From assembly GCA_040220235.1 (NCBI GenBank), contig JAVJTO010000042.1: DNA of 41,022 nt; one strand, written 5' to 3'. This document shows positions 1-41,022 of the stretch, in pieces. The stretch comes from Coleofasciculus sp. B1-GNL1-01 (GTDB taxonomy: Bacteria; Cyanobacteriota; Cyanobacteriia; Cyanobacteriales; Coleofasciculaceae). A program made the position numbers and the translations under genes. Numbering within the stretch: the first letter of the stretch is position 1; every line of letters begins with the position of its first letter. The notes under the pieces are model-generated. The model was not told where the DNA came from and did not search any database. It worked only from the letters and a program-made list of their open reading frames with translations.

Positions 1-186
1 TCTATATTGATGAGATTGATGTATTTTATCAGTTGATTTGTGGCAATAAGGACAGGTGGCTTTATTGGATTTATTCGCTAATTCAATTAAGATTTCATTT
101 TCGGTTATAAACCAATAGTTAGTGGCTTTAAAACCCTCAAACTTGATAAGTTTTGTAACGAAAAATAAAAGGGAGTTAGATGGCAT
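1..186 (-). CDS. ISL3-family transposase, N-terminal fragment (partial; not in ORF track)
   Basis: Own translation MPSNSLLFFVTKLIKFEGFKATNYWFITENEILIELANKSNKATCPYCHKSTDKIHQSHQYR is open to the window edge. CPYC..IHQ matches the zf-ISL3 zinc-finger pattern. Confidence 0.8.
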   Translation of the reverse strand, partial: MPSNSLLFFVTKLIKFEGFKATNYWFITENEILIELANKSNKATCPYCHKSTDKIHQSHQYR

Positions 187-352
187 AGTATTAATCTTTG
201 ATTTTTGCTGTTCATTTTCAGAATACTTTATATCATAAAAGCTGACCTCAAATCAATGTACAGCAGGAACTCAAAGCAACTTTGAGTGTAAAAATATTTC
301 AATTATTTGTTTTTCTTTACAGGTAATTTATCATAATTACTCTAGAAGAGCC
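1..352 (-). mobile_element. ISL3-family insertion sequence, left end plus 5' part of transposase (continues beyond window)
   Basis: The minus strand begins GGCTCTTCTAGAG at 352, a GGCTC start typical of ISL3 ends, exactly where IS630 homology stops. An ISL3-like ORF starts at 186. Confidence 0.75.
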
Positions 353-910
353 AAAATTACCGTCACATAAAGCGCCGATAATACTTAGTCTATCTTGGCG
401 TTTCCCGGGTCGCATACTATATAATCTTTCCCCTTTTTGGCTCCATCATTATGGATAGCTTTCATTATTGTTGATTCCGCTTTCATCTATGTATATTACC
501 TGTTTTAGTCTATATTTGGCTAGTTTTTGTTTAAACTCGCATCTGGCGTCTTCACATCTCTCCTGATAGCCATAAGTTTTTTTTTACGAGTGTAGCCAAT
601 TTTCTTGAATCCTCTACTAATTGTATGATGGCTGACATTCCCCCACAGTTGAGCTAATTCTTTTTGAGTTTTGTCCGGGTTGGCTTTTCTCTAATTCTTT
701 AAACTTATTCCAGTCTTTTATCACACATTTTTGAGCGGGTGGTTGGCTTTTTAAGGGAGCGGTAGAACCCGTTTTATCCCGCTGTTCTTTCCATCTATAA
801 AGAGTTGGGCGACTAATCTTAAATGCCCGACTCACTTGACTGACTGACACACCATTCCCTATCAGCTCCAATGCACGTATTCGTATTTTTTGACTATAAG
901 CGATCGCCAT
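353..910 (-). pseudogene. IS630 transposase pseudogene
   Basis: HTH start MAIAYSQKIRIRALELI..SRPTLYRW. A frameshift near 688 leads into ANPDKTQKELAQLWG..GYTRKKK. The A9 slippery run (577-585) leads into TYGYQER..VIYIDESG (first DDE Asp). In-frame TAA TGA at 446-451; truncated after RLSIIGAL. Confidence 0.85.
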
Positions 911-983
911 GGCTAGTAGATCCACTCTCTTGGTTGTACATTCTTGATTATAACTTGTAACTACACCAGCGCGAAGCGCTATA
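353..983 (-). mobile_element. IS630-family element remnant (one end plus 5' part of transposase)
   Basis: Minus-strand end TATAGCGCTTCGCG near 983 fits a TA target. Transposase homology runs 910->353 and is cut by the ISL3. Confidence 0.75.
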
Positions 984-1387
984 CCATCAAGCTTATTTAC
1001 CCCGAATATCAGCAAGGGAACAGATACGAAGAGTTACGTGAAAAAATTATTGATCAACTGCTTCGGAGTTGCGAAATAGTTCAAGGCAGGGACTGGGATG
1101 CAGTGCTAGGCGATTTTGAAGGTTATGACTCAGTGCCAATTATGACTATCCATAAAAGTAAGGGCTTAGAGCATCATACTGTAATTTTTGTTGGGCTGGA
1201 CGACGATGCATGGTGGAGTTTTCCGAATCAACCTGAAGAATCTCGTTGTGCTTTCTTCGTAGCGTTATCGCGTGCAAAGCAACGTATTATTTTCACTTAC
1301 TGTAAGCAACGTAGTCAAGGGAGGAATAAAATCTCTTCTCTCTATGATATTCTGAATAAGGCTGGAGTGAAAAATGAGCAAATTTAA
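984..1387 (+). pseudogene. C-terminal fragment of UvrD/SF1 helicase, 5' part displaced by IS630
   Basis: Motif V IMTIHKSKGLE..VIFVG and motif VI EESRCAFFVALSRAK are present; no Walker motifs. The first codons of track ORF 944..1387 lie inside the IS end. Confidence 0.85.
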
Positions 1388-1497
1388 CCTGAATGGCACT
1401 AACTTAAATGATTTCAGTGGGAGAGTCACGCTAAGATCACATCAGAGACAGTTTAACTGTACCTAACTTATTAAACCAATAGACCAACTATAAGACA

Positions 1498-1785
1498 ATG
1501 CAAAGCCAGATAACCTACACCCAAGCGTGTAGTAATTTTGACAAAATTTATGAAGAGGCTATTGCCAGCCGCGAAGCCGTCATTGTTACTCGTGATGGTT
1601 CTGAGAGTGTCGCGATTATTCCGATCAACGAACTGAACCGCATCATAGAAACAGCTTATTTATTTCAGTCACCAGAGAATGCAGCGCGTCTGCTTGCGGC
1701 GATACAACGTGCCAAGGCGCGGACTTTTCCGCCTCGCAGTATAGACGATTTACGTCAGGAGTTTGGACTTGGCGAAGAAGCGTAA
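1498..1785 (+). CDS. yefM: Phd/YefM family antitoxin
   Basis: ITYTQA..NFDKI..EAVIVTR..ETAYLFQSPENAARL pattern; overlaps the downstream toxin gene. Confidence 0.92.
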   Translation: MQSQITYTQACSNFDKIYEEAIASREAVIVTRDGSESVAIIPINELNRIIETAYLFQSPENAARLLAAIQRAKARTFPPRSIDDLRQEFGLGEEA

Positions 1786-2122
1786 AACGTCTCAATCGGA
1801 GTATCCAGAATCTGAACCTCCCCAGTCTGAACCCGCTCAGGAAGAGAGATTAGAACGTGATCTTGTGTTCGACTCCCAATTTCTGGAAGATCTGGCTTAC
1901 TGGGTACAGACAAATAGAAAAATTGCACTCCGGCTTTTATCGTTAGTAGAACAGATAAGCCGTTATCCCTTTACAGGAACAGGAAAACCTGAACGATTGA
2001 AGTATCAGGATGCTAATATCTGGTCGCGCCGTTTAACTCAAGCTGATCGCATCGTTTATATGGTGAGTGATGACCGCATTGATTTTCTCCAAGCTCGATA
2101 CCACTATAGCGATCGCGGATAA
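1763..2122 (+). CDS. yoeB: Txe/YoeB family toxin (start may be TTG 1769)
   Basis: FLEDLAYW..PFTGTGKPERLKY..WSRRL..DRIVY..ARYHY motifs. Confidence 0.92.
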   Translation: MDLAKKRKTSQSEYPESEPPQSEPAQEERLERDLVFDSQFLEDLAYWVQTNRKIALRLLSLVEQISRYPFTGTGKPERLKYQDANIWSRRLTQADRIVYMVSDDRIDFLQARYHYSDRG

Positions 2123-2279
2123 TTGAGATAAGAGAACTCTCGCCAGCGATGACACCTTGTTATAGAGCGTTTTCTTTCCTCGATATGAATACATAGGAGA
2201 ACTAAGGCTGCTAGACAAATTTCATGATTTACAATACGAGGTACAGAGCGATTGGTTTTCAAATCACAGCGATACGATC

Positions 2280-4322
2280 ATGCATTTTAAGTTTTCACCC
2301 AATATCCTGAATAGATTAGGTGAAGAACTGATTCCTAATCCTGACCAAGGAATTATCGAATTGGTGAAGAATTCTTATGATGCTGATGCGACCCAATGTA
2401 CAGTAGAGCTTATCAATACTGACACCACAGGTGGTTCCATCCTGATTTCAGATAACGGTATTGGTATGGATCTCGCGGCTATTAGTGAGGGATGGTTTGT
2501 ATTAGGTCGGTCAAAAAAAGCTGCCCGCGAACCTACTGCTCTGGGACGTTTACCTGTTGGTGATAAAGGATTAGGTCGGTTAGCTGCGTTGAGACAAGGG
2601 TCGAAAGTACACTTAAAAACCCGACCTAAAAATGAACCTGAAGTTGAGTATTCTCTGACTATTAATTGGCAAGATTTTGAGCAAGCATCTGTTGTGGAAG
2701 ACATTTCCTTCAATGTCCAAAAAGATATGACTAACTCGCCACAAGGAACTGAAATTTTCATTCAGGATTTAAGTATAAAGTTTGGTCGGCGAGAGGTAAA
2801 AAGATTAGCAAGAGAACTTTTATTCTTGGCAGATCCATTTGATAGTCGTGTCTCTTTCCGCCCTAGGCTGATTGCTCCAGAATTTGCTGATCTTGAAAAA
2901 CAAGTCAATGAGTCTTATTTGAAGGATGCTGAATATCATTTGAAGTCGTCAGTTAATGGAAATGGAGTTGTAGAAGCCTCCGTATTAGACTGGAAAGAAA
3001 ACTTGCTATTTCAGGCAAAGGATAGTGATATTTCTCAAGAAAACTACAAAACAGTACCCGCAAAATTTGAGTTATGGGTATTTTTACTAAATCCTCAAAA
3101 TTTCTCTGCAAAAACAGCTTCTTTCGGACAGGTTAGAGAATGGCTATCAGAAGTTGGTAATGTTCATTTATACCACAGGGGTTTGCGGGTGAAACCCTAT
3201 GGCGACCAAGGAGATGATTGGCTGAAATTAAATTATGCACGAGCAAGAAACCCAGAAGTACGTCCCTCGACCAGTACTGTTATTGGTCGGATAATTGTCA
3301 ATGATCCTGATGATCGGTTGATCCAAAAGACCGATAGACTAGGTTTTATAGAAAATGAAGCTTTTATTGAGCTAAAGCGCTTTGCCATTGATGTATTGAA
3401 CTGGATGGCAAAAGAGAGGCTTAAACAAACTGAAAATAAACGACAAATAGTCAAACAAGAATCGAGTCGGGATGTCATTTCTGCTAAAAGAAATATTGAA
3501 AGTGTTATTGAAAAAGCGGTGCCACAGCAATCCCGTGACACAGTACGCAAGGTAATTCAACGGTACGAAGAGGTAAAAGAGCGTGAAACAAAAGCACTAC
3601 GGGAAGATCTTCAACTCTATCGAAGTCTGGCGACAGCCGGAACAACAGCAGCCGTTTTTGCTCATGAGTCTGGTAAACCTGTCACGTTAATCGAGAAAGT
3701 CGCTAAACGAATAGAAAAAAAAGGTCAAGAACTACCAGGAGAGATATATTTCAAATCTTTTGCAAAACCAGTAGAGATCCTTCATAAAGTCAGCAAGTCG
3801 TTACTGAGTTTTTCCAGGTTTCCTTTGCATTTATTAAAGCGAGAAAAGCGTAAAACGGGTCGTGTTGAGGTTAGCCTTGTCATTGATGATATACTTGAAC
3901 TATTTTCTCCTTTTCTTAAAGACAGCAAAATAGAGGTAGTAAAAAGTAGTATTAATAATCAGTATTTTATTCTCGGAAGTACGGCTCTCTTAGAAGCGAT
4001 TATTACGAATATTTTGACTAATACCATTAATGCTTTTAATGTAGAAGGTTCACGTACAGAAGGACGCCAGGTAAGGATCGTTACTGAAATTATCGAAAGT
4101 TACGTGCAGATCAAAATTTTAGATAATGGTTTAGGAATTAGAGATATAAACTTAAATGACATTTGGTTACCGGGTCAAACAACTAAACCAGGTGGGACAG
4201 GATTGGGACTAACTATAGTTAAAGATTCAGTGACTGACTTGGGAGGAAAAGTGCAGGCAATTGCTCAGGGAGAATTAGGTGGAGCAGAATTTATCATAGA
4301 ACTACCACTTGTTGGAGGTTAG
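2280..4322 (+). CDS. MORC-like GHKL ATPase fused to C-terminal histidine kinase
   Basis: N-terminal GHKL motifs ELVKNSYDADA, DNGIGM, GDKGLGR, GTEI. Charged coiled-coil linker. H-box FAHESGKP, N-box NILTNTINA, G1 DNGLGI, G2 GTGLGL. Confidence 0.88.
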   Translation: MHFKFSPNILNRLGEELIPNPDQGIIELVKNSYDADATQCTVELINTDTTGGSILISDNGIGMDLAAISEGWFVLGRSKKAAREPTALGRLPVGDKGLGRLAALRQGSKVHLKTRPKNEPEVEYSLTINWQDFEQASVVEDISFNVQKDMTNSPQGTEIFIQDLSIKFGRREVKRLARELLFLADPFDSRVSFRPRLIAPEFADLEKQVNESYLKDAEYHLKSSVNGNGVVEASVLDWKENLLFQAKDSDISQENYKTVPAKFELWVFLLNPQNFSAKTASFGQVREWLSEVGNVHLYHRGLRVKPYGDQGDDWLKLNYARARNPEVRPSTSTVIGRIIVNDPDDRLIQKTDRLGFIENEAFIELKRFAIDVLNWMAKERLKQTENKRQIVKQESSRDVISAKRNIESVIEKAVPQQSRDTVRKVIQRYEEVKERETKALREDLQLYRSLATAGTTAAVFAHESGKPVTLIEKVAKRIEKKGQELPGEIYFKSFAKPVEILHKVSKSLLSFSRFPLHLLKREKRKTGRVEVSLVIDDILELFSPFLKDSKIEVVKSSINNQYFILGSTALLEAIITNILTNTINAFNVEGSRTEGRQVRIVTEIIESYVQIKILDNGLGIRDINLNDIWLPGQTTKPGGTGLGLTIVKDSVTDLGGKVQAIAQGELGGAEFIIELPLVGG

Positions 4323-4327
4323 CTGTT

Positions 4328-5026
4328 ATGACAGTTATTCAATCTAATCAGAAAATAGCGATAGTTGATGATGAAGCAGAATTAGCAGAAGCAACTGGCT
4401 GGGAAGTAGAGGACGCTGGGTATGAACCTTTTTTAGTCGTCACGGGTCATTTTACAAACGTCAATGATTTAGCCTCAGTTATTTTAGAAAATACTCAAGG
4501 TGCTATTTGTGATAATCGCTTGACTAATTCTGGACTGGCTAATTTTTCGGGTGCTGAATTAGTTGCCACCTTGTATGATCTGAAATTTCCATCATTACTG
4601 ATATCTCAGTTTGTGGAAATTGACACTTCTTTTTCCATTAGAAAATGGAGACAAAAAATTCCTGTCTTGTTAAGTCGAGACAAAGCAAATGCGTCAAGTA
4701 TCAGCAAAGGAATTGAAGCTTGTCAACAAGAACTTGCTGGTCATCTGCCAATTACCAGAAAACCTTCTAGAACATTAGTAAGAATTGCCAACGTTGACCA
4801 AGCATCTAATGAACCTGTGGTTGATGCCTTTGTTATTGGTTGGAATCCCCATAAAGCCGTCCGTTTTCCAGCTTCACTGATTCCTGATGCTATTCGAGCT
4901 GATGCCCTAAGAAAAGGTGTCCGTCTATTTGCTCACGTTAATATTGGAGCGGATAATGCCGATGATTTATACTTCGATAAATTTGAGTTAGCACCTGAGC
5001 CAGATGACGATGATGGACTTGCCTGA
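4328..5026 (+). CDS. Receiver (REC) domain protein with uncharacterised beta-rich C-terminal domain
   Basis: IAIVDDE acidic pocket, AICDNRL candidate phospho-Asp, SGAELV helix and LLISQ. Starts 5 bp after the kinase stop. Confidence 0.8.
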   Translation: MTVIQSNQKIAIVDDEAELAEATGWEVEDAGYEPFLVVTGHFTNVNDLASVILENTQGAICDNRLTNSGLANFSGAELVATLYDLKFPSLLISQFVEIDTSFSIRKWRQKIPVLLSRDKANASSISKGIEACQQELAGHLPITRKPSRTLVRIANVDQASNEPVVDAFVIGWNPHKAVRFPASLIPDAIRADALRKGVRLFAHVNIGADNADDLYFDKFELAPEPDDDDGLA

Positions 5027-6026
5027 ACTTATTATTGTAGATGTTGGTCACGGTAATTGTTCTGTTCTCCGAGATACAGAAGGTGTGGTTGTTATTGACT
5101 GTCCCTATGGCAATACATTAAGAGAAATTATTGAGTATAGATCGATTCAATTCATTTCCCATATTTTAATTTCTCATGCAGATGCAGACCATATTGCAGG
5201 TATTGTTAATCTGCTATTAGATGAGAATCTCAAGATACATAATATTCACTTAAATCCTGATGCCATTAAAAAGAGTGAAATTTGGCAGGATCTACGAATT
5301 GCTTTAAAAGATGCCAGAAAACGTTTTGGAACGGTAGTTTCAACGGAATTAACTACAACCAAGTCAGGAACGTTAAATATTGGTCAAGTAGATATACAAA
5401 TTCTGGCTCCAACACCTGAATTGATCCTCGGTGGTGCTGGGGGAAGAGATTTACAAGGGAGGCGATTGACTTCCAACTCCATATCTGTTGTGATTGGCAT
5501 AGTCCATAATTCTCACCGAGTCGCCATATTAGCGGCAGATATTGACAAAATAGGATTGGAAAATCTGCTACAGGACGAACCTGATATCAGCGCGGATATA
5601 CTTGTCTTTCCTCATCATGGCGGAAAACCGGGTGGCGCAGATGGTAAAGCATTTGCTCAAGAGTTATGTGATTTTACAAAGCCTAAGTTGATAATCTTTT
5701 CAATTGATCGCAATCGTTTCAATAATCCTCGTGAAGAAATCATAGAGGGGATAAGCGTATCGGTTCCAGAGGCTCATATTTTGTGTACTCAGCTATCCAA
5801 ACAATGTGCTGAAAATCTGCCCAGTTCTGAACCTATCCATTTAAGTCGTCTTCCGGCTAAAGGATGGTTTAAAAACAGTTGTTGTGGAGGAACTGTCTCA
5901 GTTAATATAAAGGGTGGGGAAACAACTTATACTAAAATTGATTTGCACAAAGCATTTATTGACGATCAAGTGCCTACCCCAATATGTCGGAAGTTTCAGC
6001 CAAGATCTTTGTCCGATTCTAGGTAG
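5004..6026 (+). CDS. ComEC/Rec2-like metallo-beta-lactamase-fold hydrolase (putative nuclease), no TM domain
   Basis: DVGHGNC, IDC, SHADADH (HxDxDH), NSIS, AADI, PHHG and NP motifs; Cys-rich C-terminus. Overlaps the REC gene (ATGs at 5004, 5010, 5013). Confidence 0.88.
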   Translation: MTMMDLPELIIVDVGHGNCSVLRDTEGVVVIDCPYGNTLREIIEYRSIQFISHILISHADADHIAGIVNLLLDENLKIHNIHLNPDAIKKSEIWQDLRIALKDARKRFGTVVSTELTTTKSGTLNIGQVDIQILAPTPELILGGAGGRDLQGRRLTSNSISVVIGIVHNSHRVAILAADIDKIGLENLLQDEPDISADILVFPHHGGKPGGADGKAFAQELCDFTKPKLIIFSIDRNRFNNPREEIIEGISVSVPEAHILCTQLSKQCAENLPSSEPIHLSRLPAKGWFKNSCCGGTVSVNIKGGETTYTKIDLHKAFIDDQVPTPICRKFQPRSLSDSR

Positions 6027-6104
6027 GGCTTGCTGCAACAATTAGAACCCCTTAAAAATAAAGGTTTAGACGAAGATTATGGCAGCTTATGGGGGAACGT
6101 CAGG

Positions 6105-6443
6105 TTAACCTGAGGCAAAATCTGTATATTTTCGTACATTAGGTGCGTGATAAGCCAAGACAATCTCTTGCTTCGGCACTCCTTTTTCAACTAACTGATC
6201 GGCGATCGCGTCTTCTGTGCCATCATGTTGCACCCAAATTTTGCCATCAATGATATCAACATGGATGGCACAACCGTAGATTCGAGTGTTGTTATTTTTC
6301 CAGCCTAAATTGACAAGCTGATAGTGATCGCATTCTCGATCGAAAACAGTTTGACTTTTGATCGGATCATTGGGAGAACGCAACTTCGCCCTTGCCCTCA
6401 GCAAATCCTGAATTAGTTGACGATACCAATCTAATTTATCCAT
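6105..6443 (-). CDS. xisI: XisI protein
   Basis: MDKLDWYRQLI..DHYQLVNLGW..HVDIIDGKIWVQHDGTE..IVLAYH family signature. Confidence 0.93.
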   Translation of the reverse strand: MDKLDWYRQLIQDLLRARAKLRSPNDPIKSQTVFDRECDHYQLVNLGWKNNNTRIYGCAIHVDIIDGKIWVQHDGTEDAIADQLVEKGVPKQEIVLAYHAPNVRKYTDFASG

Positions 6444-6847
6444 TGAGCGATCGCCTCCTTGTCAATATCATAAATGATTAAAGGGATTTGGTTGCGCTGA
6501 ATCACAGTTTGAATGAATGGATACTTGAAAAGCCGTTTATAAATCTCTAATGGAACGGCTAAATATAATCGTCTATCAGCCTCTTCTTCTTCCAAGGCAA
6601 TACGATAGTTAATAAATTGCCCAATGGCAATGTGGAATTCTGAGATTGTCGAAGTTGCCAGGAACGTTTTAATTTCAACAGCAATTTTTTCGCCATCTTT
6701 GGTTGCCGCAATTAACCGCTCTGCACCTAAATCTATATAGAAATCCACAAACCCTAAATCGATGCGATAGGGGTCATGAGTGATTGTCCAGCCCTCATGC
6801 TCAAGGGCAGTTCTAACAAGCTGATGAAAGGCATCTTTTGCCGGCAT
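6431..6847 (-). CDS. xisH: XisH protein (PD-(D/E)xK-like)
   Basis: MPAKDAFH..GWTITHDP..DLGAERLIAA..IAVEIKTF..AIGQFINYR signature. Confidence 0.93.
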   Translation of the reverse strand: MPAKDAFHQLVRTALEHEGWTITHDPYRIDLGFVDFYIDLGAERLIAATKDGEKIAVEIKTFLATSTISEFHIAIGQFINYRIALEEEEADRRLYLAVPLEIYKRLFKYPFIQTVIQRNQIPLIIYDIDKEAIAQWIN

Positions 6848-6867
6848 TGTAAACCTTAGTCAGTTAG

Positions 6868-6986
6868 TAGTGACGTGGCACACCTTATTTGATGAATTAC
6901 AATTATATCCAGAAACCGTAGGGGCGCAGGTTGTGCGCGTTCAATGGTCACATCTATCCCACAATTTTAGCTGTGTCAGGTCAGTA
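6868..6986. mobile_element. MITE-like element (copy 1) carrying a GTAG REP-like palindrome
   Basis: Imperfect terminal inverted repeats TAGTGACGTGGCAC / GTGTCAGGTCAGTA. Both arms match 8808..8942 in reverse orientation. Confidence 0.65.
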
Positions 6987-7074
6987 GAATTTGTTCGGCA
7001 AAGCCACAATTCACTATCTTAGCCCTCGCTGGTGCGTTACGCTGTCGTTGATGGGGCGTAGACTGACCTAAGAG

Positions 7075-7167
7075 GAATGGCACTGACTGGTATGCTGGTG
7101 GGCAATGCCCACCCTACGGTAGCTCAAGGGTTTTGGTGTTCCCAAAATGCTTATTTCAGTGCTATTC
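7075..7167. mobile_element. 93-bp MITE with 10-bp target-site duplication
   Basis: TIRs GAATGGCACTGA / TCAGTGCTATTC, flanked by exact GACCTAAGAG at 7065-7074 and 7168-7177. Internal palindrome GGTGGGCAATGCCCACCCTAC. Confidence 0.85.
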
Positions 7168-7319
7168 GACCTAAGAGCGATCGCACATCCTCCAGGAACC
7201 ATGCGATCGCTCTTTTAATGGTCAGATTCATGCTACAGTCGCGATAAAATAGAAGGCTCCAGCATCTATCCCCATAGATGACTGGTGATTATCTTTAATC
7301 CTATAACGACCTTTTGCAG

Positions 7320-8723
7320 ATGAGCGAGAGAACACTATTCGATAAAGTTTGGGACTACCACACCGTCGGTACTTTGCCTTCGGGTCAAACTCAACTCTTT
7401 ATTGGTTTACACTTAATCCACGAAGTCACCAGTCCCCAAGCCTTTGGGATGCTGGGGGAAAGGGGATTGCAGGTGCTGTATCCCGATCGCACGGTGGCGA
7501 CTGTGGATCATATCGTTCCCACCGAAAATCAGGCGCGTCCTTTTGCGGATGTTTTAGCCGAAGAGATGATGCAGGTGTTGGAGCAAAGTTGTAAGGATTA
7601 TGGGATTCGCTTCTATAATATTGGATCGGGGAATCAGGGGATTGTCCATGTGATTGCTCCAGAACAGGGATTAACTCAACCCGGAATGACGATCGCCTGC
7701 GGGGATTCCCATACTTCGACTCATGGTGCGTTTGGTGCGATCGCGTTTGGGATTGGTACCTCTCAAGTCCGGGATGTCCTCGCCTCGCAAACCCTCGCCC
7801 TGTCTAAACTTAAGGTTCGCAAAATTGAAGTTAACGGGAAACTTCCTCCCGGTGTTTACGCCAAGGATGTGATTCTGCACATCATCCGTACTCTAGGCGT
7901 CAAAGGTGGCGTTGGCTACGCTTATGAGTATGCTGGCACAACCTTTGAGCAGATGACGATGGAAGAACGGATGACGGTGTGTAATATGTCCATTGAAGGC
8001 GGCGCCCGATGTGGTTATATTAATCCCGATCCGGTGACGTATGAGTATCTCAAAGGGCGAGATTTTGCGCCGAAAGGGGAAGACTGGGATAAAGCGGTGG
8101 AATGGTGGAACAGTATGCGTTCCGATGCCGATGCCGTTTATGATGATATCGTCACCTTTGATGCGGCTGAGATTGCGCCAACGGTGACGTGGGGAATTAC
8201 ACCGGGACAGGGAATTGCCGTAAATGAAGCGATTCCCATACCCGATAGCTTACCCGAATCAGAACGTGCGATCGCCGAAGAAGCCTATCGGTATATGCAG
8301 CTTATCCCTGGTGCGCCGATTCAGGGGACAAAAGTGGATGTTTGTTTTATCGGAAGCTGCACCAATGGACGATTAACGGATTTACGAGAAGCTGCTCAAT
8401 TTGCCAAAGGAAAGCGAGTTGCACAAGGGGTGAAGGCGTTTGTTGTTCCGGGTTCAGAACGAGTCAAAAAAGACGCCGAAGCCGAAGGATTGGATAAAAT
8501 CTTTGTGGAAGCGGGGTTTGAGTGGCGCGAACCGGGCTGTTCGATGTGTTTGGCGATGAATCCGGATAAGTTACAAGGGGATCAGATTAGTGCATCCTCC
8601 TCAAACCGTAATTTTAAAGGGCGTCAGGGTTCAGCTACGGGACGCACGCTGTTAATGAGTCCAGCGATGGTGGTAGCGGCGGCGGTTAACGGGAAGGTTT
8701 CTGACGTTAGACAATTATTGTGA
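7320..8723 (+). CDS. leuC: 3-isopropylmalate dehydratase large subunit
   Basis: [58 protein letters not shown] 7320 preferred over TTG 7314. Confidence 0.98.
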
Positions 8724-8754
8724 GTAGCCATAAAGCCAGCCAGCCAGCCAGCCA

Positions 8755-8810
8755 AGAACTAAAGTTCTGGCTAAAAGCTAAAACCCGTTAAAACGGGTTC
8801 AAAGATTTAT
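8755..8810 (+). repeat. Dispersed double-hairpin repeat (second copy about 15050-15104)
   Basis: AGAACTAAAGTTCTGGCTwAAAGCTwAAACCCGTTAAAACGGGTTCAmAGATTTAT occurs at both sites. Confidence 0.8.
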
Positions 8811-8942
8811 GGCGTGACCTAGCTAAAATGGTGGAATAGGTTGTAGGTTGGGTTGAGGAACGAAACCCAACAAAAGATAAGGCTAAAGTTCTCTTACTAC
8901 AAGCCGAATCTAATTCATCAAATAAGGTGGGTCATGCCACTA
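8808..8942. mobile_element. MITE-like element (copy 2) carrying a different GTAG palindrome
   Basis: TIRs TGGCGTGACC / GGTCATGCCA. Arm CACCTTATTTGATGAATTA is shared with 6868..6986. Cargo GTAGGTTGGGTTGAGGAACGAAACCCAAC. Confidence 0.65.
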
Positions 8943-9208
8943 GTAAGCTTTAGGTTCCGGAAATTTCTTTCCTGGCTTCTACGTTGGTGCTCTTCGGCTT
9001 AAGTCAATTTTATGTAGGGTGGGCAAGTATTATAACGCGGGAAACGCTTATATTAGAGTTAGTGAATCTTGCCCACCGAGCGAGTCATTTGGGGTGTATT
9101 ACCAATTTTGCCAGATCTCAGTTAAAACGGGTTGAAATTAAAGTATAGTGAACCGTTTGAGCCGGAAATTGCGTTCCAGGCTGATGTTACAGCAACGGAG
9201 GGAATACT

Positions 9209-9586
9209 ATGAATATCAGAGCGATCGCGCTTGCTACCATTCTCGGTCTATCTGCGCCTACAATTACCGAGTTTATCATTAAAACACCTGTCGTCGCCCA
9301 AGCGAGGGTTCCTCTGGGGACTTTCCAAGGGGGTGAATGGTCGCTCACCATTAACTATAGCAACAACGCCCTGACGTATTACGGGACTAATCAACGAACT
9401 GGCGATAACCTAATCCTCAGAGGTGCAAAAGTGCGGGGAAATCCTCAACGCCGCCTTTATATCTGGCAAAACGGGGATTATCAGTATCAAGTCGCATGGC
9501 GTCCCAATGATCCAAGAATTATTCGTCTCCAGGTATTCAATCCCGCAGGACAAGAAATTCTTAATCGCCTTCTCTATGAGAATTAG
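9209..9586 (+). CDS. Small secreted hypothetical protein
   Basis: Signal-peptide-like N-terminus (..VVAQA), SD-like GGAGGG upstream, HIP1 within the ORF. Confidence 0.75.
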   Translation: MNIRAIALATILGLSAPTITEFIIKTPVVAQARVPLGTFQGGEWSLTINYSNNALTYYGTNQRTGDNLILRGAKVRGNPQRRLYIWQNGDYQYQVAWRPNDPRIIRLQVFNPAGQEILNRLLYEN

Positions 9587-9757
9587 GGATGAACGGCAGT
9601 AGCTGATAATATTAGGTAGGTTGGGTTAAGGCATACACCCCAACCTAATTCATCGGTTGATTATATATTATCAAATGGTAAATAAATTTAACCGATTACA
9701 TAGGATTTATGACTCTCAACTGTATGGTAAAATCACGACTAAACTAGGATATGTTTT

Positions 9758-10894
9758 ATGTTGACTAGAATTTACATTGATAACTTTAGATGTCTTGTCA
9801 ACTTTGAGGTAAAACTTGAGAACAATATCAGTCTGCTTTTAGGCGGTAACGGATCGGGTAAAACCACTGTATTTAATGTAATTGAAAAACTCCAAAAATT
9901 CATAATCGGCAATATAAAGGTTTCAGACCTTTTTCCAAGTTCAGATTTAACCCGATGGGAGACTCGTTCAATTCAGAAATTTGAACTGGAAATTAAGGGA
10001 AATGGCGGCATCTATAACTACTCCCTAGAAATTGAACATCAAGGAGATTATTTTCCCTCAAGAATGCGTCATGAGTCTTTAAGCTTTGATGGACAACCAC
10101 TCTCAACGTTTAGTATTCAGATCGAGCAAGGTAAGCCTGTCGGTCAAGCAACTATCTATAATGATGATCCAACTCGACAAGGCGCATTTCTTCCATTTGT
10201 TGATTGGTCACGTTCTGTAGTAGGTTTTGTGTATGAAAGGCAGGAAAATAAAAAACTGACTTGGTTTAAAAAACGGATATCTAATTTTTTTATTGTACAC
10301 ATCAATCCCTTGTCTATGGGTGAAGAGAGTCGTCAGGAAGATACCCATCCAGCATGGGACATGTCAAATTATGCAGCTTGGTATAGTTATCTGTCTGGCG
10401 AGCAAGGTAAGATTTTTAATCTGACCATAAAACTAAGAGAAATTATTGATGGATTCGATGCGTTTAGAAATAAGCCCATTGGAGATGCAAAAATCTTATC
10501 ATTATCTTTCCCATCGTTAAGTGAAGAACCTTACAAGCTGAGCGAAATATCTGACGGTCAACGAGTTCTGATTGCCCTCTATACCTTAATATATTGTGCG
10601 CCGGATGAAGATTATACCTTGTGTATTGATGAACCGGAAAATTATCTCGCCTTACCGGAAATACAGCCTTGGCTGAATACACTTTTTGATCAATGTTCAG
10701 GTGCAGATAGTCACGGACAAGCCATTTTAATCTCCCATCACCCTGCACTCATTAACTATTTGGCTAGTAGTTCTGGTTATTGGTTTGAGAGAGCCAATGA
10801 AGGAATTATACGTCTACAGTCCATTACCGACCAACAAGATACAGGATTATCACTGGCTAAACTAATCGAACTGGGATGGATTTATGACGAGTAA
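9758..10894 (+). CDS. ABC-type (AAA_21-like) soluble ATPase
   Basis: IDNFRCL start, Walker A GGNGSGKTT, signature ISDGQR, Walker B LCIDEPEN, H-loop ISHHP; no TM segments. Confidence 0.9.
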   Translation: MLTRIYIDNFRCLVNFEVKLENNISLLLGGNGSGKTTVFNVIEKLQKFIIGNIKVSDLFPSSDLTRWETRSIQKFELEIKGNGGIYNYSLEIEHQGDYFPSRMRHESLSFDGQPLSTFSIQIEQGKPVGQATIYNDDPTRQGAFLPFVDWSRSVVGFVYERQENKKLTWFKKRISNFFIVHINPLSMGEESRQEDTHPAWDMSNYAAWYSYLSGEQGKIFNLTIKLREIIDGFDAFRNKPIGDAKILSLSFPSLSEEPYKLSEISDGQRVLIALYTLIYCAPDEDYTLCIDEPENYLALPEIQPWLNTLFDQCSGADSHGQAILISHHPALINYLASSSGYWFERANEGIIRLQSITDQQDTGLSLAKLIELGWIYDE

Positions 10895-11471
10895 AGACCA
10901 TAAACCAGAAGTCGTTATTTTATGCGAAGATATTGCTCACGAACGATTCATCAGACAGTATCTTATCTGTTGTGGATTCGAGGAGCGCAAAATCAAAAAT
11001 TTTCCTAATCTCAAAGGAAGGAAAGTCAACAATAATAATGACTTCGTTATCAAGCATTATGCACCTCTGGTTAAAAGCTACAGACGCAAAAATTTTCAAA
11101 ATCGTGCCATAGTCGTGATGATTGATGCCGATACGAATAGCATAAATGACATATTACGCTCTTTGCATATAGCATTAGACGAGCCGGAAGGCAAGTTAAA
11201 TCGAGACCCAAGATTACCTAACGAGAAAATTGCCATTTTTGTACCAGCCAGAAATATTGAAACCTGGTTTTATTATATTAGTATTGAACGCAATTGCGAT
11301 GAAACGACAGATTATAAGAATTCTCCCGCAATTAGAAAATGGGATAGCATCGATTTAGCTAAAGCCTCGGCAACAAAATTATCAAGGGAAATCTGTCCTC
11401 AAGGACTTGATAGTAATGCCCTGTCTTCCTTACATCATGCCTGTGATGAGTTGAGAAGACTTCTCGATTAG
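10884..11471 (+). CDS. TOPRIM-like protein (DUF4276/RloB/AriB-like) partnered with the ATPase
   Basis: VILCED, MIDAD (DxD) and RNIETWF motifs; 11-bp overlap with the ATPase gene. Confidence 0.75.
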   Translation: MTSKDHKPEVVILCEDIAHERFIRQYLICCGFEERKIKNFPNLKGRKVNNNNDFVIKHYAPLVKSYRRKNFQNRAIVVMIDADTNSINDILRSLHIALDEPEGKLNRDPRLPNEKIAIFVPARNIETWFYYISIERNCDETTDYKNSPAIRKWDSIDLAKASATKLSREICPQGLDSNALSSLHHACDELRRLLD

Positions 11472-11630
11472 TAACCTGACACAAGTCTATGGGGAATTCT
11501 TATTGAATCAACGATAAACGAATAGATGTCTGTCTAAACAGTTATCCTTTCTTTCTACCTTACCATCTTACTTCTTTCCTTCTGCAATCTGCCATCTTGA
11601 CTATATCTGAGCCAACAAATTTTGCATATA

Positions 11631-11756
11631 ATACCAAATCTGGGTTAGCTAACCCCGTTATAACCCAGTCCGCGCAGGCGGACTCCCCTTCGGGAAGGCT
11701 TCGCCTATGTTTGTGTAGCAGCGATTTCAATCGCCTCCTCTTGGTGGATTTGGTAT
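11631..11756. mobile_element. MITE-like element with internal palindromic repeat
   Basis: TIR ATACCAAATC / GATTTGGTAT. Inner GTCCGCGCAGGCGGAC..TGTGTAGCAGCGATTTCAATCGCC matches 18604-18650 reversed. Confidence 0.65.
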
Positions 11757-11826
11757 AACCTATCAACCAAACTCACCCTTAGCCAAAATAGAGATATATT
11801 TTTTATAGAAAAAAAGGAGTGAATCC

Positions 11827-12429
11827 ATGAGTCAAGTGAAAACCGTCTCAGGACGAAGTGTTCCCGTTGTGGGTAATGATATTGATACTGACAGAATTAT
11901 CCCCGCTCGCTATTTGCGCTGTGTTACCTTTGAAGGATTAGGAGACAAAGCTTTTGCCGATGACCGCGCCCAGGCGAAAGGACAACATCCGTTTGACCGT
12001 CCCCAGTATCAAGGGGCAAACATTTTAGTGGTTAACGGCAACTTCGGCTGTGGTTCTTCGCGGGAACATGCGCCCCAAGCCCTGCAAAAATGGGGGATAC
12101 AAGCCATTGTCGGTGAAAGTTTTGCGGAAATCTTCTTTGGTAACTGTTTGGCAATGGGGGTTCCCTGTGTTACGGCTGAACCGGAAACGGTGAAGCAGTT
12201 ACAGAGAATCCTGGAAGAGAATCCGCAAGCGCCGATAGCGGTAGATTTAGAAGCCATGGACGTTCGCTGTGGTGACTTCCAAGCCTCTGTGTCAATGCCT
12301 GAAGGAGTACGGCAAACTTTGATTACAGGAACGTGGGATAGTTGCGGACAATTGGTGAAGCAAGTTGACCAAGTTCGGGAGACAGCGGCGAAGTTGCCTT
12401 ATCTGAAGTGGGAAACCGCGACAGTATAG
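11827..12429 (+). CDS. leuD: 3-isopropylmalate dehydratase small subunit
   Basis: [39 protein letters not shown] upstream. Confidence 0.98.
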
Positions 12430-12504
12430 GATAGGCAACGTCTCATCTGGATTAAGATAGTAGGGTGGGTATTACCCACCCCAAAACTCATAAAATTTGA
12501 ATAT

Positions 12505-13173
12505 ATGAAATTGGATCAACTATTTCTTAATGAGGCATTTTCTAACTATGTAGTTTTTCTTGCTGGAATATTTATTGGTATAGTAGGATGGGCAATTGTT
12601 AATTATTTATCTCGCAAAAAGCCTCAAATAATAGGAGTTAATAAAGTTACTGAATCATCACTTTTAGAAATAGATCGGCAAATTGAAAAGGATATAAAGG
12701 TAGAATATAGAGGTAAATCTATCAATTCTTTATATCAAACTTCCTTTCATATTTTTAATAGAGGGGATGTCACAATTGATAATATTAATTTACAGATATA
12801 TATCGAAGATACAAATTTAAGTAATAATGTTATTTATTATTGGGTGGCTGATCAATGTGATAAACAATTAAAAAATGCTTCTTCTTTGTTAAAAGATGGA
12901 ATAGAAATAAAAATAGATTTTCTCAACCCATTGAAGCTTTATAAAGAAAAAATTATAGTCAATATTTATTCTTCACAACCTTTAAAAACTAAAGATGCTA
13001 GAGGAAGAGGAAAAGGATGGGGAGTTGAATATTTTGATCAAATTAAATACAGAGAAGAACTTGATGCAAACCTATATTTATCAAGCTCAGGAAGTTGGGT
13101 AAATCTGATCAAAGGAATTTCAGGGTTCTTATTTATAGTTATCGAAGGTCAGGGGAAAACTTCAAGGAAATAA
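12505..13173 (+). CDS. AT-rich hypothetical protein with N-terminal TM helix
   Basis: 222-aa ORF with hydrophobic VVFLAGIFIGIVGWAIV and an IFNRGDVTIDN beta-sandwich-like pattern; visibly very AT-rich. Confidence 0.7.
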   Translation: MKLDQLFLNEAFSNYVVFLAGIFIGIVGWAIVNYLSRKKPQIIGVNKVTESSLLEIDRQIEKDIKVEYRGKSINSLYQTSFHIFNRGDVTIDNINLQIYIEDTNLSNNVIYYWVADQCDKQLKNASSLLKDGIEIKIDFLNPLKLYKEKIIVNIYSSQPLKTKDARGRGKGWGVEYFDQIKYREELDANLYLSSSGSWVNLIKGISGFLFIVIEGQGKTSRK

Positions 13174-13201
13174 ACTTGCTTATGGCATAGTCTATTTCCT
13201 A

Positions 13202-13251
13202 GATTGTTGGGTGGGATTGTTGGGTGGGATTGTTGGGTGGGTATTACCCAC
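13202..13251 (+). repeat. 13-mer tandem repeat ending in a REP-like palindrome
   Basis: GATTGTTGGGTGG x3, then GTATTACCCAC. Confidence 0.8.
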
Positions 13252-13260
13252 GCCACCTCT

Positions 13261-13614
13261 TTAAGCCGCTTTTTTGAGCGAATTATTAAGCAGCACATTA
13301 CCGCTAACATCAACACTCAAGTCTTTTCCTGGCACGTATCCTTTCTGCACCCACTGTTTATAAAGGGTAAATGAAGTAATTCTATGAATTTCCTGCATTA
13401 TATCCGCAGGAATCAGGTTTTCAACCGCCCAAATAATGGAGTCTGGTTCAAACCACATCACACGTTCAATACTGACAACTAACACCGCCGCAATATATTC
13501 AAGAGTCAGTTTGGTCGTTAAATCGGCAATTAGGGCTGACCCAATTTGGCTGTTGCGAGTCATGATTGCTCTCGCCATCCGGTCAGTTTCTCGGTCGAAT
13601 TCCAAAGAGTTCAT
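13261..13614 (-). CDS. Hypothetical protein
   Basis: 117-aa ATG ORF with normal protein composition; co-directional with the S41 protease. Confidence 0.65.
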   Translation of the reverse strand: MNSLEFDRETDRMARAIMTRNSQIGSALIADLTTKLTLEYIAAVLVVSIERVMWFEPDSIIWAVENLIPADIMQEIHRITSFTLYKQWVQKGYVPGKDLSVDVSGNVLLNNSLKKAA

Positions 13615-13742
13615 GCTGGGCTTTTGCGTTTTCTGCCTAGGATTTACGGGTCTGGAGTCTCCACCAGAACGTTATTGTTTCGCTAAGTATACCCAAAGGT
13701 AGATGTCAGTTGGTATAAATTGTGTCTAAAAATAACATAATT

Positions 13743-15023
13743 TCACTCTTGAACGGCTTCTAGCGCCACCTCTAGCGCCCGTTCTTTTTGCGGATCAGCG
13801 CCTTGGGCGTATTCTGGGGAGAAGGGAACCAGGATATCGGGTGTTACGCCTTTTCCTTCTAGTCGTTCGTCTCCATTCACGTAGACATCAGCGACGGCGA
13901 CATAAAGCAAGCTACCATCGGACATGAGAAATGGACGCCCCGCCACCACAGCGCCAGGGGTTGGCGTACCGACAACGGGTCCGATTTTGAATTGCTGGAA
14001 ACCATACGCCAGAATTTCTTTAGCGCTGCGGCTTCCTTCATTTACCAGCATGACGACGGGTTTATTCCAGCCTGCGTAGTGAGTATATTTTGTACCATCC
14101 CGGAAAATCGTGGTTAAGCTTAAGTTTGGAGCGGTGTAGATGTTCAGGGCGGTGAGTGGTGAACCTCCCCATCCATCTCTTAAGTCTACGACTAGAGTGT
14201 CTGCTTGTTTGAGACGACCATAGATGAGTTCTTCCTCAAGCTGTTCTTGATAGTCATCACTGGCGTAAGACCAGATATGAATATAGCCGATTTTTTTACC
14301 TTGTTGTTCAATTATCTCCGTGCTGGCGTCCATAGCGTCGAGATACATGGTGGTTGTATCCAGCAATTTAGGGGTGACGGTGATTTCTTGCTGACTGTTG
14401 GGATTTGGCGATCGCTGAATTACCATTTTGACAGGAGTACCAGCTTGATCGGCAAAGGATTCAATGGGTTGGAAGGGGCGATTATCTACACTCAGAATGC
14501 GATCGCCTACTTTTAATCCGGCTTCAGTGGCTGGACTTCCTTCGAGAATGGCGCTGATAAAGGTTTGGTTGTCGATCGTTTTGGTGACGATACCAATGCC
14601 AGTATATTCTAGTTTGCCAGTGGGAAAAAAGGGTTTGAGTTGTTGGCGTAAGTCGCGGTTTCTGGGTGCAAAGATTCCTAAGACTTGGTAGTAGGCGGGT
14701 TGGTTGGGGATGTAGAGGTGGGTGTGAGAGGTGTTGAGTTGGGATAGCATTTGATTGATTAGGGTGGCGGCGGCTTCCCTGGATTGGGTTTGGCGGATTT
14801 GGGGTTCATAGTCGTCTTTGATGGTTTGCCAGTTAACGCCGTTAAAGTTGGGATCGTAAAAGTTATCGTTGACGGTTTGCCAGACTTGGTTAAAGAGTTC
14901 AGTTTGGGGGTTGGTTGGTGTGGAATGGAGGGGGAAGTTGAGCCAGCTAAGTAGGATTAGACAGAGGCTAATTAGGGTGGCGATAATTAGGCGGTGATTT
15001 CGAGGAATGGGAAATAGTTTCAT
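13743..15023 (-). CDS. S41-family peptidase with PDZ domain
   Basis: Signal peptide, SHT motif, GIGI..GSPA..GLKVGDRILSVD PDZ, DLRDGWGG, catalytic Ser region GSRSAKE, EGKGVTPDI. Confidence 0.92.
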   Translation of the reverse strand: MKLFPIPRNHRLIIATLISLCLILLSWLNFPLHSTPTNPQTELFNQVWQTVNDNFYDPNFNGVNWQTIKDDYEPQIRQTQSREAAATLINQMLSQLNTSHTHLYIPNQPAYYQVLGIFAPRNRDLRQQLKPFFPTGKLEYTGIGIVTKTIDNQTFISAILEGSPATEAGLKVGDRILSVDNRPFQPIESFADQAGTPVKMVIQRSPNPNSQQEITVTPKLLDTTTMYLDAMDASTEIIEQQGKKIGYIHIWSYASDDYQEQLEEELIYGRLKQADTLVVDLRDGWGGSPLTALNIYTAPNLSLTTIFRDGTKYTHYAGWNKPVVMLVNEGSRSAKEILAYGFQQFKIGPVVGTPTPGAVVAGRPFLMSDGSLLYVAVADVYVNGDERLEGKGVTPDILVPFSPEYAQGADPQKERALEVALEAVQE

Positions 15024-15373
15024 AGTGGAAGAGTGGGAGATATAAGCCTAGAACTAAAGTTCTGGCTTAAAGCTTAAACCCGTTAAAACGGGTTCACAGA
15101 TTTATCCAGTAAGTTCGATCCTTACTTTAGCTTGAAGATGATAACTTTATTGGCTGGCGTCCAAGTTGGCGTAAATATTGGGGTGAGAAGTTCTCGCGAT
15201 CGCGCTTTGTTTCTAGGGTTGTTTTGGCTAAGGTGGAATTGTGGTGATCAGGCGTGATTTCGGGTTTAGGGTTGAGAGGTGGAAAGGTTGGCTTTTTTAA
15301 CGCAGAGGAACGCAGAGGGAAAGCGCAGAGGAACGCAGAGGGGTTGGCGGTGAGGAAAGTTTCTGATATCAAT

Positions 15374-15431
15374 GTAGGGGCGGGTTTTATGGTTATCGTC
15401 TTTTTTTACCCGGATGTTAGTAAACCCGCCC
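15374..15431. repeat. GTAG-type REP-like long hairpin (relatives at 21430-21494 and 27598-27657)
   Basis: GTAGGGGCGGGTTT ... AAACCCGC inverted arms at three loci. Confidence 0.75.
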
Positions 15432-15736
15432 TTTTACAAGGTGTTATTGAGTCAAAGTAGTAGTTGGGCGGAGTGGTTACAGTATCAAATTGGTGAGTTG
15501 TTCAGGGCTAAGATTTATCGCTGTCTTCAGTTTGCACTTTAAGTGAAGCTTTTTATATCCGGCTCTCTTAGACTGGTTATGGCAAATTAGCAATTTAAAT
15601 GAGCTTAAACCCTTAAATAGCAAAGGATATAACAAAATAAAAAGCCTGTTTTATTAAAATTGCTTTTTTGCATCTCCATGATTCTTGCTTAGCAAGGATT
15701 ATAGAGATTATTTTGTAGTAATTTATCATAGCTAGT

Positions 15737-18529
15737 CTAGAAGAGCCTTATATCCTTACCCTCAAGAATTGTTCCTTGAAGATTGGCTTGTTCAAGATTT
15801 GCCCCGCCAAGATTAGCCCCTTCAAGATTTGCCTCCACAAGATTAGCCCCTTCAAGATTCGCTATTTCAAAATCCGCTTCCCTAAGATTGGCTCCCCTCA
15901 GATCCGCCATTTCGAGACTCGCACCAAAAAGATTTGTCCCCCTAAGATTGGCTCCTTTAAGATTGGCTAACCTAAGTTGTGTCCCGAAACACTGTGCCTC
16001 CACAAGATTTGCCCCGCCAAGATTTGCCCCATTAAGATTTGCATCCACAAGATCTGCCTCCACAAGATTTGCCTTCACAAGATTTGCCTCCACAAGATTT
16101 GCCTCCACAAGATCTGCCCCACTAAGATTTGTCCCCCTGAAATTTGCCCTGTAAAAATTGCGAAATGAGAGAAAACATTTTTTCAAATTCAGAAAACTTA
16201 AACATTCTGAGGTAAGTATGTTTTTCTTTCCTATCTTATTCACTTGCAACCTTGATATCCATGTTCCAAACGCTTCAGGAGAATGCCAATTAATCTCTGA
16301 AATTTCCTTAGTCACCCTCGCACAAGCATTTAAGACAGCCAATAACGCTTCCTCTGCATTTCGCGCCTGTCGCATTTCTTCCTGAAAATTCGGTCGAGGA
16401 TTTAAACCCTCCATCGGCATTCCCTGACGCAGCATAAACTCAATCAAGCGACATAATGTTTTCTGCCAATCGCGAACCTCTGATAAATCCTGTAAACGCA
16501 TTTCATCACAGACGAATTGGAACAGGTATTCATCCATGGCTGATAAACCGCAGAGAGTCGCCCAAGTTATTAATGCCTCTCGTTCATCACAACCTTTGCG
16601 AAAATTACGCTTACGTTCTTCTAAATCTTCATGGATAAGCCGAACTCCCTCAATAATACGTTTTCCTGTCAGATATTCCCCAAAGCTTTTATGGGTAAAC
16701 TCAAAGGTTTTCTCGCTATTCCGGATCTCTCCACTTTCGCGAAAGTAAAAAGCAGTCAGCAAACGAGTGATACTGGCTCTTGAGTCTTCTTGTAAGGTGG
16801 CTTGAAAGCGATCTAAAATTTGCCTGAGTCCACTATTATCGCAATGATCCTCAATTTCTTTGACACTGGTTGTCCTACCATCTCCATGCCAGCAAGCCAA
16901 GGCAATTTCCTCTAAAATACCGATAAATTCTTCTTTTGTTATCTCTTCAATCGCACGATGTTGTCTATTCGTGCCTTCATACCCTCGCTCGTAAACAGCA
17001 TCCAGCAAATCAGCATAGATTTCATTCAGATTCGTATCTTTTGAGAATCGCAGCTTATCCCGTTCAAAGCTTAATGCTACTAAATAATTTAATAATGGTT
17101 GTGCTGTAATTTCAACCAAATTATCCTTGTCTAATTCTGGCGGTAAACCATCATAATGCTTGCCTTTTGCCTGACCATAAGATTGCCACCAAACCTGGCG
17201 TTGATCTTCCTCAAGCAAATTTTGATCATCAATATATTTTTGGCGATCGCTTTCTTTCTCGGTCACAAAATAGGGCAGAATATAGAGAAGTTGATGCGGT
17301 TTGCGAAACTTGCTGCGGTTCGCCTGTACCACAACTTCTCGTCCCGTAATCAAAACCTGTACGCGAAGATGCTGATAATTAAATCGGTCAACTTCGCGCC
17401 GGACTTCTTCGACAAACTCTTTAGCCGTTTGTTCGGCAATTTTACCCTGCATCGATAGCTCATCTAAGCCATCAAAGATAATCAGTAATCGCGATTCTCC
17501 ATTTTCTCTGTCCAAGGGATTGTGAGACAAGAATCCTTCAATCTGGACAAACTCCCCTACCGCTTTTACTAAATCATCTGCTAATTTAAATAAGTGGAGG
17601 GGAATAAACAGAATTGGAATTTCTCCCTTTTCCGCTTGTTGTGCGGCAAAGATTTTAGCAAAGGATGACTTACCACTTCCGGGTTGTCCACTGATTAAGC
17701 GAATCGCATCATCTGCTTCAGCATTCTGTAACCAGGTTTCTAGTTCACTATTGAGATCTACGATAACTCGCTCATAGTCTTTACTCTCACTAATCCCTCG
17801 TTCTAATTTTCGCTCTGATTGTCCCGCCACCTCTTGCTCATAGTACGCCCGTAATGGCACATAAACTTGTTTGAGGCTAAATGCTTCCCAAAATATCGGT
17901 TCATCTACCCGCTTTTGCAGCCGTGCGCGATACCGTAGCCATCCCTGTTCTCGTCTCGTGGCTTGAGTGAAGGGTGTATCCAGAACTTCTTTTAAGGCAA
18001 TATAAACTTGGGAATGCTTAACCCATTGGTCATTTAAGGCAAAAACAAAGTAAGCGGGGAGGCGACTACTGATCATTTCCGCTTCAACTTTTTTCTCGAC
18101 ATACGCCTCTAACCACTGAGCAAACCCCGTCTTCGCTTCTTGGACAATCGGCAAGTTTTGGGGATGCTGGAAAAAGTCGAGGTCAAGGATTAACTCGTTA
18201 CTGGTTAACGATGTATTGAGGTGGTTGTACAATTCTGTAAGATTATCGGGTTTCTGGATTAGGAGTTCCCTATTTTCGTGTAACAAGTCTTGCATCGCTT
18301 GTATCAGGGAACGCACAATCAGCAATCCCGCAATTTCTCCCGGTTTTGCTTCTAATCCCAGGTTTTCGAGAACCTCAACGCCACTTTCCGCCAAGTCATC
18401 CCATTTCAGAAACGCGCCGTTAATGGCGGCTTTACCCAGTGAGGCGAATAAACCCTTGGGATTGGCTTTTATCTGTTTTTTCCAGACTGAAACAGGCTTT
18501 TCGACTTTAATTCCCGGTTCCCCTGCCAT
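15737..18529 (-). CDS. NACHT (STAND) NTPase with C-terminal pentapeptide repeats
   Basis: YVPL pre-motif, Walker A GQPGSGKSS, Walker B IFDGLDEL, ITGR, PLL and FTHKSFGEYL; long A(N/D)Lxx repeat tract. Confidence 0.92.
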   Translation of the reverse strand: MAGEPGIKVEKPVSVWKKQIKANPKGLFASLGKAAINGAFLKWDDLAESGVEVLENLGLEAKPGEIAGLLIVRSLIQAMQDLLHENRELLIQKPDNLTELYNHLNTSLTSNELILDLDFFQHPQNLPIVQEAKTGFAQWLEAYVEKKVEAEMISSRLPAYFVFALNDQWVKHSQVYIALKEVLDTPFTQATRREQGWLRYRARLQKRVDEPIFWEAFSLKQVYVPLRAYYEQEVAGQSERKLERGISESKDYERVIVDLNSELETWLQNAEADDAIRLISGQPGSGKSSFAKIFAAQQAEKGEIPILFIPLHLFKLADDLVKAVGEFVQIEGFLSHNPLDRENGESRLLIIFDGLDELSMQGKIAEQTAKEFVEEVRREVDRFNYQHLRVQVLITGREVVVQANRSKFRKPHQLLYILPYFVTEKESDRQKYIDDQNLLEEDQRQVWWQSYGQAKGKHYDGLPPELDKDNLVEITAQPLLNYLVALSFERDKLRFSKDTNLNEIYADLLDAVYERGYEGTNRQHRAIEEITKEEFIGILEEIALACWHGDGRTTSVKEIEDHCDNSGLRQILDRFQATLQEDSRASITRLLTAFYFRESGEIRNSEKTFEFTHKSFGEYLTGKRIIEGVRLIHEDLEERKRNFRKGCDEREALITWATLCGLSAMDEYLFQFVCDEMRLQDLSEVRDWQKTLCRLIEFMLRQGMPMEGLNPRPNFQEEMRQARNAEEALLAVLNACARVTKEISEINWHSPEAFGTWISRLQVNKIGKKNILTSECLSFLNLKKCFLSFRNFYRANFRGTNLSGADLVEANLVEANLVKANLVEADLVDANLNGANLGGANLVEAQCFGTQLRLANLKGANLRGTNLFGASLEMADLRGANLREADFEIANLEGANLVEANLEGANLGGANLEQANLQGTILEGKDIRLF

Positions 18530-18683
18530 AAAATTAATGGATGAAAGATTGTGCTGTTTCTAGCCTAACTAACTTTTGCAGTAGGAAACCCCCTTTTTGC
18601 CTTGGCGACTAGAAGTCGCAGCTACACAAACAAAGTCCGCCTACGCGGACTAGACTATTTCGTCCGACTACTGACAGCAACGA

Positions 18684-19586
18684 TTACTGACAAGGCGTTA
18701 ACTGAGCCAAACGCAAAGTAATTTCATCAATCGCCCCCACTAATACCTGTCCCGATTGAGACGGTTGATTCACCATAATGCTAAACAGAATCGTCCCATA
18801 ATAGGGATGTTCCAAATACCCAGACAGACTTCTCACTCCCCGTAATGTCCCCGTTTTCGCCCGAATTCTGCCTTGAGTTTCAGGTAACCGTAAGCGATTT
18901 CTCAGGGTTCCATTTACCCCGGCAACGGGTAAGGAACGATAAAATAAATCATTCCCCTTGGCATACATCATCGCTTTTAATGTCGCGATTAATGCTTGCG
19001 GTGTGGCTACATTCTGCCGGGATAAACCTGAGCCATCAACCTGTCGAAAACCATTGGGGTCAACGCCTAAGGATGCTAACGTCTGCTTCACAGCAGAAGG
19101 TCCACCAATGTAACGCAGGAGGCTATCTGCATAGCTGTTACTGCTTCTCTGGTTGGTGACTGTCACCCATTCATCTAACGACTTTGATTGAATTAAGGCT
19201 CGCGAATCCAGCCGTTGTAAAGCGGCGGCTGTGGTAAAAAGTTTGTTATTGGAGGCTGGGATGAGAAATTGATTGGCGTTGTGGCTGTAGGAAATCGCCG
19301 GATTCGATACCGATTCCACTACAATCCCCCATTTGCCCCCCGCTAAATTGGGACGATTAATGATTGAGTCGATATACAGTCCCAAAAAATTGGGACAAAC
19401 GCCACTTGTTCGACGTTCTGGAGGCGGAACAAAAATTTCAATCGAATCGGCGCTTTTGGTTAAATTAGCCGCCGTTGTCGCCCTGGCGATGCTGGGAGTC
19501 ATGACATTACCCATCGCCATCATACCGACGGTGAGCATGGCTAGGGATTGCTTCTGCCAAGGATTCATTGGTTTCATCGTCTGCAA
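18684..19586 (-). CDS. dacB: D-Ala-D-Ala carboxypeptidase/endopeptidase, peptidase S13 (short form)
   Basis: PASNNK (SxxK), SSN (SxN), DGSGLSR and AKTGTL motifs; signal peptide. Confidence 0.9.
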   Translation of the reverse strand: MQTMKPMNPWQKQSLAMLTVGMMAMGNVMTPSIARATTAANLTKSADSIEIFVPPPERRTSGVCPNFLGLYIDSIINRPNLAGGKWGIVVESVSNPAISYSHNANQFLIPASNNKLFTTAAALQRLDSRALIQSKSLDEWVTVTNQRSSNSYADSLLRYIGGPSAVKQTLASLGVDPNGFRQVDGSGLSRQNVATPQALIATLKAMMYAKGNDLFYRSLPVAGVNGTLRNRLRLPETQGRIRAKTGTLRGVRSLSGYLEHPYYGTILFSIMVNQPSQSGQVLVGAIDEITLRLAQLTPCQ

Positions 19587-20094
19587 GTCTTTACAATCTG
19601 GGCATCGTGAGAGAGAGCATGAGCAAAGCGCGATCGCTAATTGAGCAAGATAACATGATGCGGCTCATTGCGGCACGATAAGTCTGCTCTGTAGGTGAGA
19701 ATGCACGGACGTAGCATACTACATCTCTATACAATTCCATCAATTGCCAGGAATTATCCCTGAACACTGAACACCTTAGATCAACAGGGACAGGGATTAT
19801 GTTCCCGTCATTTTGCTTTATGTCGTGGTTTTACTGGCTCAAACCGTTGTCCTCAGGACAGTTTGCCGTTTTTCCAGGAAACGTTCTTTTTCCGCCAATC
19901 TCCCCATCCCCCATCACCTTAAGTTCGACACCCATGGTTGTGCCGATAACCCTACCTTATCCGGTTCCCTGTCTGATGACGCCGAACGGTTTCTACACAA
20001 AAATCAACATTCTTGAAAGTAGCCGATTAAAAATTAAACATTATTTAAAGAATAACAATTGACAAACCCGCGAAAATGTGAACTAAAAATAATC

Positions 20095-20123
20095 TTGTCA
20101 ATAAATTAAACCTGTATTATAGT
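20095..20123 (+). promoter_or_regulatory. Putative sigma70-type promoter of the dsrE-like operon
   Basis: TTGTCA-N17-TATAGT, 58 bp upstream of ATG 20182. Confidence 0.5.
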
Positions 20124-20181
20124 TAGGAGTCCTGGCATTATTAGTGCTTGATTTGACTAATCGGTTGGAGCGCCAAGCAGA

Positions 20182-20499
20182 ATGGCAAAGTATTTCTTAA
20201 TCGAATCAAGGAGTTCCTTTGATTCAACCCAAGTAAGTCAGAATTATCAGTTGGCATCAGATTTAGCCAATGCTGGCAATGAAACCACCTTGTTTCTGGT
20301 GGAAAATGGCGTATTAGCCGCTCGTGCGGCGGCAGCGAATAGTTTAGCAAATCTCAAGGCGGTCAATGTATTGGCAGATGATTTTTCCCTGAGAGAACGT
20401 GGTATCTCAGAGACAGAACTGGGCGATGGCGTGCAAGTGGCTAGCATTGCGGCTGTGGTTGATGCCATGGCAGAAGGACAAAAAACAATTTGGCTGTAA
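20182..20499 (+). CDS. DsrE/F/H-superfamily protein (DsrH/TusB-like, no Cys)
   Basis: LFLVENGVLAA and ADDFSLRERGI pattern; 105 aa. Confidence 0.75.
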   Translation: MAKYFLIESRSSFDSTQVSQNYQLASDLANAGNETTLFLVENGVLAARAAAANSLANLKAVNVLADDFSLRERGISETELGDGVQVASIAAVVDAMAEGQKTIWL

Positions 20500-20519
20500 C
20501 CTAAGATAAGCGAACAAAA

Positions 20520-20930
20520 ATGAGTACCAAAACCTTAACCTTTTCGATTATGGATGGTCCTTTTGAACAAGCAAGGACAACCACGGCGTTTCGGATGATT
20601 CATGAGGCAATTGAGCGTGGGTATAATGTGAATGTTTTTGCTTACGAAGGGGCAGTTTCTTTAGCCTTTGCTCATCAAAAACCCCATGCCAATGCGGTTC
20701 ATGGGAGAAGTGTGGAGGAAGAAGATCATCCCTTAACTAAAGATTGGATTGCTGCATTACAGGAAAAAGCCAAAGCTAAGGGGTGTCAATTAGATTGGAT
20801 TAATTGCGGGCTTTGTGTAGACGAGCGAGGGGTAAATGAAGCGATTGATGGTTGTCGTCGTGGTAAACCTAGTGATTTATGGAAATGGGCGAGTGAGTCG
20901 GATGGAACGTTAATTATTGCGACGAAATAG
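20520..20930 (+). CDS. DsrE/TusD-like sulfur-relay protein with CxxC
   Basis: IMDGPF, VFAYEGAV and NCGLCVDERG (position of the DsrE active Cys). Confidence 0.8.
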   Translation: MSTKTLTFSIMDGPFEQARTTTAFRMIHEAIERGYNVNVFAYEGAVSLAFAHQKPHANAVHGRSVEEEDHPLTKDWIAALQEKAKAKGCQLDWINCGLCVDERGVNEAIDGCRRGKPSDLWKWASESDGTLIIATK

Positions 20931-20950
20931 GAAGGATTGGAGATACTAAG

Positions 20951-21331
20951 ATGAAAGCGCTACAAATCATTGAATCTGCTTATCGCTGTACGATTGAAGA
21001 ACAAGATGATCCCTGTGTTTGGATTTCCCAAGCGATGAAAGGTGCTGGGGCTGATTTGGATATTCTGCTGAGAGGGAATGCGGTGAATTATGCCGTGAGT
21101 GGACAAGATGCATCTGGACTTGTGTTTGGAGATAAGTCACAAACCCAACCACCTAAACTGGATCAAGATTTGCAGGGGGCCATAGAGAAGGGAATTACGG
21201 TTTATATTGTGGCAGATGATGTCAAATCTCGTGGGATTCCTGAAGGGAAAATGATTAACGGTGTGACTCAAATTGCTCGTCAGGATTTGCCAGGGTTATT
21301 TGGTAATTATGATCAAATTTGGCATTGGTAA
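20951..21331 (+). CDS. DsrF/TusC-like protein
   Basis: ILLRGNAVNYAV..GQ, VYIVADDVKSRGI and YDQIWHW pattern. Confidence 0.75.
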   Translation: MKALQIIESAYRCTIEEQDDPCVWISQAMKGAGADLDILLRGNAVNYAVSGQDASGLVFGDKSQTQPPKLDQDLQGAIEKGITVYIVADDVKSRGIPEGKMINGVTQIARQDLPGLFGNYDQIWHW

Positions 21332-21542
21332 AAGTTAGCGGTTATGTAGAGACATTCCAGCGAAACGTCTTGATACCTTCGTTAGTAGAGGCAGGTTTAG
21401 CCCATGTAGGAGGAGGGTTTAGGGACTCTGTAGGGGCGGGTTTAGGGACTCAAGTCAGCTATTCACCGATAACAAAAAAACAAAACCCGCTCTAAGTCAT
21501 AATTATCAGCGCCTAACCTGACTATAAAACAGTCAGAATATC

Positions 21543-21694
21543 TCATCGTCCAGCATAAGTCACCCTCTCGCTCGTCAAATCCAAATCTGGCAACGTCGGT
21601 GAGACAATCCGCTCATTATCCTGAAAAACCTGTTCCTCATAAAGCCCTTCAACCCACTCCAGCACCGTAACTTTTTCGGGGATGTGATCGTCAT
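21543..21694 (-). pseudogene. Uma2 (DUF820) endonuclease remnant with large internal deletion
   Basis: ATG at 21694 gives MTITSPKKL (Uma2-like N-terminus). A shifted frame gives EKVTVLEWVEGLYEEQVFQDNERIVSPTLPDLDLTSERV..stop (Uma2-like C-terminus). Confidence 0.7.
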
Positions 21695-21741
21695 AATTAC
21701 CAAGCCTCTGCCAAAGACATACCTGTTCTATCAGTCAGCAA

Positions 21742-22782
21742 CTAAAACAATAAACTCAATAGCAGCAAAACGACTAAAATAACTCCAATTAAAATAGCCG
21801 TCCCCACCATCAAATTACCAATCTCATCCACAGTCCCCCGAATCCCTCTCACCATCCGCCCTAAATTTAAGGGAAACCGAACCAATACCTGCAACGGAAG
21901 CGGTAATTGGTGCAATTCAAAACTATATCCAGGAGTACGCCTTGCTTCCACTTCAAACCTCCCCTTAACCCAGTTTATATCTCGCCCCTGCTGACGCGCT
22001 TCCCAAAGTAAACTTCCGGCTAACTGCAATAAAAAGGGATGCGTACCCCCCAATTGTTTTGCCAATTTCTGATCTGGGGGACTCAACGCCGCTTGTCCCT
22101 CTTTACCCTGACTATCGGATAAACGCACTAATTTCCACGCCTCCTCCTCCCGCAATTCCCCCAACGCCAACACCTGACTCAAATTAAAAAACGGCGAGGT
22201 GAGACGATACCGATGCTGATAAAATTCCAATTTCCGGGGAGACGCTACCACTACCATTAACGCACCACTATCAACAAGCGATCGCAGGTTATCAAAGAAT
22301 CCATCATCAAATTCCCGATAATGACGGATTAGTACTTCAAAGTCATCCAAACAGAGTACCGCTAACACGCCTTGTCGTTTCCAATGTCCCATGGCGCTAC
22401 TAAATGCCAAGCGGTTAAACTGTGGAACTCTCAGCGCCTCCATTAACCTCGGTTGACGCTGCACTTGGGGATGATTCCACAACAGTCGCCCAACCTTATG
22501 ATAAAATCCCTCGTCCCCATGACAGTCGGGATTCTGAAGCGAAAGATAAATGCTAATAAACCGATCCGGTTGAGAAACGTATTCCTGATACGTTTGACAG
22601 AAGTGATAAAGCAGCCAGGATTTGCCAATGCGTCTGCGCCCAACCACATTTAAGCTACCGGGTAGGGTACCTGTCATCTGAGTAGTCATCTGTTGCAACT
22701 CCTCGTGGCGTCCCACAAAAAATCGGGAATCCGCGATCGCTGCACCGACTATAAATGGACAAGACGGTTGCACTGAACTCAT
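21742..22782 (-). CDS. STAND-like AAA ATPase with C-terminal TM helix
   Basis: PFIVG..FFVGR..EL, Walker A GRRRIGKS, Walker B LCLDDFE, GGTHPFLLQ; hydrophobic C-terminal tail. Confidence 0.85.
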   Translation of the reverse strand: MSSVQPSCPFIVGAAIADSRFFVGRHEELQQMTTQMTGTLPGSLNVVGRRRIGKSWLLYHFCQTYQEYVSQPDRFISIYLSLQNPDCHGDEGFYHKVGRLLWNHPQVQRQPRLMEALRVPQFNRLAFSSAMGHWKRQGVLAVLCLDDFEVLIRHYREFDDGFFDNLRSLVDSGALMVVVASPRKLEFYQHRYRLTSPFFNLSQVLALGELREEEAWKLVRLSDSQGKEGQAALSPPDQKLAKQLGGTHPFLLQLAGSLLWEARQQGRDINWVKGRFEVEARRTPGYSFELHQLPLPLQVLVRFPLNLGRMVRGIRGTVDEIGNLMVGTAILIGVILVVLLLLSLLF

Positions 22783-22977
22783 GAATCAGAGGAAAATGAC
22801 TCGACAAGCATACTCAACAGTTATCATTTTCTTCTACTTTGCAACCTTTCTCCTTCCCTTCTGCCTTTTGCCTTAATAAAAAATTAGGCAATTCATCTCA
22901 CCCCCCTAGCAGGAATGAAATGAATTGCCTCTTGACAAGTGTCAAAGCACTGGTCAATTCGTAAGATTTGGCTGTAG

Positions 22978-23295
22978 TCAGCGGCTTTGAACCGCAACTA
23001 CCGCCTTTTCGACAGGAGCATCAAGCACCCGCAGACTGGGAAACAGAAAATGATTTTCCTCAACATATTGAGCGCCAAATAAACCTTTTTCTGCCCAGAA
23101 ATAACGGTCTGTCGTATGCTCATTTCGCTTAACTAGTAGCAAAGCGGGCGGAATAATCCCGGCTGATTGAATATATTTACGTGCTGCTGTAACCGGTTTA
23201 TCTTCACCGCTTTCTAGATTATACTGAGGCACATGTTCTAGGATCTTGCGCCCCTCTTGGCGGCGGCGACTCTTGCGTTTACGTCTTCTTGCCAA
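22978..23295 (-). CDS. DUF3155-family conserved cyanobacterial protein
   Basis: MARRRKRKSRRRQEGR..KPVTAARKYI..RNEHTTDRYFWAEKGLFGAQY; GGAGG SD before TTG start. Confidence 0.85.
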   Translation of the reverse strand: MARRRKRKSRRRQEGRKILEHVPQYNLESGEDKPVTAARKYIQSAGIIPPALLLVKRNEHTTDRYFWAEKGLFGAQYVEENHFLFPSLRVLDAPVEKAVVAVQSR

Positions 23296-23534
23296 CCTCT
23301 TTACCTCCTCTTTTTGCCGACAGTTGTAATGTTAGTTACAAAAGCCGTCGTAAGTATATCTGCTTGAATCTGAAATATCAATATCTTTTTATTCTTTGAT
23401 AGATCTACCTAAAATGCCTCAATGCTAAGTTTGAAAGAGGCTTTGAGCGATGACCCTTTAAAAATCACTACTAAAAAAATTAATTTTTCGTTAAAAAAGT
23501 TCACAAAAAGCCGCCGGAGAGGGCTGGGAGGCTG

Positions 23535-23606
23535 GGAAGATGAGGGAGATGAGGGAGATGGGGGAGATGAGGGAGATGGGGAAGATGGGGGAGATGGGGG
23601 AGATAA
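23535..23606 (+). repeat. 9-bp tandem repeat GGrAGATGr (about 8 units)
   Basis: Direct reading; followed by CAAAGGA/CAAATGA heptamers. Confidence 0.9.
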
Positions 23607-23744
23607 TAAAGAACAAAGGACAAATGACTGTCATCCTACACCTTTTGGGTAATAGTCAGTCGTGTCAATTGTTCGACATTATAGAAAAGGAACCTCTATT
23701 GGGTTCTGTCGTAAAAGCCCTCTGGTGGTGATCACGCAATTCTC

Positions 23745-25175
23745 ATGTTCATTCCTGCTAGTTCAGAATTTGTCGCCTTGTGTCAATCACAGGTTGGAAT
23801 ACTCACTCAAAGTCTAGGCGCGGCGTTGAGTGCGGTATATTTAACAACGGATAAGCTTGACGAGGCAGCGCAACCTAAGCTGATTCCGGTAGTGGTCTAT
23901 CCAGAAGCGGCGATATGGGAAGAGGAGGATACGGAGTTAACATTGCCCGATCGCATGAGTTCAGTAGATACGATTCCCCGCCTTGCTGAAGCTGTACCTC
24001 GCCTTTTGCCTCAACCTGCTGACGATCACCATCTCCCCGATTCCACCTCACTCTCTCAGGACAACTATCCCTTATCTCAAGGACGGCAAATGGTTTTGCC
24101 TCTAATCCACGAAGAAGTAGTTATGGGATTATTAGTCACAAGTCGCGATGATCGACCGTGGAATGAAAAAGAACAGACAGCGATTGAACGCATCGCTGGA
24201 ACATTGACACTTGCTTACTTAATGGATCGGCGTCGGGCTTGGTTTGAGCAGGAATGGACTCAGCAACGCCGCCTCCAAGCACAGCAACGGGATCGGCTTG
24301 ATGATATCCTGCATCAATTTCGCAATCCTTTAACTGCGTTGCGAACTTTTGGCAAACTGCTACTCAATCGACTGCAACCCGATGATAAAAATCATAACGT
24401 TGCCGCTAGTATTGTGCGAGAGAGCGATCGCTTGAAGGAACTGTTACAAGATTTTGATGAGTGCTTAGATGAGAATGCACAAACCAGTGAACCTTTAACC
24501 TTACCTGCATCAGCCAGCGCCGCAACCTGTCCCCTCTCCGAATCAGACGAGAATGGTAAAATTGTAGCTCCAGTTAACTCAGAATCAGACACAGACGCAT
24601 CCGCCATTCCTTTACTTCCGGGTAAACCCCTAATTGTCGAGTCATTCACCATCACCGAAGTATTAGAACCCCTGCTCATTTCCGCCCAAGCGATCGCAGG
24701 AGAACGGGATTTAGAATTACGTTACTCGATTCCCCAAGACTTACCCCCTGTGCGGGCAAACGCTAGGGCGTTACGAGAGGTCTTAAATAATTTAATTGAC
24801 AATGCCTTAAAATACACACCCGCTGGGGGGCAAATTGATGTGGAAGCAGGTGTGGGTCAACCTAAAGATGAGGCGAGGACAATGGTAGGAATTGCGATTA
24901 CTGACACTGGAGTTGGAATTCCGCCCCAAGACATCGAGCATTTATTTGAGCGGCGTTATCGTGGGATTCAAGCCAACACAGGGATTCCAGGGAGTGGTTT
25001 AGGGTTAGCGATCGCCAAAACACTGATTGAACAAATGCAGGGTCAAATCGAGGTCTTTAGTCCGGCGCAGTCCCCGTGGATTCAATCTCAGTCAGACCCA
25101 GCGATTCAGAGATCGGGGGAGGAGTCAATGAAGGGAACAACGTTTGTGGTTTGGTTACCAACTAATGAATCATGA
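23745..25175 (+). CDS. hik2: GAF-domain sensor histidine kinase, Hik2/CSK type
   Basis: ASSEFVALCQSQV N-terminus, GLLVTSRDDRPW, H-box LHQFRNPLTALRTFGKLL, NALKYTP, DTGVGI, GSGLGL. Confidence 0.88.
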   Translation: MFIPASSEFVALCQSQVGILTQSLGAALSAVYLTTDKLDEAAQPKLIPVVVYPEAAIWEEEDTELTLPDRMSSVDTIPRLAEAVPRLLPQPADDHHLPDSTSLSQDNYPLSQGRQMVLPLIHEEVVMGLLVTSRDDRPWNEKEQTAIERIAGTLTLAYLMDRRRAWFEQEWTQQRRLQAQQRDRLDDILHQFRNPLTALRTFGKLLLNRLQPDDKNHNVAASIVRESDRLKELLQDFDECLDENAQTSEPLTLPASASAATCPLSESDENGKIVAPVNSESDTDASAIPLLPGKPLIVESFTITEVLEPLLISAQAIAGERDLELRYSIPQDLPPVRANARALREVLNNLIDNALKYTPAGGQIDVEAGVGQPKDEARTMVGIAITDTGVGIPPQDIEHLFERRYRGIQANTGIPGSGLGLAIAKTLIEQMQGQIEVFSPAQSPWIQSQSDPAIQRSGEESMKGTTFVVWLPTNES

Positions 25176-25233
25176 ATTTGAATTAATGAGTCAAAAAAAC
25201 ACTGAATGACCCCAGCGAGAGTCTATCTCACCA

Positions 25234-25266
25234 AGATCCCCGACTTCTCCAAGAAGTCGGGGATCT
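25234..25266. terminator. Strong hairpin between convergent genes
   Basis: AGATCCCCGACTTCT-CCA-AGAAGTCGGGGATCT perfect inverted repeat; may be a REP-type element. Confidence 0.6.
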
Positions 25267-25284
25267 GTGTACCCTCTGTGTACC

Positions 25285-26529
25285 CTAGTTGGTGCTGATG
25301 ACTAAATTCTCATCAAGTGTGATATCTAAATCGGTATCCGGTTCAATCACAATCAAATCCACACTGTTGCGACCGAGGAAGCGTTGGATTAAGCTCAATG
25401 CTACACCAGAGCCTGTACCAATCAACAATTCTTCCGTCGCGATCGCCCGATCTCCGGTTACCGCTGAAATCGCCGCCGCCGCCGCTGTACCGAGTGCAGC
25501 ATTCTTGACCAGATTCCCGACACTACTACCTTGAGTAACTGTTTCAGTTGTGGTGATTACTTCAGACGCCGCATCAATCGTCATTTGCTGACCATTCATC
25601 ACCAGTTTCTCGGCGATAAATTGAGCGCCACCATCTGTAGAACGCAACTCACCCACAACCTCACTACCCGCCGGAATCAATACTTTACCATCAGAGGTTG
25701 TGATATTCGCATCGACGGTTAATGTTAAGGGTAATTGTTCGTCTTCTTCAGCGATCAGAATTTTCTCTCGGATATATTTAACGGGAATAGTTGTACCCGC
25801 AGGAATCGTGAAATTTTGAGCAACAGGCGTCGGATCAGCAATGTACTGCGAACTGACAACTTGTGCTTCTCCTTCACTCACCAAAGCTTGGTAAATAAAT
25901 GCCGCAACTTCAGCACGACTAGCATTCCGCTGGGGATTTAATGATTTAACGTTAGGATAATTCACCACCAAGCGTTCTTCTGTAGCAGCAGCTATTGGTG
26001 TCCGCGCCCAACTGGAAATGCGAGAGGCATCATTGTAGTAATTTAAAACACTGGTTGAACTGGCTGAATAATCCAAACCATTTGCCAATGAAACTAAGAC
26101 TTGTTCACGGGGAATATTTTGTTCGGGTCTAAAAACATTACCCGGATAACCCGTTAAAAATCCCGTTTTATAAGCATCTTGAATGGCAGAATACGCCCAG
26201 TATCTTGAGGGGACATCAACAAAGTTCGTTGAACCCCGTTGATCGGCTTTATTAAAAGCCTGATTTGCCTTACGCATCATAGCCGCAAACTGGGCGCGAG
26301 TTACAGGAGCATCCGGTCGGAATGTACCATCCGGAAAACCAGCAATAATATCCCGTTGGGCTAATTCGGTAATAAAGTCTTCCGCCCAGTAGGTAGAAGA
26401 AACATCTGAGAAATTTGTGCTTTGGGCAAGGGCTGATGTGCCTGTGGCGAAGGGCGCGATCGCACCAGCCGTTAATCCAAAGGCTAAAAATGCAGCGGTT
26501 CCAGATTGCCAGGGATGAAAGTTAGACAT
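25285..26529 (-). CDS. S-layer homology (SLH) domain protein
   Basis: Three SLH repeats (FSDV..YWA..GFPDGTFRP..TRAQFAA, IPREQ, SRAEVAA); C-terminal glycine-zipper-like region. Confidence 0.92.
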   Translation of the reverse strand: MSNFHPWQSGTAAFLAFGLTAGAIAPFATGTSALAQSTNFSDVSSTYWAEDFITELAQRDIIAGFPDGTFRPDAPVTRAQFAAMMRKANQAFNKADQRGSTNFVDVPSRYWAYSAIQDAYKTGFLTGYPGNVFRPEQNIPREQVLVSLANGLDYSASSTSVLNYYNDASRISSWARTPIAAATEERLVVNYPNVKSLNPQRNASRAEVAAFIYQALVSEGEAQVVSSQYIADPTPVAQNFTIPAGTTIPVKYIREKILIAEEDEQLPLTLTVDANITTSDGKVLIPAGSEVVGELRSTDGGAQFIAEKLVMNGQQMTIDAASEVITTTETVTQGSSVGNLVKNAALGTAAAAAISAVTGDRAIATEELLIGTGSGVALSLIQRFLGRNSVDLIVIEPDTDLDITLDENLVISTN

Positions 26530-26946
26530 TAAAGGCGTTCTCCAACACGAATCGTTTTGTTTGTTAATTTACTAGACCGTTTAGAATTCCAGATGTTCCT
26601 AAAATTTTCCTACCCATTCATTAGATAAAGTTTAGCAAGAAAATGTTTTGCTCGTCACTGCTTTATGGGAACATTTTCAGTGTGAATGACGATCCGTCCG
26701 GACAATTAGTTGCCAAAAAATAAAAAATCCTCTACTGACTTTTAGAGTAAAGGATAAAAGCTGAATAAGCTGGGAAAGCCGACCTTTAGGGGCGGTTTTT
26801 ACCCATAAGGTTTTAGCCCTGTCGGTAAAATTTGACTAAACCTATCCGGATAACATTTTGTGACACATCGATAACTGGACTAAGCCTGCCCTTGGGGGAG
26901 AAAAAATGGACTGAGAACTCAAATGACCAACCCCAATCCCACATCA

Positions 26947-27369
26947 CTAAGATTGCTGGTCAATCCAGCGGTGGTAGAGTTTTTGAATGGCTTTAAGCAC
27001 ACTATTATGAGTGGACTTGGGGGAAGCCTGGGCGGGATCGAGAAGCTGTAAGCGAGTGAGCAGTTTAGCCTCTTCTGTGTCCACATCGCCATCGCTGTAA
27101 ATCAAAGCACTAATCGCTTCAATCAAGCCCTGATAATCCTCTTGGCTGGGATGATCACCCAAATACTCTTGCACCCATCTATAACACTGGTCACTGGATA
27201 CCGATTTGAGTTCGTTCAACAAGGGTCGAATTTCTGGGTCTTCAGCCACATTGGATTGCTGGGCGACTTGGCGCAGATACTGCCGTTCCTCTGGCTGAAT
27301 TCGACCATCGATCCAAGCTGCACCAATCAGAATCTTTACGAGCTGTTTGACGTGAGAGTCTGTAACCAT
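26947..27369 (-). CDS. TerB-like (tellurite resistance family) protein
   Basis: AAWIDGRIQPEERQYL and LIYSDGDVDTEEAKLL duplicated DG..E motifs. Confidence 0.8.
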   Translation of the reverse strand: MVTDSHVKQLVKILIGAAWIDGRIQPEERQYLRQVAQQSNVAEDPEIRPLLNELKSVSSDQCYRWVQEYLGDHPSQEDYQGLIEAISALIYSDGDVDTEEAKLLTRLQLLDPAQASPKSTHNSVLKAIQKLYHRWIDQQS

Positions 27370-27470
27370 GACATTTTTCTACAAAGAACTTCTGCTCTAT
27401 CTATATCAGAACTGTCCCCAAAAATGCGCTTAGACGTTCTAATCTTTACCAATGAGCAGGCTTGGTTAAG

Positions 27471-27594
27471 GGAAGATGGGGGAGATGGGGAAGATGAGGG
27501 AGATGGGGAAGATGGGGGAGATGGGCAAGATGGGGGAGATGAGGAAGATGGGGGAGATGGGCAAGATGGGCAAGATGGGGAAGATGGGCAAGAT
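27471..27594 (+). repeat. 9-bp tandem repeat GGvAGATGr (about 13 units)
   Basis: Direct reading; same unit family as 23535-23606. Confidence 0.9.
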
Positions 27595-27677
27595 TGTGTA
27601 GGGGCGGGTTTTACCACTAACGTTTCGTTTTCACCCTGATATAACTAAACCCGCCCCGACCTGACCGTTCAATTATC

Positions 27678-27722
27678 ACAAATGACAAATGACCAATGAC
27701 CAATGACCAATGACAAATGACT
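27678..27722 (+). repeat. Heptamer short tandem repeat (STRR-like) CmAATGA
   Basis: CAAATGA/CCAATGA x6 immediately after the rsmB stop. Confidence 0.85.
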
Positions 27723-29067
27723 AATTCCCCAAATACTTCAATCTCACCATAAAAAAGCCATCCATCTGATGCTGATGGGGTAAGACTTTCAGCCAGCCTT
27801 GAGGCGTAGAAAAAGTGGTGAGTGTCGGCGGGGGTGCATCGATACGCCAGTGGGGATGACGTTCTAGAAAGGCTTGAATCACGGCTTCATTTTCCTGGGG
27901 ATGCAAAGTACAGGTGGCGTAAACTAAGACGCCTCCGGGTTTTACCCAGGTGGCTGTCTGAGTTAATAGTTCACTTTGCAGTACAGAAAGTTCCTGAACT
28001 CTGGCTGGAGTACAACGCCACCGGATATCGGGGCGACGGTGCAGCGTACCTAAGCCAGAACAGGGGGCGTCAAGTAAAACAGCATCGGCTTTTTGGGTAA
28101 ATTGGGGAAAGTCGCGGCTATCGCCTGGGCAGATTTGAATGGATTGTAATTGTAACCGTTGGGTATTAGCTTTGACTTTTTTTAGGCGAGATGCGGCTTT
28201 GTCACATGCCCAGATTGTACCGCGATCGCGCATGAGTTCGGCAAGATGCGTGGTTTTACCGCCCGGTGCAGCACAAGCGTCAATGATGACATCATGGGGT
28301 TGAGGATTAAGTAAATGACTCACCAGTTGAGCGCTACTATCTTGAATTGTCCACCATCCCTCGTTAAATCCAGGAAGCGTTTGTATTGAACCTGTACTTC
28401 CTTGGAAGCGTAAGGCTTGGGGGAGGTGGGGAAGGCGCTGAACCTGAATACCTGCGGCTTGCATTGCTGTCTCCACCGTATCGATGGAAGCGTTCAAGGG
28501 ATTGATCCGCAGGTCAAGGGTTGGCGGTTGGTTGAACCATTGACAAAGGGCTTCTGTTTCCTCGATGCCGAATTGATTTAACCACAGTTCGATCATCCAG
28601 TCGGGAAAACTATAGAGAATACCCAGGCGCTGAATCGGGTGGGAGGGTAATTGTAAGGGATCGTTTAGTTGGGGATTGGTGTTTAGACGGGTATACTGTC
28701 GCAGTACCCCATTAACTACCCCAGCCAGTCCTTTTAATTGATTAGCTTTAGCTAGTTCCACGCTGGTATTAACGGCGGCTGATGGGGGAATCCGTTGTAG
28801 ATAGCGCAATTGGTATAAGCCCAGATGCAGAATGAAGCGCAAGTCTGGGGGCTGCTGGTGGGCTTTTTTCTTCCCCAATTGATCAATTAAGGCATCCAGG
28901 GTGCGAGTATGTCTGGTAGTACCATAGACTAAATCGGTTAACAGAGCGCGATCGGCACGGTTGAGAGTAGCGTTCTGAAGCACTCGATCCAACGCAATAT
29001 CTGTAAACGCACCTAACTTGTGAATATCTCGTAGGGCGAGGAATGCAAGTTGGCGAGAGTTTGTCAT
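27721..29067 (-). CDS. rsmB: 16S rRNA m5C967 methyltransferase
   Basis: NusB-like N-terminus, QDSSAQ, DACAAPGGKTTH, DAPCSGLG, YATCTL, DGFF. Confidence 0.96.
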   Translation of the reverse strand: MTNSRQLAFLALRDIHKLGAFTDIALDRVLQNATLNRADRALLTDLVYGTTRHTRTLDALIDQLGKKKAHQQPPDLRFILHLGLYQLRYLQRIPPSAAVNTSVELAKANQLKGLAGVVNGVLRQYTRLNTNPQLNDPLQLPSHPIQRLGILYSFPDWMIELWLNQFGIEETEALCQWFNQPPTLDLRINPLNASIDTVETAMQAAGIQVQRLPHLPQALRFQGSTGSIQTLPGFNEGWWTIQDSSAQLVSHLLNPQPHDVIIDACAAPGGKTTHLAELMRDRGTIWACDKAASRLKKVKANTQRLQLQSIQICPGDSRDFPQFTQKADAVLLDAPCSGLGTLHRRPDIRWRCTPARVQELSVLQSELLTQTATWVKPGGVLVYATCTLHPQENEAVIQAFLERHPHWRIDAPPPTLTTFSTPQGWLKVLPHQHQMDGFFMVRLKYLGN

Positions 29068-29137
29068 GGATAACTCAAAAAACCTTTACATAAACAAAAG
29101 ACAATCAGAGGCGCTAACTTGCATTGTTCCCACCGAC

Positions 29138-30430
29138 TTACAAATCTTGGCGTGACAACAAAGACACGACAGACTCCTGCTGGCGCAAGGCAAAACGATC
29201 AGCAACTATCAGCGCGGGCAATTCGCCAATGGGTGCGTCTGGGCTGAACTGGAGACGATTATAGGATACCCAATTGCCTTTTACTCGCCATCCCACGCGA
29301 TCGCCAAAACTACACCAGGCTTGCCAATGACTTTTCTGCTTATCTAGAATACTCTGCCAGATTTGCTTTTGGACGGTTAAACCGAAGCGATCGCGACTGT
29401 ATTCTCTCCACATCTTATCAATCCGATGTAATTCCTGAACCGGAAACGTCTCAATATCCGCCACCCTCAACCAGCCGTCTCGTTTTGATACTTTCAGCAC
29501 GAGTTTAGCCGTTTCTTGATCCGCCGCTTGCCACTGTTGAGCCGCCAGTAGAGTCCGCAATCGCTGATAATCGTCAGGAGAAAGTCCCGATAGTACTGTA
29601 CTACTGCCCAACATTACCAACCATTCTGCCACGGATTGGGGACGGGCTTCCGGTTGGAGTGCCATCCCTTTCAGGATAGCTTGATTGACGCGATCGCTAA
29701 TTTTAGGATTAAGCTGTTGAGGGGCTTCTAATTCTAAACGGTATGCTCGCATCGGTGCAGGTAAGGGAATTTCACCCGTTAGCAAAGCATACAATGTCGC
29801 GGCTAAAGCATAAACATCAGTATAAGCACCTCGTTTGGATCGCCAATCATATTGTTCAATTGGCGCAAATCCTTCAGATAACGACTGGGTATGGGTTTGG
29901 GTAATATTGGGGGTGAATTCACGGGCAATGCCAAAATCAATCAGAACGGCTTCATATCCAGCAATTCCGGGTACAGTTTCCACAGGACGCCGCATAATAT
30001 TGAGAGGTTTGATATCTCGGTGCAGTAAGCCTTGATTGTGAATCAGCGTCAGTGCATTGCCAATCTGCTGGATGTAGCCTAACGCTTCGGATTCGGACAA
30101 AACACCGTGATGCCAAACTCGATGGGCTAATGTTTCCCCCTCTATATATTCCATGACGATGCACCACTGTTCATCCTCTTTAATCACTTCATCGACGCGC
30201 ACGATATGAGGATGGCGGAATTTGGCTAAACGTAAGGCTTCATTGATGAAATCCTGCTGATATTTGGTGGCGTCGTATTGGCGTTGCAGGTAGTCGTTGA
30301 GGGTTTTAATCACCAAGGGATTTCCCTGTTTGTCTTTGACGAGGTAGGTTATGCCAAAGCCACCTTGTCCGAGGATTTTTGCGATCGCGTATTTGCCCTG
30401 TTGTAATTTCTGTCCGGGTTGCCACATCAT
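29138..30430 (-). CDS. Ser/Thr protein kinase with C-terminal GUN4 domain
   Basis: GQGGFG, HRDIKPLN, DFG, APIE. GUN4 pattern YQRLRTLLAAQQWQAADQET..IDKMWREYS..FG..VQKQIW..GDRVGWR. Confidence 0.93.
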   Translation of the reverse strand: MMWQPGQKLQQGKYAIAKILGQGGFGITYLVKDKQGNPLVIKTLNDYLQRQYDATKYQQDFINEALRLAKFRHPHIVRVDEVIKEDEQWCIVMEYIEGETLAHRVWHHGVLSESEALGYIQQIGNALTLIHNQGLLHRDIKPLNIMRRPVETVPGIAGYEAVLIDFGIAREFTPNITQTHTQSLSEGFAPIEQYDWRSKRGAYTDVYALAATLYALLTGEIPLPAPMRAYRLELEAPQQLNPKISDRVNQAILKGMALQPEARPQSVAEWLVMLGSSTVLSGLSPDDYQRLRTLLAAQQWQAADQETAKLVLKVSKRDGWLRVADIETFPVQELHRIDKMWREYSRDRFGLTVQKQIWQSILDKQKSHWQAWCSFGDRVGWRVKGNWVSYNRLQFSPDAPIGELPALIVADRFALRQQESVVSLLSRQDL

Positions 30431-30467
30431 CGTCTACAATTCCAAGACCTTGATTGAGATCTATGTT

Positions 30468-30481
30468 AGTACATTTGTTCT
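30468..30481. promoter_or_regulatory. Putative cyanobacterial LexA box
   Basis: AGTACATTTGTTCT matches the RGTACNNNDGTWCB consensus; about 37 bp upstream of the kinase start. Confidence 0.6.
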
Positions 30482-30514
30482 ATATTGGGAAGAGGTGGTG
30501 CGATCGCATTTGAA

Positions 30515-31893
30515 CGTAATTGCGGCATTCCCCGACTTCAACGACAGTGGGTCGGGGAAGGATAGCAGACAAACTAGGAATTAAATATTCCGTAGTTTGT
30601 CAAATTTTTATGGTAAAATATAGGCATGAAAACACGTAGAGTGACCTATAGAATTTACCCAAACAAGGCTCAATGTGACCAGCTTCATTGGGCGAGAAAA
30701 ATGCACTGCGAGCTCTATAACGCGGCAATTGCTAACCGAAGGACGCAGTACAAGCGCTTTGGTCATTCCGTTAATTATCTTGAGCAGCAAAACTGTTTGC
30801 CTGAGTTTAAGAAAGTTTGGATTGAGTATGCCGAATTAGGTTCTCATACGTTACAAGCTACATTAAAGCGGGTTGATTTTGCCTATAAGCGATTTTTCCA
30901 AGGATTAGGTAAGTATCCTAAGTTTAAAGCGAAGCGGCGGTATAGTGGCTGGACCTATCCAGACAAAGCAGGTTGGAAGGCTTTATCTAACGGTAAAAAC
31001 GGTTACTTGGAACTAAGAGACCTTGGTTTAAAGATTCAAATGCGGGGGCAAGCTAGGACCTGGGGAACGCCAACAACCTGCACAATCTTTTTCAGAAATG
31101 GTAAGTGGTATGCGTCAATCACTGTGCAGTGCAACCCAATCCGTCAAACAGGTACGGGTTCAATCGGAATCGACCTTGGCTGTAAAGACGCGGTAACGCT
31201 TTCAACTGGCGAGAAAATTGCTAAACCCGATTTTATTAAAGAGGGACACAAAAAAGTTAAGGTAGCCTCAAAGCGGTTAAGACGCAAAAGACCACCTAAT
31301 AGGAACAAAAAAGTTAAGGGGTCGAGACGATGGAAAAAAGAACAAAAGCGGATTTCTGAGCTTCAGGGTAAGATATCCCGACAACGAGAAGACTGGCTGC
31401 ACAAAACAACCAGCGAGATAGTTAGCGGTAATAGCCTAATCGGTGGTGAGCAGTTAAACGTCAAGGGTATGACTCGGAAGGCAAACAAGGGTAAGCGTAA
31501 GAAACAGAAAGCCGGATTAAATCGGTCTATTCTCGACGTTGGGTTTGGCATAGTCGGTGATTTATTAAGCTACAAATCGGCTGAGGCAGGTGGGTTTTAT
31601 GTTGAGTCACCAACTAGGACGCTCAAGCCAACTCAACGATGTGCTAAATGTTGGGAATTAACGCCTAAGACTTTGAGCGATAGAGTCCATATTTGCTCTA
31701 ATCCCGACTGTAAGCACGTCGAAGATAGAGATGTTAATGCTGCTCAAGTTAATGAGATTTGGGCAAGGGGTTTGGAACGAACCTCTTTAGACGCAGAGCT
31801 ACCTAGCTCTACTGATTGTGGAAGCATGAAGCAACTAGGAGTGAGGAAGCGTCAGAAACAGCGACTTCAACGAAGTAAGTCGCTGTAGTTCAT
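30515..31893 (+). mobile_element. IS200/IS605-family tnpB-only element (left boundary approximate)
   Basis: Left hairpin TTCCCCGAC..GTCGGGGAA (30528-30559) and right hairpin ACAGCGAC..GTCGCTGT followed by AGTTCAT. Both contain CGACTTCAACGA. Confidence 0.8.
30626..31888 (+). CDS. tnpB: RNA-guided endonuclease TnpB
   Basis: YRIYP..LYN HTH start, RuvC residues GIDLG, GEQL, DRDVNAA, and Zn-ribbon CAKC..CSNPDC. Confidence 0.95.
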   Translation: MKTRRVTYRIYPNKAQCDQLHWARKMHCELYNAAIANRRTQYKRFGHSVNYLEQQNCLPEFKKVWIEYAELGSHTLQATLKRVDFAYKRFFQGLGKYPKFKAKRRYSGWTYPDKAGWKALSNGKNGYLELRDLGLKIQMRGQARTWGTPTTCTIFFRNGKWYASITVQCNPIRQTGTGSIGIDLGCKDAVTLSTGEKIAKPDFIKEGHKKVKVASKRLRRKRPPNRNKKVKGSRRWKKEQKRISELQGKISRQREDWLHKTTSEIVSGNSLIGGEQLNVKGMTRKANKGKRKKQKAGLNRSILDVGFGIVGDLLSYKSAEAGGFYVESPTRTLKPTQRCAKCWELTPKTLSDRVHICSNPDCKHVEDRDVNAAQVNEIWARGLERTSLDAELPSSTDCGSMKQLGVRKRQKQRLQRSKSL

Positions 31894-31976
31894 ATAAACA
31901 TTTTCTTAGATCGCCAAAACTCTTAATATACCGTAGGGTGGGTTTCGGCTTCGCTCAACCCACCAACCTTAAGTCA

Positions 31977-32840
31977 CTAAGACGCTTTAGGAACTAAAAA
32001 TCCTAGTAAATGTTGCAGAAACGAATAACTAACGACTTCCCGATAGGAGTCTTGGTGTAACCCTGATGATTGAGACTCGATGGCTGGGGTATAGTCATCT
32101 TCTACCGCTAGAGACATCTCTTCCGCTAAACCGATCGCAATTAAGCGAAAAGCAATCTGCTGTACCGTTTTCAGGGGAAGTTGTAGGTATTGGGCGATGG
32201 ATTTGAGAGACACCATGCAATCCGTATATGTCCAAACTTGCCACTCTAGGTCATTTAACGGAAACTCAGACTGATCTGTCCCTAAACTGGCTAAACCCAT
32301 ATCTGGATCAGGTAAGTGATCCGCCAAAGCATCCCAACTTGGTAAATTTCTCAGTCCCATCAATGTGGCGAGTGTCGCTGATATACTCAAACCTGTCATT
32401 TCTATTGTCGGTAGCGGTACATTATGATCAAACCTAAAATGACCTGCTTTAAGTTGAAATGCATTGCATAAGGGCTGGAGAACTTGAACTTGGAATAGCC
32501 ACTTGAGTTGTTGGTTGGTTAAAATACCCTGTTTTTTCAGATAAGAACCCAAAGGTTGATGCTTAGGACATAATCTCGTCAATTTAGCAAAGAGACTGGA
32601 TGGACAGATATCCTTGAGCCAGCGCTGTTGGGCAATTAAGGAGACTAAACCTTGATGATCTAACAAATTTGCCATTCCCACAAGCTGTCCCCGATACACC
32701 CAGATATAATACGCTTGATTCGAGGACGTATGATCCGTACCTTCAGGATGCAGAGTGAGTAAACCGCTTTGATGTCCAGTTTCCAGTAAGCAAAAAACTT
32801 GCGGTAGAGAAAAATCAGCAAGAGAACCTGTGATGCACAT
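31977..32840 (-). CDS. DUF4388/PATAN-like domain protein
   Basis: ITGSLADFSLPQVF..SGLLTL..IWVYRGQLV, PLGSYL, GHFRF; C-terminal wHTH-like LEWQVW..SLKSIA. Confidence 0.85.
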   Translation of the reverse strand: MCITGSLADFSLPQVFCLLETGHQSGLLTLHPEGTDHTSSNQAYYIWVYRGQLVGMANLLDHQGLVSLIAQQRWLKDICPSSLFAKLTRLCPKHQPLGSYLKKQGILTNQQLKWLFQVQVLQPLCNAFQLKAGHFRFDHNVPLPTIEMTGLSISATLATLMGLRNLPSWDALADHLPDPDMGLASLGTDQSEFPLNDLEWQVWTYTDCMVSLKSIAQYLQLPLKTVQQIAFRLIAIGLAEEMSLAVEDDYTPAIESQSSGLHQDSYREVVSYSFLQHLLGFLVPKAS

Positions 32841-32995
32841 GATAATTGAAAGAGTTTTTAAGGGTTGACGTTAAATTTTTTAAAGGAGGGAGGTAAGCGA
32901 AAGCCCTGATCTATACAGAAGTTTTGATTTTTTTCAGAGGTTATTCGGGACAAGTTTTACAGAATGCCAGCCACTCCTCCCTGAAAACATTTGAC

Positions 32996-33355
32996 TTAGC
33001 AACAGAGACAGTGGGATTGAATCCGTTCTAATAACTTTTGGAAACTAAAGGGTTTGAAAAAATAAGCATTAGCTTTGGCTTCATTCGTCAAGATTATTGG
33101 CAAATCTCGTTCTAAACCTGTCATTAGGAATATAGGCAGACGATAGCCATGATAACGCAATTTTTTACACAGACTTATCCCATCTAGTTTGGGAAGCTCG
33201 ATATCAGAAAGTACCAAGTCATAGTCAGTGATTACTGCCCTGTCCCAAGCCGCTGCACCGTTTGTGACTACATCGACGGTATAGCCTTCAAATGTGAGAC
33301 ATTCCAATAACACTTCGGCAAAGTCTAAATTATCTTCAACGACAAGGATTTTCAT
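32996..33355 (-). CDS. Single-domain response regulator
   Basis: KILVVEDN, LSDIELPKLDG, MTG and KPF motifs. Confidence 0.92.
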   Translation of the reverse strand: MKILVVEDNLDFAEVLLECLTFEGYTVDVVTNGAAAWDRAVITDYDLVLSDIELPKLDGISLCKKLRYHGYRLPIFLMTGLERDLPIILTNEAKANAYFFKPFSFQKLLERIQSHCLCC

Positions 33356-34081
33356 GATATATAAATCCGTTTTCTAAACAAGGATAATGCTTCCGGGAAC
33401 TCTCCCCGACAAATTGAGCTTTTCAGACCAGTGTTTATCGGTTAAGTTTTTCAGAGAAAATCCCTAGGGTTCCGGTTAAATCCATTGAAGTTTTAGACGC
33501 CCGTTTGTCACGGCGATCGCTCCAGCTACGACGCCTTAACAATCACTCAAATCCAAAGCGATTTTTCGTTAATAGCTTTAGCCAAGAATGCGGATCAATA
33601 CCAGCGACCTCTCTTCCAGCCTATCCCCGTTACACTGAGGAATAAATTTTATGGTGTTTCACAACCTACCATCTATACTTTTTATGATGCCAAATTTAAT
33701 CTCTATCAACAATATATAAATTTGATATGAATTTTGTGTGGCTGAACGGCGAAGCTTTATCTAATCTTTAATTGCTGTCCCAAAAATTTACAGACTCTTT
33801 AAATAAGAGGGTTGACAAACTCAATTGGATGTTGAATTCTTATTAAGATAATCAGATTTCCAGATTTGTCAATATATAAAGTTGATATTTTAGTCAGAGA
33901 CAGGTCACTATTTATTCGCGTCTATTTTGGTTTACTGCACAAAATTATGTAATTGTCAATATATTAAACTGATAAGTTGAGGGAGTCATCTTTGTCTAAA
34001 TTTTATGAACTTATATGAATTGACAAGGCGTGACATGTTCTAAACGGTAATGGCGCTACAGGCTGAGAAGGCATAGATAGG

Positions 34082-35455
34082 ATGATTAAACAGGGGCATC
34101 GTCCAATTGACCAGATATTGGAATGTATTGATACGTTCCTGGTTGCCAAGACTGGTCATTCGCTGAGTTATATTCAAAAAGCGATTCTATGGGCATCATG
34201 GCAGGATGAACCTAAAACCTATGACCAGATTGCTCAGGAGAATGGTTATTCTGCCAACTATATTAAGCAAGGTGTCGCGCCGAAGTTATGGCACTTACTC
34301 TCAAACGCCTGTGGGGAAAAAGTTAATAAGACGAATTTTCGCTCGGTACTCGAACGAAGACTGTTCAGTGACAAGGGTTTGACAACGGCTAACTTCCTAA
34401 AACCTAGGCAGTTTGTTGCCTTAGAAGTACCAGAGGGACAAGTTCCGTTGAATTCTATCTATTATATTGAGCGATCGCCTATAGAATCAGACGGCTGTCA
34501 GCAAATCCGCCAACCCGCCACTATCCTGCGTTTGCAGGGTTCTCAGCAGATGGGGAAAACCTCGTTAATGGCAAGAATTCTGGCTGATGCACAGAAGCAG
34601 AACTATCAGACGGTACGATTGAGTTTGAATCAGGCAGAGAGTTCAGTGTTTAGTGCGATCGCAACATTTCTGCGCTGGCTTTGTGTCAATGTGACACGAC
34701 AACTTAGATTAGAACTGAAACTAGATGAGTATTGGGATGAAGCAATGGGCAGTTTGGTTAGCTGCACGCTTTATTTCCAGGAGTATTTGCTTGCACAAAG
34801 CGATCGCCCGTTGGTTATTGCCATTGATGAAGTGAATCAAGTTTTCGAGTATCCTGCGATCGCGGCAGACTTTTTGGCATTATTACACTCCTGGCAAGAG
34901 GATACCAAAGATATCCCCATCTTTTCAAACCTGCGCTTGGTGCTAGTTCATTCCTCTGAGGGTTATTGTTGGTTTCATACCTATCAATCGCTGTTAACTG
35001 TGGGGTTAGGGATTCAGTTATCCCCGTTTACTCGCGAACAAGTCTACGAGTTGGCAAAGCGTTATGGACTCTATTTATCATCCCAGGAACTGGATCAGCT
35101 TATCCGGTTAGTGGGAGGGTTTCCCTATTTGGTGCGTTTGATGTTCTATGAAATGGTCAAACATCAGGTAAGTTTCAAATCGGTAGCAGAAACTGTAGCG
35201 ACGGATACAGGAATCTATGGGAATCACTTGCATCGCCTTTTATGGAGGCTGCGTCAGTATCCAGATTTAGCGGTGGCGTATCAGCAGGTGATTAAGGCAA
35301 ATGGTGCTGTAGAACTTGATCCAATCCAGATGGTGAAGCTGCACAGTTTCGGGTTAGTGCGTTGGGTTGGCGATCGCGTGGTGGTAAGCTGTCAGTTGTA
35401 TGAAGAGTATTTCCGCGATCGTGTCTGTAGATATCACTTCATCGAAACTTTATAG
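34082..35455 (+). CDS. N-terminal HTH + AAA_35-like ATPase
   Basis: TYDQIAQENGYSANYIK..KLWHLLS..GEKV HTH; PEGQVPL..YIER, QMGKTS, IAIDEV, GGFPYL. Confidence 0.85.
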   Translation: MIKQGHRPIDQILECIDTFLVAKTGHSLSYIQKAILWASWQDEPKTYDQIAQENGYSANYIKQGVAPKLWHLLSNACGEKVNKTNFRSVLERRLFSDKGLTTANFLKPRQFVALEVPEGQVPLNSIYYIERSPIESDGCQQIRQPATILRLQGSQQMGKTSLMARILADAQKQNYQTVRLSLNQAESSVFSAIATFLRWLCVNVTRQLRLELKLDEYWDEAMGSLVSCTLYFQEYLLAQSDRPLVIAIDEVNQVFEYPAIAADFLALLHSWQEDTKDIPIFSNLRLVLVHSSEGYCWFHTYQSLLTVGLGIQLSPFTREQVYELAKRYGLYLSSQELDQLIRLVGGFPYLVRLMFYEMVKHQVSFKSVAETVATDTGIYGNHLHRLLWRLRQYPDLAVAYQQVIKANGAVELDPIQMVKLHSFGLVRWVGDRVVVSCQLYEEYFRDRVCRYHFIETL

Positions 35456-35610
35456 AAAGTTATTGATAGCTTTACATTCAGGTCTTGCCAACAGCAGGAG
35501 TATTCAGTTAGCTTATTTGTGAGGAGAGGAAAATATCGTAATCCCTAAAATAATTGACTCTTCTTAAATTCTACAATTACTTATTTGTTCGCCAAACCGA
35601 AGGAGTTCCA

Positions 35611-36330
35611 ATGAATAAAACAATCCTTGCTTCCCTAGCCATGCTTCCTGTCGTTACAGCTAGTGTTTTTAGCACAGCTAGTGAAGCAAAAGCAGCGGCT
35701 TTGGTCGGAGAGTTCAGTATTTCTCCGGGAATAAACCTAACGGATACTGCACCTTTCGTACAAGTCACCAATGCTACTCTGTTTTCCGATCAGATAAAAT
35801 TCACACCTGATCCAGGAGCGCTTCTTTTATCGAATCAATCTGGAACCTTCTCTGCCTTCGACGCCGGAACAATCAAGTCAATTCCTTCTCCGCTTATCCC
35901 TAGCAATGGAGCAACCAAAGATAACCCATTGGTCAAAAACTTTTTAGATTTGGGCAATTTACCCTTTGGCGATGCCAGTATAACCGATGAAGAAGATACA
36001 TTTTCTCTGTTGAGCATCGGCGACTTTACAATCGAGGAAATGTTTGACCATGACAATCAATTCACGGGTACATCTATATCCATAGGACTTTCCGGATTCT
36101 TCACCAGTGCAGAGGGGCAAATGTCTAAAGGTGCAGGCACTATAACCTTCCAAAGTACCCTGAGAGAGTCAGGTGTTCAAGCGGCGCTTGCCTCCTCTGA
36201 AGGTTTAGATGCTAGTTTCTCTGGTGTGTTCATGAGTGCTTCTGTACCTGAACCCACAACCTTGGCTGGTTTAGGCTTAGTCGCGGGTTCTCTGATGCTG
36301 TCTCGCTCTCGCAAAAAGAAACAGGCGTAA
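35611..36330 (+). CDS. PEP-CTERM sorting domain protein 1
   Basis: AGGAG then ATG 35611 (MNKTILASL), signal peptide, VPEPTTLAGLGL..RSRKKK. Confidence 0.92.
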   Translation: MNKTILASLAMLPVVTASVFSTASEAKAAALVGEFSISPGINLTDTAPFVQVTNATLFSDQIKFTPDPGALLLSNQSGTFSAFDAGTIKSIPSPLIPSNGATKDNPLVKNFLDLGNLPFGDASITDEEDTFSLLSIGDFTIEEMFDHDNQFTGTSISIGLSGFFTSAEGQMSKGAGTITFQSTLRESGVQAALASSEGLDASFSGVFMSASVPEPTTLAGLGLVAGSLMLSRSRKKKQA

Positions 36331-36340
36331 TATATGCTAC

Positions 36341-36373
36341 ACCAGAGGGGGCGATATACCGTGTCCCTCTGGT
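36341..36373 (+). terminator. Hairpin after PEP-CTERM 1
   Basis: ACCAGAGGG..CCCTCTGGT; no clear U-tail. Confidence 0.45.
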
Positions 36374-36739
36374 ATCCGGCAAAAGAGAGCGCTTCTCAAC
36401 GTGCGCTTATTGATCTTTAATTGATCTTGACAAAGTTGTGTTATATTAAGTAAAGCGTCTACACACAAAGCGTGCAGTCACTGGTGTAATATTAAAAATC
36501 TCTAACCTCCAGGAAGCATCAATTCCAAGAAATCCCCCAATAGCAGGATGTCTTGCTCCTCTGGACGAAAGTTCATGAAAACTTTACAGAAAGTTCATCA
36601 TAGCTTTATGGATACTCCTAGACATGTCGAGTAGTATGAAGTTAGCTTAAGGAAAGAAAAGTAATCTGAATGTCAGAGTCTCACAGGCTCAAGACTCCTT
36701 AAGTACCACGCAATCGATCTGTCATTAGGAGTATATTTC

Positions 36740-37381
36740 ATGAAAAAAGCAATTTTAGGTTCACTCGCTGTACTGCCCCTAGCGGCTGCTGGTGTGTTGG
36801 CTAACGCTGGCGCGGCAAGTGCTGCTGCGTTAACTGGTCAATTTAATTTCAGTAGCGTCTTCACTACTGCTGAAATTTCTATGGATGAAGTAGATTTCTC
36901 TGATCCAGGTGACATTGCTCTTACCCTTCAAACAGAAAGCTTTACAGCTTTTGATGCTGCTATCATCAGCGACATAGACTTGGATGATGCTACCGCAAAC
37001 AATCCCTTTTTAGACTTGGAAGCTAGCTTTCCTGGTAGTCCTGGAGATGGCTTGAATGTATTCAATCTAACAAGTGTTGGTGACTACACATTTAGCCAAA
37101 GTGGTGAGAATGTAGCCATTGATCTATCTGTTTTCGGACAGTTTATCAGTGCCGACGGTATGTTATCTGACGGTGCAGGTAACCTAACTTTCCAAGTTAA
37201 TGACGCTGACGCTGATGATATCGAAGACTTAGTTCTCAATCAAGATGGCATGGTGAATGCTTCATTCTCTGGTGCTGCATTTACTACCGCTTCTGTTCCT
37301 GAACCTGCCACGATGCTTGGTTTGGGAGTAGTCGCTGGTTCCTTAGCTCTGACCCGCGCTGGCAAAAAGAACAAGGCTTAA
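36740..37381 (+). CDS. PEP-CTERM sorting domain protein 2 (paralog of 1)
   Basis: Signal peptide, VPEPATMLGLG..RAGKKNK; shares DPG, AFDA, FLDL, GAG.(I/L)TFQ and ASFSG with protein 1. Confidence 0.93.
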   Translation: MKKAILGSLAVLPLAAAGVLANAGAASAAALTGQFNFSSVFTTAEISMDEVDFSDPGDIALTLQTESFTAFDAAIISDIDLDDATANNPFLDLEASFPGSPGDGLNVFNLTSVGDYTFSQSGENVAIDLSVFGQFISADGMLSDGAGNLTFQVNDADADDIEDLVLNQDGMVNASFSGAAFTTASVPEPATMLGLGVVAGSLALTRAGKKNKA

Positions 37382-37418
37382 GACAATAAGCTAGAGCCTT
37401 TGGCTCAAACACAAAAAC

Positions 37419-37453
37419 ATTGGGGACAACAAAAGCAAGACCCCCAATTTTTT
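37419..37453 (+). terminator. Putative intrinsic terminator
   Basis: ATTGGGG..CCCCAAT followed by a T-run. Confidence 0.55.
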
Positions 37454-37704
37454 GTATATAAAGCTACTGTCAAACCTTGAGACGAATGATGCGATCGCCC
37501 CTTTGGAGAAAATGAAGGTGCGATCGCTTTATCGTTAATCACAGTCAGCGTTAGAGGGCAGTTTATCAAAACTTCACATAACTGAGTGGTCACTTCACCG
37601 ATACTTCACCGAAATGGGGATGACACGCCAGTTAGAGTACAGTACCTTTAAAGAAAGGAAAAGCAGGGAATCTAGGGTAGACAGTCTAATCAAGGAGTTC
37701 AAAC

Positions 37705-38388
37705 ATGATACAGAAATGGGCAGTAGCTACAGCAGTAACAGCAGTAACGGTTCTGGGAGCGCTAGCAGCTCCAGCCAGTGCCATAAGCCTAGCGGATCTA
37801 GAGAATGATGGTGGGACATTAGAGACTACCGACAAGATATTCAGTGACTTCACTTGCTTAATTAGTTCCGATCCGACAACAAATACCCCAACCAGTTGTG
37901 AAGATGTCGAAGTCTCTTTACTTGCCAATGGACTGAAATTTGAAAGTGACTTTTTCGCAGCAGAAGGCGCAAGCTCATTTATCGATGTCTTAATCCAGTA
38001 CACAGTAATGGCTAAGCCAGGAACGTCACCCTTCAACAGTATTGGATTAGCATTCGATGGTGAAGTCACCAATCCTGATGGATTTGCATCCATTACAGAA
38101 ACTGTCGTTGATGCTAATGATGTAAATAAATTCCTTGGCTCTCTCACCGTGACAGCACCAGATGATTTATCTGATCCTGGTTTTGAATTGAATCAAGATG
38201 TTCCTCTGAGTGAATCAGTCACAAAAGCCCTCGTTACCAAAGATATCTTTCTAACTGATGGAGCAAGGATTTCTATGATTACTCAGACTTACCAAGTTCC
38301 TGAACCCGGTACAATAGCAGGTCTAGTAGGATTAGGCTCCTTGGGCATTGGGTCGATTCTGAAACGGCAACGTCAAAAAGATTCATAG
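37705..38388 (+). CDS. PEP-CTERM sorting domain protein 3
   Basis: AAGGAG SD, signal peptide, VPEPGTIAGL..KRQRQK. Confidence 0.93.
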   Translation: MIQKWAVATAVTAVTVLGALAAPASAISLADLENDGGTLETTDKIFSDFTCLISSDPTTNTPTSCEDVEVSLLANGLKFESDFFAAEGASSFIDVLIQYTVMAKPGTSPFNSIGLAFDGEVTNPDGFASITETVVDANDVNKFLGSLTVTAPDDLSDPGFELNQDVPLSESVTKALVTKDIFLTDGARISMITQTYQVPEPGTIAGLVGLGSLGIGSILKRQRQKDS

Positions 38389-38446
38389 TTAGCTGTGTTA
38401 GTTACATCTAAACTCTATTCATGCACGTAGTAATTTAGGAGGATTA

Positions 38447-39166
38447 ATGATTCACAAACGTAGGTTAGCACTCGCATTTACCGCAGCAACTGTTGCAACC
38501 ACACTTGCAGCCCCAGCCCAGGCACTAGTGTTTAATCTGGGAGACTTAATCAGCAATAATCAAAGCATTACTGTTGGTGATAAAGAATTCGGCAATTTCG
38601 AGTGTATTATCAGCCAGACAGGAACGACAACGCCGAATAGCTGTAACAGCATCAATGTCCAAACCAAAGATGATGATCCGTTTGGGTTACTGTTTCAGAC
38701 TGGCTTTTCAGCTCGTTCAACATCCACCAATCCATCATCAAGCCTAGATGTCTTCCTCGCCTACGATATCACTGTTCTCGACCCAAACAAGCGGTTGGAC
38801 AGTGCGCTGCTCAAATTTGATGGTTCAGGTTCCCCGCCGAGCGCATTGGCTAACGACGATGTGCTAGCGAAGGTTACTCAAACCATCAAGGCGATGGATA
38901 ACACAACGGTTGGTACAGCCGAAGTTTTTGCTCCGCCAGCCAACAATAAAACTGATCAAGTCTCTTTAGACCAAAAGCTTGCTAAAGCCAGGGTAGAGAA
39001 CCAAATTAACATCGAAGCTAAAAATGGTGCTAGAGGGTTCATTTCCGTGGTGGAAAATCGGTACGAGCAAACCGAGGTTCCTGAACCCGGTACAATTGGC
39101 GGCTTACTCGCCGTGGGTTCCCTGGGTATCGGTTCAATCTTGAAGCAGTTTAAACAAAAGAAGTAA
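38447..39166 (+). CDS. PEP-CTERM sorting domain protein 4 (paralog of 3)
   Basis: AGGAGG SD, signal peptide, DKxFxxFxC..TP.SC shared with protein 3, VPEPGTIGGL..KQFKQKK. Confidence 0.93.
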   Translation: MIHKRRLALAFTAATVATTLAAPAQALVFNLGDLISNNQSITVGDKEFGNFECIISQTGTTTPNSCNSINVQTKDDDPFGLLFQTGFSARSTSTNPSSSLDVFLAYDITVLDPNKRLDSALLKFDGSGSPPSALANDDVLAKVTQTIKAMDNTTVGTAEVFAPPANNKTDQVSLDQKLAKARVENQINIEAKNGARGFISVVENRYEQTEVPEPGTIGGLLAVGSLGIGSILKQFKQKK

Positions 39167-39290
39167 TCCCCTAACTTAGTGTGTTCCCAACAAAGGTTCC
39201 TCAGCATGTGCTTCACTGACTGAGGTTTTGCCATCTTTATCCCCATCTGAATCGTTGATTTGGGTGGGGTTATAATTATGTCCGGTTGAA

Positions 39291-39418
39291 TAAGCTGTCA
39301 TGCATTTAAATTGGGTATTAGTAGCGAGCAAGATGCAAAGCCTGCGGCATGGCTTCGCTAAACGCACTACAAGGATTGCGCCATCATTGATATTAAGGTT
39401 TAAATGCCGAACAGCTTA
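39291..39418. mobile_element. 128-bp MITE with TA ends
   Basis: TIR TAAGCTGTCATGCATTTAAA / TTTAAATGCCGAACAGCTTA (17/20 match). Confidence 0.75.
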
Positions 39419-39563
39419 CTTACACTATTGGTGGAGACAAGACACCAAGGCAGGAGGCAGTAGTTCGGCAGGACTTCGGCGTGAGCGCTCAGTCGAACGC
39501 TCACCAACCAGGCAGAAGGCACGATAAGTTAACTGATGGTGGGGGTTTGGGGGAGGAACCATA

Positions 39564-39604
39564 AGTCCCACACCATAGCATAAGCTTGGTGTTGGGTAGT
39601 TCAC
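39564..39604 (+). mobile_element. Orphan IS200/IS605-like right end
   Basis: Hairpin CCCACACCA..TGGTGTTGGG followed by TAGTTCAC, the same architecture as the tnpB right end (TAGTTCAT). Confidence 0.5.
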
Positions 39605-39850
39605 TGTAGAAGTCAGGGGAAATGAGTTATACTCGAACTCCTTATCGCATCCAATGCAGGGTAGCAACCCTCAAACGGATCAGCGTAAGTTTCTGCCTAC
39701 AGCACATATACTACTGTTCTTAGCCCGAAAAACAGTCTACTCTAGATAGAGAGGGGAAATCCCCTGCCAAAGCTTCAACTTCTGGTAGAAAACGTTTTGA
39801 CATCAGGTGCACAGGGTCAATGTCTCAGCTCTTCAGAGCTACATCCCAAA

Positions 39851-40843
39851 ATGGACGCTTCTGTATTAATCGTGGGAAATCCGCAATTCCTTAAGACGTT
39901 CCTTGACCAGATTCGCACGATCACGTCTGGCAAGGTGGAGTCGTCTGCCAATCCAGAAGATGCTCTGAGTAAGGTTCAAGCTAAACAATACGCAATTTTA
40001 ATCGTGCAGGCAACCCAAAATGGGAGTTTGGAACTGTGTAAGCAGGTTAAAGAACAGCTACAGTTAAGCTGGATCTATTGCATTTTAATTAATGACCCGT
40101 CTTATTCCTTGAGTGAAAGCAAAGCCGCTGATCCGCGTCGGGAACAAATTATTTGTGCTGAAGCCCTAGAAGGCGGTGCCGATGCCTACTTACCCTTGAC
40201 TTGCACCCCAACGGGAGATCCAGGAAGTGCGTTGGCAGAATATCGGCTTCTGAAAGCCCATATCCTAGCCGGATGGCGCAGTGTACAGTTCTACCAAAAA
40301 CTGCTGCAAACCAATGATGTTCTCTCCACCTTGGCTCTGGCTGATCCCTTAACCGAACTGAATAATCGTCGGGCGATGGAATGGGAGTTACCACGGCAAA
40401 TCCAAAATGCCCGCACCTACATCACGGATCTGAGTGTGATTATGATGGATGTGGATCATTTCAAATCCGTGAATGATACCTATGGACATCAAGTTGGCGA
40501 TCGCGTTTTGCAGTTGCTCTCAACTAGACTCCAGCATAATCTGCGCCTACAGGATACGTTGTTTCGGTATGGCGGCGAAGAGTTTTTAGTGGTTCTTAAT
40601 CAAACGAATGGGGAGGAAGCTAAAATTGTCGCCAAACGCCTGCGATATCAGATCAACGAGCAACCGTTTAATGTAGATGGTACGATCGCGATCGAGATTA
40701 CGATTAGCGTTGGCATTGCTTCTCTCAAGGCTTCAGATGACCACAAAGGTGAAAGCCTCGTCAAACGGGCGGATCATAATCTCTTGCGTGCCAAAGCTAA
40801 AGGAACGAACCAGGTGCTTTACAGTGATGACACACTTTATTAA
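39851..40843 (+). CDS. Diguanylate cyclase with N-terminal pseudo-receiver domain
   Basis: DPLTELNNRR, DVDHFKSVNDTYGH..GD, RLQD (RxxD I-site), RYGGEEF. The receiver lacks its acidic residues. ATG 39851 preferred over TTG 39797. Confidence 0.92.
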   Translation: MDASVLIVGNPQFLKTFLDQIRTITSGKVESSANPEDALSKVQAKQYAILIVQATQNGSLELCKQVKEQLQLSWIYCILINDPSYSLSESKAADPRREQIICAEALEGGADAYLPLTCTPTGDPGSALAEYRLLKAHILAGWRSVQFYQKLLQTNDVLSTLALADPLTELNNRRAMEWELPRQIQNARTYITDLSVIMMDVDHFKSVNDTYGHQVGDRVLQLLSTRLQHNLRLQDTLFRYGGEEFLVVLNQTNGEEAKIVAKRLRYQINEQPFNVDGTIAIEITISVGIASLKASDDHKGESLVKRADHNLLRAKAKGTNQVLYSDDTLY

Positions 40844-41022
40844 AGTGTTGAGTTTTGACCCTTCGCTTTGCTCAAAGGTACGGTTTTGACATTCTGCGCT
40901 CTGAAGAGACGCAGATTCTCGCATCAGATTCGGCAGAGAAACCTTTGTCCGAATTCCGAATGGGCATTATCAAGATGCCTCTACTTGCTCAAACCTGCTA
41001 TTTTTCAATACAGGCATTGCAG

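Follow-up and report, generated by a model that had tools for sequence, protein, structure and literature searches.

Gene layout and genomic setting

The window analysed here, a stretch of 41,022 nucleotides from the cyanobacterium Coleofasciculus sp. B1-GNL1-01, carries three linked open reading frames on the plus strand, with a gap of 5 bp between the first and the second and an overlap of 23 bp between the second and the third. Gene 1 (2280..4322, 680 aa) encodes a soluble GHKL ATPase/histidine kinase according to Pfam, gene 2 (4328..5026, 232 aa) an atypical response regulator with a receiver, an OB-like barrel and an acidic tail in predicted structures, and gene 3 (5004..6026, 340 aa) a soluble ComEC-type hydrolase of the metallo-beta-lactamase (MBL) fold (Pfam Lactamase_B). 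Since the maximal 19-residue hydropathy mean was at most 1.47 in all three proteins, none is considered to have a transmembrane segment. The extent of the cassette was set at 2163..6103 from the stretch that is absent in the congener G401 and from homology to other congeners. A yefM-yoeB toxin-antitoxin pair (1498..2122, plus strand; Pfam) lies upstream of the trio here and downstream of it in some congeners, and a xisH-xisI pair (6105..6847, minus strand; Pfam) follows. Outside the cassette, the C-terminal remnant of a GajB/UvrD-like helicase (944..1387, plus strand) adjoins an IS630 fragment; the top-scoring PADLOC profile for this remnant was that of Gabija GajB (E 9e-47).

The GC content of the block was 0.39, compared with 0.455 for the genome, and the three genes contain none of the 36 HIP1 sites of the window. 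Among 2227 genome tiles of the same size, 166 had no HIP1 site, 26 were equally AT-rich and 10 were both; an AT-rich and HIP1-poor cassette was found at 38 loci. The first-pass annotation had described tight coupling of the genes, an AT-rich block free of HIP1 and a neighbourhood of helicase remnant, yefM-yoeB, xisH/I and IS elements, and the coordinates, base counts and profile matches agree with it on each point. Paralogues of the trio genes were not detected in the same genome by tblastn, and a scan for promoters and terminators at the trio gave no excess over chance (10 vs 12.3; 3 vs 4.0). The trio was covered at 90% likeness or more by three metatranscriptome assemblies, which are contigs possibly derived from DNA and so not proof of transcription.

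The three proteins and their predicted complex

Gene 1 was found to contain HATPase_c_3 at residues 24-156 (E 4e-21) and HATPase_c at residues 570-677 (E 1e-18) in Pfam. The order of its parts is a paraMORC/MutL-like GHKL module (about residues 1-160), a middle region with a conserved QKTDR loop, a helical linker, the H-box and the kinase ATPase domain. We take the middle region to be S5-like from its position and from the architecture of GHKL proteins. All motifs are present (E27/N31/D58/K96, H-box H462-E463, N577/N581, D615 and G639), and the key residues do not vary among all 42 cyanobacterial copies. Residues 4-184 matched the BbrUII/HgiDII restriction-enzyme model (NF050001) with an E of 9e-22, below the cut-off of that model. 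In the kinase family profile, residues at positions 25-123 matched MORC2 structures (E 8e-6), and those at 440-681 matched histidine kinases. The claims of a MORC/MutL-like GHKL domain, an intact histidine kinase and no transmembrane segment in this protein thus held.

Gene 2 had no match in Pfam, PADLOC or NCBIfam. Structure searches with its models (pLDDT 91 and 95) assigned residues 5-139 to the receiver fold (best Z 13.6, rmsd 3.1, 120 aligned residues) with D14, D15, D62 and S93 as receiver residues and Arg117 in place of the canonical beta-5 Lys. The C-terminal domain (about 143-226) is predicted to be a five-stranded OB/cold-shock-like barrel, and an acidic tail that is absent from many non-cyanobacterial members follows it. 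The best match of the barrel was EF-P (Z 7.4, rmsd 3.1, 69 aligned), in a range that the tool grades as 'possibly common', and the highest matches were RNA-binding cold-shock, EF-P and eIF5A domains; Foldseek supported an OB match at E of 0.027 or above only, and an ESM Atlas search with the domain returned no usable match. Most of the 50 listed matches are OB-fold proteins. Within the domain R144, W172 and N205 are invariant and R148 nearly so, and the receiver family comprises 326 clusters (50% identity) at E of 1e-30 or below. The earlier description of gene 2 as a receiver without an HTH output was correct, but gene 2 does have an output domain in the OB-like barrel. The missing canonical Lys and the modest OB match count against the reading that we favour below.

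Gene 3 carries the metal motif H58-x-D60-x-D62-H63 together with PHHG and a C-terminal extension rich in Cys and His, in line with the soluble HxDxDH/PHHG hydrolase first proposed. Residues H58, D60, D62, H63, D179, H204 and H205 were invariant in 75 aligned homologues. The closest solved structures were ComEC domains (E 5e-7 and 2e-6), and the spacing of the motifs is that of ComEC H598-x-D600-x-D602-H603, D700 and H725; against the full-length ComEC model TIGR00361 the protein, which has no transmembrane segment, scored 24.7 bits (cut-off 190). Many homologues bear a precomputed PF23023 tag, which we take to denote an Apyc1-like cyclic-nucleotide hydrolase family. On the basis of its homology gene 3 is a probable nuclease effector.

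The complex of the gene 2 and gene 3 proteins was modelled, as the first-pass annotation had suggested, and direct binding of the receiver protein to the MBL hydrolase was predicted. The complex scored 0.74, compared with 0.00 for the best of three controls; 116 of 157 solved complexes score this high, as do 2 of 215 mismatched pairs, a benchmark that is only rough for the alignments used here. Runs shared at least 93% of contacts and partner pLDDT was at least 88. The predicted interface is formed by helices 61-74 and 92-103 of the MBL protein, beside the metal motif, and by the OB domain and acidic tail of gene 2, with W172 and R148 included. In ComEC, the MBL domain by itself had no measurable affinity for DNA, and its rate was increased about 7-fold by a tethered OB domain and not by a free one (PMC12455585).

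Distribution, neighbourhood and relation to methylase-bearing loci

All three genes were found in order at 39 of the 42 GTDB loci retrieved by the receiver, and also on plasmids of Bacteroidota and Betaproteobacteria, so that the expected co-occurrence across phyla was observed. Presence is patchy (7 of 401 genomes of the phylum, 6 of 9 in the genus). The congener G401 provides a clean empty site in which the yoeB-side and xisI-side DNA are joined, with no target-site duplication evident by eye at the junction, and homology with four other congeners spans 2243 to 6047-6097. The neighbours are diverse, with 295 neighbour ORFs falling into 209 clusters, and many insertion sites are housekeeping loci. 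From these comparisons the trio appears to move as a single mobile unit. Phage-borne copies were limited to two weak matches (26% and 69% coverage, about 29-30% identity).

Toxin-antitoxin, mobile or defence-type genes made up 20 of 120 neighbours, compared with 5 of 101 random ORFs of the same genome (Fisher p 0.009), and p was 0.07 under a more liberal control count (8/101); the categories were picked after the neighbour list was known, and the control is one genome. Anti-phage domains by name (TIR, Cap17) occurred in 2 of 120 neighbours, both at a single locus, L014. The neighbourhoods are mobile and toxin-antitoxin hot spots more than defence islands, and the anticipated enrichment near defence genes was found for the mobile and toxin-antitoxin classes, with named anti-phage domains confined to that one locus. 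None of the MBL-bearing systems of PADLOC 2.0 (PDC-M48, DRT-associated MBL, Lamassu, Avs1) had its full component set matched in the trio: the receiver was unmatched, the MBL models gave 16-39 bits only and matches of the kinase were confined to its first 108 residues. By PADLOC the trio is not an already named system, in line with the first-pass annotation.

The first-pass annotation had treated the three genes as a primary design. Instead, they represent a methylase-less branch of a four-gene cassette, since an N6-adenine methylase precedes the trio at 15 of 16 informative loci outside cyanobacteria; at the non-cyanobacterial locus L057 the trio is paired with a different methylase. A four-gene cassette is carried, for example, by Hymenobacter (NZ_CP095070.1). 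The same methylase family also heads loci with the order methylase-kinase-receiver-HNH, the layout of the Ambrosia system (L054, L076, L100, L120, L137), and MBL-type and HNH-type loci are intermingled on the methylase tree. The kinases of HNH-type loci show about 27-28% identity and form a separate clade; its placement as sister to the MBL-type kinases was weak (0.154 in one analysis, SH-aLRT 77 in another). HNH-type receivers scored 16-37 bits on the receiver-family profile, and 3 of 7 plus L055 exceeded the best generic score in the Coleofasciculus genome (20), which only suggests a specific kinship with MBL-type receivers. Three outgroup loci with partners of 400-490 aa had no Pfam match, Response_reg_2 included.

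In the 26 carrier genomes the methylase family was not detected, with generic matches only (best 43 bits in the Coleofasciculus genome and 39 bits in the 25 others; a true member scores 486), and at 42 cyanobacterial loci no conserved fourth gene stands in its place on either side. A single clade that spans many families unites the 44 cyanobacterial loci. Among 42 of them, the kinase is full-length in 41, the receiver in 42 and the MBL protein in 40. The dN/dS ratio was 0.10-0.41 for each gene (13 pairs per gene, including pairs with dS >1), so that purifying selection acts on all three, and the residues of the phosphorelay and of the hydrolase are all invariant. The cyanobacterial trio would accordingly be read from its phylogeny as a branch that lost the methylase once and has stayed intact since. 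Because the loss is a single event, host lineage and methylase loss are inseparable. The MBL gene is broken at three loci (a frameshift at L012, interruptions at L034 and L043), L040 is also a broken copy, and L041 and L042 hold the OB piece only.

Proposed role and comparison with known systems

The closest validated precedent is Ambrosia (AbrR-AbrA-AbrB-AbrC-AbrD), an anti-phage system of Pseudomonas aeruginosa in which defence depends on the kinase, the receiver Asp and the nuclease, and which is proposed to work by transcription through a wHTH receiver (van den Berg et al., bioRxiv 10.1101/2025.09.30.679545). The cassette probably serves defence, by whatever mechanism, and we lean, by a narrow measure, towards a mobile Ambrosia-like (paraMORC-kinase) anti-invader cassette in which GHKL sensing is relayed by phosphotransfer to a REC-OB:MBL nuclease. 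DNA sensing, phosphotransfer and nuclease activity of the trio are what we infer. Under this reading the N-terminal GHKL-S5 clamp of a kinase dimer would engage invading or abnormal DNA, and clamp closure would make the kinase phosphorylate its own H462 and pass the phosphoryl group on to receiver residue D62, as the intact and invariant residues suggest. The receiver, predicted with controls to be docked beforehand on the MBL protein through its OB domain, would on phosphorylation re-orient the OB domain and tail, so that the ComEC-type nuclease, otherwise weak, is uncovered and/or anchored to DNA, which it then cleaves. The cassette would thus act after translation and not via transcription; relatives have a dedicated N6-adenine methylase ahead of the kinase, and the cyanobacterial branch would function without one. 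If the cassette is defensive, an Ambrosia-like relay can drive a nuclease directly through a new type of response regulator (receiver plus OB), the OB-plus-nuclease pair of ComEC would have been rebuilt as a phosphorylation switch, and filamentous cyanobacteria would gain a defence system for which neither PADLOC 2.0 nor NCBIfam 20 has a name. The methylase-less branch is also a natural control for the role of the methylase, as the forms with three and with four genes lend themselves to direct comparison.

A toxin-antitoxin logic, which keeps the defence role, is somewhat unlikely. REC-OB would inhibit a toxic MBL enzyme that phosphorylation, or its loss, frees to cause death or arrest, and in place of DNA the enzyme may act on RNA, tRNA or a small nucleotide. 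The predicted contact of OB domain and acidic tail adjoins the metal-binding helix, the best OB matches are RNA-binding domains, the MBL gene is broken at three loci, the PF23023 tag of many homologues would suit a small-nucleotide substrate, and the Detocs effector is toxic alone (bioRxiv 10.1101/2023.01.24.525353). However, many non-cyanobacterial members lack the acidic tail, the metal motif and best structures are those of ComEC-type DNases, and the partner methylase of the relatives points to DNA. We regard as improbable a phosphorelay outside defence, sensing DNA state or stress (repair, DNA uptake or salvage) on mobile DNA. Insertion amid housekeeping genes, the ComEC-like effector and the induction of a related Pectobacterium kinase-receiver pair during plant infection (PMC8011034) would fit it, whereas patchiness within one genus, AT-rich and HIP1-poor cassettes at 38 loci, coupling to the methylase family common to HNH-type loci and the Ambrosia precedent speak against it.

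A more specific version of the relay is quite a speculative one, in which the GHKL clamp would read genome-wide orphan methylation of the host at GATC/CGATCG (the HIP1 core) to tell self from invader and signal to the OB:MBL nuclease. Host methylation as a self mark could be why the cyanobacterial cassette was able to drop its methylase, and HIP1 methylation would, if this is true, gain a direct immune reader. The Coleofasciculus genome has two Dam-family methylases, and HIP1-rich DNA (0.24-1.87 sites per kb) surrounds 43 of the 44 sequences without the methylase, the exception being L016 with no site. The only carrier of the methylase family among 401 genomes of the phylum has no HIP1 within the surrounding 13 kb and no kinase of the trio family. 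Counting against HIP1 reading, the single loss of the methylase is confounded with host lineage, and methylation did not protect phages in Ambrosia (bioRxiv 10.1101/2025.09.30.679545). That the trio is a decaying remnant, inactive since the methylase was lost, is very improbable: Ambrosia without its methylase gives no defence (bioRxiv 10.1101/2025.09.30.679545) and a small number of cyanobacterial copies are disrupted or consist of the OB piece only, but full-length copies in one clade across many families, the low dN/dS even at dS >1 and invariant key residues largely refute it.

No literature description of the three-gene cassette was found, in agreement with the first-pass annotation, which had not named Ambrosia as the nearest system. 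Compared by published description and layout, the trio is a relative of Ambrosia and not Ambrosia itself. It shares the gene order HATPase/histidine kinase, receiver, nuclease and the AbrB architecture in gene 1, and in the HNH-type receiver at L054, as in AbrC, residue 60 is the acceptor Asp. In contrast, the trio has no XRE regulator AbrR (the upstream gene is yoeB) and no N6-adenine methylase AbrA; its receiver output is an OB barrel instead of the wHTH of AbrC, its effector is a ComEC-type MBL instead of the HNH endonuclease AbrD, and direct receiver-effector binding is predicted in place of transcriptional control. The absence of both the methylase that Ambrosia requires and the wHTH receiver counts against our main reading.

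The HEF_HK/Response_reg_2 pair (PF19191/PF19192), for which a paraMORC origin was proposed (Bellieny-Rabelo et al. 2021, PMC8011034), resembles the trio in a soluble HATPase_c_3, an H-box (His then Glu) and HATPase_c beside an atypical receiver. That family accompanies C5 methylases and Vsr (PMC8011034), whereas neither PF19191 nor PF19192 matched the trio at E of 0.1 or below in Pfam; the main text of that paper does not mention lactamase or cyanobacteria. MORC-kinase fusions with receivers, cited earlier as known, are described there, and Iyer 2008 has no passage on either. Detocs (DtcABC) likewise has three genes and uses His-to-Asp phosphotransfer with a non-transcriptional effector in defence (Rousset et al., bioRxiv 10.1101/2023.01.24.525353), but its kinase bears TPRs, its buffer receiver stands alone and its effector is fused to another receiver, while the trio has a GHKL clamp with no TPR match, a single OB-bearing receiver and an MBL on a protein of its own. 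The N-terminal GHKL-S5 module is shared with paraMORC GHKL-nucleases (Iyer 2008, PMC2292703; VcSduA, PMC12137116; NF050001), in which it is believed to clamp DNA and govern the nuclease (PMC2292703; PMC12137116); in the trio a histidine kinase stands where the nuclease domain would be at the C terminus, and the nuclease is a separate protein. With ComEC the trio shares the HxDxDH...D...H metal site, the same D-to-H spacing (25 residues) and the pairing of an OB fold with an MBL (PMC12455585). This pairing is possibly convergent, because the ComEC OB domain was not among the matches listed for the gene 2 OB domain in either fold search, and the trio differs from ComEC in having no membrane channel and in carrying OB and MBL on separate proteins.

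The three proteins of the cassette

The first-pass annotation had described three tightly coupled genes, and ORFs were found at those places: gene 1 (2280-4322, 680 aa), gene 2 (4328-5026, 232 aa) and gene 3 (5004-6026, 340 aa). Genes 1 and 2 are separated by 5 bp, and genes 2 and 3 overlap by 23 bp. The two ATP-binding modules of gene 1, a MORC-like GHKL domain and a histidine kinase, were borne out by Pfam (HATPase_c_3 at residues 24-156, HATPase_c at 570-677) and by the family profile, in which the N-terminus matched MORC2 structures and the C-terminus classical histidine kinases. Gene 3 encodes an MBL hydrolase whose closest solved structures are ComEC domains, as the label ComEC-like had implied, and none of the three proteins contains a transmembrane segment, in agreement with what had been said of genes 1 and 3. 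The C-terminal extension of the hydrolase (P0003, residues 261-328) carries conserved C261, C268, H279, C293, C294, H315 and C328; this set, not in the ComEC alignments shown, is possibly a structural metal site.

Gene 2, which had no match in Pfam, PADLOC or NCBIfam, had been read as a receiver without an HTH output. The receiver part of that reading stood, with residues 5-139 adopting a receiver fold (AlphaFold model pLDDT 91; Z 13.6, rmsd 3.1, 120 residues aligned). D14, D15 and the acceptor D62 are conserved at 94-97% among 144 diverse sequences, and position 93 is Thr or Ser in all of them. The receiver is atypical, since at the usual beta-5 Lys position cyanobacterial copies have either Arg or Lys, and most of the others have Pro. 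An output domain is present nonetheless: the C-terminal 84 residues folded alone with a pLDDT of 95 and matched OB/cold-shock barrels, namely EF-P (Z 7.4, rmsd 3.1, 69 aligned) and further the Unr cold-shock domains, eIF5A and CspB. OB-fold proteins dominate this list; the Foldseek matches were weak and agreed with such a fold. At this modest score the domain is predicted to be an OB/cold-shock-like barrel. A stand-alone OB-plus-tail piece of gene 2 (residues 143-232, 66-67% identical) lies at two loci with no kinase or MBL (L041:8506-8781 and L042:9992-10270), as either a remnant or a solo modulator.

Distribution, mobility and the methylase

Scanning GTDB with the receiver alignment yielded 42 loci, the closest being Coleofasciculus records; all those with an organism name were Cyanobacteriota and three were 'uncultured bacterium'. 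The supposition that the three genes belong together held in other genomes: kinase, receiver and MBL occur in that order at 39 of the 42 loci (two with broken genes), while one contig ends in the receiver and two loci have the OB piece only. These loci are not the full range of the family, because a pattern scan favours close relatives; in a profile search the receiver family amounted to 326 clusters at E<=1e-30. On 41 Campylobacter plasmid records there is a distantly related kinase of the same two-ATPase type (matches H9-H49, 26-28% identity).

The block is AT-rich and free of HIP1, as had been noted by eye (39% GC against 45.5% for the genome, no HIP1 site), and only 10 of 2227 genome tiles match it in both respects. 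HIP1 density across 38 loci was 0.81 per kb outside the cassette and 0.04 within it; in 36 of them the cassette also had the lower GC. Window positions 2163-6103 are missing from one congener (G401), where the flanks are joined, and two other congeners carry the trio directly between ppsA and leuC. The kinase is carried by six of the nine genomes of the genus and the receiver by 7 of 401 phylum genomes. Together the three genes form a mobile unit that is conserved. Separately, a short repeated element at about 6860-7240 recurs many times in congeners and reaches very high contig depth in public runs; it is probably a dispersed cyanobacterial repeat.

On Hymenobacter and Burkholderia plasmids an N6-methylase, kinase, receiver and MBL form one coupled operon. 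Outside cyanobacteria, 18 loci have a kinase of the trio's clade, two of them with too little upstream DNA; in the 16 informative ones a methylase of one family lay directly upstream on the same strand in 14 (one cut by a contig end) and on the opposite strand in one, and the last (L057) has a different methylase. The same family also stands in front of more distant kinases, in loci that continue with a short receiver and then an HNH nuclease: in Deinococcus (XRE genes in front), in Klebsiella (kinase frameshifted, near a ppl defence gene) and in the metagenome loci L076, L100 and L120; in the methylase tree, members from MBL-type and HNH-type loci are intermixed. Two further settings were observed. 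At L132:68-1992 a family member comes immediately after the gene of a BsuBI/PstI-type restriction endonuclease and upstream of an HNH-clade kinase, which hints that the family derives from a type II system. At L140:8645-12059 (genome G040) another, with no kinase, lies downstream of two unnamed genes in the same orientation (373 and 330 aa); these may make up a further defence operon.

In the kinase tree the 44 sequences of cyanobacterial type (counting that of the window; L086 repeats L020) formed one fully supported clade nested in a 61-member MBL clade, with SH-aLRT support of 100 and 100 in a 34-row tree. No methylase lay upstream in the 37 of these 44 with at least 1.5 kb of upstream DNA. 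With the methylase profile the highest score was 43 bits in the own genome and 39 bits across 25 further carrier genomes, many of them drafts, so that the family is 'not found' there rather than 'absent'. Its sole member among 401 phylum genomes (486 bits) lies in HIP1-free DNA without a trio-type kinase. Loss in the cyanobacterial branch is the most economical reading, since the methylase is present in the HNH clade as well as in several MBL lineages, in a tree that does not resolve the base of the MBL clade.

Predicted receiver-hydrolase contact

Receiver and hydrolase are predicted to bind each other, a prediction supported by a pair score of 0.74 (ESMFold2) against 0.00 for the best control, contact agreement of at least 93% and partner pLDDT of at least 88; of 157 solved complexes 116 attained this mark, as did 2 of 215 mismatched pairs, counts that are only roughly valid for the alignments used here. 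Among the contacts listed, all those on gene 2 were at residue 142 or beyond (OB domain and acidic tail), and those on the hydrolase (residues 35-41, 61-74, 83-103 and 112-114) adjoined the metal motif. The ComEC MBL domain shares the H-x-D-x-D-H, Asp, His site of gene 3; its DNA affinity was not measurable, and its rate was about 7-fold higher with a tethered OB fold, with no gain from free OB (PMC12455585). A phosphorylation-controlled OB partner is thus a plausible switch. In the activation model a GHKL-S5 clamp would sense DNA, the kinase would pass phosphate to the receiver and the relay would activate the MBL nuclease; as a whole, we consider this model somewhat better than an even bet. 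The same predicted contact could equally be inhibitory rather than activating, and a version with inhibitor release, or with a substrate other than DNA, is unlikely but deserves weight.

Genomic neighbourhood and relation to Ambrosia

The enrichment near defence genes that had been put forward as a check was moderate and concerned toxin-antitoxin and mobile-type genes; named anti-phage domains were found in one locus only. TA, AbiEii-like ATPase, Uma2, TIR/Cap17, integrase, transposase, Par or Mob proteins made up 20 of 120 neighbours (a subset of 177 cluster representatives, biased to genes near the cassette); in 19 random stretches of the own genome, 5 of 101 ORFs fell into these classes, or 8 when counted liberally (Fisher p 0.009 and 0.07), the categories having been picked after the list was seen. 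The one locus, L014:5085-13161 of Nostoc paludosum, has the trio between an integrase, a TIR-pYEATS gene and a Cap17-like-TIR gene, and is the only cyanobacterial locus that is clearly a defence island. The helicase remnant reported nearby proved to be a Gabija GajB-like C-terminal piece (944-1387, plus strand, PADLOC E 9e-47) 0.9 kb upstream of the trio; IS fragments lie at 1-186 and 617-1015, an IS630-type one abutting the remnant, which suggests a decayed defence gene at a hot spot. At 9758-11471 (plus strand), the gene of an AAA_21/AbiEii-like ATPase (378 aa) overlaps that of a 195-aa protein weakly matching DUF3226 and HEC-01B. This possible ATPase-nuclease defence pair is an insertion between leuC and leuD that congener G403 has and G401 lacks.

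The defence context is moderate, and a defence role for the trio is probable. Non-defence signalling, with which the many cassette sites among housekeeping genes are consistent, appears quite improbable. Decay is very unlikely indeed: each gene is under purifying selection (dN/dS 0.10-0.41, 13 pairs each), and there is no variation at either ATPase site, at H462 (the H-box His), at D62 or at the MBL metal site. The cyanobacterial trio thus appears to have stayed functional after methylase loss.

As annotated, the three-gene form matched no characterised system: no account of a GHKL-kinase, receiver and MBL system was found in the literature searched, a search with most subscription journals outside its scope, and Ambrosia Tables S1-S2, the PMC8011034 tables and Detocs Table S5 could list such loci. 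Ambrosia is reported to comprise XRE, N6 methylase, HATPase/kinase, REC-wHTH and HNH genes, to range over Gammaproteobacteria, and to protect P. aeruginosa from two phage groups, with every gene and the receiver Asp required (bioRxiv 10.1101/2025.09.30.679545). In layout the HNH-type loci resemble it, and the named close homologues of the Klebsiella methylase are mostly from Gammaproteobacteria, Ambrosia's reported range. In the trio the output domain and effector are swapped and the methylase has been lost lineage-wide, so by membership it is not Ambrosia, although its similar kinase-receiver core would, by analogy, work like that of Ambrosia.
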